From Eubacteriales bacterium (GTDB lineage: Bacteria > Bacillota > Clostridia > Oscillospirales > CAG-272): a stretch of 64,000 nt of DNA. The first letter of the stretch is position 1. Each line of letters begins with the position of its first letter. Under the pieces are notes generated by a model. The model did not search any database, was not told the DNA's origin, and saw only the letters and a program-made list of their open reading frames with translations. The position numbers were made by a program, and so were the translations under genes. This document shows, one piece after another, positions 1 to 64,000 of this stretch. Location of the stretch: positions 4,897 through 68,896 of the forward strand of contig JAZRDO010000023.1 in the NCBI GenBank assembly GCA_045660325.1, written 5' to 3'.

Positions 1-1565
1 ATGAAATCGTCCGCGCCCGCAAGCTTTGCCGCCGCGATACATTCCTCGTCAGTAGCATCAAGCTTACCGTAACGGATATTGTCTATAACGCTACCCGTAA
101 AGAGATTCGTCTCTTGGAGAACTATACCGAGAGAACGACGAAGATCGCTCTTTCTGATCTTATTAATATTGATGCCGTCGTAACGGATCTTACCGTCCGC
201 AATATCGTAGAATCTGTTGATAAGATTGGTGATCGTCGTCTTACCCGCACCTGTCGAGCCGACAAACGCCACCTTCTGACCGGGCTCGGCATAAACCGAT
301 ACGTTCTTTAATACCTGCTTGCCTTCCTCGTAGCCGAAGTCAACGTCAACCATTCTTACGTCACCGCGAAGACGAATATATTCAAGCGTTCCGTCACGGT
401 GAGGATGCTTCCAAGCCCACACGCCCGTGTGATGCTCTACCTCACGAATATTGCCGTCGTCATCGATCTCGGCATTAACGAGGGTTACGTAGCCGTCGTC
501 GGATTCGGGCATCTCATCCATAAGCTTGAAGATTCTATCCGCGCCCGCGAGCGACATAACGATGGAGTTGATCTGCTGGGAGAGAGAGTTTACGTTACCT
601 GTAAACTGCTTTGTCATTCCAAGGAAAGGAACGACTATATCAATCGTAAAGGGCAAGCCTGAAATTGAAAGGTTAGGACAGTTCGTAAGCACGAAAAGAC
701 CGCCCGCCATAGCGCAGATAACGTAGAGAACGTTACCGATATTCATAATGATCGGGCCTAAGCAGTTCGCGTACGCGTGAGCGCGGAAGCTGTCCTCGCA
801 AAGCTGCTCGTTAAGCTTATCAAAGTCCTCCTGACACTTTTCCTCGTGTGTGAACACCTTGATTACTCTCTGTCCGTTCATCATTTCCTGAACAAAGCCC
901 TCGGCTTCCGCTATCGACTTCTGCTGACGGATAAAGAACTTGGCAGAGCCGCCGCCGACCTTCTTTGAAACAAGAACCATAGCGACAACACCCGCAAGTA
1001 TGATAAGAGTCATCCATACGCTATACCACATCATAATGAAGAACACCGTAATTACTATCGTTCCCGCCTGAATAAACGTAGGAAGCGACTGGGATACAAG
1101 CTGACGGAGCGTATCAATATCGTTCGTATAATAGCTCATGATATCGCCGTGCTTGTGGGTGTCAAAGTAGCTTATGGGAAGATTTTGCATCTTCTCAAAC
1201 ATTTTGTGTCTCATCTTGTTTAAGAAGCCCTGTGTAATGTACGCCATAAGCTGCGTATGAATAGTAATAAGAATGATTGCTAAAATATAAAGAGATGCAA
1301 GTGTGATCGTCAAGGGCAAAATACGTTCCTTGGCGGCATCCCACGAGAAGTTACCCGCCTTAACGAAATCGTCGATAACGGCGAAGATTCTCTGCTGGAA
1401 GAGCGCGGGCATAGCGCTTACGCCTGCCGAAAGAAGAATGCAAAGGCAGGTCAGGGGCATAAGCACGGGATAGAAGCTGAAAAGAAGCTTCAATACTCTG
1501 AAGAGCGCGCGAAAATTCATCTTCGGCTTTCCGCCCTTCATTGCGGGAGAAGTATTCTTACTCAT
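1..1565 (-). CDS. ABC exporter subunit (TMD+NBD), second half of a heterodimeric exporter; runs off the left edge
   Basis: Missing from the ORF track because it is truncated. The ATG at 1565 overlaps the upstream stop and reads [28 protein letters not shown]..., then TM segments and Walker [10 protein letters not shown]. Confidence 0.9.
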
Positions 1566-3324
1566 TGTCCTCGCCTCCCTTCGTCTGCTGTTCATATACC
1601 TCGCGGTAGATATCGCAGCTCACAAGAAGCTCATCGTGAGTTCCTCTTGCTGCAACGCGGCCGTTATCCATAACGAGAATGAGGTCGGCATCCTCAACGG
1701 ATGCAACTCTCTGCGCGATAATAAGCTTTGTTGTCTCGGGAATAAACGTTTTAAAGCCGCCGCGGATAAGCGCGTCGGTCTTAGTGTCGACAGCACTCGT
1801 CGAGTCGTCGAGAATAAGTATCTTCGGCTTTTTGAGGAGCGCGCGGGCAATACAAAGTCTCTGACGCTGACCGCCCGAAACGTTCGTGCCTCCCTGCTCT
1901 ATCTTGGTATCGTATCCCTTTTCAAAGGACATTACGAAATCGTGAGCCTGAGCGAGCTTACAAGCCTCGATGATCTCCTCATCGGTCGCATTCTCGTTAC
2001 CCCACTTAAGATTCTCGCGGATAGTTCCCGAGAAAAGAAGATTCTTCTGAAGCACCATAGCAACCGCATCGCGGAGCACGTCCATATTATAGTCGCGAAC
2101 GTCGATGCCGCCCACCTTAACGGTACCCTCGGTAGCATCGTAAAGACGCGCGATAAGCTGAACGAGCGTGGATTTACTTGCACCCGTGCCGCCCAGGATT
2201 CCGACGGTCATACCCGAATCAATGTGGAGATGCACCTTCTCAAGCGAGAATGCCTCAGCATCGGCGGAATATTTAAAGTTTACGTGTTCAAAGTCAATAG
2301 AGCCGTCCTTGACCTCCATAACCGCGTTCTCGGGATTGGAGAGAGAGGGAGTCTCATCAAGCACCTCAACAACTCTCTTTGCACTCTCTGCTGAGATCGT
2401 AATAATTACGTAGATCATAGAGAGCATCATAAGCTGAATAAGCACCTGCATACCGTAAGTAAGCATTGCGGAGATCGTGGTAACACCCTCGATATCGCCG
2501 TTTGTAATGGCGAGCTTTGCGCCAAGGAAGGTTACGAAGATCATACTGAAGTACGCGCACACCTGCATAAAGGGTGTATTGAGCGCAACGATTCTCTCGG
2601 CTCTCGTGAAATCGGAGCAAATATCGGTTGCCGCTCTCTTGAACTTATTTATCTCGTGATTTTCACGGGAGAAGCCCTTAACCACTCTCATGCCTCTTAC
2701 GTTTTCCTCAACGGACTCGTTGAGCTTATCGTATTTCTTGAACACCTTACGGAACGCGGGCATTGCAAGTCTTGCCACGAGTATAAGTCCGAAGGTCAGG
2801 AAAGGTACGATAACGGCAAAGGTAAGCGCGAGCTTGCCGCCGAGAGCGATTCCCATAATAATTGCGAAAATAAGCATTAAGGGCGCTCTTATCGCCGTAC
2901 GGATTATCATCATGTAGGACATCTGCACGTTTGCCACGTCAGTCGTAAGACGCGTAACGAGAGAGGTCGAAGAAAATTTGTCTATGTTTTCAAAAGAAAA
3001 TGTCTGTATCTTCTCGAAAAGGTCGTGTCTTAAATTCTTAGCAAAGCCCGTGGACGCCTTCGCGCAGGTTCTCGCCGCAATGCCACCGCAGGTAAGCGAT
3101 GCCGCAGCCATAAGAATAAGCAGACCGCCAAGTCCTATAATTTCCCAGATCATTCCCGATGCCGCCTCGGCTCCAAGCTCTGCCGCGGTCGACACCTTAT
3201 CAATGAGGGTCTTAGCCATAAATGGGATAAGCACCTCGATAATTACCTCGAGCACGATGAATACGACCGTCCATATCGACGGCTTCTTGTATTCGCGTAT
3301 GCTCCTTGCAAGCTTCTTAATCAT
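1558..3324 (-). CDS. ABC exporter subunit (TMD+NBD) with degenerate site, TM287-like
   Basis: Walker A variant GGTGASKST, signature VSGGQRQR, Walker B ILDDS (D for E) and switch IIAQR (Q for H). Confidence 0.93.
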
Positions 3325-3458
3325 ACGCCCGCCAAATCTCCTTAAAATTAATTAATATCTTAACTTATCTATTATATACCCAAACTCAAAAAAATGCAAT
3401 AGTAAATTATAAAAAATCAGCCTCCGCCAAGCCACAAATTTACCGTATGACTCAAAGA

Positions 3459-3487
3459 TTGACAAATGGCATTCATTATGTTATAAT
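3459..3487 (+). promoter_or_regulatory. sigma-A promoter of ktrB-ktrA
   Basis: TTGACA-N17-TATAAT, perfect consensus. Confidence 0.8.
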
Positions 3488-3536
3488 TCAGGTATAATAT
3501 TAAAAAACGGCGTTTGACGCCTCAAAAGAGGTTTTT

Positions 3537-4892
3537 ATGATTAAGCGAAAGAAATTCAAGCTATCGACCTCGCATCTCATTATGCTCAGCTTCTTGGCGG
3601 TAATCCTTGTAGGAACGCTTCTTCTTATGCTTCCTATAAGCGCGAAATCGGGCAAGGCGACCTGCTTTACCGACGCGCTCTTTACCGCGACAACCGCGAC
3701 CTGCGTTACGGGACTCGTAGTGGTTCCCACCTTCTCGCACTGGAGCATATTCGGTCAGATAATCCTGATTTTGCTCATACAGATCGGCGGTCTCGGTGTT
3801 ATAACCGTGATGTCGGGATTTATGATAGCTCTGCAAAAAAGAATAGGTCTTGGCAACCGACTGCTCATTCAGGACGCCTTCAACCTCAATTCCCTCTCGG
3901 GTATTGTAAAATTCGTCAAAAAGGTCATCCTCGGCACGTTTATTATCGAGGGTGTCGGCGCACTCCTCTATATGACGGTCTTTATTCCGAAATACGGTGC
4001 TGTCGGCATCTGGTATGCAATATTCAATTCCATTTCCGCATTTTGCAACGCGGGAATAGATATTTTAGGCGCCGACAGTCTTTCTCCCTTTGCCACAAAT
4101 CCCATAATAAATATCACAACCTGTGCGCTTATTATCATAGGCGGTATCGGTTATATCGTATGGTGGGACGTTTTGAGAATAATAAAGGAAAGACCGAAAA
4201 AGCCCTTCCTTTCCCTCTCACTTCAATCTAAAATTGCGATCGCATCCTCACTTTTTTTGATCATTACGGGTACGGTGCTCGTCTTTGTCCTTGAATTCAA
4301 CAACCCCGAAACTCTCGGAGGCTTAAATCTCTTCGACAAGCTTCAGGCATCCTTCCTCCAGTCGGTTACGACGAGAACGGCGGGCTTCTTTACGATCCCT
4401 CAGGAGAATTTCCGCGAGTCGACCTCTATCGTATCGATCATTCTTATGTTTATCGGCGGATCTCCCGTTGGTACTGCGGGCGGCGTTAAGACGGCAACCG
4501 TAATAATCCTTATAGCATCCGCTATCTCCGCAATACGCAACAAAAACCAGACCGTGCTCTTTGGCAGAAGTATCACGAAGGAATCCTTGGCAAAGGCGCT
4601 CGGCGTAGTGTTTATGTCGGTGTCGATAATTGCAATATCCTCGGTGCTGCTCTCGGCTCTTACGCCCGAGGCGGAGGCAATAAACATTCTCTACGAAACT
4701 GTCAGCGCGACCTCGACCGTAGGTCTTACCCGCGGAGTAACGCCTATACTTTCCGCAGCAGGAAAATATATCGTCGCTATTACAATGTATCTTGGACGAA
4801 TCGGTCCTATTTCCCTTGCTATCGCGTTCAACCTTAAAAATACGGGTAAAAATATCATTTCCCATCCCGCTGAAGAAATCAGCGTAGGATAA
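3537..4892 (+). CDS. ktrB: Trk/Ktr potassium uptake membrane subunit (TrkH/KtrB family)
   Basis: Pore motifs TATCVTGL, SAFCNAG, TTRTAGF, SATSTVGL; also GGSPVGTAGGVK and MYLGRIGP. Confidence 0.93.
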   Translation: MIKRKKFKLSTSHLIMLSFLAVILVGTLLLMLPISAKSGKATCFTDALFTATTATCVTGLVVVPTFSHWSIFGQIILILLIQIGGLGVITVMSGFMIALQKRIGLGNRLLIQDAFNLNSLSGIVKFVKKVILGTFIIEGVGALLYMTVFIPKYGAVGIWYAIFNSISAFCNAGIDILGADSLSPFATNPIINITTCALIIIGGIGYIVWWDVLRIIKERPKKPFLSLSLQSKIAIASSLFLIITGTVLVFVLEFNNPETLGGLNLFDKLQASFLQSVTTRTAGFFTIPQENFRESTSIVSIILMFIGGSPVGTAGGVKTATVIILIASAISAIRNKNQTVLFGRSITKESLAKALGVVFMSVSIIAISSVLLSALTPEAEAINILYETVSATSTVGLTRGVTPILSAAGKYIVAITMYLGRIGPISLAIAFNLKNTGKNIISHPAEEISVG

Positions 4893-4910
4893 TCTATGGG
4901 GGTAAAAGCT

Positions 4911-5576
4911 ATGAAAAAGAAAAACAATCTCAAAAAAACATACGCGATCTTCGGCCTTGGCAGATACGGCAAGGCGGTTGCCGAAACGCTCTATAATAAC
5001 GGCGCGGACGTGCTTGCTATCGACCTTGATCCCGACGTTGTCGAGGAAGCGATGAAGGATATTCCCGTATGCAAGTGCGCGGACGTAACTAATCCCGACG
5101 TGCTCGAGCAGATCGGTATCCACAGCATTGAAACGGTTATTATCGCTATGGCAGACAATTTCCAGGCAAGCGTGCTTGCTACTATGCTCTGTAAGGAGCG
5201 CGGCGTACCCAACGTAATCGTTAAATGCAAGGACGAGATGCATAGAAAGATACTCAAGAGAGTAGGCGCGGACAGAGTCGTATTCCCCGAGAACGATTCG
5301 GGTAAGCGAATGGCTAAAAACCTTTTGAGCTCCGGTTTTGTGGATATGATGGTGCTCTCCGACGATATCTCTATGGTAGAGATCGACGTGCGCGACGAGT
5401 GGGTAGGAAAATCCCTCATTGAGCTCAACCTTCGTAAGAAATACTCGATCAACATTGTCGCTATCCGTAAGGGCGACAACGTAAGCATCGATATCAATCC
5501 TCAGCTGCCGCTTGACGCGGATATGGAGCTTATCATTTTAGCATCTACGGACTCCATAAACAAACTAAACAAATAA
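4911..5576 (+). CDS. ktrA: Trk/Ktr RCK regulatory subunit (TrkA/KtrA family)
   Basis: GLGRYG nucleotide-binding motif, TrkA-N and TrkA-C layout, directly after ktrB. Start taken at ATG 4911. Confidence 0.93.
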   Translation: MKKKNNLKKTYAIFGLGRYGKAVAETLYNNGADVLAIDLDPDVVEEAMKDIPVCKCADVTNPDVLEQIGIHSIETVIIAMADNFQASVLATMLCKERGVPNVIVKCKDEMHRKILKRVGADRVVFPENDSGKRMAKNLLSSGFVDMMVLSDDISMVEIDVRDEWVGKSLIELNLRKKYSINIVAIRKGDNVSIDINPQLPLDADMELIILASTDSINKLNK

Positions 5577-5581
5577 CACTT

Positions 5582-5615
5582 ATGCCCGACTGCATCGCAC
5601 AGTCGGGTATTTTTT
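5582..5615 (+). terminator. intrinsic terminator after ktrA
   Basis: ATGCCCGACTG/CAGTCGGGTAT stem followed by a T-run. Confidence 0.8.
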
Positions 5616-5656
5616 GCTATAAAGCTTGTTTTTATATAATAATTTTTTAAAATCCC

Positions 5657-5685
5657 TTGAAATTTCCAAAAAAATGTTATATAAT
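5657..5685 (+). promoter_or_regulatory. sigma-A promoter of asnS
   Basis: TTGAAA-N17-TATAAT. The short leader leaves no room for a T-box. Confidence 0.6.
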
Positions 5686-5728
5686 AAAGTTTAGAGTTTA
5701 CTTTTTTATCTAAGAAAGGATAAAAATT

Positions 5729-7123
<1,395 letters not shown>

Positions 7124-7127
7124 TTTG

Positions 7128-7366
7128 CTCCCAAAACCTTTCTTGAAAGAAAGGTTCCGGACTCCCAAAACCTTTCTTGAAAGAAAAGTTCTGGGCTCCA
7201 AAGAACTTACTCAAATGTATAATTAAACGGCGGGGTTTATATCTCCGCCGTTTTTTAATATGAAAGATTCCGGACTCCCAAAACCTTTCTTGAAAGAAAG
7301 GTTCTGGACTCCAAAGAACTTACCAAAAGATCAAATAAACGGTGGGGAGTTTTTCCCCGCCGTTTG
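7128..7366 (+). repeat. composite REP-like palindromic repeat cluster, copy 1
   Basis: Three copies of CTCCCAAAACCTTTCTTGAAAGAAA(G/A)GTT (7128, 7162, 7275). Two continue with CTGG(G/A)CTCCAAAGAACTTAC and an AAACGG(C/T)GG...CCGCCGTTT hairpin. The same unit is at 47698-47867 on the minus strand. Confidence 0.9.
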
Positions 7367-7418
7367 CTTTGTTTAAGAAAAATTTTGGTAGTATAAATAC
7401 ACTATGATATAAGCAAAA

Positions 7419-7441
7419 CACCCGCCGAAATCGGCGGGTGT
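7419..7441 (-). terminator. terminator of the S8 protease-lipoprotein unit
   Basis: CACCCGCCGA/TCGGCGGGTG stem with an A-run on its left, which is a T-run on the minus strand. Confidence 0.7.
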
Positions 7442-7455
7442 AAAATTTTATTCAG

Positions 7456-7926
7456 TTAATTGCCCCATTTTGTTTCCGTATAGAAATTGTAGAGCTCCTC
7501 AATCTCGGCATCGTCTAAAATACTGTTTTCATAAGCCTCCGTCAAACTATAAATTTCACCGTTACAATAAACCGTTATATGTTCGCTGCCGAAGGAAAAT
7601 TCATACCCTGCTACTTCCTCGTATGTCATAACGGTTGCCGAAGGTTCCGGATGTCTTATTATCAAGCAATAGGCATCGTCAAATACGCCATAGCAAACAC
7701 CTTCAACATTCTTGGGAAAAATATATAGCATTCTACGGATTCTATAATATTCAAGCTGTATTTCGCTCTTAATTTCATCGGACATTTTTCCCGTTTTATC
7801 TTCAATTTTTTCGGGGTCAGTCCTTAATGTGTAGTTAATATTATCGCAAGATACTAATACTCCCATAAAAGAAATTATTAATATGGCTGCTATTATTAAA
7901 ACAATTGATTTGATATAAGCTTTCAT
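7456..7926 (-). CDS. putative lipoprotein, unknown function
   Basis: Hydrophobic signal ending in an LVSC lipobox-like motif, GGAGG RBS, directly downstream of the S8 gene. Confidence 0.8.
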   Translation of the reverse strand: MKAYIKSIVLIIAAILIISFMGVLVSCDNINYTLRTDPEKIEDKTGKMSDEIKSEIQLEYYRIRRMLYIFPKNVEGVCYGVFDDAYCLIIRHPEPSATVMTYEEVAGYEFSFGSEHITVYCNGEIYSLTEAYENSILDDAEIEELYNFYTETKWGN

Positions 7927-7952
7927 AAATCTTATCCTCCAAACTTAAAGTT

Positions 7953-9710
7953 TTATATAAGCCACGGACGTTTTGCCAACGTTCCCATACCGTTCATATT
8001 GTAATTGCATATTTTACATTTTCCGGTTATTAAATTGAACGTGTGTGCTTCTGAGTATTCGTATGAACAGTGTTGACAGCTTACGCTATGCTGGCGTGAA
8101 TTTATAGAAGAATATTTCCATGTGTGATTTTGTTCAACCATATAATTACATACGGTACACTTATAATTGTGAACACTTGAATTAATATAAGAATAAGAAA
8201 TGGTATGATTTTCTATCGTGTTATATCCGCAGTCTAAGCATATATGCCTATGACTGTTTGAATCAATTGCACTATATGTCATAAAATGCTCTTCATATAT
8301 TTGATATCCGCACTCAGCACAATAACGCCAATGTGTTGTAATAGTGGCGTCGTTGGTATAGAAATATGAATAATCGTGTAGATAATTACTCGTCAGCGCT
8401 TTATAGGCATTTATTCTTCCGCCACTTACACATAAATCTCCAAAAACGTTGTTTCCGTTGTCATCATAAATGACATCTACACTACTCATAATAATAGCTT
8501 TTAATTCTTCAGGAGACAGCTCCGGATGAATTGATAACAATAATGCTGCAACCCCTGCAACGATAGGAGCAGACATTGAAGTACCGTCCAAATATTCATG
8601 GACGTTATTAAATACAGTACTGTGAATACCTACACCTGGTGCGAATATATCAACTGTACTAACTCCATAATTTGAAAAATTGGCTTTTCTGTCATCGTTT
8701 GTTGAGGCTCCAACAGAGATTAAATTTCCAAATCTATTAGAACTTGGATAGAATAATTCAATATCGGTATTTTTATCATCATTACCTGCGGAACAAACAA
8801 ACAATCCATCAAAATTTTCAATTTGAGCTGCCATTGATATCATGGCTGTTGACCAAGTATAATATCCACCCGAAAAATTAAGTATATCAATTCCAATTTC
8901 ACTGGCATATTGTACAGCTGAAACTAATGCCACACCGTCTAAATATGGTCTTCCAGGTATGTCCCCAGGTTGGGAGGCGCGATCTACTCTTAAAGAAATT
9001 AACTCGACATCCCAACAAACACCAGCTACTCCGCCATTGTCTGTTTCCGCACCGATTATACCCGCAACATGCGTGCCGTGATCATATACTAAGCCGCTGG
9101 TTGCTGATGGATAATAAACAAGAAAACTCTTGCTTAGCGTGGTGTTTACTCTGTCAACTAAATCGGGATGAGATGCATCAATTCCCGTGTCTATTATTCC
9201 GACTTGAATAGAAGCGCTTCCAGTTTCTATATCCCATGCTTCAGGTAAATTAATTGTATCAATATACCATTGATCATCAAGAACACCTATATATTCACTT
9301 GGCGTAATATTAACAGGAATTGAACAATTCGGCTCCGCGCTATATATATCATCTCTTTCTTCAAGAATCTTGATTGAATCCAATACGTTTTGCTTTGAAT
9401 GAGTATCAAGGGTTAAATGAAGAATTCTGCAAAGCTTTCCTTCCTCGGGGTCTATGGATAAATCCTCTATTTCAATACATCCGATATTTGAAAAGTCATT
9501 AACAGTATATTCCCTGAAATTGTTTTCGGGTGTCATAACGAGAAGGATATCGTTATCAGTAAAATCATCCTCTAAAGTAGCTTCACAATAGACCTTTTCT
9601 ATCGTGTCCTCGGTCGTGTCTTCCAACGCTATTGCGGTAACACTGAGCGTATAGATTAAAATAGCCGCAACTAAAAAGAATGATAAAAATTTTAAAGTTG
9701 TTTTTTTCAT
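7953..9710 (-). CDS. secreted subtilisin-like S8 serine protease with C-terminal His/Cys repeats
   Basis: Signal peptide and pro-domain; catalytic triad motifs IIDTG, HGTHVAG, GTSMSAP; oxyanion SAGN. Confidence 0.93.
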   Translation of the reverse strand: MKKTTLKFLSFFLVAAILIYTLSVTAIALEDTTEDTIEKVYCEATLEDDFTDNDILLVMTPENNFREYTVNDFSNIGCIEIEDLSIDPEEGKLCRILHLTLDTHSKQNVLDSIKILEERDDIYSAEPNCSIPVNITPSEYIGVLDDQWYIDTINLPEAWDIETGSASIQVGIIDTGIDASHPDLVDRVNTTLSKSFLVYYPSATSGLVYDHGTHVAGIIGAETDNGGVAGVCWDVELISLRVDRASQPGDIPGRPYLDGVALVSAVQYASEIGIDILNFSGGYYTWSTAMISMAAQIENFDGLFVCSAGNDDKNTDIELFYPSSNRFGNLISVGASTNDDRKANFSNYGVSTVDIFAPGVGIHSTVFNNVHEYLDGTSMSAPIVAGVAALLLSIHPELSPEELKAIIMSSVDVIYDDNGNNVFGDLCVSGGRINAYKALTSNYLHDYSYFYTNDATITTHWRYCAECGYQIYEEHFMTYSAIDSNSHRHICLDCGYNTIENHTISYSYINSSVHNYKCTVCNYMVEQNHTWKYSSINSRQHSVSCQHCSYEYSEAHTFNLITGKCKICNYNMNGMGTLAKRPWLI

Positions 9711-9945
9711 ATAGTTCTCCTATTAAATTGTATTGAATCTTGATTTAAGTTTCAAATGATTAAATTAAATATAATCATTAAAGCCGTATCACGCTCGCGA
9801 CCAAATAAAATGCCCGCAAGCAAATCAAATTCCAATACGTAAGGTAGAAACAATATGTAATAAAATAATTGATATTGCCGTCCTTTCGATACAGACCACC
9901 TCCTGATTTAGTTGAATTTGACAAATATTTCTTCTTGTCACTTTA

Positions 9946-9974
9946 ATTATATCATAAAATCAACAAAATGTCAA
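9946..9974 (-). promoter_or_regulatory. sigma-A promoter of the S8 unit
   Basis: Minus strand TTGACA-N17-TATAAT with TG extension. Confidence 0.75.
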
Positions 9975-10055
9975 TAGGCAAAGCTCTCCGAAAAATTCGA
10001 TCGTGAAGCTCCATCCCCTCCGCCGCGCCGTTTGTCGCATTATGTCAAAAAAGTA

Positions 10056-10084
10056 TTGACAAAGGTATGAGCAAGGTTTATAAT
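10056..10084 (+). promoter_or_regulatory. sigma-A promoter of the zinc-ribbon array
   Basis: TTGACA-N17-TATAAT. Confidence 0.8.
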
Positions 10085-10131
10085 TAATATAGATTAATAT
10101 TGGTTAAATACCCAAATTAAGGAGAAACGTT

Positions 10132-10449
10132 ATGAAATACTGTACAAATTGCGGACGTGAAATGCACGACAACGCTCCCGTTTGTCTTAACTGCGGCACG
10201 GTAGTAAACGGTGTGCAGGAAATCAAAAGAAAATCTACCGACAGGCGCAACGGCTGGTTTACCCTCATCGGTGTTTTTTACCCCGAGGTCGCTATCGTCA
10301 TGTACATAGTTTTAAAGTGTACAGGAATGCCCAATAGAGCTCACTCGTTCGGTAAAGGCGCCCTTATCAGTGGAATCATCGGCTCGGTAGTGGTTACTCT
10401 CTACTTGACTTATGCCGCATTATTGGCTTCTTTAGCTATGATACTTTGA
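10132..10449 (+). CDS. zinc-ribbon membrane protein, paralogue 1 (short type)
   Basis: MKYCTNCG-x9-CLNCG followed by hydrophobic segments; AAGGAG RBS. Confidence 0.88.
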   Translation: MKYCTNCGREMHDNAPVCLNCGTVVNGVQEIKRKSTDRRNGWFTLIGVFYPEVAIVMYIVLKCTGMPNRAHSFGKGALISGIIGSVVVTLYLTYAALLASLAMIL

Positions 10450-10468
10450 AATCCAAGGAGAATAAATT

Positions 10469-10948
10469 ATGAAATACTGTACAAATTGCGGACACGAAAT
10501 ACACGACGAGGCAATTATGTGTGTTCACTGCAACACTCCCGTCGAAAAGCCAAAGCCCCAAAAGATCGAGCCCCCCGTAAAGGTTGAAGAGCCCTTCGTT
10601 GAGGGTACACCCAGCAAGGGCTGGATGGTTCTCGGCATATTCCTTCCCGTGGTTGCGCTTATCCTCTTCTTCATTTGCAGAAGAAAGAGACCCCAGCGCG
10701 CAAAGCTCTTAAAGAAGGGTATGATAATCGGCTTCATTATTTACGCGGCGTGTTATCTCTTGAATTTCTTGATGTCGCTCGTTCGCTATGTTATCGGAAT
10801 TGTGTTCTCCACTGCTACAGCAGGAATGACCACAATCCTCGGCGGCGTATTCGACAGCTTCTTTGAGGCTTTATTCGATTCGCTTGAGCAAAGCATCGAG
10901 AGCAATATCCCCGCGGCGTTTATAAACAGCATCGGATTTTTAAGATGA
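10469..10948 (+). CDS. zinc-ribbon membrane protein, paralogue 2 (long type)
   Basis: MKYCTNCG...CVHC, LGIFLPVVALILF segment; AAGGAG RBS. Confidence 0.88.
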   Translation: MKYCTNCGHEIHDEAIMCVHCNTPVEKPKPQKIEPPVKVEEPFVEGTPSKGWMVLGIFLPVVALILFFICRRKRPQRAKLLKKGMIIGFIIYAACYLLNFLMSLVRYVIGIVFSTATAGMTTILGGVFDSFFEALFDSLEQSIESNIPAAFINSIGFLR

Positions 10949-10967
10949 TTTTCGGGAGGATACTTTT

Positions 10968-11288
10968 ATGAAATTCTGTACTAATTGCGGACACGAAATA
11001 CACGACGAGGCTATCGTATGTGTTCATTGCGGTACTGCCGTCAAGACGGCTCCAGCAAACAAGCCCGTTGATGCTCCTAACGGCGGATTTACCGTGCTCG
11101 GTATTTTCGTTCCACAGGTAGCGCTTATCTTCTACATAATTTTCAAATGCAAGGGTATGCCCCTCCGCGCTCACTCCGCGGGTAAGGGCGCACTTATCGG
11201 TGGCATTATCGCATCAGTCAGCTATGCGTTCTATTATATTTACTACTTCGCCTATCTCGCGCTCTACTTCTCTCTCCTGTTCTCCTGA
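10968..11288 (+). CDS. zinc-ribbon membrane protein, paralogue 3 (short type)
   Basis: MKFCTNCG...CVHCG, LGIFVPQVALIFY, GKGALIG; GGAGG RBS. Confidence 0.88.
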   Translation: MKFCTNCGHEIHDEAIVCVHCGTAVKTAPANKPVDAPNGGFTVLGIFVPQVALIFYIIFKCKGMPLRAHSAGKGALIGGIIASVSYAFYYIYYFAYLALYFSLLFS

Positions 11289-11316
11289 ATTTGATAAAGC
11301 TTGAGGAGGTATTCAA

Positions 11317-11793
11317 ATGAAAAGCTGTGCGTTTTGCGGAAAAGAAATACACGATGAAGCAATAGTGTGTATTCATTGCAAGGAACCCGTAACTCCCCAA
11401 AAGTCCATTGAAATCAAAAGAACTAAAATCAAAAAAGTCAAGGATCCTATAAAGAAAAAGGACGTAATTTTTCTTATCCTCGGCATCATATTTCCCCTCG
11501 TCGGGCTCATACTCTATCTTGCTTTCAACAAGGAAAACGCATCTCGTAGGAGAGCCGCCAAATTAGGTATGATAATCGGATTTATTATTCTTGGCGTCAT
11601 AATCGCTATAATTATATTGCTCGTTATCATAGCCCTTATCATATTATTGATCTTGCTTTTGGCGCAGCTTTTCCTTAGAGCGTTGGCAGAGGGCCTCGCA
11701 TGGCTCGTTTACTGGATTCTTTCTGCGGTCGGATTTATATTCATTGAAATATTCTCTGCCATATTCGAGGGCATTTTCGGAGCTCTTGCTTAA
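11317..11793 (+). CDS. zinc-ribbon membrane protein, paralogue 4 (long type)
   Basis: MKSCAFCG...CIHC, LGIIFPLVGLILYL; AGGAGG RBS. Confidence 0.88.
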   Translation: MKSCAFCGKEIHDEAIVCIHCKEPVTPQKSIEIKRTKIKKVKDPIKKKDVIFLILGIIFPLVGLILYLAFNKENASRRRAAKLGMIIGFIILGVIIAIIILLVIIALIILLILLLAQLFLRALAEGLAWLVYWILSAVGFIFIEIFSAIFEGIFGALA

Positions 11794-11820
11794 AAATTAC
11801 AAATATACTCGGAGGTAATT

Positions 11821-12159
11821 ATGAAATACTGTGGAACCTGCGGTCGCAAGCTTAATGATGAGGATAACGTTTGTACTCATTGCGGCGCATTCAATATTTG
11901 TGAAGAAACAAAGCCAAAAAAGGAAAAGGTAGACGGATTCCATTTCGGTCTTGCCGTTCTCGGCTTCTTTATTCCCATGGCGGGACTTCTCTTCTATCTT
12001 CTTAGAAAGGACGAAATGCCTCTTCGCGCAAGATCTGCCGCTTGGGGCGCATTCTTCGGCTCAATACATGCCGTTGTCGTTCCTGTGATTTTTGCTTACG
12101 TCTACGTCGGACTTTACTTTGCAATTTTCATTGCCGCGGCACTTATGGGCGCGCTGTAA
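11821..12159 (+). CDS. zinc-ribbon membrane protein, paralogue 5 (short type)
   Basis: MKYCGTCG...CTHCG, LGFFIPMAGLLFYL; GGAGGT RBS. Confidence 0.88.
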   Translation: MKYCGTCGRKLNDEDNVCTHCGAFNICEETKPKKEKVDGFHFGLAVLGFFIPMAGLLFYLLRKDEMPLRARSAAWGAFFGSIHAVVVPVIFAYVYVGLYFAIFIAAALMGAL

Positions 12160-12198
12160 TTTATATGTCAATTATTTGACATATTTTTACGAAAAGTA

Positions 12199-12227
12199 TT
12201 GACAAATTATATAAAGAATGATAAACT
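12199..12227 (+). promoter_or_regulatory. sigma-A promoter of the aro/tyr/phe operon
   Basis: TTGACA-N17-TAAACT with TGn extended -10. Confidence 0.75.
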
Positions 12228-12259
12228 GTATATAATTAATAAAGAAAGCGAGAATCGTC

Positions 12260-12313
12260 ATGGCTAACATTACTTTCGCAACAGTATATTATTACTTTTA
12301 CTTTTATTGCTGA
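12260..12313 (+). CDS. Tyr/Phe-rich leader peptide MANITFATVYYYFYFYC, putative attenuator peptide
   Basis: ATG GCT AAC ATT ACT TTC GCA ACA GTA TAT TAT TAC TTT TAC TTT TAT TGC TGA: seven consecutive Tyr/Phe codons, purine-rich GAAAGCGAG upstream, placed between promoter and terminator. Confidence 0.85.
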   Translation: MANITFATVYYYFYFYC

Positions 12314-12388
12314 GCGTAATTGAGTAAAGGTGATTTTTGATGCGAAAAAAGAATTCTGATTCTTTTGTGCCATACATTTTCTAAGATA

Positions 12389-12430
12389 GGCACTCCACAG
12401 AAAAAATCCCTGTGGAGTGCTATTTTTATT
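12389..12430 (+). terminator. leader (attenuator) terminator upstream of aroF
   Basis: GGCACTCCACAG/CTGTGGAGTGCT stem then ATTTTTATT, about 20 nt before the aroF start. Confidence 0.88.
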
Positions 12431-12452
12431 ACCGTGAAAAGAGGACAGAAAA

Positions 12453-13454
12453 ATGATTGCTATTATAAGACAGGGTACAAGCAAGGAACAAATAGATAAG
12501 CTTACCGCGTGGATCGAGTCGCAGGGGCTCTCCGTGCATCTCTCCGCGGGCGAATATACTACTATCGTAGGACTTGTCGGCGACACGTCAAAGATCGACG
12601 AGGATCTTCTGCGCAGCCTTGATATCGTAGAGGCGGTAAGAAGAATTTCCGAGCCCTTCAAAAGCGCAAACAGAAAGTTCCACCCCGAAAATACAGTTGT
12701 AAACGTAGGAGACACAAGCGTCGGAGGCGACATCTTCTCGGTTATGGCAGGCCCCTGCTCCGTTGAATCCTGCGAGCAGGTAGTGGAAATTGCAAAGGCG
12801 GTCAAGGCGGCGGGCGCGACAATGCTCCGCGGCGGCGCATTCAAGCCGAGAACGTCCCCCTACGATTTCCAAGGTCTTGAAGGCACGGGCATCGAGTATC
12901 TTCTCGAGGCAAAAAAGGTTACGGGCCTTCCCATAGTTACTGAAATTATGAGCGCGCATCATCTTCCTCTCTTTGAGGACGTTGACGTAATTCAGGTCGG
13001 CGCTCGCAATATGCAGAACTTCGAGCTTTTAAAGGAGCTTGGCAGAACGAATAAGCCCATTCTCTTGAAGCGCGGTCTTTCCGCAACCATCAAGGAGTGG
13101 CTCATGTCCGCAGAATACATAATGGCGGGCGGCAACGAAAATATTATTCTCTGTGAGCGCGGAATACGTTCCTACGACTCACAGTACACAAGAAACGTGC
13201 TTGATCTCTCCTGTGTTCCCGTTCTCAAGGAGCTTACACATCTTCCCGTAATCGTCGATCCCAGCCACGCGACAGGCTCACAGAAGCTCGTTAAGCCCAT
13301 GGCTATGGCGGCTGTAGCGGCAGGCGCGCACGGTCTTATGATCGAGGTTCACAACAACCCCAAGAAAGCGCTCTGCGACGGCGCGCAGTCCCTCACTCCC
13401 GATCAGTTCTGCGACGTTATGGCGTCTGTCAGAAAGATCAGGGAATGTATGTAA
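12453..13454 (+). CDS. aroF: DAHP synthase, type I-beta, with N-terminal regulatory domain
   Basis: [51 protein letters not shown]. Confidence 0.96.
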
Positions 13455-13480
13455 AATCCCTAATAAGAGGTTAAAATAAA

Positions 13481-14329
13481 ATGAAAATCGGTATCGTCGG
13501 CTTAGGACTTATCGGCGGCTCGCTCGCGCGGGCTTACAGAGTCTATGCCGTGGAAAATTCCCAAAGCATTCAAATATTTGCAGAGAACAGAAGCAAATCC
13601 ATTCTCGACTTCGCGATCATGTCGGGTGTGGTTGACGCGCCCCTTGACGAGCGCACGATCCCCGAATGCGACATCATCTTTATCGGTCTCTACCCCGAGG
13701 CGACAATTGAATATATGGAAAAGAACGCCACACTCTTCTCAAAGGATACTATCGTTATGGACCTTTGCGGTACGAAGGCAAAGGTTTGCGAGCGCGGCTT
13801 CGCCCTTGCCAAGGAATACGGCTTTACGTTCGTAGGCGGTCACCCTATGGCGGGAACACAGTTCTCGGGATATAAGAATTCAAAGGCGGATATGTTCCGC
13901 GGCGCTCCTATGGTAATCGTTCCCCCGAGCTTTAACGATATCGAGCTTATCTCCCGCGTAAAAGAGCTTCTCCTCCCCGCAGGCTTTGGCAGATTCTCCT
14001 ACGTTGACGCCGAGCGACACGACAAGCTTATTGCCTTTACCTCCCAGCTTGCGCACGTTGTTTCAAACGCGTACGTAAAGAGCCCCACCGCCCGCGAGCA
14101 CAAGGGCTTTTCGGCAGGAAGCTACCGCGATATGACCCGCGTTGCCTGGCTCAACGAGCAAATGTGGACCGAGCTTTTCTTTGAAAACGCCGAGCCCCTC
14201 AAATTTGAAATTGACACTATTATAAACTCACTTACCGAATATCGCGACGCGCTTGAATCGGGCGACCGAGAAAAAATGCTTACCCTTTTGCGCGACGGAC
14301 GAATCGCAAAGGAACAAATTGATTCTTGA
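13481..14329 (+). CDS. tyrA: prephenate dehydrogenase
   Basis: GLGLIGGS, GGHPMAG, HDKLIAFTSQLAH, SYRDMTRVA. Confidence 0.94.
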   Translation: MKIGIVGLGLIGGSLARAYRVYAVENSQSIQIFAENRSKSILDFAIMSGVVDAPLDERTIPECDIIFIGLYPEATIEYMEKNATLFSKDTIVMDLCGTKAKVCERGFALAKEYGFTFVGGHPMAGTQFSGYKNSKADMFRGAPMVIVPPSFNDIELISRVKELLLPAGFGRFSYVDAERHDKLIAFTSQLAHVVSNAYVKSPTAREHKGFSAGSYRDMTRVAWLNEQMWTELFFENAEPLKFEIDTIINSLTEYRDALESGDREKMLTLLRDGRIAKEQIDS

Positions 14330-14342
14330 AGAGGAAAGATAA

Positions 14343-15491
14343 ATGGAGCTTAATTTATCAGAAATTCGTGAAGAAATAAATGAAATAGACCGCGAGATCG
14401 TCGAGCTTTTCAAAAGAAGAATGGCTTGCGCCTCAAGTGTTGCTCAGTATAAGGCAGAGCACGGTCTCCCCGTGCTTGACTCCGAGCGCGAGCGCGCCCT
14501 CTTGACTAAGATATGCAACCTCGCAGGCGAGGAGCTCGACACGTACGCGCTCACTCTCTACAACACGATGCTCGACGTATCAAAGGCATATCAGCACAAG
14601 ATACTTTCCGAGGATTCCGTAATTTACAAGCAGATCACGGACTCGCTTGCATCCACAAAAAAGGAATTCCCCGCCCGCGCCCGCGTGGCGTGTCAGGGAG
14701 TTGAAGGCGCATACTCGCAGATTGCCGCGACAAAGCTCTTTTCCCTGCCTAGCATCAGCTTTTATAAGACGTTTGAGAATGTTTTCGAGGCGATCGAGCG
14801 CGGAGAATGCGACTACGGTGTTCTCCCTATTGAAAACAGCACGGCGGGATCCGTAAAGCGCGTTTACGAGCTTATGCTCTCGCACAGCTTCAATATCGTG
14901 CGCTCGGTTCGTATCAAGATCGACCACAATCTTCTTGTAAATCAAGGCGTTTCCCTCGACGAGATAACCGAAATCATCTCTCACGAGCAGGCTATAAGTC
15001 AGTGCGCGTCATTCTTATCAAAGCATCCAAATATCAAGGTTACAGTTTGTCAGAATACCGCTATGGCGGCAAAAGCAGTTAAGGAAAGCGGCAGACGCGA
15101 CATAGCGGCAATATCCTCACGCGCTTGCGGTGAGCTTTATTCCCTTTCCAATATAGCTCCCTCGATTCAGGATTCGGGAAATAATCACACAAGATTTATA
15201 TGCATCGGGAAGAAGCCCGAAATATACCCCGGCGCGGATAAGATAACCCTTATGCTCGTTACTAAAAACCGCCCGGGTGAGCTCTATCGCGCGCTCTCCT
15301 GCTTCAATGCGCTCGGAATCGATATGACAAAGCTTGAATCCTGCCCTATCCCCGACCGCGATTTTGAATTTATGTTCTACTTTGACTTTACAGTTTCGGT
15401 ATATTCCGAAAAGCTTAGCGATCTTCTCTGTGAGCTTGAGGCTCGCGGCGAGGACTTCAAGCTTCTCGGCGCGTACAACGAAATCATCTGA
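14343..15491 (+). CDS. pheA: bifunctional chorismate mutase/prephenate dehydratase
   Basis: N-terminal AroQ-type CM domain (IREEINEID...RE), QGVEGAYS, PIENSTAGSV, NHTRF, C-terminal ACT domain (TKLESCP). Confidence 0.94.
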   Translation: MELNLSEIREEINEIDREIVELFKRRMACASSVAQYKAEHGLPVLDSERERALLTKICNLAGEELDTYALTLYNTMLDVSKAYQHKILSEDSVIYKQITDSLASTKKEFPARARVACQGVEGAYSQIAATKLFSLPSISFYKTFENVFEAIERGECDYGVLPIENSTAGSVKRVYELMLSHSFNIVRSVRIKIDHNLLVNQGVSLDEITEIISHEQAISQCASFLSKHPNIKVTVCQNTAMAAKAVKESGRRDIAAISSRACGELYSLSNIAPSIQDSGNNHTRFICIGKKPEIYPGADKITLMLVTKNRPGELYRALSCFNALGIDMTKLESCPIPDRDFEFMFYFDFTVSVYSEKLSDLLCELEARGEDFKLLGAYNEII

Positions 15492-15506
15492 TAAAAGGAG
15501 GAAGCT

Positions 15507-16757
15507 ATGTTAAAGACAAATAATCAAAAATGTGTTCTCATAGGCGAGAAGCTTTCGCATAGCTTTTCCCCTATCATCCACTCATATCTTGCGGATTACC
15601 CTTACACCTTAGCGGAGGTCTCCCGCGAAAATCTTGAATCCTTTGTAAAATCGGACAAATTCACCTCGGCAAACGTTACCATTCCCTACAAGGTTGAAAT
15701 TATGAAATACCTTGACGAGATATCCGACGAAGCGAGAGAGATCGGATGTGTAAACACCGTAACTCACACAAAGGACGGCAAACTGCGCGGAGACAACACC
15801 GATTTTTACGGTCTTTCCTATCTTATAAAATCCAGCGGAATTGACATTTCGGGCAAAAAGGTATTGATCCTCGGTAGCGGTGGCTCTTTCCTTACCGCAA
15901 GCGCGGTAGCAAGAAGCCTTGATGCAAAAGAAATAATTTGCATCTCCCGCAATGGCGAGGTGAATTACGAAAACGTATATAATATCCATCCCGACGCGGA
16001 TATTATTATCAACACGAGCCCCGTCGGAATGTACCCAAACAATCTTGAATGTAAAATAGACCTTGCAAAATTTGACTCGGTCAAGGGCGTTTTCGATATC
16101 GTATTCAATCCGTCCAAAACAAAGCTTCTCCTTGATGCGGAAAAGCTATTGATCCCCGCCTTCGGCGGCCTTCCAATGCTCGTAGCACAGGCAAAGCGTG
16201 CCTCGGAGATCTTCACGGGCGAGAAGATAGATGATAGCGAGATCGACAGAATCACGAAAATACTTGAAGAAACAACTCTTAATATAATCCTTGTCGGTAT
16301 GCCCGGCTGCGGCAAAAGCACAATAGCCGCTTCCCTCGCCGAAAAGCTCGGTCGCGAAATAATCGACACCGATAAGGAGATCGAACAAAACGCAAAAATG
16401 CCCATTCCCGAAATATTCTCCACCTTCGGCGAAGGTGTGTTCCGCTCGCTTGAGCATAACGAGGTCAAAAACGCGGGAAAATCAAGCGGAAAGATCATCT
16501 CCACGGGCGGCGGCGTGGTAACCATACCCGACAATTACGAGCCGCTTCATCAAAACGGAATAATTATTTTTATCAAGCGCGATATAAACAGTCTTTCGCG
16601 CGACGGAAGACCGCTTTCAATGGGTGCGGATCTCTCAAAAATGTATGCGACAAGACTCCCCATGTACGAGCGCTTTGCGGATTTTACCGTTGAAAACGAC
16701 AGCGATATTGACTCCTGCGCCGACAAAATCATAGCTTTAATCAGAGGACGAAAATGA
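15507..16757 (+). CDS. aroE: shikimate dehydrogenase-shikimate kinase fusion
   Basis: HSFSP, NVTIPYK, GDNTD in the N-terminal part; GMPGCGKST and STGGG kinase motifs in the C-terminal part. Confidence 0.92.
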   Translation: MLKTNNQKCVLIGEKLSHSFSPIIHSYLADYPYTLAEVSRENLESFVKSDKFTSANVTIPYKVEIMKYLDEISDEAREIGCVNTVTHTKDGKLRGDNTDFYGLSYLIKSSGIDISGKKVLILGSGGSFLTASAVARSLDAKEIICISRNGEVNYENVYNIHPDADIIINTSPVGMYPNNLECKIDLAKFDSVKGVFDIVFNPSKTKLLLDAEKLLIPAFGGLPMLVAQAKRASEIFTGEKIDDSEIDRITKILEETTLNIILVGMPGCGKSTIAASLAEKLGREIIDTDKEIEQNAKMPIPEIFSTFGEGVFRSLEHNEVKNAGKSSGKIISTGGGVVTIPDNYEPLHQNGIIIFIKRDINSLSRDGRPLSMGADLSKMYATRLPMYERFADFTVENDSDIDSCADKIIALIRGRK

Positions 16758-17803
16758 AAATTGTAAACGTAAACGCGTCAAGAAATTACAATATTCTCAT
16801 TGAAAACAATTTAATAGACAGCTGCGGAAAATATATTCGCGAGATAACGAAGGCAAAAAATGCGGTAATCATCACCGACGATACCGTTTTTTCGCTCTAC
16901 TGTGAGAAGGTGGAAAAATCCTTACAAGATAACGACTTTGAGGTTTTGAAGTACGTCATCCCGCACGGAGAGGACTCAAAGAGCGCGGAGAATTTTATAA
17001 AGATCCTCAACTTTTTAGCGGATAACAAGATCTCCCGCGCGGATATTATCGTAGCACTCGGCGGTGGCGTTGTCGGAGACCTTGCGGGCTTCGTTGCATC
17101 AAGCTTTTTGCGCGGAATTGAATTTGTGCAGATACCCACAACGCTTCTTTCAATGGTCGACTCCTCAGTCGGCGGAAAGACCGCAATCAATCTCGACGCG
17201 GGCAAAAACCTTGCGGGCGCGTTCTATCAGCCCTCGCTCGTTCTTTGCGATCCCAAAACGCTTGACACTCTCCCGAAGGAAATATTCTCGGACGGATGCG
17301 CCGAGGTAATTAAGTACGGTATTATCAACGATCGCCCGCTTTTCGATAAGCTCAAGGGCGGTATTGATTCAAATATTGACAGCATAATTGAAAACTGTGT
17401 AAAAAACAAGCGCGATATAGTCAACATCGACGAGCGCGACACAGGTGTGCGCCAGCTCTTAAACCTCGGTCATACTATCGCGCACACCATAGAGCAAAAT
17501 TCGGGCTTCTCTGTATCCCACGGCTCTGCGGTCTCAATCGGAATTTTATACGTTTCAAAGATCTCCAATAAAATGGGATATCTTACGGACGGCGAGCTTG
17601 CTGAAATAAAGAGCATTTTAGAGCTTTATTCTCTTCCGACCGCTTGCCCCTATACTCCCGACGAGATCCTAAGTGTTGCCGTGTCCGACAAGAAGGTCGG
17701 CTCGGGCTCAATTAATCTCGTTGTTCCCTACTCCATTGGCGACACAAGACTTATGAGGGTCGAGCTTTCGTCTCTTGGGGAAATTCTTGAGATGGGAGTG
17801 TAA
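16754..17803 (+). CDS. aroB: 3-dehydroquinate synthase
   Basis: GGGVVGD, PTTLLSMVDSSVGGKT, LNLGHT, HGSAV, DKK. Confidence 0.96.
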   Translation: MKIVNVNASRNYNILIENNLIDSCGKYIREITKAKNAVIITDDTVFSLYCEKVEKSLQDNDFEVLKYVIPHGEDSKSAENFIKILNFLADNKISRADIIVALGGGVVGDLAGFVASSFLRGIEFVQIPTTLLSMVDSSVGGKTAINLDAGKNLAGAFYQPSLVLCDPKTLDTLPKEIFSDGCAEVIKYGIINDRPLFDKLKGGIDSNIDSIIENCVKNKRDIVNIDERDTGVRQLLNLGHTIAHTIEQNSGFSVSHGSAVSIGILYVSKISNKMGYLTDGELAEIKSILELYSLPTACPYTPDEILSVAVSDKKVGSGSINLVVPYSIGDTRLMRVELSSLGEILEMGV

Positions 17804-17805
17804 AA

Positions 17806-19065
17806 ATGGATATTACTCTTAACTGTCCGAGACTTTCGGGTGAGATACGCGCTATCTCCTCAAAGAGCGAGGCGCACAGACAGCTCATCTGCGCCGCCCT
17901 CTCGGACAAGCCTACAAAAATAATTTGCTCCGACACAAGCAACGATATTGACGCGACGGTCTTATCTCTCAATGCTCTCGGCGCAAGCATAAAAAGAGTT
18001 CATGACGGCTTTACCGTTGAGCCTATAACCGTCCCTGTTTCTCCCGCGCGTCTCGACTGCGGAGAATCGGGCTCGACTCTGCGCTTTCTCATTCCCATAA
18101 TCGCGGCTCTTGGCGTTGAAGCCGAAATCACTATGCACGGAAGACTCCCAAGTCGCCCTCTCTCTCCCCTTTACGAGCTTCTCATAAACGAAGGCATCAA
18201 GATGTCGGCGCAGGGGGAAAATCCCTTTACTGTAAAGGGAAAGCTTAACGCGGGAAATTATCGCATCGCGGCGAACGTCTCCTCGCAATTTATCAGCGGA
18301 CTCCTCTTCGCGCTCTCACTTGCCGAGGGAGATTCCACGCTTACGCTTGAAGGCAAAATCGAGTCCGAAAAATATATTGATATGACTCTTGACGCCATCC
18401 GTCTTTTCGGCGGCGACATAGATTATGCGGACAGTAAATTCACCGTAAGATCAAAGGGGAAATTCACTTCCCCCGAGCTTGTAACCGTCGGCGGAGACTG
18501 GTCAAACGCGGCATTCTTTCTCTCGGCGGGAGCTTTGAGTGATTCCCCCGTAACCGTTACGGGCCTTGATATGAATTCCTCGCAGGGAGATAAAGCAATT
18601 CTCGACGCGTTATCTGGGATGGGTGCAAATATAAGCATCTGCGGCAACGCAGTAACGGTTTCAAAGAACAAACTGCGCGGAATCGAGCTTGACGCCTCGC
18701 AGATTCCCGATCTCGTGCCCATTATCGCGACAGTAGCCTCAGTTGCGGACGGCAAGACAGTAATCTACAACGCGGCGCGACTCAAAATAAAGGAAAGCGA
18801 CAGAATTCTCTCGACCTGCAATATGATATCCGCTATCGGCGGAAACATTGTTCCCACAGCCGACGGAATGATAATTTACGGTGTCGGCAGGCTTTCGGGT
18901 GGTGAGGTCAACTCCGCCCAAGACCACAGAATCGCTATGAGCGCCGCTATTGCATCCACGGTAAGTAATGATCCCGTAACTATTCGCGGATTTGAAGCTA
19001 TAAATAAATCCTACCCAAATTTCAAGTGTGATTTTGACAAATTAACCCTAAACGGAGAAAATTAA
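17806..19065 (+). CDS. aroA: EPSP synthase
   Basis: SKSEAHR, CGESGSTLRF, SSQFISGLL, KESDR, DHRIAM, KSYP. Confidence 0.96.
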   Translation: MDITLNCPRLSGEIRAISSKSEAHRQLICAALSDKPTKIICSDTSNDIDATVLSLNALGASIKRVHDGFTVEPITVPVSPARLDCGESGSTLRFLIPIIAALGVEAEITMHGRLPSRPLSPLYELLINEGIKMSAQGENPFTVKGKLNAGNYRIAANVSSQFISGLLFALSLAEGDSTLTLEGKIESEKYIDMTLDAIRLFGGDIDYADSKFTVRSKGKFTSPELVTVGGDWSNAAFFLSAGALSDSPVTVTGLDMNSSQGDKAILDALSGMGANISICGNAVTVSKNKLRGIELDASQIPDLVPIIATVASVADGKTVIYNAARLKIKESDRILSTCNMISAIGGNIVPTADGMIIYGVGRLSGGEVNSAQDHRIAMSAAIASTVSNDPVTIRGFEAINKSYPNFKCDFDKLTLNGEN

Positions 19066-19067
19066 TT

Positions 19068-20147
19068 ATGTCTACAACCTACGGAAAAAACCTTAAGCTC
19101 TCCATCTTCGGCGGCTCGCACGACGAGAAGATATTTATGACTCTCGACGGCATCCCCGCAGGACATAGGATCAATAAAGACGAGCTTATGCTCCTTATGT
19201 CTCGCAGAGCGCCGGGACAAAACAAATACTCAACACAGAGAAAAGAGCCCGATATTCCCGTATTTATCTCGGGACTTGACGAAAACAATATTACCACGGG
19301 CGAGAGGATCGAGTGCGAGATACACAACACAAATCAGCATTCATCCGACTACTCCTCACTTGTTGACGTTCCCCGTCCCTCTCACGCCGACTATGCGGCG
19401 AGAATGAAATACGGCGAGGGCGTTGACCTTCGCGGCGGCGGACATTTCTCGGGCAGACTCACGTCTCTTATGTGTGTAGCGGGCGGAATCTGTATGCAGA
19501 TACTGAAAGAACAAGGCGTTTTGATTGCATCACATATATACTCTATCGGCAACGTACAGGACGAGAAATTTGACCCCATCTCCCCCGCCGAGCAGATGTC
19601 TTGTCTTAACGGCAAGGACTTCCCCGTCATCTCCGACGAGGCAGGCGAAAAGATGAAAGCGACAATCGACCAAGCAAGACTTGACGGAGATTCGGTCGGC
19701 GGCATCGTTGAAGCTGCTATTATCGGACTTGCGGCAGGACACGGCGAGCATATATTCGACGGAATTGAGAGCAGGATCTCCTCGTTCGTATTCTCCATTC
19801 CCGCAGTTAAGGGAGTTGAATTCGGTCTTGGGTTTGGCTCGTCCGCGCTTCGCGGCTCCGAAAACAACGACGAATTCTACACCGACGGAGAAAATGTTTA
19901 CACAAAGACAAACAACTGCGGCGGAATTCTCGGCGGTATGTCAAACGGAATGCCCATCATCTTCCGCGCGGCTTTCAAACCCACGCCCTCCATTGCCAAG
20001 GAGCAAAACAGCGTTTCGCTCTCAAAAATGGAGAACGTGAAGCTAAAAATTGGCGGTAGACACGATCCCTGCGTAGTAGCTCGCGCAGTTCCCGTTGTTG
20101 AGGCAGCGGCGGCGCTTGCAATTTACGATATATTACTTGATACGTGA
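19068..20147 (+). CDS. aroC: chorismate synthase
   Basis: GGSH, RPSHAD, GGGHFSGR, GDSVGG, FKPTPSI, GRHDPC. Confidence 0.96.
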   Translation: MSTTYGKNLKLSIFGGSHDEKIFMTLDGIPAGHRINKDELMLLMSRRAPGQNKYSTQRKEPDIPVFISGLDENNITTGERIECEIHNTNQHSSDYSSLVDVPRPSHADYAARMKYGEGVDLRGGGHFSGRLTSLMCVAGGICMQILKEQGVLIASHIYSIGNVQDEKFDPISPAEQMSCLNGKDFPVISDEAGEKMKATIDQARLDGDSVGGIVEAAIIGLAAGHGEHIFDGIESRISSFVFSIPAVKGVEFGLGFGSSALRGSENNDEFYTDGENVYTKTNNCGGILGGMSNGMPIIFRAAFKPTPSIAKEQNSVSLSKMENVKLKIGGRHDPCVVARAVPVVEAAAALAIYDILLDT

Positions 20148-20157
20148 GGTGAAAGGT

Positions 20158-20592
20158 ATGAATTTTTTAATCATCAACGGTCCTAATCTCAATATGCTCG
20201 GCATCCGCGAGCCTGAGCTTTACGGAAATCAGAATTATTCTGCACTCTGCAAGCTCATAAAGAATACCTGTATTGAAAACAATATTGATTACGAGATCTA
20301 TCAGTCCAACCACGAGGGCGCCATAGTTGACAAAATTCAGGACGCGTACAATGTTTTCGACGGAATTATTATTAATCCCGCGGCGTACACACACACCTCA
20401 ATAGCAATTCTCGACGCGCTCAAGGCGGTGGGCATTCCCACAGTCGAGGTACATATTTCCGACGTGTCCAAGAGAGAGGACTTCAGACAAATCTCCTACG
20501 TTTCTCTCACGGCGGTAAAAACCTTTATGGGACTTGGTCTTGACGGATATCGCGAGGCTATACTCTATCTTAAAAATTATATCGAAAAATAA
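20158..20592 (+). CDS. aroQ: type II 3-dehydroquinate dehydratase
   Basis: INGPNLNMLGIREP, QSNHEG, NPAAYTHTS, EVHIS. Start moved to ATG 20158. Confidence 0.96.
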   Translation: MNFLIINGPNLNMLGIREPELYGNQNYSALCKLIKNTCIENNIDYEIYQSNHEGAIVDKIQDAYNVFDGIIINPAAYTHTSIAILDALKAVGIPTVEVHISDVSKREDFRQISYVSLTAVKTFMGLGLDGYREAILYLKNYIEK

Positions 20593-20593
20593 G

Positions 20594-20622
20594 AAAAAGG
20601 ACGGGTATACCGTCCTTTTTTC
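20594..20622. terminator. bidirectional terminator
   Basis: AAAAAGGACGG/CCGTCCTTTTT between convergent genes. Confidence 0.8.
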
Positions 20623-20631
20623 TTGTGAAAA

Positions 20632-21078
20632 TCAAATGAATTTCTTCATTGTCTCTACGTTCTTTTCCTCAAAGCTGATAATATCTCTTGCAAGATTTAT
20701 AGCCGTCTCCGAAACGCTTGTGTTTTCGTTCTCGCGCAAGATCTTGAGCGTATCGGTAATACCCATAGTAGAGCCCTCAACGGTCATCTGCGCCAGGTGG
20801 CTATCGCTTGAATCCATAATGGTGTTCATGGTCATTCCAATCGTAACTCCCATCTTCGCCATCATGCCCTCTTCCTTTTCCATATAGCCGAGAGCGTGAA
20901 GTCTTTCCTTGATCTTTTCCGCAAAGCGCTCATAGCCGTTCAGCTGACTTGTAAGAGCCTTTTTAAATTCGCCGTCGTCCGCCTTTTCAATTATCTTTAT
21001 CGCGGAATCCGAGCCCATTTTCATGTTCTTGTAAAGATTCTCAAGCATTGATACTTCATTCTGTACTGCCTCATTCAT
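20632..21078 (-). CDS. helical hypothetical protein, possibly ferritin-like or sporulation related
   Basis: AAGGAG RBS; upstream GTATA-N17-CAATAAT resembles a forespore sigma promoter (weak inference). Confidence 0.7.
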   Translation of the reverse strand: MNEAVQNEVSMLENLYKNMKMGSDSAIKIIEKADDGEFKKALTSQLNGYERFAEKIKERLHALGYMEKEEGMMAKMGVTIGMTMNTIMDSSDSHLAQMTVEGSTMGITDTLKILRENENTSVSETAINLARDIISFEEKNVETMKKFI

Positions 21079-21332
21079 ATACAACAATCTCCTTTTCTGA
21101 TGCTTTTTGCAAAAGAATTATTGACTGTTTTTTCAAATTATATACAACCGAAAAATCAGAAACGATTGTTCATTTTTGCTCAAAATTCCACCGTATTTGA
21201 AACATTTTTACAAAAAATTTGTTATTTTTTTGTGCAAAATCACACTTTTATATTTATACAAATTATGATATAATTAATATATATGTAGACTGATTTCAAC
21301 CACACGGCAATTCAAGAAAGGACGGTTCTTTA

Positions 21333-21845
21333 ATGTTTAACATAGGAGATTTAATAGTGTACGGCAACAACGGAGTTTACTCAGTTACCGAATATTGCAA
21401 GTCACCTGTGGATAAAAATGACACAAGGACGTTTTATTTGTTAACACCGCTTTACGAGTCTGCCAGCAATATAATTATAACTCCCTGCGATAACGTCAGA
21501 GTGTCTATGCGACATCTGATAACAAAGGACGAGGCATACTGTATTATTGACAAAATTCCCTATATTCCCGAGCTTGTTGTTGAATACGAAAAGAATCGAC
21601 GCGATAAGTATAAGGAAGCTCTCTCGTCGGGAGACCTTGAGGAATACGTAAAGATCATAAAGTCAGTTCATACAAGACGCGAAATTACAAAAATAACAAA
21701 GAAGAGACTCAGCGAGACCGATACCGAATACGAAAAGAGAGCAAAATACTGCCTTTACAGTGAATTTGCTTCCGTATTTGATATTCCGTTCAGCTCAGTC
21801 GAGGAATTTATAAACCAGAGAATTGCCGCAGAGGCAAAGGCATAG
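21333..21845 (+). CDS. CarD family transcriptional regulator
   Basis: MFNIGDLIVYGNNGVY N-terminus and C-terminal LYSEFA motif. Confidence 0.88.
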   Translation: MFNIGDLIVYGNNGVYSVTEYCKSPVDKNDTRTFYLLTPLYESASNIIITPCDNVRVSMRHLITKDEAYCIIDKIPYIPELVVEYEKNRRDKYKEALSSGDLEEYVKIIKSVHTRREITKITKKRLSETDTEYEKRAKYCLYSEFASVFDIPFSSVEEFINQRIAAEAKA

Positions 21846-21884
21846 TGCCCCTAACACCCCTCTTACAGTAATTGGAGAATTTTT

Positions 21885-22796
21885 ATGACAAGCGCCCAAA
21901 TATTGAAGAATCTCTATGCGCCCGAAAAAAAGGTCGACGTTGTTATCGACACGGATGCATACAATGAAATAGATGACCAGTTTGCAATCGCATATCTGTT
22001 AAAATCACCCTCGCAGTGTGATGTAAAGGCAATTTACGCCGCACCGTTTACAAACGACAAATCCACAGGTCCCGAGGACGGAATGCTCAAGAGCTACGCC
22101 GAGATACACAAGCTCCTCGATCTTATGGACCGAAAGGTTGACGTATTCTACGGTGCCAGAGAATATCTTAAGAGCGAGCATATTCCCGTAGAATCCGAGG
22201 CGGCGCGCGACCTTGTTGCCCGTGCGAAGAACTACACCCCCGACAATCCCCTCTACGTAGTAGGTATTGCCGCTATTACGAATATTGCATCCGCACTTAT
22301 TATGGATCCCTCGATTTGCGATAACATTGTTATCGTATGGCTCGGCGGACACGGTCGCGATTTCCACGACACAAACGAATTTAATATGAGTCAGGACATA
22401 ATCGGTGTAAACATAGTATTCAACGCTATCGTTCCCTTGATTCAGGTTCCCTGCCGAGGCGTAGCGAGTGGAGTAAGAATATCCCGCCCCGAGCTTGAGC
22501 ATTGGCTCCTCGGAAAAAATAAGCTCTGCGACTACCTCGTTCAGAACACTATTCAGGACACCGAAAAGCACTTTGCGGGCACGCCCTGGTCAAGATCAAT
22601 GTGGGACTCCTGCGCGGCGGCGTTTATTTTCAACAAAGGACACCGCACGATGGCGCCCAAGTTCGTTCACGCACCTAACGTCAGCGAAGACCTCAAATAC
22701 ATCGACAATCCCGCGGGCAAGCCCATGAACTATATTTATTATATCCACCGTGACCTCGTCATCACGGATATGATAAGAAAGCTTGCCGCACCGTAA
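21885..22796 (+). CDS. nucleoside hydrolase family protein
   Basis: DTDAYNEIDD, AITNIASAL, WLGG, EFN, WD. Confidence 0.88.
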   Translation: MTSAQILKNLYAPEKKVDVVIDTDAYNEIDDQFAIAYLLKSPSQCDVKAIYAAPFTNDKSTGPEDGMLKSYAEIHKLLDLMDRKVDVFYGAREYLKSEHIPVESEAARDLVARAKNYTPDNPLYVVGIAAITNIASALIMDPSICDNIVIVWLGGHGRDFHDTNEFNMSQDIIGVNIVFNAIVPLIQVPCRGVASGVRISRPELEHWLLGKNKLCDYLVQNTIQDTEKHFAGTPWSRSMWDSCAAAFIFNKGHRTMAPKFVHAPNVSEDLKYIDNPAGKPMNYIYYIHRDLVITDMIRKLAAP

Positions 22797-22798
22797 TA

Positions 22799-22832
22799 AA
22801 AAGGACCTCGGAATCATCCTCCGAGGTCTTTT
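22799..22832. terminator. bidirectional terminator
   Basis: AAGGACCTCGGA/TCCGAGGTCTTT between convergent genes. Confidence 0.7.
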
Positions 22833-24364
22833 AATTTGAATATTTTTCTGCCCGCAATAATCAAATACAGCACCGCCGCCGAGATGACCGACACGAGTGT
22901 CAGAACACTGCCTCCGCCGACGTAATTCTGAACTGTTCTCATTACAAGGAATACGGGTATTATGGATGCCGCCGAGCATAGCGCGGGAATCACGACAGTA
23001 TCCTTAAAGCTAATTCTACCCTTAAAATACTTAAATAAAAATACAAAATTCAAGATACATATAAGAAGATCACAAAAATACGTTCCGATTGGCGCGCCAA
23101 AAATATTTATTTGTTTGGTTCCTATAAGAATAAAGGAAAGAATAATTTTTAAAAGACACCCCGCCGACATGGATATCAGCGGCTTTGCCGCCTGCCTGTA
23201 CGCCTGAAGCATAGCGTTTGTGAGCGTTATCAGAACACTTGATGTTACCGATAGCCCGAGCAGGCCTAAAAGCGGTGTGATAAGTCTTACGCCCTCGGTC
23301 TGATTTTTAAATATAAGCGACAGTATCTCTCCCGAAAAAAGTGATATTCCTATCATAGCAGGACAGCTTATATAAGTCGTCAGTGAAAGCGCACAGGATA
23401 TTTTATCCCCCTCTGCCTCCGTATCCCCTCTTGAGATTTCCCGTGAAAGCTCAGGGATAAGAGGAATCGCGACCGAGCTTACGAGCGCCGCCGCAAGCGA
23501 AAAGATCGGGATTGCCATAGTCGTATAGCTTCCGTAAATTGTGTTTGCATACTCGCTTGTATACCCGATATCCTGAAGGCGCCGCAAAATCATCGTCATA
23601 TCCACGATTCTTACAAGACTCATCATAATTGAGGATAACGTCGCAGGAAACGATATCCTTACAATATCAAATATTATCCTACGCCGCTCGCCCTTATCAA
23701 GAGTCGGCGGCCTTTTTGTCTTCCCCGACCGTTTTCTTTTATACAGTACAAAATACAAAAGACTTATCGCGCTACCGAGAGTTATTGAGAAAACTCCCGC
23801 CGCCGCAACAATGTGAACGGGAAGACTCATCCGTATCGCAATCATAGCGAAGAGAAGCCCGAAAATCAGCTTTGAGAGGGCTTCTATGATCGACGACACA
23901 CAAATAGGTCTCATATCCGAAAGCCCCTGAAAATAGCCCTTATAAGCGCCCATGACGCACACTAAAAAAAGAGACGGCGATATGGCAAGAATACTGTAAT
24001 AAGCCTTCTCGCTTTTAAGTCCCTCGGCAATATTGTGCGAGAAAACAAGCATAAGCGCAGAAAAAATAACGCCTATTGCCGCAAAGAGCTTAAGAGACAC
24101 ACTAAGCACCCCGTCGGCCTTATCCCGCGCGCCCGAAATGATGACGGACATCGCGACGGGCAGGCCCGTGATCGAGATGATGCACAAAAGCGAGTATATC
24201 TCATAAGCAGAATTGAAATATCCCATGCCCTCGCCTCCTACGAGACTGAGCATGGGAATTTTATAAAACAATCCTATTATTTTAACTAAAACCGTCGAGG
24301 CGCTAAGGCTCAGCACCCCCGACAAAAATGTATTTACGCCACCCTTTGACAGTATCCTCGGCAA
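22814..24364 (-). CDS. MOP flippase of the SpoVB/YabM/MurJ-like family
   Basis: KIIGLFYKIP...GMGYF, GLPVAMS, GYFQG, many TM helices. Confidence 0.88.
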   Translation of the reverse strand: MPRILSKGGVNTFLSGVLSLSASTVLVKIIGLFYKIPMLSLVGGEGMGYFNSAYEIYSLLCIISITGLPVAMSVIISGARDKADGVLSVSLKLFAAIGVIFSALMLVFSHNIAEGLKSEKAYYSILAISPSLFLVCVMGAYKGYFQGLSDMRPICVSSIIEALSKLIFGLLFAMIAIRMSLPVHIVAAAGVFSITLGSAISLLYFVLYKRKRSGKTKRPPTLDKGERRRIIFDIVRISFPATLSSIMMSLVRIVDMTMILRRLQDIGYTSEYANTIYGSYTTMAIPIFSLAAALVSSVAIPLIPELSREISRGDTEAEGDKISCALSLTTYISCPAMIGISLFSGEILSLIFKNQTEGVRLITPLLGLLGLSVTSSVLITLTNAMLQAYRQAAKPLISMSAGCLLKIILSFILIGTKQINIFGAPIGTYFCDLLICILNFVFLFKYFKGRISFKDTVVIPALCSAASIIPVFLVMRTVQNYVGGGSVLTLVSVISAAVLYLIIAGRKIFKLKDLGG

Positions 24365-24399
24365 AGCAACCTCCCGCCGCCAATACTACAAAGACGGCA

Positions 24400-25689
24400 T
24401 CAATCGAAATAGTGAGCAACCACGTCCGAAAATTCGTACTTAAGTCTTTCCTTATCAATTGTAGTATATTCGCCGTTATTGTAAAGTATGTCTCCGTCGA
24501 TCATAGTAAGAACTACGTCCTCGGTCTTTACGCTATAAGCCACGGAGGATTCATAGCTGTACACGGGGATATTGTTGAATGCGCTCATATCCAGCATAAC
24601 GAGGTCGGCGCGATATCCCGCCTTGATCTCGCCGCAATCATCACGTCCCTGCGATCTTGCTCCGTTTACGGTCGCTATGTCAATTATATCTCTCGCGTTC
24701 GTTGCCGCCGCATTTCGCTCGTTGCCCTTATGGATAAGAGCCGCAAACTGAAGCTCGCGGATCATATCAAGGCGATTGTTGGACGCAACACCGTCAGTAC
24801 CGAGCGCAATGTTTACACCATGCGCTCTCATAAGGGAGTAAGGCATAATGCCGCTACCGAGCTTAAGATTGCTTACGGGGTTGTGCGCCACGAAGGTTCC
24901 CTTCTCTGCTAAAATATCCATATCGTTTTCAGTAAGATATACACAGTGAGCCGCAGTTGAAGGAACGTCAAGCACACCTGCGCGAAGGAAAAACTCCGTA
25001 GGTGTGATTCCGTGTCTGCCGATGCACTCCATATGCTCCTTCTCAGTCTCGGAGAGGTGGAACTGCATACGAAGTCCGTTCTCCTTTGCATATTCGCCAA
25101 CGTATCTTGCGCACTTCTCTACGTTCGTATATTCCGCGTGGAGAGACATATCAACCTTGATTCTGCCGTTATTTGCGCCGTGCCATTTCTTTGCAAACTC
25201 AATGGATTCAAGAGTGCGGAAGTCGTCCTTCATCTCGATATCCTTATCAAAGGAAACGATGGAGCGGGCAAGGTTTGCCTTGATACCCGTCTCGTTTACC
25301 GCCTCGGCAACCGAATCCATAAACATATACATATCCGAGAACGAAACGATACCGCCACGAAGCATCTCCGCCGCCGCAAGCATAGTTCCCCAATAGGTAC
25401 GCTCGTTATTTAAGTTCTCCTCTGCGGGAAAAATTCTCGTGTTGAGCCAAACGTCAAGAGGAAGATCGTCTCCGTAGCCGCGGAAGAGTGTCATTGAGCT
25501 GTGGCAGTGAGCATTGTAAAAGCCGGGGATAACGAGGTTTCCATTACCCTCAATAACCTTGTCTACGCCCTCAAAATTACTGTCCGTGCCTACGTATTTA
25601 ATAAATTCGTCCTCGATGAGAATATTTACCGTCTTGTTTTCAAATCCGTATTTTTCGGTAAGATGTACGTTTTTAATTAATGTTTTCAT
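24400..25689 (-). CDS. mtaD: 5-methylthioadenosine/S-adenosylhomocysteine deaminase-like amidohydrolase
   Basis: PGFYNAHCH, HAEYT, HLSET, HNPVSNLKLGSG, GTDG. Confidence 0.85.
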   Translation of the reverse strand: MKTLIKNVHLTEKYGFENKTVNILIEDEFIKYVGTDSNFEGVDKVIEGNGNLVIPGFYNAHCHSSMTLFRGYGDDLPLDVWLNTRIFPAEENLNNERTYWGTMLAAAEMLRGGIVSFSDMYMFMDSVAEAVNETGIKANLARSIVSFDKDIEMKDDFRTLESIEFAKKWHGANNGRIKVDMSLHAEYTNVEKCARYVGEYAKENGLRMQFHLSETEKEHMECIGRHGITPTEFFLRAGVLDVPSTAAHCVYLTENDMDILAEKGTFVAHNPVSNLKLGSGIMPYSLMRAHGVNIALGTDGVASNNRLDMIRELQFAALIHKGNERNAAATNARDIIDIATVNGARSQGRDDCGEIKAGYRADLVMLDMSAFNNIPVYSYESSVAYSVKTEDVVLTMIDGDILYNNGEYTTIDKERLKYEFSDVVAHYFD

Positions 25690-26595
25690 TTAAACAAATT
25701 CCTTATAAAGTGAGTTTTCTCTTATAAATGCGCTATCGGAATCGCGGATTCCCTCAAGCTTTGCTTCAATTTCAAGTCTTGCCGCGTAATTTTTACTGTC
25801 AGGAGTGATGTCCTTAAGATCCTTTAAAAGATACGGTCTTAAAATGTTGATCTCATACGCCTGTGTCGTATCGACCATAACGCAATTGTCGTCAACGTTA
25901 GGGAAAATATTGTTCTCCTCGTTCCGTCTTACGCTCTCCCAGAGAGACATCGTGAAATTCGCGTTCGTATCTCTGAAATTGTTGTCTCGCACGATTCTAC
26001 GAAGAAGTCTTATCTCATGGGGCTCAAACACCCTCTCGCCAACCTTTATTGCGCTTTGAGGACACACAAAGAGCGTCTTGCTTCCCTCGCTGCCGAGAAG
26101 CTTTACCACCTCGGGATAAAGCACCTGAATTCCCTCGAACACGAAAACGTCCTCGTCGTGTCGGACTATTTCATGGTACTCGGGGCGCGTGCCCGTCTTA
26201 AAATCAAAGATCGGCTTCATTGCTCTTCCCTTTGAGAAAAGATCGTGTACAAACTGTGTAAGCAGGGGCATATCAAGTGTATCGGGGGAATCAAAATCAA
26301 GTCCGTCGGCGTCAGATGTGCTTCTGTCTATTTCTTGCTTTGAAAATTCATCCTTGAAGAAATCGTCAAGAGAGATGACCTGCATCCTCTTTCCCATACC
26401 CTCAACAATTGATTTGAGCTTTTTCGCCGCCGTGGTTTTTCCCGAGCAGGTGGGGCCTGTAAGCCCGATTATTTTCTCATCGCCCGAAAAAACTCTGTGT
26501 GCGGCAAGTGAAAGCGCCGCGTCAAATCTGTCGTCACAGTTTTCTATAAATTCTTTATCCGCAATTAAACGTCCGTTTACAGTATGTGTTTTCAT
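25690..26595 (-). CDS. uridine/nucleoside kinase family protein
   Basis: GPTCSGKTT P-loop, SLDDFF, EGI, RLLRRIVRD. Confidence 0.85.
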   Translation of the reverse strand: MKTHTVNGRLIADKEFIENCDDRFDAALSLAAHRVFSGDEKIIGLTGPTCSGKTTAAKKLKSIVEGMGKRMQVISLDDFFKDEFSKQEIDRSTSDADGLDFDSPDTLDMPLLTQFVHDLFSKGRAMKPIFDFKTGTRPEYHEIVRHDEDVFVFEGIQVLYPEVVKLLGSEGSKTLFVCPQSAIKVGERVFEPHEIRLLRRIVRDNNFRDTNANFTMSLWESVRRNEENNIFPNVDDNCVMVDTTQAYEINILRPYLLKDLKDITPDSKNYAARLEIEAKLEGIRDSDSAFIRENSLYKEFV

Positions 26596-26655
26596 AGCTT
26601 ACCGCCTTTCTTTAATATTTTTTAAAATAAGCTATACTTATCAGTATATGCGAAA

Positions 26656-28149
26656 TCAAACTAATTTATGTTCAATATAGAACTTTTCCGCCGCGTCAAG
26701 CTTCTCCTGTGTTCTGTCGCTCGCAAGATACTCATAAGGGTATTTAAGGTTGAACGCGCGCTCAATAGTTCTCTTTTTGCCGTCCGCGGGATAATAATCG
26801 ACAAACTTCGACACAGCACCCGCACCGACCGCGAATATGGAGTGAACCTCCTCCATCATATAGATGTTATAAAGTCCCTCGCAACCGGGCAAGGAAAGTC
26901 CTACGTTTTCGAAATTTCCGACCGTATTCTTCTGTCTGTACATATAGTAAGGCAAATAGCCCTCGTGCTGCGCCTTGATCTGCGAGTAGTCGACGCTCTT
27001 ACCTACGTCGCCACCGCGCATGGAATAAATATTCTTATCGTTGCGCAGAGCATCGCAAGCATTCTTTACGGTAAAGGTATGTACCGTAATGTTCTCGGGA
27101 CGGAGAGCCAGTATCTTGTCGAAGGAATCCGAGAAGGTCTTGAACTTATCCCCGGGAAGACCTGCTATAAGGTCGGTATTGATTACGGGAATACCCGATT
27201 TTTTAGCAATTTCATAGGCGCGAAGGAAGCACTCGGTATCATGCGCGCGTCCTACGTTGCGCAAAACCTCGTCATTCATTATCTGAGGATTTACACTTAT
27301 TCTGCCAACTCCGTACTGCTTGGCTATGCGGAGCTTTTCCTCGTTGATCGTATCGGGGCGTCCGCACTCAAGCGTATATTCCTCAAGCTTTGTAACGTCG
27401 ATATTACTGCTGATCGTTTCAAGCAGATCGGCAAGCTGGATCTCGTCAAGAGTCGTAGGCGTGCCGCCACCTATGTATACGGTCTTTAGATTAAGTCCCA
27501 TTCTCTTGATAAAATCAAAGGTCGCGACAAGCTCGCGCTTCATTTGTACAAGATAATCGGGAATGGTATCGAGAAGCTTCTTTGAGGTATATGAAACGAA
27601 CGAGCAGTACGCGCATCTTGTCGGGCAGAAAGGAATTGAAATGTATACGCTGCAATCCTTTTTGTCGGGCGTGCCGATAAGCTTATCCTCGTTTATAGCT
27701 ACCTCGGTCGCAAGCGCCGCCTTCTTGGGAATTACGAAATAATCGCTTGTCAGCTGCTTCTTAACTTTTGTTTTGGACATACCGCTCTTGAGCATCTCGG
27801 TCGCCACCTTTGAGGGACGAACTCCGACGAGCATACCCCACGAGGGACGGTAGCCGAGAAGATCACCGCAGGCGGTGAGCACAGCGTCGCCAACTACGAT
27901 CTTTTTAAGTCTATCCGCGCTTATATCCTCACGCTTTACGTAATGGCGCTCACTCTCGGCGCTCTTCTCACCGAGATATACCTTCGCGTACGCGTGCGCG
28001 CCGTCATCATCCTCGCGGTACGTCAGATGAAGCACGGGATTCTCCCCGTCCTCCTCCTCGCTCTGCGAGAACTTTGCGCCCGGGAAAAATATCATACACA
28101 GCATCTGCACGTAGTATTGATTGATATTTCCGTCTATGTAAACTTTCAT
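26656..28149 (-). CDS. hemZ: HemZ radical SAM protein (HemN-like)
   Basis: WGMLVGVRP, CPTRCAYC, YIGGGTPT, GRPDT, YMYRQK; located next to dtd-relA. Confidence 0.92.
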   Translation of the reverse strand: MKVYIDGNINQYYVQMLCMIFFPGAKFSQSEEEDGENPVLHLTYREDDDGAHAYAKVYLGEKSAESERHYVKREDISADRLKKIVVGDAVLTACGDLLGYRPSWGMLVGVRPSKVATEMLKSGMSKTKVKKQLTSDYFVIPKKAALATEVAINEDKLIGTPDKKDCSVYISIPFCPTRCAYCSFVSYTSKKLLDTIPDYLVQMKRELVATFDFIKRMGLNLKTVYIGGGTPTTLDEIQLADLLETISSNIDVTKLEEYTLECGRPDTINEEKLRIAKQYGVGRISVNPQIMNDEVLRNVGRAHDTECFLRAYEIAKKSGIPVINTDLIAGLPGDKFKTFSDSFDKILALRPENITVHTFTVKNACDALRNDKNIYSMRGGDVGKSVDYSQIKAQHEGYLPYYMYRQKNTVGNFENVGLSLPGCEGLYNIYMMEEVHSIFAVGAGAVSKFVDYYPADGKKRTIERAFNLKYPYEYLASDRTQEKLDAAEKFYIEHKLV

Positions 28150-28154
28150 TTTAC

Positions 28155-28613
28155 TTATCCCTTCTTGAGTAATACGTCACTGTCCATAACGATGGTAACG
28201 GGGCCGTGATTTACAAGCGACACGTCCATGTGCGCGCCAAAAATACCGCTTCCAACGTGACGAAGCTCTTTTGCCAAAAGTCCCTTAAAGTACTCGTAAA
28301 GGCGGTTTGCCTCGTTTGGGGGAGCAGACGCCAAAAATTCGGGACGGTTTCCGTGCTTATAGTTAGCCATAAGAGTAAACTGTGAAATAACGAGCGCCTC
28401 GCCGTCGATATCACGAACGGAGAGATTCATCTTTCCGTTCTCATCCGTGAAAATTCTGTGCGCGACGATCTTCTTTGCAAGCGCGTCAGCTTCCTTTTCG
28501 GTATCGCCCTGCGCTACTCCGAGAAGGATGAGAAGTCCCTCTCCGCACGAGCCGACAACCTCGCCGTCAACCTCAACAGACGCTCTTTTTACTCTTTGTA
28601 ATACTGCTTTCAT
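28155..28613 (-). CDS. dtd: D-aminoacyl-tRNA deacylase
   Basis: MKAVLQRV, SQFTL, NHGPVT. Confidence 0.96.
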   Translation of the reverse strand: MKAVLQRVKRASVEVDGEVVGSCGEGLLILLGVAQGDTEKEADALAKKIVAHRIFTDENGKMNLSVRDIDGEALVISQFTLMANYKHGNRPEFLASAPPNEANRLYEYFKGLLAKELRHVGSGIFGAHMDVSLVNHGPVTIVMDSDVLLKKG

Positions 28614-28641
28614 TTTATGTTCTTCCTAAAATCAATTATTT

Positions 28642-30873
28642 TTATGACGAGAAGCCTCTGACAACGTCAAGAACGCCGTCAAGAGTACGAAGTCTGGACA
28701 CGATAGAATAATAGTGGTCGATATTCTTACAGCTTACCTTAAGGTCAATAATGTAATCACCGTTTGCCTTCTTTCTGGAGTTTACCTGAAGGATCATAAC
28801 CTTCATATCCGCAAGCGCCACGGCAATATTAGCAAGCATACCGATCTTATCCTCGGTAAATACCTGAAGGAGCGCCTCGTAAACGTTCTTCGATACACCC
28901 GTGTCCTCGGGAGTTTCCCAATGCGCCTCTATCCAACGGTCGCGGCTCTCGGGATTCGCCGCTCCCGAAATAGCATTCGGGCAGTCCTTCTTATGAATAG
29001 AAATACCGTATCCCTTCGTGATAAAGCCGATAACCTCGTCGCCCGGCAAAGGATTACAGCACTTTGCAAATTTAACCGCGCAGCCACTCTCACCGTCAAC
29101 GATAATACCGCTGTTTGACTTGAAGTTCTTGGGCTTCGCCTTTGTAACCATAGCTTCCTCAATGGTTTCAATAGGCATAGGCTCGGGAATGACTCTCTTT
29201 GTCGCCTCTTCCTTGAGCTTATTGGTAACCTTCTGAATAGAGACACCGCCAAAGCCAAGCGCGTTATAGAGATCGTCCGCAGATGCAAATCCGATTCTCT
29301 CGCCTATAAGCGTCGCTATCTCCTGCTTCTCGGTATCACTGAGCTTGGGAATAAGCTTCTTTATCTCGCCGTCAAACATATTCTTGCCGACGATAATATT
29401 CTCAGCGCGAGTCTCCTTCTTGAACCACTGACGGATCTTGTTTCTCGCTTCACTGGTCTTAACAATATTAAGCCAATCTCGGCTTGGACCCTTGACACTC
29501 GACGAGGTAAGGATCTCTACGATCTCGCCGTTCTCCACTACTCTGTCGATAGGAACGATAGATCCGTTGATCTTCGCGCCCATCATCCTGTTACCTACCG
29601 CCGAGTGAATGGCGTAAGCAAAGTCTATAACCGTCGAGCCCTGCGCGAGCGCAATAACGTCGCCCTTCGGCGTGAACACGAACACCTCGTCGTGGAAAAT
29701 GTCCGTCTTGAACGCGTGGAAGAATTCCGCGCTGTCCTTTACGTCGTCCTCCGCCTCAATAAGCTTTCTGATCCACTCAAGCTTCTTGTCCATATCCTCC
29801 TTAGAGGATGCGCCCGACTTGTACTTCCAATGCGCCGCAATACCGTATTCAGCCATGTGGTGCATTTCCCAGGTTCTTATCTGTACCTCAAAGGGGATAC
29901 CGTCGCGACCGATAACCGTCGTATGAAGCGAGCGGTACATATTGGGCTTAGGCGTGGAAATATAGTCCTTGAATCGACCTGGGATGGAATTGAACATCTC
30001 GTGAATCATACCAAGCACGGTGTAACATTCAAGCTCCGTGTCAACGATAATACGAAGCGCATAGAAGTCGTAAATCTCGTCGAAAGACTTATTCTGCTTG
30101 AACATCTTCTTATAGATACTGTAAACCGTCTTGATTCGTCCCTCAAGCGTGTATTTCATTCCGCTGGCGTCAAGCGATTCGGAAATAGTATTTCTTACGT
30201 TTTCAATAAAATTCAGGCTCTTACCGTACTTAAGCTCGATGTCCTCCTTGACCTGCGCGTAGCCAATAGGGTCAAGATAGGAAATACCTATATTTTCAAG
30301 CTCCTGCTTGATCTTCTGCATACCGAGTCGGTGAGCCAAGGGGGCGTAAACCTCCATCGTTTCAAGCGCAGTAAGACGGCGCTTATCCTCTCGCTTCGCG
30401 CCAAGAGTTCGCATATTGTGAAGACGGTCGCAGAGCTTAATGAAGATAACTCTTACGTCACGAGACATAGCGAGAAGCATCTTGCGTAAGCTCTCGATCT
30501 GACGCTCCTCCTTATCCTCAACCTGAAGAGAAACGAGCTTTGTCAAGCCGTCAACGAGAAGCGCTACCTCCTCGCCGAACTGCTTTTTGATTTCATTTAA
30601 GTCCGTCTTATCCGAGCAGTCCTCCACCGTGTCGTGAAGAAGTGCCGCGCATATAGAATCCGTGTCAAGCTCAAGGCCCGCTACGATCTCCGCAACTGCC
30701 ACAGGATGGGAAATATACATTTCTCCGCTTGCGCGGTACTGTCCCTCATGAAGCGTATACGCGTAATCATAGGCGCGTCTTATCTTATCAATATCATATT
30801 TTTTGCCCGTAAATCTAAGTAGATCGCAAAGGCGTTCTATATCAGTATGCGGCACGTTAGCACCATTCTCCAT
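28642..30873 (-). CDS. relA: bifunctional (p)ppGpp synthetase/hydrolase
   Basis: HD domain LHDTVED, DRLHNMRTL, RFKDYI, EVQIRT, then TGS, CC and ACT domains. Confidence 0.97.
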   Translation of the reverse strand: MENGANVPHTDIERLCDLLRFTGKKYDIDKIRRAYDYAYTLHEGQYRASGEMYISHPVAVAEIVAGLELDTDSICAALLHDTVEDCSDKTDLNEIKKQFGEEVALLVDGLTKLVSLQVEDKEERQIESLRKMLLAMSRDVRVIFIKLCDRLHNMRTLGAKREDKRRLTALETMEVYAPLAHRLGMQKIKQELENIGISYLDPIGYAQVKEDIELKYGKSLNFIENVRNTISESLDASGMKYTLEGRIKTVYSIYKKMFKQNKSFDEIYDFYALRIIVDTELECYTVLGMIHEMFNSIPGRFKDYISTPKPNMYRSLHTTVIGRDGIPFEVQIRTWEMHHMAEYGIAAHWKYKSGASSKEDMDKKLEWIRKLIEAEDDVKDSAEFFHAFKTDIFHDEVFVFTPKGDVIALAQGSTVIDFAYAIHSAVGNRMMGAKINGSIVPIDRVVENGEIVEILTSSSVKGPSRDWLNIVKTSEARNKIRQWFKKETRAENIIVGKNMFDGEIKKLIPKLSDTEKQEIATLIGERIGFASADDLYNALGFGGVSIQKVTNKLKEEATKRVIPEPMPIETIEEAMVTKAKPKNFKSNSGIIVDGESGCAVKFAKCCNPLPGDEVIGFITKGYGISIHKKDCPNAISGAANPESRDRWIEAHWETPEDTGVSKNVYEALLQVFTEDKIGMLANIAVALADMKVMILQVNSRKKANGDYIIDLKVSCKNIDHYYSIVSRLRTLDGVLDVVRGFSS

Positions 30874-30937
30874 ACCTTACTCCAATCCGCCGAAAGCTCG
30901 GCATCAATCAAAAAATCGTATGTTTAATTCTTGTTTA

Positions 30938-33115
30938 TCAAGCGAGCGCGCAATATGTTTTTGAGCACTCAAGTCTTGTCTTTTTCGCGTCCGCGTAAAG
31001 CTCGACCGCCTCGCCGCAATCGTATTTTACGATACCGCAAACACTAATCTCGCAAAGAATATCAATAACGAGACGCAGCTTTATATAGCTTATTCTCTTT
31101 GAGCCCTCGCTGTTTATAATTCTGAAAAGATCACGGTAGCAGATGCCCGCCCCTACGTTTTCCTTTAAAAATCTGTACACGGAAGCCACGTCCGCACGTG
31201 TAATTTCCTCGCCGTCGGGAAGACGAATACTGCCCGATGCGATCATTTCCCCGTACTGCTCGGCATAGCCGACAAGCTCACCCTCATAACTCTCGGAGAG
31301 TCTTATCTCGGAGATAACGAGCTGAAGATTCTTCTCTCCGCGGAATTCATTTATGTTAAGCTTGCAAATTATATCCACACGATCGTTACGGCAGAACTTG
31401 AAATCAAAGCCGCCAACGCCGAAAAGAACTGCCTGAATGCTTCTTACACCGTCGGAAAGAATAAGCTTGGTATGCTTTCCTCCGCCGATAGTAAACACGC
31501 TCTGCACGAAAAGATCGCTCATCATAAACTGGGGCGTAGGATTCGCAACTCCGAAGGGCTCCATTTTTGACAGCTCGTTTGCCACCGATATATCCGCATC
31601 CGCAAGATCAAGCATACAATCCGCGTACGTTTTTTCAATGAAATCCCCGTCTCCGAGGCTCTCGCGCGCAAACTGATTTATCTTCGTCTTAAACTCGTCG
31701 ATACGGTCGCGACGTACGGAAAGTCCTGCCGCAAGCTCGTGTCCGCCATACTTTTCAAGACAGTCCTCACAGGATTTGAGCGCTTCACAAAGGTTTATTC
31801 CCTTAATACTTCTGCCCGATCCCTTACCGAGATCGTCGGGGCTCTGCTCATCACCCATAGAGCCGTCAAAGGAAATCAATATCGCGGGCAAGCCGTATCT
31901 TTCGGTAACGCGGGATGCCACGATACCTATAATACCGGGGTGCCAATGATCTCCCGCTATTACGATAATTTTATCATTCTTAAAGTCGTGTGTTCGGTCA
32001 ACTATCTCGTAAGCAGACTCCGCGATTTTGTTCTCCTCGGTCTGACGGAGAATGTTTATCTCACAAAGCTCGACCGCCTTTTCGTACGCTACGCCATAGC
32101 TTTCCGAAAGAAGAAGCTCCACCGCCTTCGTCGCGCTGCTGATTCTTCCCGCCGCGTTGATCCTCGGAGCAATACCGAAGCCGATATAGCCCGCGTCTAT
32201 CTTTCTTCTCTTTTGTACCGAAGAGCTCTTCGCAATCACAGGCTTCGCGTTGCTTACGTTTGTTGATGCCTCCATAAGAGCCGCAAGACCGATTCGGGGC
32301 TCATCGGACATTCTCTTGAGTCCCATACCTACAATAGCGCGGTTTTCATCGCAAAGCGGCATAACGTCCGCAACCGTACCGAGCGCCGCAAGGTCGGAAT
32401 AGGTATCGCATATTCTCTGCAAAACCACCTTCTCATCGGTATACAGGCTTCTGCTCAACTCCATAGCGCACACAAGCTTGAACACCACGCCAACGCCCGC
32501 AAGCTCGGGGAATGGATAGTCGCAATCGGGTCTGTGGGGATTTACCACAGCGCACACGTCGGGCAAAACCGAAAGACATTCGTGATGGTCTGTAACCACG
32601 GTCTCAATACCGAGACTCTTTGCATATTCAGTTTCCTCAGCCGCGGTAATACCCGTATCAACCGTAATAATAAGCTGTGTTCCGCTCGCCTTGAGGTTGT
32701 CGATAGCGCCTGCGGAAAGGCCGTAGCCCTCTCCCTCTCTTGAGGGGATGTAATAGTCAACGATAGCGCCTATGCTCTTTAAGTAGAGGTATAAAAGTGT
32801 AACCGAGGTTACGCCGTCAACGTCATAGTCGCCGTAAATAGTGATCTTCTCACCAATATCAAGCGCGTGGGAAATCCTGTCCACCGCCTTGTCCATATCC
32901 TTTAAGAGGAATGGAGAACGAAGCTTCTCAACTCCCGTGGAGAGGAAGTTCTTTGCATCCTTAGCATCTCTGCAGCCGCGATTGTACAGAATCTTTGCGC
33001 AGGTAAGCGAAAGTCCGATAGATACAGATATCTCCTCTATCGCGCGTCTCGCCTCGGCGCTTGCGTCATCGTACAACACACTCCAGAGCTTGCTCCTTGT
33101 TGTGCCGTTATTCAT
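30938..33115 (-). CDS. recJ: single-stranded DNA exonuclease RecJ
   Basis: YGDYDVDG, TDHH, GTVADV, PRINAAGR, GSGRS, GGHELAAG. Confidence 0.96.
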   Translation of the reverse strand: MNNGTTRSKLWSVLYDDASAEARRAIEEISVSIGLSLTCAKILYNRGCRDAKDAKNFLSTGVEKLRSPFLLKDMDKAVDRISHALDIGEKITIYGDYDVDGVTSVTLLYLYLKSIGAIVDYYIPSREGEGYGLSAGAIDNLKASGTQLIITVDTGITAAEETEYAKSLGIETVVTDHHECLSVLPDVCAVVNPHRPDCDYPFPELAGVGVVFKLVCAMELSRSLYTDEKVVLQRICDTYSDLAALGTVADVMPLCDENRAIVGMGLKRMSDEPRIGLAALMEASTNVSNAKPVIAKSSSVQKRRKIDAGYIGFGIAPRINAAGRISSATKAVELLLSESYGVAYEKAVELCEINILRQTEENKIAESAYEIVDRTHDFKNDKIIVIAGDHWHPGIIGIVASRVTERYGLPAILISFDGSMGDEQSPDDLGKGSGRSIKGINLCEALKSCEDCLEKYGGHELAAGLSVRRDRIDEFKTKINQFARESLGDGDFIEKTYADCMLDLADADISVANELSKMEPFGVANPTPQFMMSDLFVQSVFTIGGGKHTKLILSDGVRSIQAVLFGVGGFDFKFCRNDRVDIICKLNINEFRGEKNLQLVISEIRLSESYEGELVGYAEQYGEMIASGSIRLPDGEEITRADVASVYRFLKENVGAGICYRDLFRIINSEGSKRISYIKLRLVIDILCEISVCGIVKYDCGEAVELYADAKKTRLECSKTYCALA

Positions 33116-33251
33116 TTTTTCACCGTGTTTTTATGATAATACGGCAGATTGGTCCATTACCGCATTACCCGTCAAAACATTTATCCTTATTTTAATTTTC
33201 TTCAAATTCGGGGAGCGAAATCAAGTAAAATACACTTGATTTCGCTCATCT

Positions 33252-34853
33252 TTATTCGCGAAGGATAGCAAGAGCTACCTTCACTCCATCAACTGCGGCG
33301 CTCGTAATACCGCCGGCATAACCGGCTCCCTCGCCGCAAGGGTAAATATTTCTTTTGCCAATGGCTTGCATATCCTCGCCTCGCAGGATTCTTACGGGAG
33401 AGGACGTTCTCGTCTCAGCTCCGAGCAGGATCGCATCATCCGCTCCAAAGCCGCGTATTTTTCTGTCAAATGCCGAAATACCGAATCTCAATCTCTCGCA
33501 AACGTAATCGGGAAGCACCCCGTCCATTTCGGCAAGTATGTATTTATTTCCTCCCATATACGTGGGAGTAACTCTTGTGGGGGCTGTGCCCCTCTTATTT
33601 TTAAGAAAGTCGCCAACCGTCTGAAGCGGACAGGAATAGTCTTTGCCTCCCGCTACGAATGCGGCTCTCTCTATTTTTCTTTGAAATTCAATGCCGCCAA
33701 GCGCCGCCGAGCCCTCGTACGGCTCAACGTCTGACAGCTTTATGGATACCGCGATCGCGGAATTGGAATTTCTGCCGTCTCTCGCGTAATGGCTCATACC
33801 GTTTACGACAACGCCGCCCTCCTCGGACGCCGCCGCCATAACCTCTCCACCCGGACACATACAAAACGTATATACTCCGCGGTCACCCGTAGTGTCGGAG
33901 AGCGCGTATTCCGCCGCACCGAGATTTTTATTGCCCGCGTGCTCGCCGAAAAGACCGTATTCAATATCTTCTCTTAAATGCTCGATTCTCACGCCCACCG
34001 AAAAGGGCTTGGGAACGACCGCAAAATTATCCTGAACAAGCGTATAATAAGTGTCTCTCGCACTGTGGCCAAGCGCTAAAACACAGGACGAGCAGAGAAA
34101 ATCTCCCTTTGTTGTGTGCGCCACTATTCCATCCGCGGTCTCGTCAACCGAGAGAAGCTTGCATCTGTAAATAACCCTGCCGCCCAGGCTCTCAATCCTG
34201 TCAAGGAGCTTCTGAACCACGATACGAAGCTTGTCCGTACCGATATGCGGCTTTGCCTTCGTCATTATCTCGTCGGGCGCGCCGAAGGAATGAAGACGCT
34301 CGAGCACGTAGTCGACGAGAGGATCGTTTATTCTCGTCAGCAGCTTACCGTCGGAAAACGTACCCGCACCGCCCGCGCCGAACTGAATATTGGACTCGGT
34401 ATCAAGAATACCCGTAGAATAGAATTTTTCAACCGCCGCAACTCGATCCGTAACACTGTCGCCTCGGTCGATGATTATAGGGCGAAAGCCATTCTCCGCC
34501 AAAAGCAGAGCCGAAAAGAGTCCCGCAGGACCCATACCCACCACGAGTGGCGGATGCTCGGGAGCTTTCCTGATCTTGCCGATGTTGAGCTTTTCGGCAT
34601 CGACCTCGCGGAGCTTTAAGGCATCCCCCTTCACTCTTATGGGCTTATCATTTTTGGGAGTCAAGGTAAACGAGCAGACAAACTTTATACTATCTCGCTT
34701 TCTCGCATCAATAGATTTCTTGTAAAGACTAAGATCGTACGACGAGCTGTCCATACCTGCCGCGCGAAGCTTTTTTCTCGCAATATCAAGGATCTCGTTT
34801 TCATTCAGATCTATGTCCGCCTTGACTCCGTCAAGTATATATTTTTTTGTCAT
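33252..34853 (-). CDS. FAD-dependent oxidoreductase, uncharacterised family
   Basis: GMGPAG, GAGTFSDGKL, FCMCPGG, ETRTSSP, GEGAGYAGGI. Confidence 0.88.
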   Translation of the reverse strand: MTKKYILDGVKADIDLNENEILDIARKKLRAAGMDSSSYDLSLYKKSIDARKRDSIKFVCSFTLTPKNDKPIRVKGDALKLREVDAEKLNIGKIRKAPEHPPLVVGMGPAGLFSALLLAENGFRPIIIDRGDSVTDRVAAVEKFYSTGILDTESNIQFGAGGAGTFSDGKLLTRINDPLVDYVLERLHSFGAPDEIMTKAKPHIGTDKLRIVVQKLLDRIESLGGRVIYRCKLLSVDETADGIVAHTTKGDFLCSSCVLALGHSARDTYYTLVQDNFAVVPKPFSVGVRIEHLREDIEYGLFGEHAGNKNLGAAEYALSDTTGDRGVYTFCMCPGGEVMAAASEEGGVVVNGMSHYARDGRNSNSAIAVSIKLSDVEPYEGSAALGGIEFQRKIERAAFVAGGKDYSCPLQTVGDFLKNKRGTAPTRVTPTYMGGNKYILAEMDGVLPDYVCERLRFGISAFDRKIRGFGADDAILLGAETRTSSPVRILRGEDMQAIGKRNIYPCGEGAGYAGGITSAAVDGVKVALAILRE

Positions 34854-34858
34854 CTGAA

Positions 34859-35911
34859 TCAACTGTTTTTCGTTATTGTGATAGTGATCATAATCGACGA
34901 TGCGCCACCCTCAAGAGCATCTCTGTCAAGCTTTAAGCCCGCAAGCAAATCACTGTCGGAAATTATTTTTACTACTGTTCCGCTATTCAGCTCATCCTCG
35001 GTAAGAACAAGAGGGATCTTGAAGCTCTTAACCGCATCCGTTTGTATGAACGTCGGATCTCCGATAACCGAAATGGAGGCGTGATCCACCGTCACGGTGT
35101 ACTTGCTTGCATCAACGGGTGCGCCGCCCGAGAGCACGGACACGCCTACGTGAGTCTTGGCATAGATAGGCACCTCGACTCTTATATCACTCGTTGAGTA
35201 TGTAATAACGGTGTCGTCATAGGGCATATATTCTCCGTTAACATCACAGAAATCAAGCTTGAAGCCCGTATACGTTGTGCTTGTATGGAAGGGATTGCTG
35301 TCGGAAATGCGGAACTGAGCCTTGTCAATCGAGTTAACGATCGCGCGAGGACCCGTAATTCTTACCTTATCGGCAGACTTTGTTATGTTGCCGAGAATAT
35401 AGGGCGTCGTGATACCGGCGTTTACCACCTCAAGCGGCACCTCGTCGGAAAATACCTCGTCAGAATAGATCGTTACGTTCTGGGGCTGAATGCTCTCAAC
35501 GGAAAGCTTTACGGAAGAATCTCCGGGAAGAACCGTTTTAACGTCGATCGTGTGCTTGCCCGAGCCCGAAATATTACTTACGTCAACCGTAACCTTGTAA
35601 TCGGACGCGCTGAACTTCTTTATATCTCTGTTAGTTCCCTTGACAACGATAGTGATCTCCTGCGTGTCAAGACCGTAAACCATCTGTCCCGTCTCCGCCT
35701 TAAGAGTTTCCTCGCCGACAACGTCGAGCGCAACCTTGATCTCGGTCGTAACGTCGTCGTCGTTGATATTAACGAAATAGATCCACATAAAGAACGCGAA
35801 AACAAGACAAATAATTCTTGCGATAATGTCAAGCTTTCTCTTTTTTGAGGAAGCTACGATGATGCCGTCGCCGTTGGCATCAGAGTCATATATGAAATTA
35901 TGTTGTTTCAT
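34859..35911 (-). CDS. cdaR: CdaR/YbbR-like diadenylate cyclase regulator
   Basis: Single TM helix followed by beta-rich YbbR-like repeats; directly after cdaA. Confidence 0.8.
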   Translation of the reverse strand: MKQHNFIYDSDANGDGIIVASSKKRKLDIIARIICLVFAFFMWIYFVNINDDDVTTEIKVALDVVGEETLKAETGQMVYGLDTQEITIVVKGTNRDIKKFSASDYKVTVDVSNISGSGKHTIDVKTVLPGDSSVKLSVESIQPQNVTIYSDEVFSDEVPLEVVNAGITTPYILGNITKSADKVRITGPRAIVNSIDKAQFRISDSNPFHTSTTYTGFKLDFCDVNGEYMPYDDTVITYSTSDIRVEVPIYAKTHVGVSVLSGGAPVDASKYTVTVDHASISVIGDPTFIQTDAVKSFKIPLVLTEDELNSGTVVKIISDSDLLAGLKLDRDALEGGASSIMITITITKNS

Positions 35912-35929
35912 TTATCTTCCCTCCGTGCC

Positions 35930-36883
35930 TTATTCTTCCTCGGCTTCATCAACACCGCGAAGCTCGTCGTTTATAATGAGTGTTTCGTCCTTAATGGTCT
36001 TGGATACCATATCCTGAACCGTCTTACCTGTCATAAGCTTAAAGAGGTCATCACGAAGATCCGTGGACTTGCGCTTGCCTCCCGCTCCGATATCGTTATA
36101 GTTGCGCTTCAATATCTTGTTGTTAGCAACCGAAATATTGCCCGTTTCCTCGGATACTACGACTACTATCGCATCACTAACCTCGCTTATCTTAAGCGCG
36201 GCTCTGTGTCTTGTGCCAAGTCCCTCAACGATATCGTCGTTCTCGGAAATAGTCTTGGACTTGCTGGATGCCGCAATAATACGTCCGTCACGAATAATGA
36301 CCGCACCGTCGTGAAGCGGAGACTTATTTACAAAGATATTGCAAAGGAGCTGACGGGACACTACCGCGTCAAGCTTTGTTCCCTCGCTCATCTGATTTCT
36401 GAGTCTGCCGAATCTCTCGATCACGATAAGCGCACCCTCGCCCTTCTGGGACAGCTCGAATGCCGCCGCGGATATTTCCTCTACAAGCTTGAGCGTCTGC
36501 TCATCCTCAGCATTCGCGCGCTTTGCCTTTTTCTTGAAATAAATGGACGTAGATCCCACGTTTTCAAGAACGTCACGAAGCTCAGGCTGAAAAATTACGC
36601 ATATCGCCATAATGCCGACCGCGTAGAAATTCTTCAAAATAGAGCTTATCGCTATCATATTGAGAAGGTCGCTGACAACGTATACGAGAACCATAAGCAC
36701 TACGCCGAGCGCCAATCTTGTAGCGCGTCGCTCACGGATAAACTTGTACACCGTATAAATAAGCACCGAAAGTATAAGTATATCAAGAATATCGATCAGC
36801 GTGATATTTGAGATCGGGAACACAATATAATTCTTCAAAAACGCAACTATATTGCTCCAAAAATTTTGAAAATTAAGTGTCAT
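35930..36883 (-). CDS. cdaA: membrane diadenylate cyclase
   Basis: Three TM helices, IFQPELR, PLHDGA, GTRHRAA, VSEETG. Confidence 0.95.
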   Translation of the reverse strand: MTLNFQNFWSNIVAFLKNYIVFPISNITLIDILDILILSVLIYTVYKFIRERRATRLALGVVLMVLVYVVSDLLNMIAISSILKNFYAVGIMAICVIFQPELRDVLENVGSTSIYFKKKAKRANAEDEQTLKLVEEISAAAFELSQKGEGALIVIERFGRLRNQMSEGTKLDAVVSRQLLCNIFVNKSPLHDGAVIIRDGRIIAASSKSKTISENDDIVEGLGTRHRAALKISEVSDAIVVVVSEETGNISVANNKILKRNYNDIGAGGKRKSTDLRDDLFKLMTGKTVQDMVSKTIKDETLIINDELRGVDEAEEE

Positions 36884-36921
36884 TATGTTACCACCTTTCA
36901 AGGTGTAATAGATTTTTAAAA

Positions 36922-38361
36922 TTATCTTCTGAGCATCTTATACTTGATGTCCCAAAGCTTTTGAGAAAGGTCAACGTAATAGTTGTGGGGATTTGTAAAT
37001 CTCTTCACCTCATCCCACATACCCTCGATCTCGGCTTCCTTACGCGCGCGGATCTCCTCAAGGGTAGGAAGCTTATAGCAAAGCTCACCGTGGTCAAACA
37101 CCTTCACGAGAAGCTCCTCGGCTACGAAGTTATCAAGAGTTTTTCTCTTCCACGTATGATCAGGATCGAATATTTCAATAGGCTTCGTATCGTCAATGAT
37201 CTCATCGTGAAGACAAATGAGGTCCGCCTCCGCCTTGCCCGTGTCTCTTCCGCGAAGTCTGTAAACCTTCTTGAAATGAGGAGTTGTGATCTTGCCTACG
37301 TTTTCGCTTATCTTGATCTTGGGTATAATGTTACCTTCTCCGTCCTCGATAGCGCAAAGCTTATAAACCGCGCCGAATACAGGATGGCTCTTTGAGGTAA
37401 TAAGTCGCTCGCCTACGCCGAAGGCATCAACCTCAGCGCCCTGACGGATAAGCTCTCTGATTATATATTCATCAAGCGAGTTGGAAACTATGATCTTACA
37501 CTTGGTCCAGCCCGCATCGTCAAGCATCCTTCTGACCTTCTTTGAAAGGTAGGTAATGTCGCCCGAGTCGATTCTGATACCGCAATTTTCAATTCCGCGA
37601 GGCTTTAATACCTCGTTGAAAACGCGGATCGCATTCGGAATACCCGACTCGATTACGTTGTATGTATCAACAAGAAGAGTTGCATTATTGGGATATATCT
37701 CACAGTACGTTTTGAACGCCTCGTATTCGGTGTCAAACATCTGTACCCACGCGTGAGCCATAGTGCCCGTTGCGGGAACTCCGAAAAGCTCGTCGGAGAT
37801 AGCGCAGGCGGTAGAGTTACATCCGCCTATATACGCAGATCTCGCGCCGTACATTGCAGCGTCAGCGCCCTGTGCTCTGCGGGAACCGAATTCGGATACC
37901 GCGCGTCCCTTTGCGGCTCTTGTGATTCTCGCCGCCTTAGTTGCGATAAGCGACTCGTGATTTATGATCATAAGAATAAACGTCTCGATAAACTGCGCTT
38001 CAATTGCAGGAGCGCGTACAGTAATAAGCGGCTCGCCTGGGAAAACAACCGTACCCTCGGGGATAGCCCACATATCTCCCGTAAACCTGAAGCCCTTGAG
38101 ATATTCAAGAAATTCCTCGGAGAAGAGATTCTTGCCTCTGAGATACTCGATATCCTCGTCGTCAAAGCAAAGATCCTGCACGTATTCGATTATATGCTCA
38201 AGACCCGCCGCAATAGCGTATCCGCCGCCGTCGGGATTATTTCTGTAAAACACGTCGAAATAAACCGTACGGTCCTTTATTCCGCAAAGAAAATATCCGT
38301 TGCTCATCGTCAGCTCGTAAAAGTCTGTAAGCATTGTAAGATTTCTTTTAATGTCCTTCAT
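36922..38361 (-). CDS. pncB: nicotinate phosphoribosyltransferase
   Basis: LTDFYELTM, EFGSRR, GTMAH, LVDTY, RIDSGD, FGVGE. Confidence 0.95.
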   Translation of the reverse strand: MKDIKRNLTMLTDFYELTMSNGYFLCGIKDRTVYFDVFYRNNPDGGGYAIAAGLEHIIEYVQDLCFDDEDIEYLRGKNLFSEEFLEYLKGFRFTGDMWAIPEGTVVFPGEPLITVRAPAIEAQFIETFILMIINHESLIATKAARITRAAKGRAVSEFGSRRAQGADAAMYGARSAYIGGCNSTACAISDELFGVPATGTMAHAWVQMFDTEYEAFKTYCEIYPNNATLLVDTYNVIESGIPNAIRVFNEVLKPRGIENCGIRIDSGDITYLSKKVRRMLDDAGWTKCKIIVSNSLDEYIIRELIRQGAEVDAFGVGERLITSKSHPVFGAVYKLCAIEDGEGNIIPKIKISENVGKITTPHFKKVYRLRGRDTGKAEADLICLHDEIIDDTKPIEIFDPDHTWKRKTLDNFVAEELLVKVFDHGELCYKLPTLEEIRARKEAEIEGMWDEVKRFTNPHNYYVDLSQKLWDIKYKMLRR

Positions 38362-38390
38362 GATCCTTCTCCTGTTTAGTATTGCGTTTT

Positions 38391-39194
38391 TTATTTTTTG
38401 CTTTTATTTTTGTCCGTTAATTCAAATGCCTTTATGATGGCGAACACCATAACCGTATATGCCAAAACTCCGCAAGCGATATCCGAAGCGTAAGTGGCGA
38501 CCGTGTCTATCACGTCGGGCAAGGTCTTAATGAAAAGCCCGTTGATCAGCATGTCAAGCTCCGCGCGGAGAGATAAGAGTATCTTCGATACGAGGATCAC
38601 TCCTCCACCCACAAGGCATCCGCGAAGCAAGGGATTTTTAATATCTATCAATTTCTTAAAGGGATAGACCCAATGGTCCATATCCGGATAGCCGTTCTTC
38701 CCTGCCGAAAGCTTTGCCTCAAAATACGCCTCGCGATATTTGATAACACCTGTCCTCGCGATAAAGAAGAACACGGTAAATTGGATCACCTCAAGTACCG
38801 AGGGGAGAATTATGGTCCAGAGTGAATCCTCAATAAGTCCGTTGTTAAATGCGGGAATACCGCCGTTTACCACCCAATAAATTATCTGAACTACCGCACA
38901 CTTGATAAGCGCGGAGACGGAGCATAGGATAAACACCTCACCGTAAGCGGCGCTGCCGTTCTTGTAAATCAAAAATACCGTGATCGCATAGATCAGAGAA
39001 ATTCCGCATACCTCAAATACCTTACCGAGAAAATTTACGAGATTCGGTAATACCGTATCCATATATTTTACGTCGGAGCTAACGACTGAAAAAATCGGAA
39101 TAGTCACCAAATAAAGCACGTAAAACACACAAATGGCGACAAGTAAAATTCTATATGCAGTTTTTATATTTTTATTTGTCTTTGTGTTTTTCAT
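38391..39194 (-). CDS. hypothetical multi-pass membrane protein
   Basis: About six hydrophobic segments, co-oriented with pncB. Confidence 0.75.
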   Translation of the reverse strand: MKNTKTNKNIKTAYRILLVAICVFYVLYLVTIPIFSVVSSDVKYMDTVLPNLVNFLGKVFEVCGISLIYAITVFLIYKNGSAAYGEVFILCSVSALIKCAVVQIIYWVVNGGIPAFNNGLIEDSLWTIILPSVLEVIQFTVFFFIARTGVIKYREAYFEAKLSAGKNGYPDMDHWVYPFKKLIDIKNPLLRGCLVGGGVILVSKILLSLRAELDMLINGLFIKTLPDVIDTVATYASDIACGVLAYTVMVFAIIKAFELTDKNKSKK

Positions 39195-39423
39195 TTTAGG
39201 GTATGCCTCGCTCAAAAGATAGGGATAGTTATTATAATTATAACATAATATATATAGGAATTCGTGTTTATTTTGTGAACAAAATCCCCTTTTTTCACTT
39301 TTTTACAAGTTTTTTTGAAAAATCGGATATCTTTTTACGCCACAAGGAAAATTTGCCCCGAAACTTTATGCAAAAAAGCGCATATACCACTAATGAGGCA
39401 AATACGAATGAAAGGTGCATTTT

Positions 39424-39870
39424 ATGAATAATCAAGACACAACACCTATTAGAATCAGGAACGATTCCACCCCCACGGGAGTGGGCTACGTAATAGTAAA
39501 CGTAACCACCGCACGGGGCGCGATCCCACTCCCAGGCGCGACCGTACGCATTTTTAATTACGAGGACGGCGGAGATAACGGCGCGCTGATTATCACGTCA
39601 AAAACCGACTCGTCGGGCAGGACCGAAAAAATTCCTCTCCCTGCGCCCCCGAGGTCAGCTTCACTCTCTCCCGGAAACGGAAAATCATATCGGACGTACA
39701 ATATCGACGCGCAGTACGACGGTTACTACAACCAATACTACATAAACGTTCCTGTCTTTGACGGCATCACGGCGGTGCAGAACGTTGATTTAGTCCCAAT
39801 AGCCGAAAACGGCACGGACACGACGCTTGACTCAAGGTTCTACCAAAACGAAAATCCCAATCTTGAATAG
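39424..39870 (+). CDS. stand-alone homologue of the SleC N-terminal (carboxypeptidase-regulatory-like) region
   Basis: AIPLPGATV...TDSSGRTEKIPLPAPP...FDGITAVQ pattern, directly upstream of the SleC catalytic gene. Confidence 0.7.
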   Translation: MNNQDTTPIRIRNDSTPTGVGYVIVNVTTARGAIPLPGATVRIFNYEDGGDNGALIITSKTDSSGRTEKIPLPAPPRSASLSPGNGKSYRTYNIDAQYDGYYNQYYINVPVFDGITAVQNVDLVPIAENGTDTTLDSRFYQNENPNLE

Positions 39871-39879
39871 GAGAAGAAT

Positions 39880-41274
39880 ATGCCGAACATCCCGTATATA
39901 CCCGAGTTTGTTACAGTTCACTTAGGCGCTCCCGATTCAAACGCGCAGAACGTAACCCTGCCCTTTGCGGATTACATAGCGAACGTAGCATCCTCGGAAA
40001 TTTACCCCACCTGGCCGGAGAGCGCTCTGCGAGCAAATATCTTGGCGCAGATATCCTTTACGCTGAATAGAATTTACACCGAATACTACCGTTCCCGCGG
40101 ATATGATTTTGACATCACCAATTCAATCGCGATCGACCAATCCTTCGTAAACGGAAGAGATATTTTCTCAAATGTCAGCGAGATCGTAAACGAGATCTTT
40201 GACAACTATATCGTGCGGGGAAACAACGTCGAGCCCCTCTTTGCGACCTATTGCGACGGCGTCGAGGTTACCTGCAACGGCCTCTCTCAATGGGGCTCGG
40301 TAACCCTTGCGGAGCAAGGTCTTACACCCTACGAGATACTCCAATATTACTACGGAGACGACATAAATATCTCCGAGGCGGAGGATATTCGCGGTATCAC
40401 GGAAAGCTACCCGCGTTTTCCCCTCGCCGTCGGCAGCACGGGAGATGACGTACGCCGCATACAGATAAGGCTCAACCGCATATCCGACAATTTCCCCGCA
40501 ATACCGAAGATCCCCGCTCCGTACGGTATTTTCTCGTTTGATACCGAAGAGGCAGTTCGGGAATTTCAGCGCATTTTCAATCTCACTCCCGACGGAATTA
40601 TCGGCAAGGCAACGTGGTACGAAATACAAAAAATATACGCGAGCGTCAAGAGACTCAATGACGTAAGCTCCGAGGGTATTGCGCTTGAGGAGGTAACGAA
40701 TCAGTTCCCCGAGACACTGCAACTCGGCGACCGCGGAATCGGTGTCAGCTCGCTTCAGTACTACCTCGCATATATATCGCAATTCTACGATACGATAACG
40801 CCTACGGCTATCGACGGAGTGTTCGGCGCGGGTACGGAGAGCTCGGTCATCTCGGCACAGAACACCTTCGGTCTTACCCCCGACAGAGTAGTCGGAGAAG
40901 CAACGTGGAACGCCATCTACAACGCATATCTTGGCATCGTCAACACCATTCCCGTAAAGTACACAGAGGGTAACGCGATCCCCTTTCCGGGCGTATTTTT
41001 AAGAGTCGGAATAGAGTCCGAGGACGTCCGCGTTTTGCAGGAATATCTACGCTTTATTTCAGACTACTATCCCGAAATTCCTCCCGTAAATCCGACGGGA
41101 TATTTCGGCTATCAGACCGAGGCGGCGGTCGAGGCGGCGCAGTCACTCGCAGGTCTTGAGCCGAACGGGATCGTAGGGCCCGTAACGTGGCTTGAAATAG
41201 CGCGACTTTATAGTGATCTTTACAACGGAACACGACTCAACGAGGGTCAGTACCCGGGCTTTGCGCCGCAGTGA
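39880..41274 (+). CDS. sleC: SleC-like spore cortex-lytic enzyme with several peptidoglycan-binding domains
   Basis: IPEFVTVHLG, NVASSEIYPTWP, LNRIYTEYYR, YCDG, GLSQWGS, three PG_binding_1-like repeats (DGIIGKATW, VVGEATW, NGIVGPVTW). Confidence 0.85.
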   Translation: MPNIPYIPEFVTVHLGAPDSNAQNVTLPFADYIANVASSEIYPTWPESALRANILAQISFTLNRIYTEYYRSRGYDFDITNSIAIDQSFVNGRDIFSNVSEIVNEIFDNYIVRGNNVEPLFATYCDGVEVTCNGLSQWGSVTLAEQGLTPYEILQYYYGDDINISEAEDIRGITESYPRFPLAVGSTGDDVRRIQIRLNRISDNFPAIPKIPAPYGIFSFDTEEAVREFQRIFNLTPDGIIGKATWYEIQKIYASVKRLNDVSSEGIALEEVTNQFPETLQLGDRGIGVSSLQYYLAYISQFYDTITPTAIDGVFGAGTESSVISAQNTFGLTPDRVVGEATWNAIYNAYLGIVNTIPVKYTEGNAIPFPGVFLRVGIESEDVRVLQEYLRFISDYYPEIPPVNPTGYFGYQTEAAVEAAQSLAGLEPNGIVGPVTWLEIARLYSDLYNGTRLNEGQYPGFAPQ

Positions 41275-41287
41275 TTAGGGAGGAAGA

Positions 41288-41812
41288 ATGAGACAAAACA
41301 ACCGTGAAGCAACCATTATGCTTCAAACTTATTTAAGGCAGCTTGCCTACCACGACAACGACATTCCTTTTGTTGTTATTGACGGCATTTTTGAAGAGCA
41401 AACGAGGGATGCGCTCGCCGCATTTCAAAGAAAATACGAGCTTACTCCGAACGGTATCGCCGACAGGCGAACGTGGAATCTCCTGTATGAAAAATACCTT
41501 GAATCGCTCGAAGAAAACTCAATCGCGGAAAGCCTTTTGGTATTCCCGACACGTCCCGACGGATTTTACTACAAAATGGGAGACGTGGGCTACGGCGTGG
41601 GCGTCATCCAGATGATCCTCGACTCGCTCGATGCATATTACGACTTTGGCAAAATTGCGATCGACCAAAAATTCGGAGAAAAAACACAGCGCGCGGTAAA
41701 GACTTTTCAGGAAAAAAATGGAATTTCACCCACGGGCAACGTAGACAAAAAAACATGGAATCTTCTGGCAGAGCAAATGAATTATCTGCACCGCGATTAT
41801 TTCAATACGTAA
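41288..41812 (+). CDS. peptidoglycan-binding domain protein, two repeats
   Basis: DGIFEEQT...FQ...NGIADRRTW and FQEKNGISPTGNVDKKTW. Confidence 0.85.
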   Translation: MRQNNREATIMLQTYLRQLAYHDNDIPFVVIDGIFEEQTRDALAAFQRKYELTPNGIADRRTWNLLYEKYLESLEENSIAESLLVFPTRPDGFYYKMGDVGYGVGVIQMILDSLDAYYDFGKIAIDQKFGEKTQRAVKTFQEKNGISPTGNVDKKTWNLLAEQMNYLHRDYFNT

Positions 41813-41816
41813 AGAT

Positions 41817-41845
41817 ACGGGCAATCCTGCGATTGCCCGTTTTTT
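41817..41845 (+). terminator. terminator of the sleC unit
   Basis: ACGGGCAATC/GATTGCCCGT followed by a T-run. Confidence 0.8.
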
Positions 41846-41900
41846 CTTTGAAAATCAAGGGAATTTATATATAAATATATATAAAAATCACAAAAACAGA

Positions 41901-41950
41901 TTGACAAAGCTGTGACGTTGTTGTATAATTATAAGTGGCATACTATGCCA
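41901..41950 (+). promoter_or_regulatory. sigma-A promoter with palindromic operator candidate
   Basis: TTGACA-N17-TATAAT (41901-41929), then TGGCATA-C-TATGCCA (41936-41950). Confidence 0.75.
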
Positions 41951-41996
41951 ATTTAAAACACAAAAATTAAAATTCATTCAAATAAAGGAGACTGAA

Positions 41997-44723
41997 ATGG
42001 ATTTCAAAAATATTGACAAAAAGTACCGTCCTGTCCCCTTCTGGTCATGGAACGAAAAGCTCACGGTTGACGAAACTCTTCGCCAGACAAAGATGATGGA
42101 CGAGGCAGGTATCGGCGGTTACTTCATGCACGCTCGCGGCGGTCTTCAGACCGAATACATGGGCGAGGAATGGTTCGAGAACGTTTCCGCTTGTATCGAG
42201 GATGCAAAGGAAAGAGGTATGCACGCTTGGGCTTACGACGAGAACGGCTGGCCCTCAGGCTTTGGCGGCGGTCTTGTAAACGGCAAGGGCGAAAAGTACT
42301 GGCAGAAGTACCTTCGCTACATTCCGAAGGATGCCGACAGATCCAATATTCCCGAGCACCGCATTATTCACATTGACGACGAATACTGCTTCTACTACGA
42401 CGTTAACCCCTTCTACGTTGACACTCTCGACAAAGAGGTTATCGCCGACTTTATAAATGAAATCTACGAGCCCTACTACACAAGATACGGCTCTCAGTTC
42501 GACGGCTTCTTCACAGACGAGCCTCAGATCTCCAGAAACGGTATTCCGTGGAGCTTAACACTCCCCGCAGCATACGAGGCGGCTTACGGTGAAAGCATTT
42601 ACGAGATCCTTCCCAAGCTCTATATTCAGAAGGACGGCTTCCCCCACGCGCGAGTTAAGTTCTGGAAGCTTGTAACCGAGCTCTTCTCAAACGCATTCAA
42701 TAAGCAGATCTACGAATGGTGCCACGCTCACGATCTTAAGTTCACAGGACATCTCGTTCTTGAGGAAAATCTCGGCTGCCAGCTTATCTCCAACGGCGCT
42801 TGTATGCCTCACTACGAATATATGGATATTCCCGGTATGGACTGGCTCGGCAGAAACATCTTCCCCTGCTTTACTCACTATCAGGTATCTTCCGTTGCCG
42901 CGCAGACGGGCAAGAAGCAGATCCTCTCCGAAACCTTCGCGCTCTGCGGACACAACGTAGGCTTTGACGAGCTCAAGAGAAACTACGAGTGGATGATGGT
43001 ACGCGGTATCAACCTCCTCTGCCAGCACCTTGAGGGCTACTCTCTCCGCGGTATCAGAAAGAGAGACTATCCTCCGGCAATGTACTGCCAGCAGCCTTGG
43101 TGGGCCGACTATAAGGAATTCAACGACGCTATGTCAAGAGTTGGCATGCTCCTCGCTGAAGGTAAGGTTAAGGTGAATACACTTTGTATGCACAATATGA
43201 CATCCGCTTGGGTATGCTTTGACAATGCGGCTAATCCCGGCCTTGATTTCTACAATATCGTTCAGGTTGAGGCTATGATGAAGCTTGAAGCAAAGCACAT
43301 TCCCTTCCATTTCGGCGACGAAATCATGATGGAAAGACACGGACGAGTTGAAAACGGCAAGCTCATTATCGGCGAGATGGAATACGACACAGTTGTAACT
43401 CCTCGCCACCATATGTACCTTGAGAACACCGAAAAGCTCCTTGCCGAATTCAAGGCACAGGGCGGTAGAATCGTTGAATCCGTTGACGAGCTTGAGGCAA
43501 ACGACATTATCGACAATCCCAAGATCACATACACAACACGCGAGTTCCCCGACTTTACAATGCACTACTTTGTAAGCACAAACGACACAGAGGAGACTGC
43601 TAAGATCACTCGCGGCAGCTACGCTATTGACGTAGTAACAGGTGAAAAGATCGACTTTACAGGCGAATATACTTTCCCGCAGTACGGCTCCCTTATCGTT
43701 ATCGAGGACGGCACACCCAAGTCCGAAAAGAAGGAAGAAAAGACACTCTCTCCCCTCTCTCTTGAAGGCAACTGGACAGTTAAGTCCGCAACCGAAAACG
43801 CGCTCACACTCGACTTCTGCAAGTATTGGTTCGACGGCGAGCTTCAGCAGGAGAACGGCTATATTTTGAACGTTGCCTCCAGAGCTTACGCGCTCGGCAG
43901 ACCCGTTGATATCAAGTGCGAATTCAAGGTTGATATGGACTACGTTCCCGCAGAGCTTTACCTTGCCTGCGAAACACCCGAGATCTTCAAGATCGTGATC
44001 AACGGTCGCGAGCTCGAGCAGCGCGATTGCGGTTACTTCCGCGATATTGCCTTCAGAAAGCTTGACGTTTCGGGCTATATGCAGAAGGGCGAGAACGTAA
44101 TCGAGCTTTATACTCTCTTCGTTCAGTCGGACAAGGTTTACGAAAATATGGAAAAATCCAAGATTTTCGAATCCGAAAAGAACAAGCTTACATACGATAT
44201 GGAAATTGAGGCTATGTACCTCGTAGGCGACTTCTCCGTTCGTATGGACGGCGAATTCGTTGACACTCCCGGCTATGCGGTTCATTTCGACGGTAGCTTC
44301 ACGGTTGACGCTCCCAAGTGTGAGGTAACTCTCCACGAGATCGAAAAGCAGGGCTTCCCCTTCTTCGCAGGCGAGCTTACACTTACAAAGAAATTCACTC
44401 TTGACTCCGCTGATTACAAGCTCGACTTTATCCGTCGCGGTGTAAACGTAGTTAGAGTTAAGGTAAACGGACGCGACGTTACAAAGGTTCTCTGGGCTCC
44501 CTTCTCGGTTGATCTCTCCGAGTTCCTTACAGCAGGCGAAAACGAGGTTGAAATTACTCTTGTAAATAACCTCCGTAACCTCTTAGGTCCTCACCACCAT
44601 CCCGCAGGAGAGCTTCTCTCTGTTGCTCCTCCCTGCTTCTACGACGAGGGCTGCCTCTGGAACGGATTCCACGGCGGACACTTCACAAAGAAGTACAGCT
44701 TCGTTCACACATCCCTTATCTAA
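41997..44723 (+). CDS. glycoside hydrolase, GH106 (alpha-L-rhamnosidase)-like, cytoplasmic
   Basis: PFWSWN, FMHARGGL, YDENGWPSG, FFTDEP, SETFAL; no signal peptide. Confidence 0.8.
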   Translation: MDFKNIDKKYRPVPFWSWNEKLTVDETLRQTKMMDEAGIGGYFMHARGGLQTEYMGEEWFENVSACIEDAKERGMHAWAYDENGWPSGFGGGLVNGKGEKYWQKYLRYIPKDADRSNIPEHRIIHIDDEYCFYYDVNPFYVDTLDKEVIADFINEIYEPYYTRYGSQFDGFFTDEPQISRNGIPWSLTLPAAYEAAYGESIYEILPKLYIQKDGFPHARVKFWKLVTELFSNAFNKQIYEWCHAHDLKFTGHLVLEENLGCQLISNGACMPHYEYMDIPGMDWLGRNIFPCFTHYQVSSVAAQTGKKQILSETFALCGHNVGFDELKRNYEWMMVRGINLLCQHLEGYSLRGIRKRDYPPAMYCQQPWWADYKEFNDAMSRVGMLLAEGKVKVNTLCMHNMTSAWVCFDNAANPGLDFYNIVQVEAMMKLEAKHIPFHFGDEIMMERHGRVENGKLIIGEMEYDTVVTPRHHMYLENTEKLLAEFKAQGGRIVESVDELEANDIIDNPKITYTTREFPDFTMHYFVSTNDTEETAKITRGSYAIDVVTGEKIDFTGEYTFPQYGSLIVIEDGTPKSEKKEEKTLSPLSLEGNWTVKSATENALTLDFCKYWFDGELQQENGYILNVASRAYALGRPVDIKCEFKVDMDYVPAELYLACETPEIFKIVINGRELEQRDCGYFRDIAFRKLDVSGYMQKGENVIELYTLFVQSDKVYENMEKSKIFESEKNKLTYDMEIEAMYLVGDFSVRMDGEFVDTPGYAVHFDGSFTVDAPKCEVTLHEIEKQGFPFFAGELTLTKKFTLDSADYKLDFIRRGVNVVRVKVNGRDVTKVLWAPFSVDLSEFLTAGENEVEITLVNNLRNLLGPHHHPAGELLSVAPPCFYDEGCLWNGFHGGHFTKKYSFVHTSLI

Positions 44724-44737
44724 AAATAAAAAACACT

Positions 44738-44770
44738 TTGAGGTGTTGCATAAGCAGCACCTCAATTTTT
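44738..44770 (+). terminator. intrinsic terminator
   Basis: TTGAGGTGTTGC/GCAGCACCTCAA followed by a T-run. Confidence 0.75.
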
Positions 44771-44778
44771 AAAAGGAT

Positions 44779-45924
44779 ATGACAGAAAGATTATTTGATT
44801 TGGATTCAAAGCTCTGCGAGTTTGACGCAGAGGTTATCTCCTGTGAAATCGCAGGCGAGAAGTACGAAATTTTGCTCGATAAGACCGCGTTTTTCCCAAA
44901 CGAGGGCGGACAAACGAGTGATATCGGTATCCTCGGCAGCGCACAAATTGAAAACGTAATTGAGCGAGACGGCAAGATATTTCATATTTCAAGCTCTCCC
45001 TTGACCGTCGGCGAGACCGTACACGGCAAAATCGACTTTTCGCACCGCTATTACAATATGCAAAACCACACGGGCGAGCATATAATTTCGGGAATCGTAC
45101 ACGCAAAATACGGCTATGACAACGTAGGCTTCCACCTCTCCCGCGAGGGTATGACGGTGGATTTCTCGGGCGAGCTCACACGATCCCAGCTTGACGAAAT
45201 TGAGGAGCTTGCAAACCGTGTAATCTACGAATGCCACCCGATAAAATGCTATTATCCCGCAAAGGAAGGGCTTTCGGGTATATCTTACCGCGCAAAGCTT
45301 GAAAACATTGAAAACACCCGACTCGTCGAGATCGAGGGTGTTGATATCTGCGCGTGCTGCGCCCCTCACGTTCACAATACGGGCGAGGTGGGAATTATCA
45401 AAATTCTCGACTTTATAAGATACAAGGGCGGCGTGCGCCTCAACGTCGTTTGCGGTATGGCGGCGCTCTACGATTACCGCGAAAAATACAACCAGTGTAA
45501 GCTTATCGGGGGCGCGCTCTCAGTCAAGCAAAACGAGGTTTTCGATGCGACTCAAAGACTTCTCGATACCATTGACGGATATCGCGAAAAGCTTTATCTG
45601 GCAAAGCGTTCCCTTCGCGAGTACAAGATAGCATCCATTGATGCGACAGACGGAAACGTTTGTATTTTTGAAGACGATGGCGATATGAATGATATGCGCG
45701 AGCTGCTCAATTCCATAATGCCTAAATGCTCCGGCATCTGCGCCTGCTTTGTAGGCAATGACAGGGACGGATATAAGTTCATCGCGGCAAGTGAGCGCGT
45801 AAATATGCGGGAGATTGCCACCAAAATGAAGAATGAGCTGAATGCCCGTGGCGGCGGATCGGAAAAAATGATTCAAGGAAGCATTGCCTCCTCACGCGAA
45901 AAAATACAGGATTTTTTCAAATAA
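44779..45924 (+). CDS. AlaX-type tRNA editing protein with C-terminal DHHA1 domain
   Basis: TAFFPNEGGQ, QNHTGEH, CCAPH, ARGGGS. Confidence 0.9.
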   Translation: MTERLFDLDSKLCEFDAEVISCEIAGEKYEILLDKTAFFPNEGGQTSDIGILGSAQIENVIERDGKIFHISSSPLTVGETVHGKIDFSHRYYNMQNHTGEHIISGIVHAKYGYDNVGFHLSREGMTVDFSGELTRSQLDEIEELANRVIYECHPIKCYYPAKEGLSGISYRAKLENIENTRLVEIEGVDICACCAPHVHNTGEVGIIKILDFIRYKGGVRLNVVCGMAALYDYREKYNQCKLIGGALSVKQNEVFDATQRLLDTIDGYREKLYLAKRSLREYKIASIDATDGNVCIFEDDGDMNDMRELLNSIMPKCSGICACFVGNDRDGYKFIAASERVNMREIATKMKNELNARGGGSEKMIQGSIASSREKIQDFFK

Positions 45925-46062
45925 TTTAAAAATTTTAAGCTCCACCACTTGAAATAGTTTTAAATATGTTTTATAATAGTACGTAAGATACGAAATACTT
46001 ATTTATACGATTAAATAAGGTTTCGATAACCACATTTGCAAAAAGAAAGGAAACGGCACAGT

Positions 46063-46749
46063 ATGAACCGAGAAGAAATGAATTCCCTGATCCTTGACTC
46101 CGTACGCGACGCCGATCTTACGACGAACGAGATTCCTTCCATTGATCTGTATCTTGAGCAGATCATAAGACTTATTTCAGATAAAAATGCTCAGGGCTCC
46201 GAGATCTTCTCCGACCGAGTTCCCACGAAAACTATGGTCAACAATTACTCGAAGGCAGAGATCATCACACCGCTTAAGGGCAAGACCTACAACAAAGAGC
46301 AAATTATCCAGATATTGCTTACAAATTCACTTAAAAATACGCTTTCCATAGCCGAGATAAAGAGCATTATGGATTGCATTTACAAAAATGAAAATGCGAC
46401 CGAGAATCTCTACTCTCTATACGACCAATATTTCAAGGCGAAGGAAGACGCAAGACAGCTTACTGTTGAGAATGCGGAGCGCATTATAGAGAAAAGCAAG
46501 CTTGATTCCGAGAACACTCTTGATATGATCCTTCTCTCCTGCGCCCTCTCCGCACTTGCGGACTACTATAAGTGTATGGCAAAAGCAGTGCTTGGAAAGA
46601 CCTGCGAGACAGAACTTGCCGATATGGTAAGCGACGAAGAGACAGAGGCAGTCGAGGAAAGCAAGAAGGCGGCAAAAAAGGCAAAGAAAGCTGCAAAAAA
46701 GGCGGCGAAGGCTGAAGCCAAGGAAGCAGAAAAGAAAGCCGAGGAATAA
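46063..46749 (+). CDS. DUF1836-like protein
   Basis: IPSIDLYLEQ, TKTMVNNYSK, K/A-rich tail. Confidence 0.8.
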   Translation: MNREEMNSLILDSVRDADLTTNEIPSIDLYLEQIIRLISDKNAQGSEIFSDRVPTKTMVNNYSKAEIITPLKGKTYNKEQIIQILLTNSLKNTLSIAEIKSIMDCIYKNENATENLYSLYDQYFKAKEDARQLTVENAERIIEKSKLDSENTLDMILLSCALSALADYYKCMAKAVLGKTCETELADMVSDEETEAVEESKKAAKKAKKAAKKAAKAEAKEAEKKAEE

Positions 46750-46751
46750 CT

Positions 46752-47129
46752 ATGGCAATAATATTTGAAGAAATATCTACGGATGCCCTGGCGTATCTTG
46801 GGGACTCGGTTATCGAGCTTCTCGTCCGCGAGCATCTTGTAAATATGAACATAACAAGCTCGGGCGGACTTAACTCAAAATCCCTCGAATTTGTAAAAGC
46901 AGGCGCACAGGCGCAGGCTATGAGAAACATTCTCCCCCTTCTGACCGACGAAGAGGAGGCAATATTCAAGCGCGGACGTAATAAGGCGGGCGGAAACGTG
47001 CCGAAAAGCGCCACAGTCAGCGAATATCGCGCGGCAACGGGTATGGAAACACTTTTCGGTTACCTTCATCTTAAGGGCGACAGAGAGCGAATTTCCCTCC
47101 TCTTCCGCGAGGGCTATAAAATACAGTAA
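46752..47129 (+). CDS. mrnC: mini-ribonuclease III
   Basis: LAYLGDSV, KRGRN, YRAATGMETLFGYL. Confidence 0.92.
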   Translation: MAIIFEEISTDALAYLGDSVIELLVREHLVNMNITSSGGLNSKSLEFVKAGAQAQAMRNILPLLTDEEEAIFKRGRNKAGGNVPKSATVSEYRAATGMETLFGYLHLKGDRERISLLFREGYKIQ

Positions 47130-47157
47130 AATAAAAAAACGAAAGGATACCTTAAAA

Positions 47158-47658
47158 ATGAGCAATCCCAAGGTTAAAATAACAGTAAGAGATTTCGGCG
47201 AGATGACAGTTGAGCTCTATCCCGAAAAGGCACCCAAGACAGTTGAAAACTTCCTCTCCCTCGTTAAGAGCGGCTTCTATTCCGGTCTTATCTTCCACAG
47301 AGTAATCGCAGGCTTTATGATTCAGGGCGGCGGCTTTGACGAAAGCTTTGATCACGTAGAAGCAAAGGCGATAAAGGGCGAATTTATCAGAAACGGCTTT
47401 ATGTCCAACGATATCAAGCACAAAAGAGGCGTTCTCTCTATGGCTCGTACAATGGATCCCAACTCCGCTTCCTCCCAGTTCTTCATCATGCACAAGGATG
47501 CGCCCCACCTCGACACACAGTATGCGGCATTCGGCGCAGTTACAGAGGGCATCGAGGTAGTTGACGCTATCGCGGCAGTTAAGACGGGTAACTACTCCTA
47601 TTTCAGCGACGTACCGAAGTGCGCGGTTGTTATCGACAAAATGGAGATTATTGAATAA
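47158..47658 (+). CDS. cyclophilin-type peptidyl-prolyl isomerase
   Basis: APKTVENF, FHRVIAGFMIQGG, SMAR, SSQFFI, YAAFG. Confidence 0.95.
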   Translation: MSNPKVKITVRDFGEMTVELYPEKAPKTVENFLSLVKSGFYSGLIFHRVIAGFMIQGGGFDESFDHVEAKAIKGEFIRNGFMSNDIKHKRGVLSMARTMDPNSASSQFFIMHKDAPHLDTQYAAFGAVTEGIEVVDAIAAVKTGNYSYFSDVPKCAVVIDKMEIIE

Positions 47659-47661
47659 AAT

Positions 47662-47696
47662 AAAAGCAAGGCTTCTTTTTAGAAGCCTTGCTTTTT
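47662..47696. terminator. intrinsic terminator, probably bidirectional
   Basis: AAAAGCAAGGCTTCT/AGAAGCCTTGCTTTT. Confidence 0.8.
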
Positions 47697-47697
47697 C

Positions 47698-47867
47698 GTA
47701 GGGCGGAGTTATGATATCCGCCGTTTAATGGTACTTTTGGGTAAGTTCTTTGGAGTCCAGAACCTTCTTATTAAAAAAACGGCGGAGTTATGATATCCGC
47801 CGTTTAATTGTACTTTTTGGTAAGTTCTTTGGAGTCCAGAACCTTTCTTTCAAGAAAGGTTTTGGGA
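47698..47867 (-). repeat. composite REP-like palindromic repeat cluster, copy 2
   Basis: Internal direct repeat of about 65 bp (47702-47766 and 47781-47845). The reverse complement matches the 7128-7366 unit. Begins GTAGGGCGGA...TCCGCC on the plus strand. Confidence 0.9.
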
Positions 47868-47872
47868 AACAA

Positions 47873-48898
47873 TCAATCTATAACTGTAATCCAGCCTTCG
47901 GGCGCAGGAATTCTACCCATCTGAATACCCGTAAGAGTATCATAAAGCTTCTTGGTTACAGGTCCCATATCGGTCATACCCGAGGGGAGAGCTATTTCCT
48001 TGTCTCCGTTTACGATCATACCAACAGGAGAGATAACCGCCGCAGTACCGCAAAGACCGCACTCTGCAAAGTCCTCAAGCTCGGTAACGTACACCTCGCG
48101 CTCCTCAACCTCAAGACCGAGATATTCCTTTGCAACGTAAAGCAGTGAGCGTCTTGTAATAGAAGGGAGGATACTGCCCGACTTGGGTGTAACCACCTTG
48201 CCATCGCGGGTAACGAAAATAATATTCGCACCGCCCGTCTCCTCGATCTTTGTGCGAGTGCCGGGATCAAGATAAATATTCTCGTCAAAGCCCTTTTCGT
48301 GCGCGTCAACGATATTATAAAGGCTCATAGCATAGTTAAGACCCGCCTTGATATGTCCCGTGCCGTGGGGTGCAGCTCTGTCAAGGTCGGAAATGCGAAG
48401 CTTCAGGGGACGAACGCCTCCCTTAAAGTAAGGGCCTACGGGCGTTGCAAAAATTCTGAACTGAAATTCCGTCGCGGGCTTTACGCCGATAACGGGATTA
48501 GTACCCATCATATACGGGCGGAGATAAAGTGTCGCGCCCGAGCCGTAGGGGGGTACAAATTCCTTGTTCGCGCGAACCGTCTCGATCACCGCATCAACGA
48601 ATCTATCCTCGGGAAAGATCGGCATCTTGAGCTTGTCCGCAGACTGAGCCATTCTCTCGGCATTGAGATCAGGGCGGAAGGCAACTATCTTGCCGTCCTC
48701 GGTCGTATATGCCTTAAGTCCCTCAAAGCAGGTCTGACAGTACTGGAAAACGCACGCGCACTCACTAAGCGTGATCGTGTCGTCCTCGGTAAGCTGACCG
48801 TCGTCCCACTTGCCGTCCTTGTAATAGGAAACGTATCTCTTGTCCGTCTTGATATAGCCGAATCCAAGCTCGCTCCAATTTATATTTTTCTTATCCAC
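47873..48898 (-). CDS. ilvE: branched-chain amino acid aminotransferase
   Basis: FEGLKAY, LYLRP, KAGLNY, EETGGAN, ILPSITR, CGTAAVI. GTG start assumed. Confidence 0.94.
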   Translation of the reverse strand: MDKKNINWSELGFGYIKTDKRYVSYYKDGKWDDGQLTEDDTITLSECACVFQYCQTCFEGLKAYTTEDGKIVAFRPDLNAERMAQSADKLKMPIFPEDRFVDAVIETVRANKEFVPPYGSGATLYLRPYMMGTNPVIGVKPATEFQFRIFATPVGPYFKGGVRPLKLRISDLDRAAPHGTGHIKAGLNYAMSLYNIVDAHEKGFDENIYLDPGTRTKIEETGGANIIFVTRDGKVVTPKSGSILPSITRRSLLYVAKEYLGLEVEEREVYVTELEDFAECGLCGTAAVISPVGMIVNGDKEIALPSGMTDMGPVTKKLYDTLTGIQMGRIPAPEGWITVID

Positions 48899-49014
48899 AA
48901 AATCACATCCCTTCGGATAAATCATAATAATAATATACTACGATTATATCACTATCCGTCGGCACTTTCAATAGGTTATGCCAAAAAAGTTAGACATTTT
49001 GGCATAAATTTATC

Positions 49015-49048
49015 AAAAAAACCGCCCTGCAGCTGCAGAGCGGTTTTT
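49015..49048 (-). terminator. terminator after surface protein gene
   Basis: AAAAACCGC...GCGGTTTTT hairpin. Confidence 0.75.
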
Positions 49049-49058
49049 ATATTAAAAT

Positions 49059-50747
49059 TTAGTCTTCTTTTTTCTTCTTAAAGGTGATAAGACCAGCAAC
49101 GGATGCCGTAAGCACGATAGCGATAGCGCCAACGCCTACGAATGAGCCGCAGCCACCTGCAGGCTCTTCCTTCTTTGTAGAGGAAGGTCTTCTGATTGTG
49201 GTGGTATCGTCCGTCTTGTCCTCAACGTCACAAACGGGACAGTCACCCATCTGATCCAATTCCTCGCCGCAAATGTCACAAAGGAAGCTCTCCTCGATAA
49301 AGCCATCATCGGGGAAGGAAATATCGTCGGGAGAAATGATGAAGCCCTCTTCTCTTTCCGCAACATACTGCGCGATCTCATCTCCGCTTCTGAAGAAGCC
49401 GAGAGCTACGATCTCAAAGGGCTCGGTTGCAAGAAGTCCCGTCGCATCAAAGCGCACGCCGTGGATACGGCTTTCCTTATCCGCGAATTCATCAACGTTG
49501 ATTCTCTGATACATTACAACGTAATAATCGTCGCATCCCTCGGGAGTGATATCAACAAGATACTCGGAGTTCATAGCAACTCTGTGATCCGTATCGGGAC
49601 CAAGAACGTCGCCGGCATAGTAGAAGAAGCCCGCGCCCTCAATTCCAAGACAGGACTCGGAGATATGAACGTTTTCAATACGGGGGCATGTGCAGTAATT
49701 CTTCATAACGATCGCAACGTAACGGAAATCCTTGATATCAACGGAATAATCGTTAACCACGTTAAACGTTATAGAAGCCATACCCGTGGAGGAATTAACC
49801 TTGATAGTACCGTCGGGTGTAAGCTCAGTCGTGCACTGAGACGTTATGGGAAGCTTGTTGTTCTGAGCGCGGAGAGTACCGTCGAAAAGAACACCGGGAG
49901 TGCCTACGGGGATCTCGGATCCGTCGATAATGGGAGCGAAGGTCTTACCTCTGTTTACAGGCTCCTGACGGTCACTGCCTGTGGGCTTGATTCCGTTCAT
50001 CTCAAGGACAGTAAACTTAACGGGAACGTCCTTCACGCCGGACTTAACTGAAATACCGAAGTATGCAAGTCCCTGCTCTGTCTTGAACGCGTTGCGCAAA
50101 GCCAAATTGTTTTGGGAAATTACAGGGTGATCGTTAATATAAATAATACTGTCTACAACTTTAAGCTCGATGATCTGCTTTTCATCTACCACGTTGGGAG
50201 TAAACTCCTCGCCTGTAAGACCGCCAAGCTGAGTCCAACCGCCGGGAGTACCGGGTGTACCGCAGGAGAAGCCCTCGAAAATAGAGAACTGACCGTCCTT
50301 CTTGCCGAAGTTTACACAGTCACGGAGCAAGCAAGACCAGCCGTAGCCGTATTCGCCACTCATATTGGCGCCCTGAGCAAGACCGTTCTTCTCGGACCAG
50401 AAGGTAAAGCTGATCCAGCAGTCGCCGGCAGTGTCGAACTCATCAACAGCAACCTTAACAGAGAAGTTTGCAATATCAACCTTGTTCTTCGTAATAGCAG
50501 TGAAATTCGCCTGAGAATTCTGATATACGGGAGGAATGATCTCAAAGCCTCTGTCCGTATACTCATAGCCGGGAGTGGAAAGGAAAACCTCTTCGCCCTC
50601 TTCAAGCTTGTCTTCATCGGACGCATTCAGCATAACCTCCCAAGCACCCTCGGCAACGACGTCGTCCGCATAAGCGGGGATCGCACACACCGCAAATACG
50701 GAAATAATCATAAGTGCCGAAAGCATTAAGGATATAATCTTCTTCAT
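49059..50747 (-). CDS. secreted/surface protein, paralogue A, with C-terminal CxxC-x10-CxxC, GGCGS motif and membrane anchor
   Basis: Signal peptide ending AYA; C-terminus CDICG...CPVC, T-rich linker, GGCGS, TM helix, FKKKKED. Confidence 0.88.
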   Translation of the reverse strand: MKKIISLMLSALMIISVFAVCAIPAYADDVVAEGAWEVMLNASDEDKLEEGEEVFLSTPGYEYTDRGFEIIPPVYQNSQANFTAITKNKVDIANFSVKVAVDEFDTAGDCWISFTFWSEKNGLAQGANMSGEYGYGWSCLLRDCVNFGKKDGQFSIFEGFSCGTPGTPGGWTQLGGLTGEEFTPNVVDEKQIIELKVVDSIIYINDHPVISQNNLALRNAFKTEQGLAYFGISVKSGVKDVPVKFTVLEMNGIKPTGSDRQEPVNRGKTFAPIIDGSEIPVGTPGVLFDGTLRAQNNKLPITSQCTTELTPDGTIKVNSSTGMASITFNVVNDYSVDIKDFRYVAIVMKNYCTCPRIENVHISESCLGIEGAGFFYYAGDVLGPDTDHRVAMNSEYLVDITPEGCDDYYVVMYQRINVDEFADKESRIHGVRFDATGLLATEPFEIVALGFFRSGDEIAQYVAEREEGFIISPDDISFPDDGFIEESFLCDICGEELDQMGDCPVCDVEDKTDDTTTIRRPSSTKKEEPAGGCGSFVGVGAIAIVLTASVAGLITFKKKKED

Positions 50748-50850
50748 TTTAATTTTTCTCCTTATAGGAAAGTCTTAACGAAAGGATCACAATATACCCT
50801 AATCGTTAAATAAATATAAAAAATCGCGCGTTTTGGATTTATGAAACATT

Positions 50851-50881
50851 AAAGGCATCCCGCAAACTGCGGGTTGCCTTT
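50851..50881 (-). terminator. terminator-like hairpin between the two paralogues
   Basis: AAAGGCATCCCGCA/TGCGGGTTGCCTTT. Confidence 0.65.
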
Positions 50882-50913
50882 AATATCATTTAGCATAAAG
50901 CGAATAAACCAAA

Positions 50914-52590
50914 TTAGTCGTTCTTTCTCTTCTTGAAGGTTACAAGACCTGCAACGGAAGCGCAAAGAACGATAGCGATAGCGCCAACGCCTACTACGGA
51001 GCCACAGCCGCCGGAGGGCTCTTCCTTCTTTGTGGAGGAAGGTCTTCTTACAGTTGTATCATCCGTTGTCTCACCACCGGGCTCTACTGTGCAGTAAGGA
51101 CATTCGCCGTCCTCGTTGAGCTCAGCGCCACATTCGGGACATGTATCAGCACCCAAGTCAGGATTTACGTCAGGGGGTGTAACCTGGAAGCCTTCTTTTC
51201 TGCCTGCAGTATAGTTTGCCAAATCATCAGGGCTTCTGAAGTAGCCTGCGAATACGATGTCAAAGGACTGACCTGCACCCATCTGAGTGAAGTCGAAGCG
51301 CAAGCTGTGGATACGGCTTGCAGAATCAGCAAATTCCTCTGTATCGATCTTCTGGAAGAACATTGTATAATAATCTTCGCTACCCTCGGGAGTTACGTCA
51401 ACCATATAGTCGAAGTAGAGCTCGAGCATATGCTCATCATCGGGAGCAAGGTAGTTGCCTGCGCAATAATAGAATTTGCAGAATTCCTCACCCAAGCATG
51501 TTTCAGCCATAGGAACACCCTCCTCGCGTTCGCAAGTACAGAAGTTCTTCAATACGATAGCGATATAGGGGAAGTCCTTAACGTCAACGGAATAGTCGCT
51601 GTTTACAATGAAAGTAATGTATCCTGCGCCGATAGTTGATGTTACCTCAATAGAGCCGTCCTCCTTGAGGTTTGTTGTACACATGGAGGAGGAAGGAAGC
51701 TTACCGTTCTGACCGCGGAGAGTACCGTCGAAAAGAACGCCGGGTGTGTTTGCGGGGATAGAGGATGCATCCTTCATATCACCGTATGTCTTACCTCTGT
51801 TGATAGGCTCTGCACTGTCGGAGCCTGTGGGCTTAATGCCGTTAACCTCAAGAATTGTGAACTTAACGGGAGTATCCTTCATACCGGACTTAACGGAAAT
51901 ACCGAAGTATGCAAGACCGTTATCAGCCTTGAAGGAGTTGTTGAGCGCTACGTTATTAGCGTTGGAAAGAGCTGTGCCGTTGATGTAGATCATCTTGCCC
52001 GCAACCTTGAACTCGATAACAGCCTTACCGTCAACAACGTTAGGTGTGAATTCCTCAGTTGTACCGCCAACGTGGTTCCAACCGCCGGGAAGCGCGGAGT
52101 TACCGCAAGAGAAGCCCTGGATAAAGTTCAATTTACCGTCGAGCTTACCGTTCTGGGGAGCGTCCTTTACAAGAGAGGACCAGCCGTAGCCGTATGTACC
52201 GTCGGAGTTACCGCCCTGTGCAAGACCGTTCTTTTCGGACCAGAAGGAAAAGCTGAGCCAAGCGTCGCCGGATACGTCGAACTCATCAAGCTGAACCTTG
52301 ATAGAGAAGTTTGTTGCGTCAACCTTATTCTTGGAAATAACAGTATACTTTGCCTGTGCATTCTGGTATACGGGATTTACTGTCTCGAAACCGTTCTCCG
52401 TGTACTTGTAGCCGGGAGTGGAAAGCGTTACGGATGAAGGATCCTCTTCGAGCTTGGATTCTTCAAACGCGTCAAGGTGCATTTCCCATTCACCGGGCGC
52501 TGCTTCGTCAGCGGAAACTGCGATAGCGCATACGGAAAGCATGGAAAGGATCATCATTGCCGCGAGAACAATGGAAAGAATCTTTTTCAT
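50914..52590 (-). CDS. secreted/surface protein, paralogue B, same architecture
   Basis: Start moved to ATG 52590 (AAGGAG RBS). Colinear with paralogue A; CPECG...CPYC, GGCGS, TM helix, FKKRKND. Confidence 0.88.
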   Translation of the reverse strand: MKKILSIVLAAMMILSMLSVCAIAVSADEAAPGEWEMHLDAFEESKLEEDPSSVTLSTPGYKYTENGFETVNPVYQNAQAKYTVISKNKVDATNFSIKVQLDEFDVSGDAWLSFSFWSEKNGLAQGGNSDGTYGYGWSSLVKDAPQNGKLDGKLNFIQGFSCGNSALPGGWNHVGGTTEEFTPNVVDGKAVIEFKVAGKMIYINGTALSNANNVALNNSFKADNGLAYFGISVKSGMKDTPVKFTILEVNGIKPTGSDSAEPINRGKTYGDMKDASSIPANTPGVLFDGTLRGQNGKLPSSSMCTTNLKEDGSIEVTSTIGAGYITFIVNSDYSVDVKDFPYIAIVLKNFCTCEREEGVPMAETCLGEEFCKFYYCAGNYLAPDDEHMLELYFDYMVDVTPEGSEDYYTMFFQKIDTEEFADSASRIHSLRFDFTQMGAGQSFDIVFAGYFRSPDDLANYTAGRKEGFQVTPPDVNPDLGADTCPECGAELNEDGECPYCTVEPGGETTDDTTVRRPSSTKKEEPSGGCGSVVGVGAIAIVLCASVAGLVTFKKRKND

Positions 52591-52877
52591 TTTTAAAATT
52601 TCTCCTTTAAAAAATATTTTTTCAGCATAGATATTATAACATATATTGTCAAGTAAGTAAATAGACAAAATGCACATATTTACCGTTTCGCTTTTGGATG
52701 GTTTTACAAACAAGGAGAAATCCCTTGAAATCAAAGGGAGTTTTTACTGTTTGATCCGCTTGCTCAGCCACCTTGATTTGCAGCCAATTTTATAAATAAA
52801 GGGTTTATTTTTAAATCTTTTGTTTATAAAATATCAAAAATAAAAAGCGCCGTCGAGCGCCTTTTATTTTTAAAAAA

Positions 52878-53564
52878 TTATTCAAGCGTTATAGAATCAA
52901 CGTTGAGAAACGCGTTCGCCGCAAGAAGAGAATCCGTGGGAATTACTCTCATTGCCCCGCATTCGCGACAGGTGATCTTAATTCCGCTATCGGTAAGCTC
53001 CACGTCGTAAAGCTCCTCTTCCCTGTCAAGCTCGCCATCGGCAAGCGGTGTGTGACCGTTTGGATGACATTTGCAAAAAATCTTACCCTCCGCATCAACG
53101 TCCTTGATGATATAAAGAATAATATCCATAAGCTGAGTGTCGGGAATATCCATATTGTTTTCCTTTTGAATATCAGAAAGGCTTTCAATACCGTTCTCTT
53201 CCATAAGCTTAATAAGCTCCTGCTCGTTTCTTGAAAGCTCCGCCTTTACGTTGTTGCTCTCACCGATAAAGCCGATATCGATATTGGAATACGGACACTG
53301 AAGCGCCAAAAATTCCTTATTGAAGAAAAGAGACGTGCTTACGTTATAAATGTGCGGCTTGCCGCAAAAAATACAAGGGATTGTTATACGAACGGTATTG
53401 TTGGCCTTATCGTAAACAACGCTCATATCACTCTTATTGCAAGAGGAGCAACGAAGCTTTATCATATCAGCGGAGAGGGTGAAAAGACCGACTACGCTCA
53501 TTATTCCTGTGCCACACTCGGGGCATCTGTACGCCACCGTGGTTTCCTTGGATTCAAGTATCAC
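52878..53564 (-). CDS. Cys-rich hypothetical protein, probably zinc-binding
   Basis: CPECG, CSSC, CIFC, CKC, CRECG; GTG start after AGGAG. Confidence 0.8.
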   Translation of the reverse strand: MILESKETTVAYRCPECGTGIMSVVGLFTLSADMIKLRCSSCNKSDMSVVYDKANNTVRITIPCIFCGKPHIYNVSTSLFFNKEFLALQCPYSNIDIGFIGESNNVKAELSRNEQELIKLMEENGIESLSDIQKENNMDIPDTQLMDIILYIIKDVDAEGKIFCKCHPNGHTPLADGELDREEELYDVELTDSGIKITCRECGAMRVIPTDSLLAANAFLNVDSITLE

Positions 53565-53656
53565 GAAAATACTCCTTTCGGTATCTATACTATTATAGGT
53601 TATGCTCCTATGGAGCAAAATGGCAGGAATATATCCCGCCATTTTGTTTATTGAAA

Positions 53657-55423
53657 TTATCCGTAGTAAGAGCCGTAGAGAGCGTAGAGCTGCTTGAGAT
53701 AGTCACAAACCTTAACTCTTCTTCTGGACTTATCCTTAACCGTTACGGGTGTTACGCCGAGCTGACCGCCGTTGTTATCAGCGATGCCGTCCTCACCCAT
53801 GTACCAATCGTCCATAGCCTCGCCAACCATAGAGCCGATCGCCTGAGCTACGTAAACGGGATCGGAAAGATCCTCGAAGTAGCACAATACGTAGTATGTC
53901 TTGTCGCCGTCCTTCTGAGGCTTGATCTCGATAACCTCAGAGAGGTCGCCTGCCTTTCTGCCTTCAGCATTGAGCCAGTCGTGGAGTGCCTGATAGCTAC
54001 CCTTGAACGCGTTGGGCTCAACGTTCTTGCCGGATGCCGCGCCCATCTGGATAGTTGTATCAGAGGGGAGGCTTTCCTGCTTGTTAAGACCGAGCTCTTC
54101 AAGTGCCTTAGCAGACATTTCGCCCGTCATAAAGGAAGCTCTGAGCTCCTCGATAAGCGCCTTGTCAGTAGCAATAACGTAACCGATATTGAACGTAAGA
54201 GCGTCGTCAAGGTGGGGAGCCTTCTTGAGCATGTAAGCTGTTACCTTATATGTGTATACGATCTCCTTTGCTGTGGAGCCCTTCTTTGTTACTTCCTCAG
54301 AGGATTCCTCAACGATTACTGTGCAATCGTTTTCCTTTGCGTTTTCAACGAAGATCCACTTTTCAAGATCGCTGCTTGTACCGTAAGAAATTGTCTTCTC
54401 GTAGTCCTCAGCCGTGGGTTCCTTTGTAGTTGTTGTAGTTCCCTCTGTAGGCTTGATGGTAGGAGTTTCAGTGTTTGATGTATCCTGCTCCTTGGATTCC
54501 TCTTCAGCCTTCTTTGTTGCCTCGATATAAGCCTGAATTTCCTCGAAGAACTTATCCGTGTCCTTAGCGGATGCGATTACGTCGGCATTTTCCTTTGCAG
54601 CCTTCTTTGCATCCTCAAACTTTGTCTTATCTCCGCCGATCTTTGTATCATTGCTCTTTACTGTGATCGTGTAAGACATATAGTCAGCTGTGTAGAAGTC
54701 TTCCTTGTGATCCTCGGGATACTTCTCGATTGCATCGCCGTCCTCACGAATGAGAGCCTCAAGCTCTTCCATCTTGTGCTCATTGAACTTGGATGCGAGC
54801 TGAATAAGCTCATAGCACTTGCGGATATCTCTAGCGGAAACGGACTTGCCGTATCTTGTGGAGATCTTCTCACCCGCAGCCTTTACGCTTGTCTTGATGT
54901 TGTCAACAGCGGCATCGATATCCGCCTTATCCTCATCGTCAAGCTCCATACCGAGCGCGAGAGCGCCCTCAGCGTAAGCAAGATACATCTTTACGTTATC
55001 AATTACAGTGCTCATAAAGTAATCCTGCCAAGAGCCTTCATTATTAAGAAGTGAGCAGGGCTGAGTGCTGAGATCTCTTGTAAAGTCAACGTTATACATC
55101 TTGTAAAGAACGTACATCTGATTCTGGCTGTACCAGTTCATAAGATATTCGTTATAGAAGAATGTAAGCATAGCCTCTGTTACCGTGAAGTTTTCGGTAG
55201 TAAGAGAATTTGTCATGCGCGCGATAATTCCTGAAGACGCAAGCGCGCTGCCCACAAGAGTAAGAACGATAATAGCTACGAGCACGATACATGTGATCGT
55301 GATACCGAGGCCAGACTTGTTCTTCTGCTTCTTGTTAAGCTTACGTCTATTAGCGAGATATTCCTCGGGGCTGTCGATGCGGCCCTGAGCTCTATCAAGC
55401 TTGTTTCTGTTGCCTTTTCCCAT
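53657..55423 (-). CDS. membrane-anchored extracellular protein, SurA/PrsA-N-like foldase candidate
   Basis: Basic N-terminus and one TM helix, then a helical domain (WQDYF...AEG...GMELDDED). Start at ATG 55423 after GGAGG. Confidence 0.65.
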   Translation of the reverse strand: MGKGNRNKLDRAQGRIDSPEEYLANRRKLNKKQKNKSGLGITITCIVLVAIIVLTLVGSALASSGIIARMTNSLTTENFTVTEAMLTFFYNEYLMNWYSQNQMYVLYKMYNVDFTRDLSTQPCSLLNNEGSWQDYFMSTVIDNVKMYLAYAEGALALGMELDDEDKADIDAAVDNIKTSVKAAGEKISTRYGKSVSARDIRKCYELIQLASKFNEHKMEELEALIREDGDAIEKYPEDHKEDFYTADYMSYTITVKSNDTKIGGDKTKFEDAKKAAKENADVIASAKDTDKFFEEIQAYIEATKKAEEESKEQDTSNTETPTIKPTEGTTTTTKEPTAEDYEKTISYGTSSDLEKWIFVENAKENDCTVIVEESSEEVTKKGSTAKEIVYTYKVTAYMLKKAPHLDDALTFNIGYVIATDKALIEELRASFMTGEMSAKALEELGLNKQESLPSDTTIQMGAASGKNVEPNAFKGSYQALHDWLNAEGRKAGDLSEVIEIKPQKDGDKTYYVLCYFEDLSDPVYVAQAIGSMVGEAMDDWYMGEDGIADNNGGQLGVTPVTVKDKSRRRVKVCDYLKQLYALYGSYYG

Positions 55424-55615
55424 TTTATTGTCCTCCATACCGCATAAAGCGGCGAATTTTCATTGAAATTATAATAATGCAAGTATAATTTCACAGATAA
55501 AGATTATTATACAATGATATCGTGAAAGTATATTGAATTAATTATGAACAATTATAAAATTTTTTAAATATATAAATATATTGATGAATTTCCGCGAATA
55601 TTGACTGAATTATAT

Positions 55616-57739
55616 TCAAATATTCATAATGATCGGAATAATCATAGGCTTTCTTCTCGTTTTTTGGAAAATGAACTTGGCAAGGTCATCCTTAACCTTT
55701 CCCTTTATCTTGAACCAGTCGGCGTTGCCGGATCTTGACAGATGCTCCATCATAGTGTCAATAACGACCTGTCGCATCTCCTCCATAAGATCCTCTGAAT
55801 CCCTTACGTATACAAAGCCGCGGGATACGATGTCGGGACCTGCCAGAACGTAGCCGCCGTCGGTGCTGACGCTTGCCACGATAATGATAAGACCGTCCTG
55901 CGAGAGCAGCTTTCTATCGCGAAGAACTATGCTTCCTACGTCGCCCACGCCCGAGCCGTCAACGAGCACCTTGCCCGCAGGCACTGTGCCGCCCCATTTA
56001 GCCTCGTACTTGTCGATTTCAAGCACCTTGCCGATATCCGAAATAAACACGTCACGGGGGTCCATACCCATATAGAGCGCAAGCTCGCGGTTTGCGATAA
56101 GATGCTTGTACTCGCCGTGAACGGGCATATAGTACTTAGGCTTTGTGAGTGCCATGAGGAGCTTTATCTCATCCTGACACGCGTGTCCCGAAACGTGAAC
56201 CTCAACCGACGCGTCCTGAATTACCTTCGCGCCGAGCTTAAGCAGCTCGTTTATGATCTTACCTATAAGCTTTTCATTTCCCGGGATGGCGCTTGACGAG
56301 AGGATAACCACGTCGTTTGCACCGAGCTGAACGTCTCTATGCTCGCTGAACGCCATTCTGTAAAGCGCGCTCATAGGCTCGCCCTGGCTTCCCGTAGTAA
56401 CGAGAGTTATCTCGTCGGGACGATATCTCTTGATCTCTGCTAAGTCAATAAGCACACCGTCAGGCACGTTCATATATCCAAGCTCGATAGCCGCTCCGAT
56501 AACGTTCAGCATACTTCTTCCCGTAATAGCCACCTTGCGTCCGTGACGGTAAGCGGTATCAATGATCTGCTGAACTCTGTGAACGTTCGAGGAGAATGTC
56601 GCGATAACTATTCGCTTGTCCTTATTAACGGTAAAGATATAGTCAAGCGACGCTCCGACCTTTCTCTCGGACGGAGTAGAGCCCGGACGGTGGGCATTCG
56701 TGGATTCGCACATAAGGAGCAAAACTCCCTCGCGACCGAGCTCGCCGAGTCTTGTCAAGTCCATAATTTCGCCGTCAATAGGCGTAAGGTCGAGCTTGAA
56801 GTCTCCCGAATGAAGAATTATTCCAAGAGGAGTCCTGATCGCGAGCGCGCACGCGTCGGCGATGGAGTGATTTACGTGGATAAATTCACACGAAAGCTTG
56901 CCGAGTCTTATATTGTCGCCCGCATTTACACAAACGAGACGGGGATTATTCGGCAGGCTTACCTCTTTAAGCTTATTCTTGAGGATACCGAGCGTAAGTC
57001 TCGTGCCGTAAATTACGGGGTTTATGTTGCGAAGAATATAAGGTATCGCGCCTATGTGATCCTCGTGTCCGTGAGTAATAACGAGTCCGCGTATCCTGTC
57101 GCGATTCTCTTCAAGATAAGTGATGTCGGGAATTACGAGATCGACACCGGGCATCTCCTCATCGGGAAATCCAAGACCGCAATCCACTATAATAATATCG
57201 TCGCCGTCCTCGATAACGGTCATATTCTTGCCGATCTCGTTAAGACCGCCAAGAGGAATTATCCTCAGCTTTCCGCCGATATCCGCGATCTCGCCCTTCT
57301 GCTTCTTGCTCACCGCGCGCGTAGGGGTAGCCTTAAGAGAAACCTTGTCTCTGTTATACTCCTCAACTGCTACGACCTTTTCCTCGGTCTTCTTTGCCGC
57401 CTTTTTCTTTTCAGTCGGCTTTGTATCAGCCGCCTCGGGCTCCATATCAAAGATTCTCGCGAGCATCGCGTCAATCTCAGCTACCGCCTCGTTATTCGTC
57501 TTTTGAGCCTTCTTTTTTCTTACGTGAGTTTTAGCAACGACCTTGCCGTTCTCATCGGTCTTGTTCGGCGCGGGTGCCGTTGCCGTATCCGCCTTCTTGC
57601 CGCTTGCCTTCTTGGTCTTTGCATAATTAGGCTTTTTCGCCTTTTTCTTACCGTTCATTATTTCGTCAGCCTCGGCGTACGCCTCGCGTATTTCCTCGTC
57701 GGCCACGTAATTTTGCTTGCTCTTACCCGATTTTGCCAT
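55616..57739 (-). CDS. rnj: ribonuclease J with long N-terminal low-complexity extension
   Basis: PLGGLNEIGKN, THGHEDHIG, NHSI, GDFK, GSQGEP, HVSGH, PVHGE. Start at ATG 57739 after AAGGAAGG. Confidence 0.95.
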   Translation of the reverse strand: MAKSGKSKQNYVADEEIREAYAEADEIMNGKKKAKKPNYAKTKKASGKKADTATAPAPNKTDENGKVVAKTHVRKKKAQKTNNEAVAEIDAMLARIFDMEPEAADTKPTEKKKAAKKTEEKVVAVEEYNRDKVSLKATPTRAVSKKQKGEIADIGGKLRIIPLGGLNEIGKNMTVIEDGDDIIIVDCGLGFPDEEMPGVDLVIPDITYLEENRDRIRGLVITHGHEDHIGAIPYILRNINPVIYGTRLTLGILKNKLKEVSLPNNPRLVCVNAGDNIRLGKLSCEFIHVNHSIADACALAIRTPLGIILHSGDFKLDLTPIDGEIMDLTRLGELGREGVLLLMCESTNAHRPGSTPSERKVGASLDYIFTVNKDKRIVIATFSSNVHRVQQIIDTAYRHGRKVAITGRSMLNVIGAAIELGYMNVPDGVLIDLAEIKRYRPDEITLVTTGSQGEPMSALYRMAFSEHRDVQLGANDVVILSSSAIPGNEKLIGKIINELLKLGAKVIQDASVEVHVSGHACQDEIKLLMALTKPKYYMPVHGEYKHLIANRELALYMGMDPRDVFISDIGKVLEIDKYEAKWGGTVPAGKVLVDGSGVGDVGSIVLRDRKLLSQDGLIIIVASVSTDGGYVLAGPDIVSRGFVYVRDSEDLMEEMRQVVIDTMMEHLSRSGNADWFKIKGKVKDDLAKFIFQKTRRKPMIIPIIMNI

Positions 57740-57893
57740 TAAATACCTTCCTTTCGCTGAGCATCCCGAAAAAAGCCCCCGTATTCTCCTCTTGCCTTCG
57801 CTCCGCAAGGAGATACAAAAACTTTTATTTCGATATTTTATTTTCATATATCACAAGCCGCCACCTGCGGCTAAATTTCAAGCTGTCAATTAG

Positions 57894-57922
57894 ATTATAC
57901 ACCTAAAAGGGTAATTTGTCAA
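57894..57922 (-). promoter_or_regulatory. sigma-A promoter of rnj
   Basis: Minus strand TTGACA-N17-TATAAT. Confidence 0.8.
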
Positions 57923-57924
57923 GG

Positions 57925-58197
57925 TTATGCGGGAAGGTTGAGCAGCGCGGCGACAAGCGCGCTCAAGGAAGCGCCAACCACCCCTCCGCATAAGCCGTAT
58001 ATCCACTCGCTTCCTCTCTTTTTTCGCTTATTCCCCTTACCGTCTCCCACAACGCTCGCGGCTATCCTGTCCGCCTCGGCAAGCATATCAAGCTCCTCAC
58101 CGTTATAATTCGGCTGAACTAAAAATATTGCCTCATCAAAAATACTGCTGTCGGGAGTCTTTACCACGATAGATCTCTTCTGCGCACCCTTTAACAT
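57925..58197 (-). CDS. small hypothetical protein with C-terminal TM helix
   Basis: MLKGAQKRSIVVKTPDSSIFDEAIF; GAGG RBS. Confidence 0.7.
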   Translation of the reverse strand: MLKGAQKRSIVVKTPDSSIFDEAIFLVQPNYNGEELDMLAEADRIAASVVGDGKGNKRKKRGSEWIYGLCGGVVGASLSALVAALLNLPA

Positions 58198-58318
58198 AGT
58201 CTTCCACCTCGTTTTTTTCATTATTTTTTACCCAAAGGGCGAAATTTCAAACGAAATCATGAGAACAATCTATTTACAAAAAATTACAGTTTTTTACATA
58301 AATTTCCATTTTTGTGTA

Positions 58319-58347
58319 TTGACAGACAAAAATCGCTATGGTATAAT
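58319..58347 (+). promoter_or_regulatory. sigma-A promoter of abrB-galK
   Basis: TTGACA-N17-TATAAT. Confidence 0.8.
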
Positions 58348-58390
58348 TAGTATATAAATTTATATACTAAATTCAAAGGAGATAAAAATT

Positions 58391-58636
58391 ATGAAGCCTA
58401 TCGGAGTAGTAAGAAAGGTTGACGAGCTTGGAAGAATCGTTCTTCCCATCAATATCAGACAGTCCATGGAGATCTCAAGCGGAGACGCTATCGAGATTTT
58501 CGCAGATGACAACAAGATCATTCTCCAGAAGTACCACCCCGCATGCATTTTTTGCGACAACGCGAACGATGTAGTTTATTTTAACGGCAAGCGCATCTGC
58601 GAGGAATGTCTTGCAAAGCTCAAGAAGGAATATTGA
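58391..58636 (+). CDS. abrB: AbrB family transition-state regulator
   Basis: GVVRKVDELGRIVLP...IILQKY...CIFC...ICEEC. Confidence 0.93.
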   Translation: MKPIGVVRKVDELGRIVLPINIRQSMEISSGDAIEIFADDNKIILQKYHPACIFCDNANDVVYFNGKRICEECLAKLKKEY

Positions 58637-58655
58637 GCCGAACGAAAGGACAAAA

Positions 58656-59939
58656 ATGACACCTACAAGCCTTATTTCATATATTGAGCAAAACAACCTT
58701 GACAAGCGACTTTGCGAGCTTTACGGCGAGGATCAGCTCAATCTCCAGAGAGATAGATATATCTCTGCTATAAAGGAATTCTGCAAGCTCTACGGCGACA
58801 ACAGAGAGGTATCCGTGCTTTCCGTGTCGGGCAGAAGTGAGCTTTCGGGAAATCACACCGACCACAACCGCGGTTGCGTTATCGCGGCGTCAATAAATCT
58901 TGACATAATTGCGATCGCCTCCGCGCGAGACGACGGCAAGATCCGTGTTATGAGCGACGGCTACGATGAGATCACCGTTTGTATAAATGATTACAACGAG
59001 CCCAAAGAGGCTTTGTTCGGCACGTCTGGATCCATTATTGCGGGTATGTGCCGCGGCTTTACTGACCGAGGCTACAACGTCGGCGGCTTTGACGCGTATA
59101 TGACCTCAAACGTTCTTCAGGGCTCGGGGCTTTCCTCGTCCGCGGCATTTGAGGATATGATCGGTAATATTGAAAACCACCTCTACAATAACGGCGAGGT
59201 TGACAACGTCGAGATCGCAAAGCTTGCACAGTACGCCGAAAACGTGTTCTTCGGCAAGCCCTGTGGACTTATGGATCAGGTTGCCTGCGCTCACGGCGGC
59301 ATCGTCGCTATCGATTTCTACGACACGACCGCCCCTGTAATTGAAAAAATGGACTTTGATATCACCGCCGCAGGCTATAAGCTCTGTATCGTTGACACGG
59401 GCGGAAGTCACGCCGACCTTACCGACGATTATGCGGCGATACCTCAGGAAATGAAATCCGTAGCGAAATTTTTCGGCAAGGACGTTCTTCGCGATATCGA
59501 CGAGTCCGAGCTTTATCGTAACATCCCCGTGCTCCGCGAGGAGCTTGGCGACCGAGCAATTTTACGCGCGCTCCACTTCCTCTCGGAAAACAAGCGCGTA
59601 AAGGTACAAAGACAGGCGCTCACAAACGGCGACCTTGAGCTTTACTTTGAAAACGTTATCGCCTCAGGCAAGTCCTCGTTTTGCTATCTTCAAAACGTTT
59701 ATACGACAAAGAATATCCGCGAGCAGGGTCTGTCCCTCGCTCTTGCGCTCGCAGAAGGCTACCTCTCTCCCCGCGGCGGCGCGTACCGTGTTCACGGCGG
59801 CGGATTTGCGGGAACTATTCAGGCGTACGTTTTATCGGAGGATGCCGACGGCTTCGCCGCGCTTATGAACTCAGCGTTCGGTGATGGCGCGTGCCTTGTG
59901 CTCCAGATCCGTCGCGACGGCGCAATAAAGATTATTTAA
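58656..59939 (+). CDS. galK: galactokinase (GHMP kinase)
   Basis: GRSELSGNHTDH, GSGLSSSAA, CGLMDQ, RVHGGGFAG. Start at ATG 58656. Confidence 0.88.
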   Translation: MTPTSLISYIEQNNLDKRLCELYGEDQLNLQRDRYISAIKEFCKLYGDNREVSVLSVSGRSELSGNHTDHNRGCVIAASINLDIIAIASARDDGKIRVMSDGYDEITVCINDYNEPKEALFGTSGSIIAGMCRGFTDRGYNVGGFDAYMTSNVLQGSGLSSSAAFEDMIGNIENHLYNNGEVDNVEIAKLAQYAENVFFGKPCGLMDQVACAHGGIVAIDFYDTTAPVIEKMDFDITAAGYKLCIVDTGGSHADLTDDYAAIPQEMKSVAKFFGKDVLRDIDESELYRNIPVLREELGDRAILRALHFLSENKRVKVQRQALTNGDLELYFENVIASGKSSFCYLQNVYTTKNIREQGLSLALALAEGYLSPRGGAYRVHGGGFAGTIQAYVLSEDADGFAALMNSAFGDGACLVLQIRRDGAIKII

Positions 59940-59954
59940 TTTTGGAATTATACG

Positions 59955-60428
59955 ATGAAAAAGAAAAAGAATTTACCCGACGTAAGGCGCGAGGTAAGAC
60001 GGGATAAGAGCGTAAAGAAGCCCATATCCCCCGAGACCAAGAGGAAAGCGGTAATTATTGCCGCGGCATCTCTTGTTAATATGCTCATATACTTCGGTGT
60101 CGTACCCACGATACCGAGTGCTACGGCTCAATTCGGGATACATATAGCATATATGCTTATTTTCAGCATCTCGCTTGTTATATACATCATCTACAACCGC
60201 GCTTTTACCAGAAAAAATATCACAATAGATATGCTCCCCGACGTGTGGAGCGCCGAACAGAAGGCAGCGTACATTCTCGACGGCGAGGAAAGGCTCAAAA
60301 AATCCCAGTGGCTTATGTATATCATAATCCCCTTCCTTGTTCCCATCGGTGCGGACGCGCTCGTCCTCTTTGTGTGGGATCCCTACCTTTCGGATATTTT
60401 CTCGTCAATCGTAGGAGGTATAGGCTGA
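59955..60428 (+). CDS. hypothetical membrane protein
   Basis: Three hydrophobic segments, in operon context. Confidence 0.75.
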   Translation: MKKKKNLPDVRREVRRDKSVKKPISPETKRKAVIIAAASLVNMLIYFGVVPTIPSATAQFGIHIAYMLIFSISLVIYIIYNRAFTRKNITIDMLPDVWSAEQKAAYILDGEERLKKSQWLMYIIIPFLVPIGADALVLFVWDPYLSDIFSSIVGGIG

Positions 60429-60429
60429 T

Positions 60430-61245
60430 ATGAATCACAATTACAAAATATGCAGTTTGTACTCGGGCTCGGGCGGAAACTGTACCTATATTTCCGCGCG
60501 TGGCAAAAATATCCTTATAGATGCGGGAAAAAGCGCAAAGTGTCTTTGCAAAACCCTTACGGAGATCGGGGTCTCCCCTGATTCGATCGACGCGATATTT
60601 ATAACCCACGAGCACACCGATCACGTATCGGCACTCGCAACCTTTTCACACAAGCATAACGCCGAGATACATATTCTGCTCTCGTCCGCAAGAAAAAAGT
60701 TCTACGGGCTTCGAGACGAAGCGCTCTTCTCAAAAATGGTGTTCCACGATACACCCAGCTTTGATGTTACACTCGGAGAGCTTAAGATCAAGTCCTTCCC
60801 CACACCTCACGACAGCTGTGGCTCGGTTGGATATAAAATTTCCTTTGCCGACGGAGATAATGAGGTCAATATCGGCTTTGCGACCGATATAGGATACGTA
60901 ACCGACGAGATACGCGACAACCTTCTCGGTTGCGAGAGTGTTGTGATTGAATCAAATCACGACGAGGTAATGCTTATGGAGGGCAGCTACCCTTACGAGC
61001 TTAAGCTCCGTATCCGTTCAAGACTCGGCCACCTTTCAAATACCGAATGCGCGGCTCTTTCAGCGCTCCTTTCCGTAAACGGCACGAAAAACATTATGCT
61101 CGCGCATCTTAGCGAGGAGAACAATCTCCCCGATATTGCGTATAACGAATCACTCTCTGCAATTGCAGACCCCACGGTCAAGCTCGTCGTAGCCGCTCCC
61201 GCGACTCCCGTGTGGCTTGTAGGAGGTAACGATGGCAACGATTAA
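60430..61245 (+). CDS. MBL-fold hydrolase, WalJ/YycJ-like
   Basis: SGSGGN, THEHTDH, PHD, TDIG, ESNHD, GHLSN, AHLS; directly upstream of rlmH. Confidence 0.9.
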   Translation: MNHNYKICSLYSGSGGNCTYISARGKNILIDAGKSAKCLCKTLTEIGVSPDSIDAIFITHEHTDHVSALATFSHKHNAEIHILLSSARKKFYGLRDEALFSKMVFHDTPSFDVTLGELKIKSFPTPHDSCGSVGYKISFADGDNEVNIGFATDIGYVTDEIRDNLLGCESVVIESNHDEVMLMEGSYPYELKLRIRSRLGHLSNTECAALSALLSVNGTKNIMLAHLSEENNLPDIAYNESLSAIADPTVKLVVAAPATPVWLVGGNDGND

Positions 61246-61711
61246 ATTTATAACCGTCGGTCAGCTCAAGGAAAGCTACCTTCGTGAAGCGGTAAGTGAA
61301 TACGAAAAGCGCCTTTCGGGCTTTTGCCGTGTTGAAAACGTAAACTTAAAGGAATATAAGGTTCCGCAGGATCCCTCGGATGCCGAAATACAGAAGGCGC
61401 TCGCCGAGGAAGCTAAAATGATCCTCTCGGCAATCCCCGACCGCGCGTACAAGATAATTATGTGTGTCGAGGGCAAGCAGTTTTCAAGCGAGGAGCTCGC
61501 GGATAAGCTTGAAAAAGCATTCTCCGTCTCAAACGAGATCGTCTTTGTCATCGGCTCGTCGCACGGACTCCACGATAGCGTAAAGAACGTGGCGGATATC
61601 AAGCTTTCAGTTTCAAAGCTTACATTTCCCCATCAGCTTATGCGCCCGATTTTGCTTGAATCCGTCTACAGATGCATGACGATCATAAAAGGAACGAAAT
61701 ATCATAAATAA
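61232..61711 (+). CDS. rlmH: 23S rRNA pseudouridine-1915 N3-methyltransferase
   Basis: EYEKRL, FVIGSSHG, LTFPHQL, C-terminal YHK. Confidence 0.96.
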   Translation: MATIKFITVGQLKESYLREAVSEYEKRLSGFCRVENVNLKEYKVPQDPSDAEIQKALAEEAKMILSAIPDRAYKIIMCVEGKQFSSEELADKLEKAFSVSNEIVFVIGSSHGLHDSVKNVADIKLSVSKLTFPHQLMRPILLESVYRCMTIIKGTKYHK

Positions 61712-61736
61712 AAGGCTCGCTAACGCGAGCCTTTTT
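61711..61736 (+). terminator. terminator after rlmH
   Basis: AAAGGCTCGC/GCGAGCCTTTTT. Confidence 0.8.
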
Positions 61737-61783
61737 CATATAATTTTATCGCACCTCATATTCATATAAAAAACGAGGTGCTT

Positions 61784-62269
61784 ATGCTAAAGAAAATATT
61801 TTCACTTGGCTTGATTTTTATACTGTTGCTGACCGCCACATCCTGTACACAAACACCCAATATTCCAAACACGGAGAAAATTGTCGCAGCATTGTGCGAA
61901 AACGAAAAAGCTCTCCCCGCAGGGAGAATTTATTCATCCGATCTTGACACGACCGACAAAAGCTTTTTATCTGATTCCCTGCTCATCTCATACTTCGGAG
62001 AGCCAAACATTGAAAAATATAAGGAAAATTGGATCTCATACAGTATCTTTATCGCAAGCGGTAACCCGAGCTGTGAATTCGCCGTGATATACTGCTCAAC
62101 TCCAAGCAGCCTTACCGACACCTCGCGACTTCTTTCCCTGCGCCTTGATTCAATAAAGAAAAGCTTGAAGGAAGCGGACGGCAGAGTCATAACTCGGGGT
62201 AGCTATGCAATTCTCATTATTTCCCGTGACGTCAAGGATCAAATAAAGCTCATCCGAAAAGCGTGCTGA
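61784..62269 (+). CDS. putative lipoprotein
   Basis: Signal peptide ending in an ATSC lipobox-like motif; GAGGTG RBS. Confidence 0.75.
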   Translation: MLKKIFSLGLIFILLLTATSCTQTPNIPNTEKIVAALCENEKALPAGRIYSSDLDTTDKSFLSDSLLISYFGEPNIEKYKENWISYSIFIASGNPSCEFAVIYCSTPSSLTDTSRLLSLRLDSIKKSLKEADGRVITRGSYAILIISRDVKDQIKLIRKAC

Positions 62270-62696
62270 TATAATATATCACCCCGTATGCCGTGCCCGA
62301 CAGGGTCGCGTACAAAAGCACAGGTCCCGCTACCGAGAATATCTTCGAGCCGACACCAAGCACCCATCCCTCGTTCTTGGAATCTATCGCCGCCGACGCG
62401 ACGGAATTCGCAAATCCGGTTATGGGGAGAAGTGTGCCGCCGCCCGTATGCTTTGCGATCTTCGGAAATACACCTATGCCCGTCAGAAGCACCGAGATAA
62501 ATACAAGAGTAATTGAAAGAGCAAGATACGCGTCCCTCTCCTCAAGGCCTGCATTTACGTACAAATTCTTAATTATCTGACCGACACCGCAAATTATAGC
62601 GCCCGATAAAAACGCCTTTATCGCATTTACGCCGACCTTGGATTTCTCTGCGCGAGCCTTTACGTATTTTTGATATCTATCCTTTTGAATATCCAT
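62250..62696 (-). CDS. spoVAC: stage V sporulation protein AC
   Basis: AFLSGAIICGVGQ, GGTLLPITGFANSV, IFSVAGPV. Confidence 0.92.
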   Translation of the reverse strand: MDIQKDRYQKYVKARAEKSKVGVNAIKAFLSGAIICGVGQIIKNLYVNAGLEERDAYLALSITLVFISVLLTGIGVFPKIAKHTGGGTLLPITGFANSVASAAIDSKNEGWVLGVGSKIFSVAGPVLLYATLSGTAYGVIYYISTLFG

Positions 62697-62755
62697 TTTT
62701 TCGCCTCCTTTTTACCTATAAATATTGTAAGCCGCAGCACAAAAAAATATACTCC

Positions 62756-62784
62756 TTGACAAACAGGCAAAAAAAGGGTATAAT
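62756..62784 (+). promoter_or_regulatory. sigma-A promoter
   Basis: TTGACA-N17-TATAAT. Confidence 0.75.
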
Positions 62785-62822
62785 ATTATTGTAAATTTAA
62801 AATTTCGAGAGGATATAGCAAT

Positions 62823-63254
62823 ATGGATTTTTTTGATAATGCCAAGACAGTAGCTAAAAAAGCAGTTGAAAAAGGTGGTGCTCTCAGTGAAGCGGCTGCC
62901 CTTAAAATAAAAATGATGAATAAAAGACACGAGATCGCAGAGGAATATAAGAGACTCGGCGCCTTCGTTTACAAGAAGTTAAAAACAGACTCTCCCGCGG
63001 CACAGGACGAGATCACCGCAAAGATCGGCGCATCTGTTGACAAGATCGACGTGCTTATGATCCAGCTTGCAAAGTTCAATTACGAGTACAAAGCAAAAAT
63101 GGAGCAGGCAAAGGGCGAGAACGAAAAGCACACCGTAACTCCCGAGGAGGTTATGGAGGGCTTCAATCAGGCTCGCGAGGAAGCCGACGAGGACTATGAG
63201 GAAGCAATTGCCCTCGCCGAGGAAGCGAAGGAACTTGCGGAAGAAGTAAAATAA
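62823..63254 (+). CDS. coiled-coil hypothetical protein
   Basis: Has its own promoter, GAGG RBS and terminator. Confidence 0.8.
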   Translation: MDFFDNAKTVAKKAVEKGGALSEAAALKIKMMNKRHEIAEEYKRLGAFVYKKLKTDSPAAQDEITAKIGASVDKIDVLMIQLAKFNYEYKAKMEQAKGENEKHTVTPEEVMEGFNQAREEADEDYEEAIALAEEAKELAEEVK

Positions 63255-63257
63255 TCA

Positions 63258-63292
63258 AAAAAGGCAATATCACAAATGTGATATTGCCTTTT
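63258..63292. terminator. bidirectional terminator
   Basis: AAAAGGCAATATCACA/TGTGATATTGCCTTTT. Confidence 0.8.
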
Positions 63293-63297
63293 CTATA

Positions 63298-64000
63298 TTA
63301 AAGCATAAGTCTGTAAATATTCGCCATATCCTCTTCCTTGAGTACAACGAAGCTGCCGAGTGTTCCGCCATTTCCGTTACCGTAAGCGGCAGTATGTGCA
63401 AGATAAGGAATGTCCTCTGCCTTACCGCCAAGCTCTCCGAGAGTCTGCGGCATGCCGATCGATCTCAAGAACGCGCGGAATGCGCTGATGCCCGCCTTGG
63501 CCGTTGCCTCGGGATGAGCAAAGTCCATATTGCAGCCCCAAACGCGTGTCGCGATCTGCGCAAATCTCATAATATCGTGATTCATATTGTATTCCATCCA
63601 AGCGGGGAAAACCACCGCAAGACCCGCTCCGTGCGCGCAATCATAAAGAGCTGAGAGCTCATGCTCCATATCGTGGCTCGCCCAGTCCTGCTCACGGCCT
63701 ACGCCGCAGCAATTGTTATGAGCCATCATTCCCGCCCACATAATATTAGCTCTCGCCTCGTAATCGTGAGGATTTGCAATTACCTTCGGCGCCTCGTTTA
63801 CCATGGTAAGAAGCAAGCCCTCGATAACGCGATCGGTAACCTCGACGTCCTTCGTGTTTGTGAAGTAACGTTCAAGAAGATGCGCCATAATATCGGTGAT
63901 GCCGCAAGCGGTCTGATATGCGGGAAGCGTCTCAGTGAGCTCGGGATTCATAATTGAGAATACGGGACGGATCGCATCACCGCCCGCGCTGCGCTTGAGC
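63298..64000 (-). CDS. iron-containing alcohol dehydrogenase (BdhA/YqhD-like), 5' part outside the window
   Basis: DIMAHLLERYF, ARANIMW, DWASHDMEHELSA, AHGAGLA. Confidence 0.92.
   Translation of the reverse strand, partial: LKRSAGGDAIRPVFSIMNPELTETLPAYQTACGITDIMAHLLERYFTNTKDVEVTDRVIEGLLLTMVNEAPKVIANPHDYEARANIMWAGMMAHNNCCGVGREQDWASHDMEHELSALYDCAHGAGLAVVFPAWMEYNMNHDIMRFAQIATRVWGCNMDFAHPEATAKAGISAFRAFLRSIGMPQTLGELGGKAEDIPYLAHTAAYGNGNGGTLGSFVVLKEEDMANIYRLML

What the first reader, a model, noticed from the sequence alone, without database searches (positions are those of the whole stretch)
12199..12452. Tyr/Phe dual-sensing leader-peptide attenuator on the shikimate-Tyr-Phe operon of a Firmicute
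Seen: promoter (12199-12227), then a 17-codon uORF MANITFATVYYYFYFYC (12260-12313) with seven consecutive Tyr/Phe codons and no Trp, then a strong intrinsic terminator (12389-12430), then aroF-tyrA-pheA-aroEK-aroB-aroA-aroC-aroQ, which has no trp genes. The control codons ATTACTTTTACTT (12291-12303) can pair over 13 bp, with G-U pairs, to GAGTAAAGGTGAT (12322-12334). GTGCCATA (near 12367-12374) can pair with the terminator 5' arm TAGGCAC, a candidate antiterminator. No T-box GGTGG..ACC consensus is present. Known: ribosome-stalling attenuators (pheL, trpL, hisL) are classical in Proteobacteria, while Firmicutes usually control aromatic genes with T-boxes or TRAP. Inference: this attenuator integrates tRNA-Tyr and tRNA-Phe charging. 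I know of no characterised Tyr-dominated leader peptide in Clostridia, but cannot confirm novelty without a search.
Basis: partly seen in the sequence, partly recalled or inferred. Interest (0 to 1): 0.9.

Follow-up and report, generated by a model that had tools for sequence, protein, structure and literature searches.

The report
Tyrosine/phenylalanine leader-peptide attenuator before aroF
A 17-codon mini-gene packed with tyrosine and phenylalanine codons, followed by a switchable terminator, most likely turns the aromatic amino-acid operon of this gut-type Clostridia bacterium on when those two amino acids run short; the mechanism is classical, but this widespread family seems not to be catalogued.

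Summary
Window 12199-12452 holds a promoter, the uORF MANITFATVYYYFYFYC (12260-12313), a 1:2 hairpin that buries the Tyr/Phe codons, and a -21 kcal/mol intrinsic terminator. These sit in front of aroF-tyrA-pheA-aroE/K-aroB-aroA-aroC-aroQ. No Rfam family, T-box included, matches the leader.

The element is conserved. It precedes aroF in 15 of 16 same-genus relatives. My covariance models match 18 of 151 genomes sampled from the order, 29 of 150 from the class, and 1 of 150 from a Bacilli-labelled class. Across 101 matched loci there are 99 distinct leader peptides. Ninety-eight start with ATG, and the median is 7 of 7 aromatic residues in the best window.

Downstream genes are aroF, pheA, tyrA, aroQ or a PF04392-type ABC transporter. 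Phe-only leaders sit before Phe-specific genes.

The 1:2 hairpin and the terminator covary. The antiterminator shows conserved complementarity and better cognate than non-cognate energies, but weak column covariation.

The best reading is a classical ribosome-stalling transcription attenuator (confidence 0.85). Sensing of both Tyr and Phe is inferred, not shown.

It is not categorically new. Corynebacterium aroR (Phe-Tyr-Phe) and two Breaker-lab uORF candidates near shikimate genes already exist. I rate it a new member of a known kind, with moderate interest.

The parts
12199..12227 (+). Promoter: -35 TTGACA (12199-12204), 17-nt spacer, extended -10 TGaTAAACT (12219-12227)
   Evidence: One search gives 10 of 12 consensus matches with TG before the -10. 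The motif is conserved in 15 of 15 same-genus leaders, 29-35 nt before the uORF ATG.
12243..12253 (+). Shine-Dalgarno-like AAGAAAGCGAG for the uORF, ending 6 nt before the ATG
   Evidence: Read from the sequence. Purine-rich SD regions precede the uORF in all 15 genus leaders.
12260..12313 (+). Leader peptide gene (uORF) MANITFATVYYYFYFYC plus stop
   Evidence: The ATG is invariant in alignment A1. There are 99 distinct homologous leader peptides, 98 of them starting with ATG.
12287..12307 (+). Control codons: TAT TAT TAC TTT TAC TTT TAT (5 Tyr, 2 Phe)
   Evidence: Family-wide, the best 7-codon windows hold Tyr 393, Phe 258 and Trp 3 of 693 residues. Codons are TTT 240, TAC 215, TAT 178 and TTC 18.
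12275..12303 (+). Region 1: 5' strand of the 1:2 hairpin (lower stem 12276-12280 and 12282-12284; upper stem 12291-12303), lying inside the uORF
   Evidence: MFE folds. The upper stem is 100% paired in 15 genus sequences with 2 compensatory pairs, and 96.6% paired with 5 compensatory pairs in 73 sequences.
12322..12346 (+). Region 2: 3' strand of the 1:2 hairpin (12322-12334, 12337-12339, 12341-12345). Its GAUUUUU (12332-12338) is also the 5' strand of the antiterminator.
   Evidence: The conserved core GGUGAUUUnUGCUG appears across genus and order.
12347..12366 (+). Small A/U hairpin (AAAAGAAU-UCUG-AUUCUUUU), specific to the window's closest relatives
   Evidence: -3.3 kcal/mol. It is present in L001-L003 only among the genus leaders.
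12367..12371 (+). GUGCC: second antiterminator strand, pairing with GGCAC 12389-12393. In the complete transcript's MFE, 12367-12373 instead pairs with the uORF start region.
   Evidence: duplex -9.6 kcal/mol.
12389..12430 (+). Intrinsic terminator: 5' arm 12389-12400, loop 12401-12409, 3' arm 12410-12421, U-tract 12423-12430. Loop bases 12402-12408 (AAAAAUC) pair with 12332-12338 in the antiterminator.
   Evidence: -21.4 kcal/mol. In 73 sequences, all 10 counted pairs of the terminator's two helices show compensatory changes. An equivalent terminator was located in 20 of 20 leaders examined.
12453..13454 (+). aroF (DAHP synthase with N-terminal ferredoxin-like domain)
   Evidence: Pfam DAHP_synth_1 1.9e-77 and DAHP_snth_FXD 2.4e-22.
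13481..15491 (+). tyrA (prephenate dehydrogenase, 13481-14329) and pheA (chorismate mutase-prephenate dehydratase, 14343-15491)
   Evidence: Pfam PDH_N/PDH_C for tyrA; CM_2 + PDT for pheA.
15507..20592 (+). aroE-aroK fusion (15507-16757), aroB (16754-17803), aroA (17806-19065), aroC (19068-20147), aroQ (ends 20592; its start is uncertain, since the listed ORF begins at 20095)
   Evidence: Pfam hits and the ORF list.

Best explanation
This is a ribosome-mediated (leader-peptide) transcription attenuator of the trpL/pheL type, and it controls the aroF-tyrA-pheA-aroEK-aroB-aroA-aroC-aroQ operon.

Transcription starts a few bases after 12227. A ribosome initiates at ATG 12260 while RNA polymerase moves on.

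When charged tRNA-Tyr and tRNA-Phe are plentiful, the ribosome crosses the seven Tyr/Phe codons (12287-12307), stops at 12311-12313 and leaves. Region 1 (12275-12303) then pairs with region 2 (12322-12346). That leaves the terminator (12389-12421 plus U-tract) free to form, and transcription ends before aroF.

When either charged tRNA is scarce, the ribosome stalls on the control codons and covers region 1. Region 2 stays single-stranded. Its GAUUUUU pairs with the terminator loop (12402-12408), and GUGCC 12367-12371 pairs with the first five bases of the terminator's 5' arm. This happens before the 3' arm is made, so the polymerase reads through into the operon.

What is shown: the sequence elements, their conservation, the covariation of the 1:2 hairpin and the terminator, the conserved complementarity of the antiterminator, and the gene association.

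What is inferred: translation of the uORF, stalling, the kinetic order of folding, and the claim that both Tyr and Phe are sensed.
For: **The window's own anatomy.** The elements and fold energies are confirmed.

**Conservation of the uORF.**
- In the same genus, 14 of 15 complete aroF loci have an ATG uORF with a Tyr/Phe run within 400 nt upstream.
- Model R1 also finds it farther upstream in L028, giving 16 of 17 genus loci including the window. L011 has none.
- Of 13 aroF loci from 11 genomes of other families, 5 match R1 at E<=0.03.

**Wider distribution.**
- R1 matches 18 of 151 genomes sampled from the order, in 11 of 30 families.
- R2 matches 29 of 150 genomes sampled from the class, of which 27 of 29 inspected loci are genuine.
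- R2 matches 1 of 150 genomes from the class of a Bacilli-labelled MAG.

**Gene association.**
- The 15 order-level loci inspected lie before aroF (12), tyrA (1) or an ABC-transporter binding protein (2).
- The 43 named loci lie before aroF (31), that binding protein (9), pheA (1) or aroQ (1); one is cut off by the locus end.
- Pfam confirms PF04392 + permease + ATPase, PDH, CM-PDT and DHquinase_II.

**Codon content tracks the regulated gene.** Phe-only leaders (..FSFFFSF....FAFSFSFFFSF..) precede a stand-alone prephenate dehydratase and a PaaK-like CoA ligase.

**Coding constraint.**
- There are 99 distinct peptides, 98 with ATG, and the median best window is 7 of 7 aromatic.
- Codon position 1 is T in 657 of 693 codons.
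- U.G wobbles at first codon positions of the stem are never replaced by C-G in the genus (pairs 34-74 and 37-71).
- The other two frames lack an ATG-initiated ORF.

**Structure.**
- The 1:2 hairpin plus terminator are 95.8% paired against 37-48% for slid controls. Fifteen of 22 pairs have compensatory changes, and 0 of 500 shuffles reach this (the alignment was fitted to this structure).
- On the MAFFT alignment A1 the figure is 93.3% paired, with 0 of 500 shuffles reaching it.

**Antiterminator.**
- Duplexes of -7.3 to -19.2 kcal/mol form in 15 of 15 genus leaders.
- Pairing is 82-89% against 32-60% for slid controls.
- Pair 154-266 switches U-A (29) to C-G (11).
- Cognate region 2/region 3 duplexes average -15.6 kcal/mol, against -12.6 for non-cognate pairs (0 of 5000 permutations as low) and -6.9 for shuffled region 2, in 72 of 73 leaders.

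**Alternatives checked.**
- No T-box or other Rfam family matches here or in 5 other members at E<=1.
- The same genome does use T-boxes elsewhere: 5 score over the cut-off.
Against: - No experiment or transcript data bears on the element.
- Column-wise covariation of the antiterminator is weak. No pair has changes on both sides within the genus. On 73 sequences the shuffle control is not exceeded: 112 of 500 shuffles reach the observed pairing, and the covariation score is 0.119 against 0.116. Support therefore rests mainly on conserved complementarity and on an energy test that related sequences can inflate.
- In the window itself the region-2/loop duplex is the weakest of the genus (-7.3 kcal/mol).
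- With region 1 masked, the thermodynamic optimum of the complete leader still contains the terminator in every case visible (that output was partly cut). Read-through must therefore be kinetic.
- The window's SD-like sequence is imperfect.
- 40 of the 101 loci used for peptide statistics were first found with a DNA pattern that demands five Tyr/Phe codons. Both models carry the sequence of the control codons. Part of the peptide statistics is therefore by construction.
- In C. glutamicum aroR, Tyr availability had no effect, so sensing of Tyr is not assured.
Confidence: 0.85

Rival explanations
1. The conserved RNA (1:2 hairpin plus GGUGAUUUnUGCUG) is bound by a protein or a small molecule. 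It would act as a TRAP/PyrR-like regulator site or a riboswitch for an aromatic metabolite that sets terminator against antiterminator. The uORF would be incidental or only auxiliary.
For: - Region 2 and the terminator loop are more conserved in sequence than pairing alone needs.
- The antiterminator shows little column covariation.
Against: - The ATG, the SD, an open frame and an aromatic-codon run are kept in 98-99 of 99 distinct leaders, while the N-terminal residues and peptide length (16-41 aa) vary freely.
- First codon positions stay U even where C would strengthen the stem.
- Codon content shifts to Phe-only before Phe-specific genes.
- The structure is a plain hairpin with no multi-stem aptamer.
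- No Rfam family matches.
Confidence: 0.06
2. The nascent aromatic peptide is itself the sensor, as an arrest peptide like TnaC. Free Tyr or Phe in the ribosome tunnel would cause stalling, independent of tRNA charging.
For: The leader is a run of bulky aromatic residues. Forty-three of 99 leaders also carry conserved-looking tails (..KVKAICAA....SDLCC..).
Against: - The logic would be inverted for biosynthetic and uptake genes: stalling gives read-through, so abundance would induce synthesis.
- The conserved tails are explained by the RNA sequence of region 2 read in two different frames.
- In the window's genus the peptide ends 1-4 residues after the run.
Confidence: 0.03
3. It is a divergent T-box or other tRNA-binding leader that the models miss.
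For: T-boxes are the usual solution in this group. The same genome has 5 over the cut-off. A genome from another family of the same order has a T-box (93.4 bits) directly upstream of its aroF (L025).
Against: - No T-box match at E<=10 over 11000-22000, nor at E<=1 in five other members.
- The leader from the uORF to the terminator is about 170 nt. It is filled by the uORF, one hairpin and the terminator, and no stem I or T-box sequence was seen.
Confidence: 0.01
4. The element is real, but it senses only one of the two amino acids in vivo (Phe only, as in C. glutamicum aroR, or Tyr only). This is a sub-variant of the best explanation, not an alternative to attenuation.
For: - A review passage states that aroR (Phe-Tyr-Phe) responds to Phe limitation and not to Tyr availability.
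- Which codon is 'hungry' depends on tRNA and synthetase levels, and those cannot be read from the sequence.
Against: - Tyr codons outnumber Phe codons (393 to 258) and both are kept in nearly all leaders.
- The operon makes both amino acids.
- Leaders before Phe-specific genes drop Tyr, which suggests Tyr codons are functional where they are kept.
Confidence: 0.3

Closest known systems
Corynebacterium glutamicum aroR-aroF attenuator (Mentz et al. 2013, passages of PMC4046766; Neshat et al. 2014, cited in a passage of review PMC11802643; the 2014 paper itself was not read)
   Same: A leader peptide with Phe and Tyr control codons lies upstream of an aroF (DAHP synthase) operon. It works by ribosome stalling and transcription attenuation.
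   Different: - aroR has only three control codons (Phe-Tyr-Phe), against 5-7 or more here, with Tyr in the majority.
- The host is an actinobacterium.
- It is reported to respond to Phe and not Tyr.
- I had no aroR sequence, so homology was not tested.
uORFC-13-1 motif (Brewer et al. 2021, PMC8632094; section text read)
   Same: It is a uORF candidate found exclusively upstream of aroF. It has a promoter, an RBS, a start codon, a U-run encoding Phe, an adjacent intrinsic terminator and one further base-paired element. It occurs in a Firmicutes-related lineage and in environmental sequences of unknown origin.
   Different: - It is described from Acholeplasma with 24 representatives, and only 'at least one phenylalanine' codon is mentioned.
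- The figure and supplementary alignment were not available to me, so identity with the present family could not be tested.
- One member of my family was found in a Bacilli-labelled class (L204, MKNINNAFAYYYFYFR, before aroB). The two families may therefore overlap.
Two uORF candidates associated with shikimate metabolism genes encoding F and Y (Stav et al. 2019, PMC6429828, legend of Fig. 6b only)
   Same: They are uORFs next to shikimate-pathway genes, with Phe and Tyr named as the notable residues. One of the five genomes analysed was Clostridium novyi.
   Different: Only the figure legend is in the text I could read. The source genome, sequence and structure are in a figure and supplements I could not see. 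No mechanism, distribution or regulon is given in the main text.
E. coli pheL-pheA and trpL attenuators (classical; Rfam Phe_leader and Trp_leader; accession numbers are recalled)
   Same: The architecture and logic match: a uORF with control codons, alternative 1:2 / 2:3 / 3:4 pairings and an intrinsic terminator.
   Different: - They are proteobacterial and carry control codons for a single amino acid.
- There is no detectable similarity: no Rfam family matches at E<=10.
- Here the antiterminator uses the terminator loop as well as its 5' arm.
T-box leaders (RF00230)
   Same: They sense tRNA charging and control a terminator upstream of amino-acid genes in Firmicutes. One controls aroF in another family of the same order (L025).
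   Different: They act by direct tRNA binding with no translation. Membership was tested here and not met.

Membership tests
Ribosome-mediated leader-peptide transcription attenuators (trpL/pheL/hisL kind) | Short translatable uORF (SD plus start codon) in the 5' leader of an amino-acid operon | tested here: met
   ATG 12260 with an SD-like sequence at 12243-12253. The ATG is invariant in A1, and 98 of 99 distinct homologues start with ATG. Translation itself was not shown.
Ribosome-mediated leader-peptide transcription attenuators (trpL/pheL/hisL kind) | Cluster of codons for the amino acid(s) made by the operon | tested here: met
   Seven consecutive Tyr/Phe codons at 12287-12307. The operon encodes tyrA and pheA. 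Family-wide, 651 of 693 window codons are Tyr or Phe (partly by construction, see the Against line).
Ribosome-mediated leader-peptide transcription attenuators (trpL/pheL/hisL kind) | Intrinsic terminator between the uORF and the first structural gene | tested here: met
   12389-12430, -21.4 kcal/mol plus U-tract. Present in 20 of 20 leaders examined. It covaries.
Ribosome-mediated leader-peptide transcription attenuators (trpL/pheL/hisL kind) | Anti-antiterminator (1:2) hairpin whose 5' strand contains the control codons | tested here: met
   12291-12303 pairs with 12322-12334. It is 100% paired in 15 sequences and 96.6% in 73, with 2 and 5 compensatory pairs respectively.
Ribosome-mediated leader-peptide transcription attenuators (trpL/pheL/hisL kind) | Antiterminator (2:3) mutually exclusive with both 1:2 and 3:4 | tested here: inconclusive
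   - Complementarity is conserved: 82-89% paired against 32-60% for slid controls.
- Cognate duplexes are more stable than non-cognate ones, with 0 of 5000 permutations as low.
- One pair is compensatory: U-A 29 / C-G 11.
- However, the column-shuffle control is not exceeded, at 112 of 500.
- In some relatives the upper 1:2 stem and the antiterminator can coexist in the truncated fold (L005 and L007).
Ribosome-mediated leader-peptide transcription attenuators (trpL/pheL/hisL kind) | Read-through responds to charging of the cognate tRNA | not testable with these tools
   This needs starvation, reporter or Term-seq experiments.
T-box leader (RF00230) | Match to the covariance model (stem I with specifier, T-box sequence in the antiterminator), gathering score 93 bits | tested here: not met
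   No match at E<=10 in 11000-22000, nor at E<=1 in 5 other members. As positive controls, 5 T-boxes score over the cut-off elsewhere in the genome, and L025 scores 93.4 bits.
Rfam amino-acid leader families (Phe, Trp, His, Leu, Thr leaders; names recalled) | Match to any curated covariance model | tested here: not met
   No Rfam 15 family matches the leader.
uORFC-13-1 motif (Brewer et al. 2021) | Location upstream of aroF with uORF, Phe codon(s) and an adjacent terminator | tested here: met
   compared with the description read.
uORFC-13-1 motif (Brewer et al. 2021) | Fit to the published consensus sequence and structure | not testable with these tools
   The consensus is in Fig. 5F and the supplements, which were not available. 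No Acholeplasma sequence was at hand.

The most novel reading that the evidence does not exclude
The scaffold may be a re-programmable amino-acid sensor that has spread through Clostridia as a small regulon.

Point changes in the control codons (UAC to UUC/UCU) would retune it from Tyr+Phe to Phe alone. That is seen before a stand-alone prephenate dehydratase and a PaaK-like ligase.

Moving the start codon by one base would expose the poly-Leu reading of the same RNA. One copy (L202) has its only SD/ATG in that frame, giving MKHISLANLFLLLLLPQEIE, in front of a xylose-isomerase-like/AMP-ligase fusion gene.

If so, one RNA fold would serve several amino-acid specificities and would be recruited to new genes.
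Probability: 0.12. Interest if true: 0.65.

Novelty: new member of a known kind. Interest (0 to 1): 0.4.

Why it matters
- **Annotation.** This appears to be a common, uncatalogued cis-regulatory family in Clostridia of gut and rumen type. It matched about one in five genomes sampled from the class. Deposited labels include Oscillospiraceae, Acutalibacteraceae, Faecalibacterium, Ruminococcus, Papillibacter and Lachnospiraceae. A covariance model for it would annotate a stretch now left blank and would stop the leader peptide being missed or miscalled.
- **Functional predictions.** The genes it precedes suggest two testable functions. The PF04392-type ABC transporter found behind it in 13 loci is probably a Tyr/Phe importer. 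A PaaK-like ligase behind a Phe-only leader is probably part of a Phe supply route.
- **Regulatory evolution.** Closely related lineages solve the same problem with either a T-box or a leader peptide.
- **First Tyr-sensing case.** If Tyr-tRNA charging is truly sensed, this would be the first Tyr-responsive leader peptide shown. The tested Corynebacterium case responded to Phe only.

Tried and rejected
- **T-box or any Rfam family.** None matches the leader. Rejected.
- **Second copy in the window's own genome.** R1 gave one further hit (C2:1739-1864, E 0.15). It is only a terminator, with no uORF. Rejected.
- **Genome-wide scan for other leader-peptide candidates** (runs of W, H, L, F/Y, T, I, V, C, M or R in SD/ATG ORFs of 8-45 codons followed by a terminator-like hairpin). 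Five hits came back. Only the aroF leader is convincing. I judged the other F/Y hit (C19:94742) a chance match because of its flanks, but I did not annotate it.
- **RNAalifold on the region-2-to-loop segment of A1.** It returned no consensus antiterminator. I then defined the pairs from per-sequence duplexes.
- **Leu-frame reading.** In the window's genus the shifted frame reads poly-Leu but has no ATG. The script first reported that frame for L172/L174 (and for L101). Inspection showed an SD/ATG in the Tyr/Phe frame.
- **L202 follow-up.** Two orthologues of its downstream gene (L206, L207), found in 3 of 61 genomes including G323 (the genome L202 came from), have no such leader. L202 therefore stands alone.
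- **Pattern scan of genome contigs.** 37 of the 80 loci returned did not match R1. In 36 of them the Tyr/Phe frame is a short stop-to-stop ORF (8-67 codons), most without a plausible start; in one it lies inside a 675-codon ORF. I treat them as chance. L094 was left undecided.
- **CM false positives.** L192, L194, L222 and L223 have no uORF.
- **Expression.** No RNA holder was listed for window 12150-13450.
- **Naming the organism.** The nearest named record (L073, 142 bits) is labelled only 'Eubacteriales bacterium', so the order is not named here.
- **Literature.** Eight searches (and passage look-ups) found no description of this family in Clostridia. Supplementary files were not opened, and figures are not held. 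The supplements of PMC8632094 and PMC6429828 may contain this very motif.
Full report
**What is in the window.**

- A sigma-70-type promoter, TTGACA-17-TAAACT with a TG extension, lies at 12199-12227 (10 of 12 matches).
- An SD-like AAGAAAGCGAG lies at 12243-12253.
- A 17-codon ORF, ATG 12260 to TGA 12313, encodes MANITFATVYYYFYFYC. Codons 10-16 (12287-12307) are TAT TAT TAC TTT TAC TTT TAT.
- A G+C-rich hairpin, 12389-12400 / 12410-12421 with a 9-nt loop, is followed by AUUUUUAUU (-21.4 kcal/mol).
- The first long ORF starts at 12453.

Pfam assigns the eight downstream ORFs to DAHP synthase, prephenate dehydrogenase, chorismate mutase-prephenate dehydratase, a shikimate dehydrogenase-shikimate kinase fusion, dehydroquinate synthase, EPSP synthase, chorismate synthase and type II dehydroquinase. 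There are no trp genes.

The leader folds far better than shuffles: -62.3 kcal/mol, z -5.8, 0 of 200. That pairing is extended by 12276-12284 with 12337-12345 into a -22.6 kcal/mol hairpin.

An Rfam scan with permissive thresholds found nothing in the leader.

In the whole 1.68-Mb genome (45.5% G+C) only two runs of seven or more F/Y occur in any frame, and the other is YFFFFFF.

**Conservation near home.**

A search of 40 relatives with the AroF protein gave 30 loci. Fourteen of the 15 complete same-genus loci have an ATG-initiated ORF with a Tyr/Phe run within 400 nt upstream of aroF, for example MHSSIFTFAYYYFYYFQA and MFSSEKAFAYFYFYYFYEK. L011 has none.

A covariance model built from the 15 genus leaders (A1, R1) also found the element farther upstream in L028. 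That makes 16 of 17 genus loci, counting the window.

The promoter motif TTGACA...TGnTAnAnT is present in 15 of 15, 29-35 nt before the ATG.

In loci of other families of the order, R1 matched 5 of 13 at E<=0.03. One of the others, L025, has a bona fide T-box (93.4 bits) in the same place.

**Distribution.**

- R1 matched 18 of 151 genomes drawn from the order, the window's genome included, in 11 of 30 families.
- All 15 newly inspected loci have a Tyr/Phe-rich uORF starting at the model's ATG. They lie before aroF (12), tyrA (1) or a lipoprotein of ABC_sub_bind type (2).
- One scan of the named genome collection, with a pattern taken from the control codons and region 2, returned at least 119 stretches. 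Of the 80 loci I examined, 43 match R1 at E<0.01. I treat the other 37 as chance hits.
- The 43 are MAGs labelled Oscillospiraceae, Acutalibacteraceae, Faecousia, Papillibacter, Faecalibacterium, Ruminococcus, Clostridia/Clostridiales/Eubacteriales, three Lachnospiraceae and one Erysipelotrichaceae. These labels are as deposited.
- Downstream of the 43 are aroF (31), the binding protein (9), pheA (1), aroQ (1) or the locus end (1).
- A second model from 73 aligned members (A2, R2) matched 29 of 150 genomes drawn from the class. Of 29 inspected loci, 27 are genuine: 24 before aroF, 2 before the binding protein and 1 before pheA.
- R2 matched 1 of 150 genomes in the class of a Bacilli-labelled MAG (L204, MKNINNAFAYYYFYFR, before aroB).
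- R2 matched 10 of 101 genomes in the family of a Lachnospiraceae-labelled MAG.
- The window's genome has one copy only. It uses T-boxes elsewhere, with 5 over the cut-off.

**The peptide.**

Over 101 matched loci there are 99 distinct leader peptides of 16-41 residues, and 98 begin with ATG. The best 7-codon window is 7 of 7 aromatic in 68, 6 of 7 in 23 and 5 of 7 in 8. It holds 393 Tyr, 258 Phe and 3 Trp of 693 residues. Codons are TTT 240, TAC 215, TAT 178 and TTC 18.

Forty of these loci were pre-selected by a pattern requiring such codons, and the models also encode them. The numbers therefore overstate independence.

Three points are independent of that bias.
- The N-termini and peptide lengths vary freely.
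- The shifted frames (poly-Leu, or Ile-Thr-Phe) have no ATG in the genus.
- U.G wobbles at first codon positions in the stem are never turned into C-G.

Codon content also follows the regulated gene. Leaders with Phe and Ser but no Tyr (L218, L219) precede a stand-alone prephenate dehydratase and a PaaK-like AMP-binding ligase.

**Alternative structures.**

The 1:2 hairpin and the terminator are well supported.
- On the MAFFT alignment of the genus, 93.3% of cells pair, against 37-53% with slid partners. Eight pairs have changes on both sides, and 0 of 500 shuffles reach the pairing or the covariation score.
- On 73 sequences, 95.8% pair, 15 of 22 pairs are compensatory, and 0 of 500 shuffles reach this. 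That alignment was fitted to the structure.

The antiterminator came from masking a stalled ribosome's footprint and withholding the terminator's 3' arm. Region 2 (GAUUUnUGCUG...) then pairs with the end of the 5' arm and the terminator loop. That explains why the loop (CAGUAAAGUCGCUG and variants) is conserved.
- Duplexes of -7.3 to -19.2 kcal/mol form in 15 of 15 genus leaders.
- With fixed columns, 89% (genus) and 82% (73 sequences) of cells pair, against 32-60% for slid partners.
- The shuffle controls are not exceeded, however. Only one pair is clearly compensatory (U-A 29, C-G 11).
- An alignment-free test gives cognate duplexes at -15.6 kcal/mol, non-cognate at -12.6 (0 of 5000 permutations as low) and shuffled region 2 at -6.9, in 72 of 73 leaders. 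L088 was dropped because its terminator was not aligned. Relatedness of the sequences can inflate this test.

In the window the loop duplex is the weakest of the genus (-7.3). The combined pre-terminator fold is -15.9 kcal/mol.

With region 1 masked, the complete leader still prefers the terminator thermodynamically. As in the classical cases (from my recollection of the trp leader energies), the switch must be kinetic.

Two layouts exist.
- In 52 of 99 leaders the stop codon lies within 5 codons of the run, in the hairpin loop as here.
- In 43 of 99 the ORF runs on through region 2, so a non-stalled ribosome would cover region 2 directly.

**Mechanism.**

Taken together this is a leader-peptide attenuator. 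Stalling at Tyr/Phe codons frees region 2, which pre-empts the terminator. Unhindered translation lets the 1:2 hairpin form, or covers region 2, and the terminator fires. I put this at 0.85.

The rivals fit the coding constraints, the regulatory logic or the model searches less well. They are a protein- or ligand-binding RNA with an incidental ORF, an arrest peptide sensing free amino acid, and a cryptic T-box.

Whether both amino acids are sensed is open. A review passage says the Corynebacterium aroR leader (Phe-Tyr-Phe) responds to Phe limitation and not to Tyr.

**Comparison with what is known.**

The kind is classical. Aromatic examples in print are:
- E. coli pheL and trpL;
- C. glutamicum aroR upstream of aroF;
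- the uORFC-13-1 candidate upstream of aroF in Acholeplasma and environmental sequences;
- two uORF candidates near shikimate genes encoding F and Y, mentioned in a figure legend of a study that included Clostridium novyi.

Leader-peptide attenuators for His and Leu have been predicted or described in Firmicutes.

I could not see the figures or supplements of the two Breaker-lab papers, so this family may already sit in their alignments. It is not in Rfam 15. Eight full-text searches found no description of it in Clostridia.

I therefore file it as a new member of a known kind. It is real, widespread and useful for annotation and for predicting a Tyr/Phe transporter, but it is not mechanistically surprising.

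**Limits.**

- There is no experimental or transcript evidence.
- The organism is an unnamed MAG.
- Genome samples are draws, so the fractions are not prevalences.
- Related sequences are not independent.

Noticed in passing
L025:2587-2853 (- strand), a genome from another family of the same order: A T-box leader (RF00230, 93.4 bits, just over the gathering score) sits directly upstream of that genome's aroF. Related lineages therefore use either a T-box or the leader peptide at the same gene. I did not read its specifier codon.
   Followed up: partly
L202 (G323:C133:3765-3903, - strand): This copy of the RNA scaffold (67 bits) has its only SD/ATG in the shifted frame, giving MKHISLANLFLLLLLPQEIE. 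It lies before a xylose-isomerase-like TIM barrel + AMP-binding fusion gene. The Tyr/Phe frame has no start codon. Two orthologues of the gene lack any such leader.
   Followed up: partly
L218 and L219 (family of a Lachnospiraceae-labelled MAG): These are Phe/Ser-only leaders. MIMRNLVFTTASFSFFFSFTSDRCKGVL precedes a stand-alone prephenate dehydratase followed by a DAHP synthase. MNKTHSFAFSFSFFFSFTDDDGRVDLRC precedes a PaaK-like ligase (AMP-binding + AMP-binding_C_2). L220 (..YSFFSYWYFYF..) precedes an HMGL-like protein.
   Followed up: partly
L043, L045, L055, L056, L066, L076, L077, L081, L088, L101, L120, L172, L174: The same Tyr/Phe leader precedes an ABC transporter: a PF04392 ABC_sub_bind lipoprotein, a BPD_transp_2 permease and an ABC_tran ATPase. 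This predicts a Tyr/Phe uptake system. L088's genome carries this transporter copy (84 bits); its only other R2 match (32.8 bits, E 0.002, L203) has no uORF.
   Followed up: partly
window 12287-12307 and all same-genus leaders: Shifted by two bases, the control region reads as a run of Leu codons (for example ..SILLLLLLLLSVIE). Shifted by one base it reads Ile-Ile-Thr-Phe-Thr-Phe. Neither frame has an ATG in the genus.
   Followed up: yes
window 12163-12188: A perfect 9-bp inverted repeat, ATATGTCAA-TTAT-TTGACATAT, is followed by TTTT. It lies between the stop of the upstream zinc-ribbon gene (12159) and the -35 box. It is probably that gene's A/U-rich terminator, though an operator is not excluded. 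It is not seen in the nearest relatives' upstream regions.
   Followed up: no
window 12260-12264 with 12369-12373: In the minimum-free-energy fold of the complete leader, the uORF start codon region (AUGGC) pairs with GCCAU, which overlaps the GUGCC antiterminator strand. Similar 5'-end pairings appear in several relatives' folds. This may add a 'no translation, so terminate' default.
   Followed up: no
99 leader peptides: There are two layouts. In 52 leaders the stop codon lies within 5 codons after the aromatic run. In 43 the ORF continues 9 or more codons through region 2, giving recurrent tails such as ..KVKAICAA.. or ..SDLCC... These tails are the conserved RNA GUGAUUUGUGCUGC read in two frames.
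   Followed up: partly
window 12453-12653 and 15507-16757: AroF carries an N-terminal ferredoxin-like domain (PF18152), which is often regulatory. aroE and aroK are fused into one 416-aa ORF.
   Followed up: no
window 20579-20635: A strong bidirectional terminator-like hairpin lies right after aroQ. It was picked up only as weak sub-threshold Rfam matches to terminator-containing sRNA families, and it marks the operon end.
   Followed up: no
L011 (same genus, G001): This is the one same-genus aroF locus without the leader. Its upstream region is G+C-rich and different, and no Rfam family matches it at E<=0.01.
   Followed up: no
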